NCBI RefSeq assembly: GCF_006345805.1
Contig: NW_021824732.1
Coordinates: 1 to 17,914 of the forward strand
DNA: 17,914 nt
Direction: 5' to 3'
Origin: Octopus sinensis
Taxonomy: Eukaryota
Part shown: piece after piece, positions 1-17,914 of the stretch
Layout of the letters: every line of letters begins with the position of its first letter
Position numbering within the stretch: the first letter of the stretch is position 1
Made by a program: the position numbers and the translations under genes
The notes under the pieces: generated by a model
The model's input: the letters and a program-made list of their open reading frames with translations, nothing else
Database searches by the model: none
What the model was told of the DNA's origin: nothing

Positions 1-2
1 AG

Positions 3-116
3 TCCTTCCTGAAATTCCCAGCCGAAAACTGCAGCCTAGAAGACGAGCCTCATCCTAGAAGATCTGTAGAGATCCACGTAGGCATTCTGCAAATCCTGGT
101 GGAACAAAATCCCATC
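3..116 (+). pseudogene. Tc1/mariner transposase remnant (N-terminal/HTH region), truncated by a SINE fragment
   Basis: The frame from nt 3 reads SFLKFPAENCSLEDEPHPRRSVEIHVGILQILVEQNPI. This resembles the mariner transposase motif WF.KF..G..SLEDEPRSGRP.E.D...L..LVE.NP as I recall it. It runs off the window start and stops at the SINE fragment near 116. Confidence 0.65.
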
Positions 117-239
117 GGTTCGGCAAAGAGAGACCGATAGAATAAGTATCAGGCTCAAATAATAAGTAAGTCTTGGGGTCGACTTGCTGGCTAAAACCCT
201 TGAAGGTGGTGCCCCAGCATGGCCGCATTCAAACGAATG
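116..239 (+). mobile_element. SINE family 1, 3' half only
   Basis: cggttcggcaaaagagaccgatagaataagt...ggggtcgacttgctggctaaa...ggtggtgccccagcatggccgca matches the 3' halves of the copies at 2665, 4455 and 6202. Confidence 0.85.
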
Positions 240-243
240 TATG

Positions 244-244
<1 letters not shown>

Positions 245-283
<39 letters not shown>

Positions 284-296
284 ATATATATATAAT
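245..296. repeat. (TA)n microsatellite
   Basis: Directly visible. Confidence 0.98.
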
Positions 297-1012
297 TAAA
301 AATGAGGGTTTCTGAGAGACACCAACATGCCGAAATTGCAGTCGAAATTCTGACTATAAAAACCACGTTAAGTGTTCATATCGTACCATGAGATAAGACA
401 GAGGGACAAAATATACAAGCAAAAGTTATTGAATAATTCAAGATCCAGGATTTCTGGTTTTGCTTTAAATAAGCTTTACACGGCCAGTTAAATATTAATA
501 ATATTGATACTTAAATATCGATATTATCCTCATATATAAATTTATATAATTCGTTATTATATTCACTGCGGTGTTTATTTTAACCATATCGTGCTTATGG
601 GGTGTTTTGGCGGGCAATTTAACTGGCCGTGTGCATACGTACATATGTATGTATGTATGGACGTTCGTATATGTAAGTATATCGTTTGTTCTGCATATAT
701 ATATCTGTATTTATGTACCCTTGATATATTCAATTGATGACGGCAAAGCTTATTTAAAGCAAAACCAGAAATCCTGGATCTTGAATTATTCAATAATTTT
801 GCGTGTATATTTTGTCCCTTGTCTTATCTCATGGTACGATATGAACACTTAACGTGGTTTTTATAGTCAGAATTTCGACTGCTTCGGCATGTTGGTGTCT
901 CTCAGACACCCTCATTTTTAATTGTTAAAAATTATTACCTTTGTACGGTATTTTTTTCCATGCTGGCCACTTGATAATATTGATACTTAAATATCGATAT
1001 TATCCTCATATA

Positions 1013-1014
<2 letters not shown>
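294..1014. mobile_element. Fold-back composite repeat (A-B ... inverted A ... B) flanked by (TA)n; probably derived from a Penelope-like element
   Basis: 294-493 is the reverse complement of 617-632 plus 745-923, with few differences and a 112-bp insertion at 633-744. A 41-bp direct repeat ataatattgatacttaaatatcgatattatcctcatatata occurs at 498-538 and 974-1014. (TA)n tracts lie on both sides. The Penelope assignment is inference. Confidence 0.6.
305..351 (+). ncRNA. Degenerate type I hammerhead ribozyme motif
   Basis: Stem I AGGGUUUC/GAAAUUCU (8 bp with 2 GU); core remnant (C)UGA-GA lacking N7; stem II GAC/GCC (one mismatch); GAAA; self-complementary stem III AUUGCAGU; GUC cleavage triplet at 341-343. 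A further decayed mirror copy lies at 869-912 on the minus strand. Confidence 0.45.
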
Positions 1015-1057
<43 letters not shown>

Positions 1058-1091
1058 ATATATGTATGTATGTGTGTGTGTGTGTGTGTAT
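1008..1091. repeat. (TA)n-(TG)n compound microsatellite
   Basis: Directly visible. Confidence 0.97.
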
Positions 1092-1092
1092 A

Positions 1093-1222
1093 GGGAAAGT
1101 TTACAAAAAAAACAAAAGACAAAGACAGGTGGTGTACAAAACAAACAGATGTATTAGTATAACGCTCAGGAATAGAAAAAGTCTTTTACGTTTCGAGCCT
1201 ACGCTCTTCTGCAGAAAGGGAC
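1093..1222 (-). mobile_element. Hammerhead-bearing repeat fragment ending in (TA)n, copy 1
   Basis: 1093-1160 (gggaaagtttacaaaaaaaacaaaagacaaagacaggtggtgtac...gtattagtat) is homologous to 1992-2059. Both abut (TA)n/(TG)n and both carry a hammerhead-like motif upstream on the minus strand. Confidence 0.6.
1181..1222 (-). ncRNA. Minimal type I hammerhead motif with an A6C core substitution (probably inactive)
   Basis: Minus strand: GUCCCUUU-CUGCAGA-A-GAGC-GUAG-GCUC-GAAA-CGUA/AAAGAC. Perfect 4-bp stem II, GAAA, palindromic ACGU stem III, GUA triplet, stem I CUUU/AAAG. Confidence 0.55.
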
Positions 1223-1422
1223 ACAGAAAAAACAAGGAGAGAAAAACATGTGTGTAGTGGCTAACGATCTATCGTATGTATATATCTGTGTATGTATGAG
1301 AAGGAAGAGCTTGCAAACACGACTCAATAATAGTTGTTCAAATATATATTGAGACATTAGTATACTACAAAAAGCTTCACCCTCCATCATGTAAAATATG
1401 AAAAGGAGTCGGATATTCTGCG

Positions 1423-1525
1423 TATGCGTGTGTGAGTGTGTGTATATATAGATATATATGTGTGTGTGCGTATACGTGTGCATGTATGAGTGTGTACGTG
1501 TGTATGTGTGTGTATGTGTGTGTCT
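1423..1525. repeat. Degenerate (TG)n/(TA)n microsatellite
   Basis: Directly visible. Confidence 0.9.
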
Positions 1526-1991
1526 ATGAGAGATAGAGAAGCGAAGATACAGAACGGAGACAAAATTAAGCATGTTGACCATGGACACTGCACAATAACG
1601 GTTGGATCATGTGAATTGCTGATTCTTCGGTCAGCTGACAGACAGGTGATTCATTGATCCCGTGGGCAGTTTCCCGTTATATAATTCTCGGCTTCGAAAA
1701 CATTATCTCTCTCATCAGGCACTGTGACAAAATAGAATCTGCTTGTCAGCCTCTGCATAAGGCTATTTGCCGCATGGCGTTGAATCATAAAACTTCCCGG
1801 AATGAACAAATGTACCGAAAAGAAGAATTTTATTTCCAACTTGCAGAAATTGTATTATGAAGGAAAGCTACCTCAAAGAACTCAGTATGCAGTTAATTTG
1901 TCGGAGGTAGACATATTCAGCAATAAGTCACTTCTGTACACAACAGAGTACAACGCTCATAATTAGCCGTGTATATATATATATATATAAC

Positions 1992-2195
1992 GGGAAGGTT
2001 TACGAAAATAAACAAAAGACAAAGGCAGGTGGAGTACAAACAAACAAATGTATTAGTATTAGTATATATAAATGGAGTTGAACGCAGGTGTTATTCAAAT
2101 ACTTTTACTTCCGACACATGTTTCGAAGATATCACAGGTATTATTCCAAAGGAATAAAATAGTGAAAAACAATGTAACCTTCTCTTCAGGGAAGT
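1992..2195 (-). mobile_element. Hammerhead-bearing repeat fragment ending in (TA)n, copy 2
   Basis: Shares 1992-2059 with 1093-1160, follows (TA)n at 1971-1989, and carries the hammerhead at 2107-2195. Confidence 0.6.
2107..2195 (-). ncRNA. Type I hammerhead ribozyme with canonical core and long stem II
   Basis: Minus strand: stem I ACUUCC (2195-2190)/GGAAGU (2112-2107); core CUGAAGA (2189-2183); stem II GAAG/CUUC enclosing 50 nt that contain a UUAUUCC-UUU-GGAAUAA hairpin; GAAA (2124-2121); stem III ACAUGUGU (self-complementary); GUC cleavage, predicted between 2113 and 2112. Confidence 0.8.
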
Positions 2196-2269
2196 GAAGA
2201 AATGAAACTCAATAAACAGAATATGATGGATATGTATAGTGACAAGGGAAAAATACACACATTTAGTTA

Positions 2270-2296
2270 TACACACACACACACACACATGTATAT

Positions 2297-2337
<41 letters not shown>

Positions 2338-2378
2338 ACGTATGTATGTATGTATGTATGTATTTATGTATGTATATA
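2270..2378. repeat. (CA)n-(TA)n-(TG)n-(TATG)n compound microsatellite
   Basis: Directly visible. Confidence 0.95.
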
Positions 2379-2544
2379 GAATAGTATTTTATAAGCTTAA
2401 AACTTCTAGCGATCAACGCGCAATGACTAAAGAAAATAGTCTAATACTGGGCAATATAAGCCCTCGACATATACATGTGTGGGGGCGTAGTAGAAAGAAT
2501 ATAGATGACTATGTGTATGACATACATTTGTGTTCATGTATATA

Positions 2545-2601
2545 TGTATAAATATATATATATTTATATTTATATATATTATATATATATATATATATAT
2601 A
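2545..2601. repeat. (TA)n microsatellite
   Basis: Directly visible. Confidence 0.93.
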
Positions 2602-2664
2602 TGCGCATGCCTAAACATGCAACTATATGCATGAGAATACATACATAAAACAAACAAGTCTCCA

Positions 2665-3075
2665 CAGGAATGACTATGTGGTAAGTATCTTGCTTACCAA
2701 CCACATGGTTCAGGGTTATTTCCTACTGCGTGGCATCTTGAGCAAGTGTCTTCTACTATAACCTCGGGCTGACCAAAGCCTTGTGAGTGGATTTGGTAAA
2801 CGGAAACGGAAAGAATTCCGTCGTATATATGTATATATATATATATATGTGTGTGTGTGTTTGTGTACCTGTGTTTGTCCCCCCAACATCGCTTGACAAC
2901 CAATGCTGGTGTGTTTACGTCCCCGTAACTTAACGGTTCGGCAAAAGCGCCCGATAGAATCAGTACTAGGCTTCCAAAGAATAAGTCCTGGGGTCGATTT
3001 GCTTGACTAAATGCGGTGCTCCAACATGGCCGCAGTCAAATGACTGAAACAAGTAAAAGAAAAAAGAGAAAGAGA
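2665..3075 (+). mobile_element. SINE family 1, near full length (tRNA-like head, CORE-like segment, internal (TA)n(TG)n, gtaaaaga tail)
   Basis: Collinear with 4455-4894: head aggaatgactatgtggtaagt, gtggcatcttgagcaagtgtctt, 3' ctggggtcgatttgcttgactaaa...catggccgcagtcaaatgactgaaacaagtaaaaga. Confidence 0.88.
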
Positions 3076-3199
3076 AATATACATTCATACAAAAATACGC
3101 TGTTGATGTTGAAATTCCAATGAAGGAGCCTTGGAAATAGGTTAAAATGCTATTCTTTCTTTATTGGAGAGAAACCTTGAAATAAAACTGAATAATGGC

Positions 3200-3350
3200 A
3201 TACATACACAAACACACACACTCACACACACACACATGTATACATATATACATACATACATACATACATACATGCATGCATACATACATACATACATACA
3301 TACATACATACATACATACATACATACATGCATAAGTATGTACATACACA
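3200..3350. repeat. (CA)n-(TACA)n microsatellite
   Basis: Directly visible. Confidence 0.95.
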
Positions 3351-4454
3351 CCCTCTGTTCTTGAACTTTTCGTTTACTCTCTTCAATCAATGTACAGCGG
3401 CTGTCCTGGGGCGTTGCCTCGAGAAGGCTTTAGCCGATCACGAAGCTTACTTGCTTTTAAAAAAAAAATACTCCAAGAACAAAGTACCTTCGATGGTGAC
3501 CCAACGACAACACGTTAATGATTACGAGAGAAATAGAAAAAAAAATGTTTTGACAGCTGCTTACATGTGGTTCCTTTAAGCAGACGCCATTTTCACATGT
3601 TTTATCATGATTGTAGATATCTGCTTGTTGATATCTGCTTATACGAGGTTATCAGGTTTTTTTACCCTCTGTTTCTTCTTTAAAAGCTATTAGTTTTTTT
3701 TTTTCTTTTCGTTTACTTTTTTTCTTTTTTTCTTTCTAGTATTTTACAAGAAGATTTTTAATTTAATGGCATTCGTTTGATAGATTCCATTACTATGAAG
3801 ATCCATTTTGTAAGAATTGCTTCTCTATTGGTTTTTTTCCCCAATATTATTGTTCGATCTAATTTTATTTTGTTTCGTTTCTTTGTTACATGTTATACAT
3901 TTTTTATTACCGTTGTTGTGGTTTTGCATTTGGATTGATTCCTTAATGTTTATTTTGTACTTATTTATTGGTCTTATCATCAGAAAGCAAGCAGCCTTAT
4001 GGATGATCTTTTCCTTTTCATGAAGAAAAGCTTCAGCAATACGAAACTATTATTCTTTGTTTTTAATCTATATTCTTTTTACCTCGCTTACAGAAATGAG
4101 TTTAAAGGTAGATGTTTCTGTGAGATACACTGAGTACTGAAGTAGAGAGAAATGAGCTTCATAAATTTCGACGTCCTTTCAGGATAAACATTTTTCATTT
4201 CAAAATTTTAGAAAATAGGTCACAAAAACGTTTACACATAAAAAAAGTGCGTTAAGTAAAAATCCAGATATCTATAGCATATATAGAGGACAAGGAACTT
4301 TCCAAGGCGATCTAAGGATTTCACGATCTAAGGATGACTATAACATTCTAGTTTTGAAGAATGAACTTTTTTTTGGTGATGACATTTCGAAATAATCTCA
4401 TTTGGAGGATTTAAAAAGCGAAGAGATATGAAGAAATTTTCAGAGATGTACAAA

Positions 4455-4618
4455 GCGTAGGAGTAGCTGTGTGGTAAGTAGCCTGTTTACGAACCAAATG
4501 GTTCCGGGTTCAGTCCCACTGCGTGGCACCTTGGGCAAGTGTCTTCTACTATAGCCCCGGGTCGGCCAAAGCCTTGTGAGTGAATTTGGTAGATGGAAAC
4601 TGAAAGAAGCCCGTCGTA

Positions 4619-4709
<91 letters not shown>

Positions 4710-4894
4710 TGCGTATATGTTTGTGTGTCTGTGTTTTTCCCACCAGCATCGCTTAGCGGTTCGGCAAAAGTGACCGATAGAATGAGTAATAGGCTTACAA
4801 AGAATAAGTCCTGGGGTCTATTTGCTCGACTAAAGGCGGTGCTCCAGCATGGCCGCAGTCAAATGACTGAAACAAGTAAAAGAGTAAAAGAGTA
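4455..4894 (+). mobile_element. SINE family 1, full length, with a ~36-bp internal deletion
   Basis: A-box-like TAGCTGTGTGG (4464-4474) and B-box-like GGTTCAGTCCC (4507-4517); ccttgggcaagtgtctt CORE-like motif; long (TA)n(TG)n; lacks the gacaacc...cgtaac segment present in the 2665 and 6202 copies; tail gtaaaagagtaaaagag. Confidence 0.9.
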
Positions 4895-4998
4895 GATAAC
4901 TTATTTTTTATTAAACTTAACTAGTCTTGGAACCTTTTGATACCACCTCGTATATAGAGAGTTTTCCAAGGGCGGGTTCCCGGTACAAGCTTCCAAAC

Positions 4999-5197
4999 CA
5001 GTGACTCTCAACCTTTTTAATATCCGTGCCAGATCCAAAACTTGGATATTTTTAAGGGGGCCGCCCCAAAACAAAGGTAAAACACATGTCAATTAAAGGA
5101 AAATTTACTATATCTATAGAGAAAAGACTACCGGGGGCCACAGGAAGGATGCTTGATGGTCACATTCGGCCCAGGGAGTTGCGGTCGAGAACAACTG
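4999..5197. mobile_element. Degenerate hAT (Charlie-like) MITE
   Basis: Left end cagtgactctcaacc; right end ggtcgagaacaactg (reverse complement cagttgttctcgacc). Both resemble the CAGTGGTTCTCAACC-type hAT TIR. The flanking 8-mers ttccaaac and agctaaac match at 5 of 8 positions. Confidence 0.5.
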
Positions 5198-6201
5198 AGC
5201 TAAACGCATAAACACACGCTGAAAATAATAGTGAAAATGCAAGGAGAGTGTTGTAAATTTGGAAGTTTCATGTGCAGTTGATATAGGTAAGTGCTGATCA
5301 TATACATAGGCAACTGTTTCAGTGTATTGATGTTGCATTTAAGGGGTTTGCGATATAGAGATATCATTGCTTTTGATGTATTTGTTGGTGTTTCGAGTGG
5401 TTTTTTTTCATGGTGTCCAGAGAACGAATGGCGTTTTAGATAAGGTTTTCCGTTAGAGGTTCTGCAGGCATAGAAATACCTTAAACACCCAAATACATGC
5501 CACTGGATACTCTCAGTTATTTCTCTTAGCATATGTTTGTTTAAATTATGCAAATTACTTAGCTTTCTACTTTATTAGTAAAAATTTTAAGTTTTTTGGT
5601 TACTGGAAATAAAGTTGTACAACTGTCGTCCTGATAACAGCTATTGAGGCAGAAACACTTTTTCACAATCGTCCTCCTACCTCCAGACTATCCTTTTCTT
5701 TAATAGAACATCAATTTTGGAGAAATTTTGATTCTTGATATTATCTCCTTCTCAAGTGAAGCTGATCTTAATTTGGTAATTAAGACTCATCTTTCAAATG
5801 ACGGGTATAATTTTAATAAGATGAACTTATGTTTTATGGTATTTAATACACCTGTATTTGTCTATGCTGTTCATGTACATGCCATTGGCCATTCTCAGTT
5901 ATTTCTCTTAGCTTTTCTTTTTTTTTCTCACAACCATACAAACACGAAGCGCACCTCATGAACGCATGTTCGTGAGATGGTTGTGATATATAAACAGCTT
6001 TGAATAGGGACCGGAAAGAGAAGTATGAACACGCAATGTGCATGTCAAACTAAAACAGAAGAGGGGAATAAGACACGTTATATGATTGTTTGCATGCTGC
6101 ATCTGACAATTTTCTTGTTTAAATTATTTAAATTCCCTAAGCCATATTTTTTTTCTATTGTTTCGTATAAGTTCCTTAAATAAAAAGACAGAGTTACCTT
6201 C

Positions 6202-6236
6202 TAGACGAAAACTGAAAGAAGCCCATCGTATATATG

Positions 6237-6286
<50 letters not shown>

Positions 6287-6515
6287 TGTGTGTGTTTGTG
6301 TGCCTGTGTTTGTCTCCCCAACATCGTTTGACAACCGATGGTGTTGTATTTACGTTCCCGTAACTTAGCGGTTCGGCAAAAGAAACCAATAGAATAAGTA
6401 CTAGGCTTAAAAAAAATAAGTTCTGAGGTCGAATTGCTCGACTAAAGGCGGTGCTCCAGCATGGCCGCAGTTAAATGACATGAAGCAAGTAAAAGAGTAA
6501 AAGATTAAAAAGAAC
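6202..6515 (+). mobile_element. SINE family 1, 5'-truncated
   Basis: Starts at tagacgaaaactgaaagaagccc and is collinear with the other copies through the gtaaaagagtaaaaga tail. Confidence 0.88.
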
Positions 6516-6799
6516 AATTAGCCAATGCTTTTCCTAAATGACATGTCAATTTTGGGGACCGCTTGAATCTTAAAGTTATTTCCCCTTCTCGAGAGGAGCT
6601 CTCCTTAATTACCATTTGGTAATTACGACATGATACGTTCTCTAGAGGCGGAGACAATTTTAATTAATCAAGAACTTATGTCGTATGGCATTTGACATAA
6701 CTGTATTATTTGTCTATGGCGTAACGCAAAACACCGCCGAATGCCTCACACCTCTCGAGCTTCAACAGGTGACACACCTTAATCAGCAAAAAAAATCAT

Positions 6800-6862
6800 C
6801 ATAAACACTAACACTACAACTACTACCACAACAACTACAACAAGAACATTGACAACGACTGC

Positions 6863-6909
<47 letters not shown>

Positions 6910-6968
6910 TGGTGGTGGTGGTGGTGGTGGTGATGGCGGTGGCGGTGGTGGTGCTGGTGGCGTTGATG

Positions 6969-7032
<64 letters not shown>

Positions 7033-7038
7033 TAGTAG
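6800..7038. repeat. (ACT/ACA)-rich tract followed by (AGT)n-(GGT)n-(AGT)n
   Basis: Directly visible. Confidence 0.95.
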
Positions 7039-7383
7039 CACAGCTGAAATATCAACAGCAGGGTGAAAGCTAATGAAAGAGGTGTTAGTGCCAAAGATGG
7101 ATACTTTATTTCATTCTGGTACGAAGCATCAATTTAGTGAGATTACAGATACCCAGCCCACTATCATTTCCTCCTCCTCATCCGCCTCCTCCTAATTCTA
7201 ACCGTAACCGCCCCCATATCTTTCTATCTTCTCTTAATTTTACTTCGTTGTCTTATTATTTTTTTTGTTTAGTTTTTTTTTTTCTTTTTTAGTTTGTTTT
7301 GTTTGTTTCATTTTATTCCTTCCTTCCTTCCTTTGTTATCTTTTCCACACGTTACCTCTTTTGCATGTTGTCCTACCTTCAGT

Positions 7384-7394
7384 CTCTCTCCCCC

Positions 7395-7429
<35 letters not shown>

Positions 7430-7752
7430 CCTCTCGTCATATATATATATATATATATATATCTGTGAGTGCATGTGCGTGTGCGTGTGTGTATGACTTG
7501 CATGTATACATATATGTATGTGTGTATATATATATATATGTGTGTGTGTAGGTATACACACTCACATACATATATAAACATAAATATGCATATATACGTG
7601 TGTGTACGTACTTATATATGTATATATACATATATATACAAACATATATACATATATATGTGCATATATATATATACATATATACATATATATATATCGT
7701 TTCTTTTCATAGTCTCTCTCCCTCTCACTCTCTATCTCTCTTTCCATGAGTG

Positions 7753-7822
<70 letters not shown>

Positions 7823-7914
7823 TGTATGTATGTATGTATGTATGTATCAGTTTTCGTGATAATCTCCCTCTTTTTCTTTCGCCTTTCCTCTCACTCATTC
7901 TCTTTATTTCTCAT

Positions 7915-7950
<36 letters not shown>
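7384..7950. repeat. Compound (CT)n/(TA)n/(TG)n/(TATG)n microsatellite field
   Basis: Directly visible. Confidence 0.93.
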
Positions 7951-7954
<4 letters not shown>

Positions 7955-8187
7955 ACCCATTTCTCTCCTTCTCTCTCACTACCAGTCCTCCCTTTCACTC
8001 TATCAAATTCCTTCACATTCCTCTCATTCTCCGAATAATGGCGGTGTATCTCGGGTGGAAAAGGTGAGTGGGCTGGAATAACTGTGATGCGAATAGTCTT
8101 AATCACGATTTGTGAGAAATAAATTCTTCCATTTCTGATTCTTTGTGCTTTATTTTATGCCATGGACGTTTTACCATTGTTGTTGTT

Positions 8188-8294
8188 GTTGTTGCTGTTG
8201 TTGTTGTTGCTACTAGTGTCGTTGTTGCTGTTGTTGTTGTTGCTACTAGTGTCGTTGTTGCTGTTGTTGTTGTTGCTACTAGTGTCGTTGTTGC
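8188..8294. repeat. 33-bp minisatellite, three exact copies plus a partial copy, in a (GTT)n field
   Basis: gttgttgctgttgttgttgttgctactagtgtc at 8188, 8221 and 8254. Confidence 0.95.
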
Positions 8295-8439
8295 TATCGT
8301 TGTTGCTGTCATTGTTGGTTTTTCTTATGGCGTTTGTTGTCTTTGTTGCATGTTGGTGTGGTTGCTGTCGTTATTGTTGGTGTTGTTGTCGGGGGGAGGT
8401 CATGGGGGGAGTGATAAAGGTAATGGTTGTGGTAAAGGT

Positions 8440-8765
8440 GAGCGATAGTGGTAGTGGAGGTGGAGGTGATGGTGGTGATGGTGGTGGTGGTGGTGGTGGT
8501 AGTGGTGGTGGTGCTGCTGCTGCTGCTGGCCCTGGTTGTGATGGTGGTTTTTGTACATGACGTCCCCGATGAGTGCAAAGCCGAAGACGACGACAACAAC
8601 GACGATGATGATAATGATAATAGTGGTGGTGGAGGTGGTGGAGGTGGTGGAGGTGGTGGGGTTAGTGGTGGGGGGTGATGATGATGAGGATGATGATGAT
8701 GATAGTGGTGGTTTGGTGGTGGTAATGACGATGGAGGTCGTGATGATAATGGTGGTGGTGGTGAC

Positions 8766-8804
<39 letters not shown>

Positions 8805-8876
8805 AGTGGTGGTGTGGTGGTAGTAGTAATGACGATGAAGGTGGTGATGATAATGGTGGTGGTGGTGGTTGTGGTG

Positions 8877-8927
<51 letters not shown>

Positions 8928-8950
8928 GTAATGATGACGGTGATGATGAT
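8440..8950. repeat. (GGT)n/(GAT)n low-complexity field with a ~105-bp higher-order repeat
   Basis: gtaatgacgatg(g/a)aggt(c/g)gtgatgataatggtggtggtg followed by (GAT)n occurs near 8722 and 8826. Confidence 0.9.
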
Positions 8951-9072
8951 CTATCTCATACCTATCTTTCTTCCCCTATCTCTTTCGCTTTCTTCTCAAC
9001 TCTGTAAAAAAAAAAAAAAGATGTGAATAATTTGAAAGAAACATTGATAATTACTAATTTATCAACCCTGCT

Positions 9073-9600
9073 ATCATCACCACCACCACAACCACTACCA
9101 ACCCTAACACCGCCACTATCGCAAGAAGTGCAAGCAACGACTACAACCACAACTGCAACAACGCCAAGAACATCATCGTCGTAACCACCACCAATAACAT
9201 CACGTCTACTATCACCACCAGCATCACAACCTCTACCACCATGCCACCACTATCACCACCACCACCACTAACACCACTACCTTCACCAGTACCATCACTC
9301 CTACCACTGCCACCGTAACCCTACCCACCTAGTAACCACTCAGACCACCAACATTACCATCTCGACCGCATCCCCACCATCATCCGGTTATCCTCTTACA
9401 GTCACTAGCGACATTATGACCACTACTACCACTAACACTACAATCACTTACCAACACTGTCACCGCTATTACCACGTTAATTACTATCATCACTACCTTT
9501 ACTACTACCACTACTACTACTACTACTAACACCGCAACAACGACCACTGCTACCCTTGGGTACCTCACTACTACTACTACCCCAACAATCACCGTCACTA
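9073..9600. repeat. Degenerate (ACC)n/(ACT)n low-complexity field
   Basis: Directly visible. It is the complementary motif class to 8440-8950. Confidence 0.88.
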
Positions 9601-9719
9601 GTATAATCCCGAATATTTTGCTACCACTATAATTGTTAAGCACCAGTCGAGCACAGGGATCGCTGTAGCGATTAGCTCCTCCCTCAAAATTTTAGGTCTT
9701 GTGCCTATAGTAGAAGGAA

Positions 9720-9726
9720 TTATTAA

Positions 9727-9778
<52 letters not shown>
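9720..9778. repeat. (ATT)n microsatellite (further tracts at 10329-10419 and 10969-11040)
   Basis: Directly visible. Confidence 0.97.
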
Positions 9779-9781
9779 GTA

Positions 9782-10328
9782 TGAGAGAGCAGTGCATGCC
9801 ATCAAAGTGACACTGGGGTAAAATATACGAAGCACAGTATACTCATCATGACTACCCGTCTGATAAGGGTACTCTAGGCACATGCATCACAACTATATGT
9901 GCGCGACATGGTGATCTCATATCAAGATGAACAGCACATGACCTTGCAGGTGAGGCCCAGTTAGAACTTTCTTCTGATCGAGTAACCCATCTCGCTCAAA
10001 AGGTCCCTGAATAAGGATTGTTTAAGGATGTTGAAAGAACCACCCATGTTTCCAAAGGTGAATTATCCAAACCCCAAAGAATCCCTCTCAACACATGGCT
10101 ATGATGCTCCCCCACTACTTCTGCTCGTGATCAGAGATGCACATATGTCGCCACTAAGGGACATGCTCAACTGGTTAAGGTCAAACAACTGACAAGCAAA
10201 TCTGTGGTATTGAGCAGAATATTGCTGTAGCCCATCTTTTATACCAGACAAAACAATGTACATGATAACACTTTCCAATCAAGATCAGAAGCCATGAGAG
10301 CCACTGCCTGGTACTACATCAGGCATTT
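9782..10328. mobile_element. ~545-bp interspersed repeat, copy 1, embedded in (ATT)n; class unknown
   Basis: Collinear end to end with 10423-10968 (tgagagagc.gtgcatgccatcaaagtgacactgggg ... gccactgcctggtact.catcag(g)gcattt). No TIRs or conserved ORF seen. Confidence 0.8.
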
Positions 10329-10386
10329 TATTATTATCATTATTATTATTATTATTTTATTATATATTATTATTTTATTATTATTA

Positions 10387-10419
<33 letters not shown>

Positions 10420-10422
10420 GAG

Positions 10423-10968
10423 TGAGAGAGCCGTGCATGCCATCAAAGTGACACTGGGGTAAAATATACGAAGCCCAATATACCCATCATGACTACCCGT
10501 CTGATAAGGTACACCAGGCACATGCATCACAACCATATGTGCGCGACATGGTGATCTCATATCACGATAAACAGCACATGACCTTGCAGTGGGACCCAGT
10601 TAGAATTTTCTTCAGGTTGAGTAGCCCATCCCGCCTCAAAAGGTCCCTGAATAAGGGTTGTTTAAGGATGTTGAAAGAACCACCCCATGTTTCCAGAGGT
10701 GAATTATTCAAACCCCAAAGAATCCCTCTCCACATGGCTATGATGCTCCCCACTACTTCTGCTCGTGATCAGAGATGCACATATCGCCAGCCACTAAGGA
10801 CATGCTCAACTGGTTAAGGTCAAAACTGACAAGCAAATCTGTGGTATTGAGCAGAATATTGCTGTAGCCCTCTTTTATACCAAGACAAAACAATGTACAT
10901 GATGACACTTCCATCAGTTAAGATCAGAAGCCATGAGAGCCACTGCCTGGTACTGCATCAGGGCATTT
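10423..10968. mobile_element. ~545-bp interspersed repeat, copy 2
   Basis: Direct copy of 9782-10328 with scattered substitutions and small indels, roughly 90% identical by eye. Confidence 0.8.
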
Positions 10969-11405
10969 ATTATTATTATATTATCATTATTATTATTATT
11001 ATTATTATTATTTTTATTATATTTTATTATATTATTACTATCATTGTTTTCTGTTGTGTTTGTTTATTCGTGGATAGATTCAGATGAAACTTTCAGGAAT
11101 GTTTGGCCTCGTGACTTGCACGAACTGACTAGATTTGGGGATCGATCCGGTACCGGACAAGGATTCTGGATTCTTCTTCTTTTTTTTTACTTAATTTTTG
11201 AGAGCGGTCGGGTTCATTTTTAGTATTCTTGTTTGTGAGAGCAGTCGAGTTTATTTCAGATACTCTCATTTTAAAAATCATCTCTGGCTAATCGTTGAAA
11301 GGACGTTGGTGTTGCCTTTGTGAAGGTTTGCGCTCTCTGACTGCTGTGACCATTATAACCTTCGAACAGGGAAGGTCGGCAGTTTCACCTTGCTGGTTTG
11401 ACATT

Positions 11406-11446
11406 CAACAGACTAGTTTCGGGGTAGTTGCCCCTTATCAATGTGG
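11406..11446 (-). ncRNA. Minimal type I hammerhead with U3-A8 covariant core
   Basis: Minus strand: CCACA-UUGAUAA-GGGG-CAACUA-CCCC-GAAA-CUAGUC/UGUUG. Palindromic stem III ACUAGU; GUC cleavage predicted between 11411 and 11410; stem I has one C-U mismatch. Confidence 0.7.
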
Positions 11447-11713
11447 AGTAGCTTATCAATGTGTCACATAGCTTGCTAGAGGCGATGGCGTCTTGGAGCT
11501 AATCAACGGCAGCATTCGTCCTATTTTCCTAGACTGCCATGTTAGCTTGGCGATAATTATTAATATCCAGTACCGCTGTCTTAGTCTCTTTTAGAGAGAT
11601 TTAGAAATGCTAATATTTCTATTTTAGAAAACCAATGGGTGTATTCCACTGAATTTAGGTAAATAATCCTTCGAACAGACGGTCAGCAGCGACACCTGTT
11701 GGGTTCGGCTACT

Positions 11714-11754
11714 CCACATTCATAAGGGGCAACTACTCCGAAACTAGTCTGTGG
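11714..11754 (+). ncRNA. Inverted copy of the same hammerhead with G5C in the core (probably inactive)
   Basis: CCACA-UUCAUAA-GGGG-CAACUA-CUCC-GAAA-CUAGUC/UGUGG; perfect 5-bp stem I. Confidence 0.55.
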
Positions 11755-12030
11755 TTTTCAAACCATGAAGGGGAAGCTGTTGACTTCTCCTGTTCGAAGG
11801 TTATAATGGACACAGGTTTGTGTGTCACATAGCTAGCTAGAGGCGATGGGCTCTTGGAGCTAATCAACGGTAGCATTCGTCCTATTTTCCTGGACGGCCA
11901 TATTAGCTTGGCGATAAGTATTAATATCCAGTACCGGTGACGTAGTCTCCTTTAGAGAGATTTAGAAATGTTAATATTTCTATTCATATATATATATATG
12001 GAGGGCTGTAGAGGAAATGAAATTGAAAAT

Positions 12031-13010
12031 GCGTGCTAACAATTCTGCCACCTCACCGCTTTTTTTATGATTAAAGTAATAATGATAATCCTTTGTCCTA
12101 TAGACAGAAGGTCTGAAATTTTGCAGGGAGGACGGAGTCTAGTTGATTACGTTGACCCCAGTGACTGAGTGGTACTTATTTTATCGACTCCAAAAGAACG
12201 AAGGGCAAAGTCGACGTCGGAGGCATTTGAACACAGCTTAAAGACAGATGAAATGCTGTCAAGCATTAGTCCGGCGTGCTGACGATTCTGGCAGCTCGCC
12301 GCCTGGTTTCGAATTTTGGCACAGAACCAGAACTTTTTGAGGCAAGGGGTAAGTCGATTACACCGACACCAGGACTTGACTAGCATTTATTTTATCGACA
12401 CCTCAAGGGATGAAAGGCAAAGTCAACCTCCGCGGAATTTGAACTCAGAACGTAAAGAACCGCTAAGCATTTTGTCCGACATGGTAACGATACTGCCAGC
12501 TCGCCGCCTTTTTATGATTAAATTAATGTTAATAATGATTTCAAACTTTGGCACAAGGTCAGCATTTTCGGAAGAAAGAGTATGTCGATTACATCGACCC
12601 CAGTATTCATCTGGTACTTATTTTATCGACCCCGAAAGGATGAAAGACAATGTCAACATCAGCGAAATTTGAACTCAGAACGTGACGACGGGCGAAATGC
12701 CATTAAAGCATTTTACCCGGTGTGCTAAAAACTCAGCCATCTCCCCGTCTTTTTATGATTAAAGTAAAAATAATCCTTTCTACTATTGTCACAAGGCCTG
12801 AAATTTATGAGGAGGGGACTAGTCGATTACATCGACCCCAGTGTTTCACTGGTTCTTAATTTATGGACCCCGAAAGTATGAAAGACAAAGTCGACTTCGG
12901 CGGGATTTGATCTCATAATATAATGACGGACGAAATGCCGGTAAACATTTTGCCCGGCGTGCTAACCACTCAGCCATCTCACCGCCTTTTCATGATTAAA
13001 GTAAAAGTAA
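12031..13010 (-). mobile_element. Head-to-tail cluster of diverged SINE family 2 copies (tRNA head plus Nin-like domain): one head remnant and four near-full copies
   Basis: Heads (plus strand ...gccagctcgccgcct or variants) end at 12060, 12304, 12509, 12750 and 12987. Each body has a variant of ggtacttattttatcgaccccgaaaggatgaaaggcaaagtcgacctcggcggaatttgaactc, the reverse complement of a B box followed by a Nin-like domain. Confidence 0.85.
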
Positions 13011-13538
13011 TAATAATGGTTATTACTTTCGATAACTATGAGTGATAACTTTGAATATGTTTCTACCCATATTTTATCCTCATCACCGAGACATAGACTT
13101 CACCGTACTTCGCCGAAATAGTGGTGAAAGATTAGCTAAATAAATGTAGAATATTGTACATTGGTGGGAATAGGAACACAGAATTGTTCAGAGAATAAAA
13201 ATTCGGAGATGCCATCATCATGAAAAACCAATAAAGTTTTGTTAACACGTTTAATGCAACGAGCATTAAAAAGCTAACTGGAAATACATATACTGCTTGC
13301 ATTAAATATGTTAACGCTGGCTGAGCACATATAATAGTTAGGAGGAAGTTAATAGATATTTGACGTCGAGAAAGGAATGGAGAATAGCAGGCGAGAAGGG
13401 AGAAGAAGACGAAGAGATTTACTCGGGGAAAAAAAGGGGGAGAAATAGCTTAAAAGAAACCGTGGGAGGTGGAGGTGAGAGACGAGAGAAGTAGGAGGTA
13501 GATTAAAACATGGAAACGGTAAAGCAATGAGACTGGCT

Positions 13539-13622
13539 ATTGTTGTTGTTGTTGTTGTTGTGGCTGTTGTTGTTGTTGCTGTTACTGTTGTTGTTGTTGC
13601 TGTTGCGGCTGTTGTTGTTGTT
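13539..13622. repeat. (GTT)n microsatellite with GCT variants
   Basis: Directly visible. Confidence 0.95.
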
Positions 13623-13644
13623 AATGATAATAAAAATATTATTA

Positions 13645-14157
13645 AAGCAGTGAGCGAGAAGAATTGTTAGCACAACGGGAAAAAAATGCTTAATTTCATT
13701 TCTTCAGCCATTACGTTTTAAGATCAAAAACCGACGACTTCGGCTTTGCTTTATATCCCTTAAGGTGTCGATAAAATAAATACCAGTTGAGTACTGAGGT
13801 CGATGTACTCGACCAGCCTCCCCCTACAATTGCCGGGCTTGTGTCAAAATTTGGAACTTTCGTTGAAAATGATGAAGGCGGCGAGCTGGCAGAACCATTA
13901 ACACGCCGGACAAATTGCTTAGCGGCATTACGGCCTTCTCTATGTTCTGCGTTCAAATTCTGCTGAGGTCAACATTGCCTTTCATCCTTCCGGAGACGAT
14001 AACTACTCCGGAAGGATGTTATCGACGTTTTCAGTTGAAATCCCACCGGAGCCAACTTTACATTTCGTTCTTTGGAGGTCGATAAAATAAAATACCAGTA
14101 AAAAAAACTTGAGCCAATGTTCTTGATTAACCCACTCTCCCAAATTTCAGGCATTGA
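13645..14157 (+). mobile_element. Three tandem diverged SINE family 2 copies on the plus strand
   Basis: Copy 1 ~13645-13860 (decayed head, gtcgataaaataaataccag, gaggtcgatgtactcgac). Copy 2 from ~13873 (aggcggcgagctggcagaacc...gcgttcaaattc...cctttcatcctt), broken by a fold-back. Copy 3 ~14025-14157, 5'-truncated. Confidence 0.8.
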
Positions 14158-14635
14158 TCTTATGTGAGAAGCAATTATTCATATCGCTTAAGATAATCTT
14201 GCGAATTAATCATGTTTCACATTTTGCGAGGTTAATTAAGCATTTTATTGTCGGGGCAAAATTCCTTGTGGCCCTTAAGCGTAATGTACGAAATAGACTC
14301 GCCTAGAGTGTGTTATCTACTTTTTTATTCGGTTCAAATTCGTGCCTAGACAGTCTCGCCTAGATAATCTTGCCAATTATCTAATTTGGTTCAAATTTCT
14401 GCCTCACTGTTTCCATTATTGTATGTTAACTGCAGTCATTTTGTAATTATAGAAAATATTATTAAATAATTGCTTATAGATGTTATCTTCCACTTCATAA
14501 ACGTTATTTGTTTTATCAGAGAACATAATAAAATTTTTCGTTTTTCTTTTTAATTGTGATTATTCTTTTTGTCATCGATAAGTTTGTTTTTGTAGGTATT
14601 AGTACAGTTACAGAAACATATATAAGAAACATATA

Positions 14636-16884
14636 TATTTCTTTACAACCCACAACATGCTAAACATAGAGGGGACAAACAAGGACAAACAAAGGGATTA
14701 AGTCGATTACATTAACCCCAGTGCGAAACTGGTACTTTATTTATCGACACCGAAAGGATGAAAGGCAAAGTCGACCTCGGCGGAATTTGAACTCAGAACG
14801 TAACGGCAGACGAAATACCTATTTCTTTACTACCCTCAATGGGCTAACACAGAGGGGACAAACAAGGACAGAACAAACGGATTAAGTCGATTGTATCGAC
14901 CCAGTGCGTAGCTGTACTTATTTAATCGACCCCGAAAGGATGAAAGGCAAAGTCGACCTCGGCGGAATTTGAACTCAGAACGTAACGGCAGACGAAATAC
15001 CTATTTCTTTTACTTACCCTCAATGGGCTAAACACAGAGGGGACAAACAAGGACAGACAAACGGATTAAGTCGATTGTATCGACCCCAGTGCGTAGCTGG
15101 TACTTATTTAATCGACCCCGAAAGGATGAAAGGCAAAGTCGACCTCGGCGGAATTGAACTCAGAACGTAACGGCAGACGAAATACCTATTTCTTTACTAC
15201 CCTCAATGGGCTAAACACAGAGGGGACAACAAGGAGACAAACGGATTAAGTCGATTGTATCGACCCCAGTGCGTAGCTGGTACTTATTTAATCGACCCCG
15301 AAAGGATGAAAGGCAAAGTCGACCTCGGCGGAATTTGAACTCAGAACGTAACGGCAGACGAAATACTATTTCTTTACTACCCTCAATGGGCTAAACACAG
15401 AGGGGACAAACAAGGACCACAAACGGATTAAGTCGATTGTATCGACCCCAGTGCGTAGCTGGTACTTATTTAATCGACCCCGAAAGGATGAAAGGCAAAG
15501 TCGACCTCGGCGGAATTTGAACTCAGAACGTAACGGCAGACGAAATACCTATTTCTTTACTACCCTCAATGGGCTAAACACAGAGGGGACAAACAAGGAC
15601 AGACAAACGGATTAAGTCGATTGTATCGACCCCAGTGCGTAGCTGGTACTTATTTAATCGACCCCGAAAGGATGAAAGGCAAAGTCGACCTCGGCGGAAT
15701 TTGAACTCAGAACGTAACGGCAGACGAAATACCTATTTCTTTACTACCCTCAATGGGCTAAACACAGAGGGGACAAACAAGGACAGACAAACGGATTAAG
15801 TCGATTGTATCGACCCCAGTGCGTAGCTGGTACTTATTTAATCGACCCCGAAAGGATGAAAGGCAAAGTCGACCTCGGCGGAATTTGAACTCAGAACGTA
15901 ACGGCAGACGAAATACCTATTTCTTTACTACCCTCAATGGGCTAAACACAGAGGGGACAAACAAGGACAGACAAACGGATTAAGTCGATTGTATCGACCC
16001 AGTGCGTAGCTGGTACTTATTTAATCGACCCCGAAAGGATGAAAGGCAAAGTCGACCTCGGCGGAATTTGAACTCAGACGTAACGGCAGACGAAATACCT
16101 ATTTCTTTACTACCCTCATGGGCTAAACACAGAGGGGACAAACAAGGACAGACAAACGGATTAAGTCGATTGTATCGACCCCAGTGCGTAGCTGGTACTT
16201 ATTTAATCGACCCCTAAAGGATGAAAGGCAAAGTCGACCTCGGCGGAATTTGAACTCAGAACGTAACGGCAGACGAAATACCTATTTCTTTACTACCCTC
16301 AATGGGCTAAACACAGAGGGGACAAACAAGGACAGACAAACGGATTAAGTCGATTGTATCGACCCCAGTGCGTAGCTGGTACTTATTTAATCGACCCCGA
16401 AAGGATGAAAGGCAAAGTCGACCTCGGCGGAATTTGAACTCAGAACGTAACGGCAGACGAAATACCTATTTCTTTACTACCCTCAATGGGCTAAACAGAG
16501 GGGACAAACAAGGACAGACAAACGGATTAGTCGATTGTATCGACCCCAGTGCGTAGCTGGTACTTATTTAATCGACCCCGAAAGGATGAAGGCAAAGTCG
16601 ACCTCGGCGGAATTTGAACTCAGAACGTAACGGCAGACGAAATACCTATTTCTTTACTACCCTCAATGGGCTAAACACAGAGGGGACAAACAAGGACAGA
16701 CAAACGGATTAAGTCGATTGTATCGACCCCAGTGCGTAGCTGGTACTTATTTAATCGACCCCGAAAGGATGAAAGGCAAAGTCGACCTCGGCGGAATTTA
16801 AACTCAGAACGTAACGGCAGACGAAATACCGCAAAGCATTTCGCCTTGCGTGCTAACGATTCTGCCAGCTCGCCGCCTCAAACG
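14636..16884 (-). mobile_element. SINE family 2 concatemer: one full-length SINE plus eleven 5'-truncated 184-bp units in a single 17-bp TSD
   Basis: Twelve units; the marker cgaaatacc occurs at 14811, 14993, 15178, 15359, 15541, 15725, 15909, 16091, 16274, 16458, 16638 and 16822. The tRNA head is at 16831-16884 only. tatataagaaacatata occurs at both 14619-14635 and 16885-16901. Confidence 0.93.
16796..16867 (-). promoter_or_regulatory. Internal Pol III promoter of the lead SINE copy: A box (16867-16857) and B box (16805-16796, mutated)
   Basis: Minus strand TGGCAGAATCG (A-box-like) and GAGTTTAAAT. The other eleven units have canonical GAGTTCAA at the B box. Confidence 0.6.
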
Positions 16885-17376
16885 TATATAAGAAACATAT
16901 AAAGTCCGATTCGAGGGGAGTCCGCTAAAGATTAACGCTTTGGACGTGAAAAGTGGCTGCATCCGCTCAAAATATTATTACCATCAACTGCAGAAAATGA
17001 TTTTACCTAAGGGTTTTGAAAAAAAAGCCTCTCCGTTTGCAGAGAGAAGCAGAGATACTCTCGGTGACACATTTAATAAAAGCAATTTCTTAATTATTTG
17101 GGGTTTTTTTCACATATTTCATTGAATGTCTCTTTCCAAAGCGAAAATCAAATGCTTCTACTGGTGAATAGGAAAACCGTATCTACAGGAATAACTGAAA
17201 AAGTATTACAGAAGCAAAAAATATCAATTGTCTTACTGGTGCATAATTAACATCATTATGGGAATGACTATGGAATTTAATTACGCAGTCAAATAATCAA
17301 GGCACTAGAAATTTTACAGTTCAACCGCACTCAATACTAAATTTTTGTTCGCGTAATTAGATTTGCAGTAGAAATA

Positions 17377-17898
17377 CCGTAAATCTTCGAGTATAATTCG
17401 CATTTTTTCCCCAAAATTTAACGGTCAAAATCCGTAATGCGTACTATATACGAGGTTAAAAATGAAAAATATTTTCTAAGCAATGTCCGAGCTTCTATTT
17501 GCTCTTCGGCAATGTTTATTCAGACGCATTTTGTTATGTCGGGCGCGAAAATACCTTAAGCTAAGCCTGAAAGCAATGAAGTCATAAAAGGATCATCCAT
17601 AACTTGCAGTAAGCAACATTTATTAAAATAAAAGTATTCAGAACACGGAATAACATGTAACAAAAACAATTTACAAACATATTTACATTCCCATATAACA
17701 GTTAAGAACATCACCATTATTGTATTACGCATGCGCGGAAGTGTTTGTTCGACTAGGTGCTGCTAGTTTAATTACACACGACTCAAGTTAGAAAAGGGGT
17801 GCGTATTATACACAAGGTTTAGGTTTTTCAGAGGTACAACCCCCTAAAAATCCCCTGCGTATTATACTCAAGGGTGGACTATACTCGAGGATTTACAG
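17377..17898. mobile_element. Non-autonomous pogo/Tc2-like (Tc1/mariner superfamily) DNA transposon, 522 bp
   Basis: 19-bp TIRs ccgtaaatcttcgagtata (17377-17395) and tatactcgaggatttacag (17880-17898), 2 mismatches. TA dinucleotides at 17375-17376 and 17899-17900. Subterminal tgcgta(c/t)tata repeats. Confidence 0.85.
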
Positions 17899-17914
17899 TA
17901 TGGATATGTATTTG

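Follow-up and report, generated by a model that had tools for sequence, protein, structure and literature searches.

A twelve-unit SINE array within one target-site duplication in Octopus sinensis, most likely grown from a one-event dimer

A tandem array of twelve SINE-derived units lies on the minus strand of the window (the whole 17,914-nucleotide stretch of Octopus sinensis DNA that was analyzed) and is bracketed by a single exact 17-bp target-site duplication (TSD). The TSD-bracketed array is real. As to its origin, we favor, at a probability of about 0.55, growth within a single SINE insertion that began as a template-jump dimer and was followed by expansion at the DNA level. How the first tandem duplication originates in the transition from transposable element to satellite is still debated, and this locus retains every landmark: the TSD is perfect, the head is intact, the junction sits at the exact 3' end, and the edge unit survives as a relic. 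The two-step origin is therefore directly testable with population or sister-species data. The array, with no function demonstrated, has the behavior of a young minisatellite or of a seed for a satellite. The conversion of a mobile element into a small satellite has precedents, and this is a clean example of it; the most likely route is growth, at the DNA level, of a dimer formed in one event. As a single locus it makes a good teaching example, not a new principle; if the same junction were dispersed with separate TSDs, it would mean that SINE multimers themselves retrotranspose.

Architecture of the array and its insertion scar

Analysis with TRF returned a single array at 14636-16830 with a period of 184, 12.0 copies, and 97% matches. 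Read from the outside in on the minus strand, the structure consists of the 17-bp duplication TATATGTTTCTTATATA (5' copy, 16885-16901), a 54-nt head (16831-16884), twelve 184-bp units, and the second TATATGTTTCTTATATA (3' copy, 14619-14635), which adjoins the end of the array directly. The two copies of the duplication are identical at 17/17 positions, and the string occurs exactly twice in the window, abutting both ends of the element (chance expectation 0.02 with 2 mismatches allowed). Because this one exact TSD lies at the outermost ends, the whole structure sits within one insertion scar. The twelve units start at 16830, 16646, 16466, 16282, 16099, 15917, 15733, 15549, 15366, 15186, 15001, and 14819. 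The unit start is GGTATTTCG, which in one unit reads AGTATTTCG after a 1-nt deletion, and the unit 3' end is GTAAAGAAATA, with all twelve units finishing in AAAGAAATA. The 20-mer that spans the junction, GTAAAGAAATAGGTATTTCG, has 9 exact occurrences against a chance expectation of zero, and the remaining 2 junctions each carry a 1-nt indel. The array sequence contains 12 SalI sites, one per unit, and the GC content of the unit is 46%. These results bear out the description in the earlier note of a 12-mer inside one exact 17-bp TSD, with a 184-bp period, one SalI site per unit, and copies that share a restart nucleotide and run to the exact SINE 3' end.

The repeat unit corresponds to nt 55-239 of the full SINE, and the duplicated segment spans exactly the interval from the restart G to the SINE 3' end. 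On the 5' side the periodicity stops where the head reads ...CTTTGC|GG and the unit end ...GAAATA|GG; on the 3' side it stops where the TSD reads TATATG and the unit start GGTATT. Neither breakpoint of the duplicated segment shows microhomology, by which a microhomology-mediated duplication was rejected. A double insertion at the same target was likewise rejected, as the tandem junction contains no copy of the target site, GTAAAGAAATA and GGTATTTCG being joined with nothing between them. With a single TSD copy, the empty site would be expected to read …GGACTT-TATATGTTTCTTATATA-TGTTTCTG….

The head is present once in the array (a single blastn alignment) and is made up of a 7-nt leader, CGTTTGA, and a further 47 nt, in which GGCGGCG is acceptor-like, TGGCAGAATCG is A-box-like, and a hairpin has its 5' arm. 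In blastn it also aligned with the head of each of at least 5 older copies, located at 12030-14000. The element has the attributes of a SINE in its exact 17-bp direct repeat at both ends and in its dispersed relatives, of which at least 7 copies or fragments with 71-90% identity lie at 12030-14098 on both strands. The label "tRNA-headed" that had been attached to it is not supported by models: ARAGORN found no tRNA, and the Rfam tRNA model had no match even at E<=10, also when the head was searched alone. The resemblance is limited to A- and B-box-like motifs (a B-box-like GAGTTCAAATTCC is present in each unit) and an acceptor-like GGCGG/CCGCC pairing, as recognized by eye. The only Rfam results for 16760-16900 were Hrs12 and c-di-GMP-I, at E 1.5-4, and are chance matches. 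An 11-bp hairpin, GGCGAAAUGCU / GGUAUUUCGUC with the loop UUGC (16820-16845, minus strand), appears in the MFE fold of the full SINE and again in its centroid fold, and the restart nucleotide, G16830, is predicted to be the first base 3' of this loop. The equivalent stem is predicted in 6 copies of the family, with a compensatory change in 2/11 pairs, which lends the stem weak support. The location of the breakpoint at a predicted hairpin loop is weak evidence, because loops make up a large share of any RNA.

Units 1-11 and the chimeric last unit

Units 1-11 (14820-16830, minus strand) each extend from GGTATTTCG to GTAAAGAAATA with a B-box-like motif and one SalI site, and they are near identical, with 3 substitutions and 17 indel events in about 2 kb. 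Unit 1 has a single difference from the consensus, C31T. The indels lie in homopolymers in 14/17 cases and in TG-type repeats in 3/17, a pattern that, set against only 3 substitutions, fits long-read consensus error, as had been proposed. The accompanying statement, by which single-base indels account for most of the differences among units 2-12, is wrong for unit 12. Positions 1-70 of this last unit (14750-14819, minus strand) show 0/70 differences from the array consensus, whereas positions 71-184 (14636-14749, minus strand) form a diverged relic, still ending in GTAAAGAAATA, with 15 substitutions and 2 indels in 114 nt (Fisher p=1.5e-4 for the last 114 nt versus the first 70 nt; divergence of the last 114 nt about 16%). 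The tail carries private changes, for example CG>TA at 106-107, and its variants include T71, A78, T92, TA106-107, and GT110-111. Judged by this pattern, unit 12 is a chimera whose distal 114 nt would derive from a different or older SINE copy.

When the differences between the array and unit 12 were polarized with six other SINE copies in the window, the array was derived at 4 and the unit-12 tail at 6 of 51 sites. The six older copies are diverged at 11-21/70 positions over positions 1-70 and at 9-14/51 over positions 71-121. Since they are equally diverged on both sides of position 70, the boundary within unit 12 is a recombination junction and not the product of sequence constraint. Constraint was also rejected as the reason for the 0/70 differences by the 16-30% divergence of other copies in positions 1-70. 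RNA hyper-editing was rejected as the source of the unit-12 divergence, the substitutions comprising 9 transitions, just 2 of them A>G, plus 6 transversions. The neighboring SINE copies were rejected as donors of the unit-12 tail because they carry another 3' tail (...ATTATT..CTTTAATCATAAAAA), and there is no donor within the window. The window contains no LINE.

Origin of the array

According to the two-step model, the array would have begun with one target-primed reverse transcription (TPRT) in which copying of a first SINE RNA stopped at the equivalent of G16830. This stop, in the anticodon-like hairpin loop, could mark the 5' end of an RNA that had been broken or processed, or else a point at which copying paused. 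The next template would have been a second SINE RNA, full-length and derived from a source gene that differed slightly. The reverse transcriptase would have jumped to the physical 3' end of this RNA and copied all of it, 7-nt leader included, to give a tail-to-internal heterodimer (head, body A, and body B) with one 17-bp TSD. In the second step, which is read from the pattern of the units, body A would recently have been multiplied to eleven copies by exchange between the 184-bp bodies, either through unequal sister-chromatid or homologue exchange or through replication/repair slippage. The last unit would have recombined with an interior one at about position 70, so that body B persisted solely as its distal 114 nt.

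A template-jump dimer formed in one insertion explains both the single TSD and a junction that lies at the exact SINE 3' end without microhomology. By our own estimate, the chance that a random DNA breakpoint would fall at the SINE/TSD boundary is roughly 1 in 240. The inferred original dimer has the makeup of a template-jump product, with one TSD and the exact 3' end of a full-length 5' partner joined to a 5'-truncated partner. The head has 4 derived states in 47 nt, and this load, similar to that of the array body, fits an origin of the head and body A from one RNA. The relic of the 3' partner is about 16% different from the 5' partner, a difference for which later conversion may also be responsible. 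Had this divergence arisen in place after insertion, about 3.3 differences between the TSD copies would be expected by our own calculation, with P(0) about 0.04; a perfect TSD is thus unlikely under in-place divergence, which favors two source RNAs that were already different. The earlier note had argued that at least the first junction had an RNA-level origin, and this argument holds: the repeated segment stops precisely at the SINE/TSD boundary, and both breakpoints are free of microhomology. Of the two alternatives that it offered for the array, the evidence favors a single insertion of a SINE dimer with later DNA-level expansion, whereas rolling-circle copying gains no support.

Against the two-step model, units 1-11 are without shared substitutions that would trace stepwise duplication, and because they are homogeneous, a single-event origin fits them equally well. 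In addition, several exchanges would have been needed to take the array from 2 to 12 units in a time during which no more than 3 substitutions arose in 2 kb, and the first exchange would have joined bodies whose 3' parts differ by about 16%. Parsimony is the basis for the order assigned to the eleven later junctions and for their level (RNA or DNA).

A single RNA-level event is possible but unlikely. The template reverse transcribed in one TPRT would have been a 184-nt circle copied in rolling-circle fashion or a multimeric transcript made by Pol III from a pre-existing master array. Such an event would be in keeping with the one exact TSD, with 11 identical junctions at the exact SINE 3' end, and with the absence of substitution structure from units 1-11. 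The SINE strand of the array has no T run of 4 or more, and since the first TTTT appears at 14533, about 100 nt beyond the 3' TSD, Pol III could conceivably have read through, although 2.25 kb is unusually long for a Pol III SINE transcript. The unit ends (5' UAUUUC and 3' GAAAUA) are predicted to be able to pair, which would bring them together, and RtcB-type RNA ligation before retrotransposition is known for U6/L1 (PMC6789731). On the other hand, the 3'-most unit, which would have been copied first, is chimeric, with a 3' part 16% diverged. An extra homologous template switch would therefore be needed, or a master array that already had such an edge, and a homogeneous rolling circle cannot by itself account for the divergent last unit. 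A circular template would also need another switch to give the 5' head.

Searches for a ribozyme and the predicted fold of the unit also count against a single RNA-level event. Rfam gave 0 matches in the whole window at the gathering threshold and, at E<=10, 0 matches in 15550-15980 (2.3 units) and only a meaningless snoR03 match in the AT-rich flank within 14400-17100. A regex search for the hammerhead core CUGANGA was negative on both strands of a unit dimer. The MFE of the 184-nt unit, -44.3 kcal/mol, is no better than that of shuffles (z=-0.37). A retrozyme or other ribozyme was rejected on the Rfam and hammerhead results, which agree with the earlier remark that no ribozyme is recognizable. 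The retrozyme-like rolling circle that had been suggested alongside it finds no support in these results, in the fold, or in the chimeric 3'-most unit. A ribozyme-free circular or multimeric SINE RNA is a long shot. In such a scheme, the head would be cut in the anticodon-like loop at the restart nucleotide, much as in tRNA-half or tRNA-intron processing, and an RtcB-type ligase would close or concatenate the 184-nt 3' fragment, whose ends (UAUUUC and GAAAUA) could pair. A LINE reverse transcriptase would then copy it by rolling circle into one target, with homologous template switches at entry (the unit-12 chimera) and exit (the head). If true, this would be a retrozyme-like life cycle driven by host tRNA enzymes in place of the hammerhead.

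It is similarly improbable that the array was imported. Here an older solo SINE, the owner of the TSD and the unit-12 tail, would have recombined with, or been converted by, a homogeneous array of the same family elsewhere, through ectopic gene conversion, SDSA, or an extrachromosomal circle. The sharp boundary in the chimeric last unit would suit this origin, the private changes of its tail are as expected of an old copy, and SINE-derived satellites of squamates occur at many loci per genome (PMC10702118). However, no donor array is known. A single circle crossover predicts old-type sequence at positions 1-70 of unit 1, where only C31T was observed, and an array-derived DNA circle acting by one crossover is disfavored. 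The perfect TSD also sits poorly with a supposed old copy that is about 12% derived, the chance that both 17-mers stayed intact being low by our own estimate.

A purely DNA-level origin in place is very unlikely. It would involve an end-joining duplication of nt 55-239 in a solo SINE, a long-lived dimer, and concerted evolution that spared the distal edge. Satellite theory, in the form in which it is cited in PMC10702118, has the edge units of arrays escaping homogenization, and the derived states are about even between array (4) and edge (6). However, this origin needs a DNA breakpoint placed exactly at the SINE/TSD boundary without microhomology, a 17/17 TSD with a P of about 0.04, and a 5' edge (unit 1) with 1 difference instead of about 16%. 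Finally, an assembly artefact from noisy long reads is highly improbable as the source of the copy number or of some of the array: indel-type differences of about 0.8%, mostly in homopolymers and with almost no substitutions, do point to an unpolished long-read consensus, but a 2.2-kb array is well inside single long reads, the flanks, TSD, and distinct last unit are coherent, and an artefact would alter the unit number, not the architecture.

Comparison with known systems

Six SINE strings had no match in the published text searched, and a 54-aa ORF spanning the junction is not on record, with no protein that shares words with it. The junction 20-mer had one match in metagenome contigs (a collection without the host genome), a chance match within a bacterial coding sequence, and a tail 19-mer and a core 23-mer had 0 matches in GTDB genomes and IMG/VR, both of which are without the host genome.

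The SINE-derived satellites (sSats) of squamates resemble the array in being a tandemly repeated portion of a SINE, in their 150-180 bp unit class, and in their high homogeneity within a locus (PMC10702118). They also have a longer terminal unit that reaches the SINE terminus (Vassetzky et al. 2023, PMC10702118). The corresponding features here are a unit made of nt 55-239 of the full element, a unit 1 that extends 5' into the 54-nt head, and a last unit that ends at the SINE 3' end. In contrast to the sSats, the array belongs to another SINE family, its repeat reaches the exact 3' end, and the locus lies in one TSD, a feature not discussed in PMC10702118.

In Drosophila, an intact 3' end followed by a 5'-truncated neighbor is found at most tandem junctions of non-LTR elements, and dimers of transposable elements expand into arrays (McGurk & Barbash 2018, PMC5932611). 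These tail-to-internal tandems share with the octopus array the type of junction and the role of a dimer as a seed for unequal exchange. However, the double insertion favored for them leaves a target-site copy in the junction (PMC5932611), whereas here there is none and the TSD is single. The clean junction and one TSD are better fitted by a template jump in one event than by double insertion. LINE reverse transcriptases are known to produce chimeric retrocopies by template jumps within one TSD set, as in a tripartite pseudogene of Magnaporthe and chimeras of the U6/L1 type (PMC2104539). In such retrotranscripts (PMC2104539; for RNA ligation before reverse transcription, PMC6789731), as at this locus, the exact 3' end of a full-length small RNA is fused to a 5'-truncated retrocopy within one TSD set. 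The difference is that both partners here are of the same SINE family, so that the chimera is a direct repeat and able to expand.

In metazoan non-LTR retrozymes, each tandem unit carries a type I hammerhead, their defining feature (PMC7229834; bioRxiv 10.64898/2026.07.22.740005). They are like the array in having units of 150-450 bp, a GC content <50% (46% here), TSDs >4 bp, and forms from dimers to large multimers (Cervera & de la Pena 2020, PMC7229834). The array differs from them in that the type I hammerhead is absent, the unit is not unusually self-paired (z=-0.37), and the unit can be recognized as the body of a SINE, whose Pol III-type head stands at one end of the array. Jerboa Dip/B1 elements, as far as their citation in PMC10702118 describes them, form head-to-tail runs of full-length SINEs of up to about 8 units; these multimers consist of whole elements, whereas the units of the focal array are without the head. 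Their likeness fits the older cluster at 12030-13075 in the window and not the focal array.

Architecture of the array and its aberrant last unit

Read on the minus strand, the insertion consists of a 5' target-site duplication (TSD) copy, TATATGTTTCTTATATA (16901-16885), a unique 54-nt head made up of the 7-nt leader CGTTTGA and GGCGGCGAGCTGGCAGAATCGTTAGCACGCAAGGCGAAATGCTTTGC (16884-16831), twelve units that each start with GGTATTTCG and end with GTAAAGAAATA (16830-14636; sequence reading and TRF), and a 3' TSD copy that is the identical 17-mer (14635-14619), past which lies an AT-rich flank unrelated to the SINE. TRF reported a single array at 14636-16830 with a period of 184, 12.0 copies and 97% matches, and unit lengths range from 180 to 185 bp. 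The junction 20-mer is exact in 9 of the 11 junctions, where chance predicts none, and the TSD 17-mer has only two sites in the window (0.02 expected by chance even with two mismatches). The claim of an earlier note that a twelve-unit SINE array sits inside one 17-bp TSD was thus found to be correct and far above chance, and the SalI site (GTCGAC) it described was seen once in every unit across the array. Its description of the element as tRNA-headed was not confirmed. The head shows motifs resembling an A box and a B box, together with a stem of acceptor type, but nothing more, and neither ARAGORN nor Rfam recognized a tRNA in the head. As far as this evidence goes, the head appears to be tRNA-like and Pol III-type at most.

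The target of the insertion (14612-14637) was already a short direct repeat, with two copies of AGAAACATATATA in tandem that cover the flank, the 3' TSD and the final two SINE bases. Because ..ATA, which ends the SINE, shares overlapping sequence with TATA.. at the start of the TSD, there may have been 2-3 nt of complementarity at the priming site.

Comparison of units 1-11, counted from the head, with their own consensus gives 17 indel events, 14 in homopolymers and three in TG-type repeats, and 3 substitutions. This is the signature of an unpolished long-read consensus rather than of evolution, and judging from the sequence these units are effectively identical. The expectation that units 2-12 differ mostly by single-base indels therefore holds for units 2-11 but fails for unit 12 (14819-14636). 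Its nucleotides 1-70 are identical to the consensus, whereas its final 114 nt carry 15 substitutions and two 1-nt indels (differing alignment columns 0/70 versus 18/114, Fisher p=1.5e-4). Sequence constraint does not explain the 0/70, since six older relatives of the same SINE family in the window are equally diverged in both segments (11-21/70 in positions 1-70 and 9-14/51 in positions 71-121). RNA editing was also ruled out as the source of the divergence: the 15 changes comprise 9 transitions and 6 transversions, only 2 of them A>G. With both excluded, unit 12 reads as a recombinant, array-type on its 5' side, with a 3' side derived from a SINE copy that is distinct or older. When the six relatives were used as outgroups to polarize the ten array/unit-12 differences in positions 71-121, the array was derived at 4 sites (78, 92, 110 and 111) and unit 12 at 6 (71, 81, 82, 94, 106 and 107, including a CG>TA pair), giving derived shares of ∼8% for the array and ∼12% for the unit 12 tail.

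Origin of the first junction and growth of the array

The repeated segment extends exactly from the restart nucleotide (G16830 in unit 1) or its equivalent to the final SINE base. Periodicity breaks immediately at both edges (head end ...CTTTGC versus unit end ...GAAATA; TSD start TATATG versus unit start GGTATT), and comparison of both sides revealed no microhomology at the repeat breakpoints. One of the breakpoints falls exactly, to the nucleotide, on the SINE/TSD boundary. By our own estimate, this would be roughly a 1-in-240 coincidence under DNA-level duplication; an exact 3'-end breakpoint is automatic for a reverse transcriptase starting at the physical 3' end of an RNA. In agreement with the earlier note, we infer that the RNA/TPRT level is where the first junction most plausibly arose. 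The locus resembles template-jump chimeric retrotranscripts, in which the exact 3' end of a full-length element is fused to a 5'-truncated one within a single TSD (PMC2104539). Such chimeras can also arise when RNAs are ligated first and then reverse-transcribed (PMC6789731). In Drosophila, the most frequent non-LTR tandem junction is tail-to-internal, and the usual account, double insertion, predicts a target-site copy within the junction (PMC5932611). No such copy is present here, and double insertion was rejected. The predicted fold gives the head an 11-bp hairpin whose loop is followed, on its 3' side, immediately by the restart nucleotide; six family copies are predicted to form a corresponding stem, with little covariation. 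The restart site might thus fit an RNA 5' end made by cleavage in an anticodon-like loop.

For the growth to twelve units, the model we propose is that a template jump between two different SINE RNAs produced a dimer with two differing bodies and one TSD. The upstream body would then have been multiplied, very recently, by DNA-level exchange, and exchange of an interior with the terminal unit would have replaced the proximal part of the latter and left a distal relic. Of the two alternatives raised previously, a multimeric or circular RNA and an expanded dimer, two facts favor the dimer. The first is the chimeric last unit, the product expected of unequal exchange: when an interior unit crosses over with the terminal one, the proximal part of the terminal unit is replaced but its distal part never can be. 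The second is the intact TSD. If the bodies had diverged in place, ∼3.3 differences would be expected between the two 17-mers (P(0) ∼0.04 by our own calculation) and none is seen, which speaks for a divergence of array and unit 12 tail older than the insertion. The two original bodies thus probably had separate source RNAs. The head is derived at 4/47 sites and the array body at 4/51, and these similar levels support the view that the head and upstream body derive from one RNA. Weighing against the dimer-expansion model, units 1-11 share no variants from which stepwise growth could be traced, and several exchanges are required in a short time.

A single-event origin, with an RNA multimer or circle as the template for reverse transcription, would account for the uniform junctions and the one TSD, and the array interior is free of a T4 Pol III terminator. 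However, a rolling circle or homogeneous multimer predicts twelve identical units, unlike unit 12, so that additional template switches between homologous stretches, or else a master array whose edge was already odd, would be required, and we regard this history as unlikely. A further possibility, which we doubt more strongly, is that another array was the source, through ectopic conversion or integration of a circle. This accounts for the chimeric unit 12 but predicts an old-type 5' part in unit 1, where only C31T is observed, and it fits badly with the intact TSD. A DNA-only history in place with concerted evolution seems slighter still, as it has to accommodate the breakpoint coincidence as well as the intact TSD. 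An assembly error is very improbable, and could change how many units are counted but would leave the architecture as it is.

Ribozyme searches and comparison with known repeats

As previously claimed, no recognizable ribozyme was found in the array. Rfam returned no family at gathering score over the entire window, a single meaningless snoRNA match located in the flank at E<=10 over the array region, and nothing with the laxest filters over a 2.3-unit stretch; the hammerhead core CUGANGA was found on neither strand. The fold of the 184-nt unit is no better than that of shuffled sequence (z=-0.37). By definition, a metazoan non-LTR retrozyme has a type I hammerhead in each unit (PMC7229834; bioRxiv 10.64898/2026.07.22.740005), and without it the array does not belong to this class. 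A ribozyme-free circular-RNA route is a long shot, though a highly interesting one if it proved true.

The closest described elements are squamate SINE-derived satellites, in which partial-SINE tandem repeats end in a longer terminal unit that reaches the SINE terminus (PMC10702118). The octopus array, known here from one locus, shares both structural features and in addition has a cleanly bracketing TSD and an edge unit that is a relic, which together support the birth of such arrays from a template-jump dimer followed by unequal exchange.

In metagenome contigs, the junction 20-mer had one match (Ga0209083_1000343, 852-871) in an apparent bacterial coding region. This match is due to chance and unrelated to the SINE, making the 20-mer non-specific at that database size. 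Two SINE patterns had zero matches in GTDB genomes and IMG/VR, collections that do not include the host genome; a junction-spanning ORF had no counterpart in the protein collection searched, and the SINE strings did not occur in the literature searched.

Other repeats in the window

No convincing protein-coding genes or ORFs were found across the window, which is intergenic eukaryotic DNA rich in repeats. An older head-to-tail run of related SINEs occupies 12030-13075 on the minus strand. It has four full units, 237, 241, 205 and 243 bp long, as well as a tail fragment and a head stub of 31 nt. The units are only 68-78% identical to one another and share a conserved end (...ATTATT..CTTTAATCATAAAAA) with the next head directly adjoining; TRF detected only 1.8 copies with period 238, and both ends of the run are out of phase with the SINE. 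It could represent serial insertions into an A-rich tail or an old tandem duplication. Two to three more SINE copies lie on the plus strand at 13652-14098, inverted relative to the array. The second (13876-14098) is rearranged: it holds an inverted repeat of 13 bp without mismatches (CATCCTTCCGGAG/CTCCGGAAGGATG) at 13983-14018, and part of the core recurs at 14078 as GTCGATAAAATAAA, matching 13767.

A large trinucleotide and minisatellite block at 8143-9553 has opposite strand bias in its two parts. The first part contains (TTG/GTG/TGA)n, a 33-bp unit (8184-8305, 96%) and a 104-bp unit (8676-8934), the second (CAC/ACC/ACT)n at 9184-9553, and the GC skew passes from +0.54 to -0.43, suggesting the same repeat type in inverted arrangement. 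Microsatellites are very dense throughout the window, for example (TAG)59, (CATA)34, (TGTA)24 and many (TA)n/(TG)n, as at 6863-7038.
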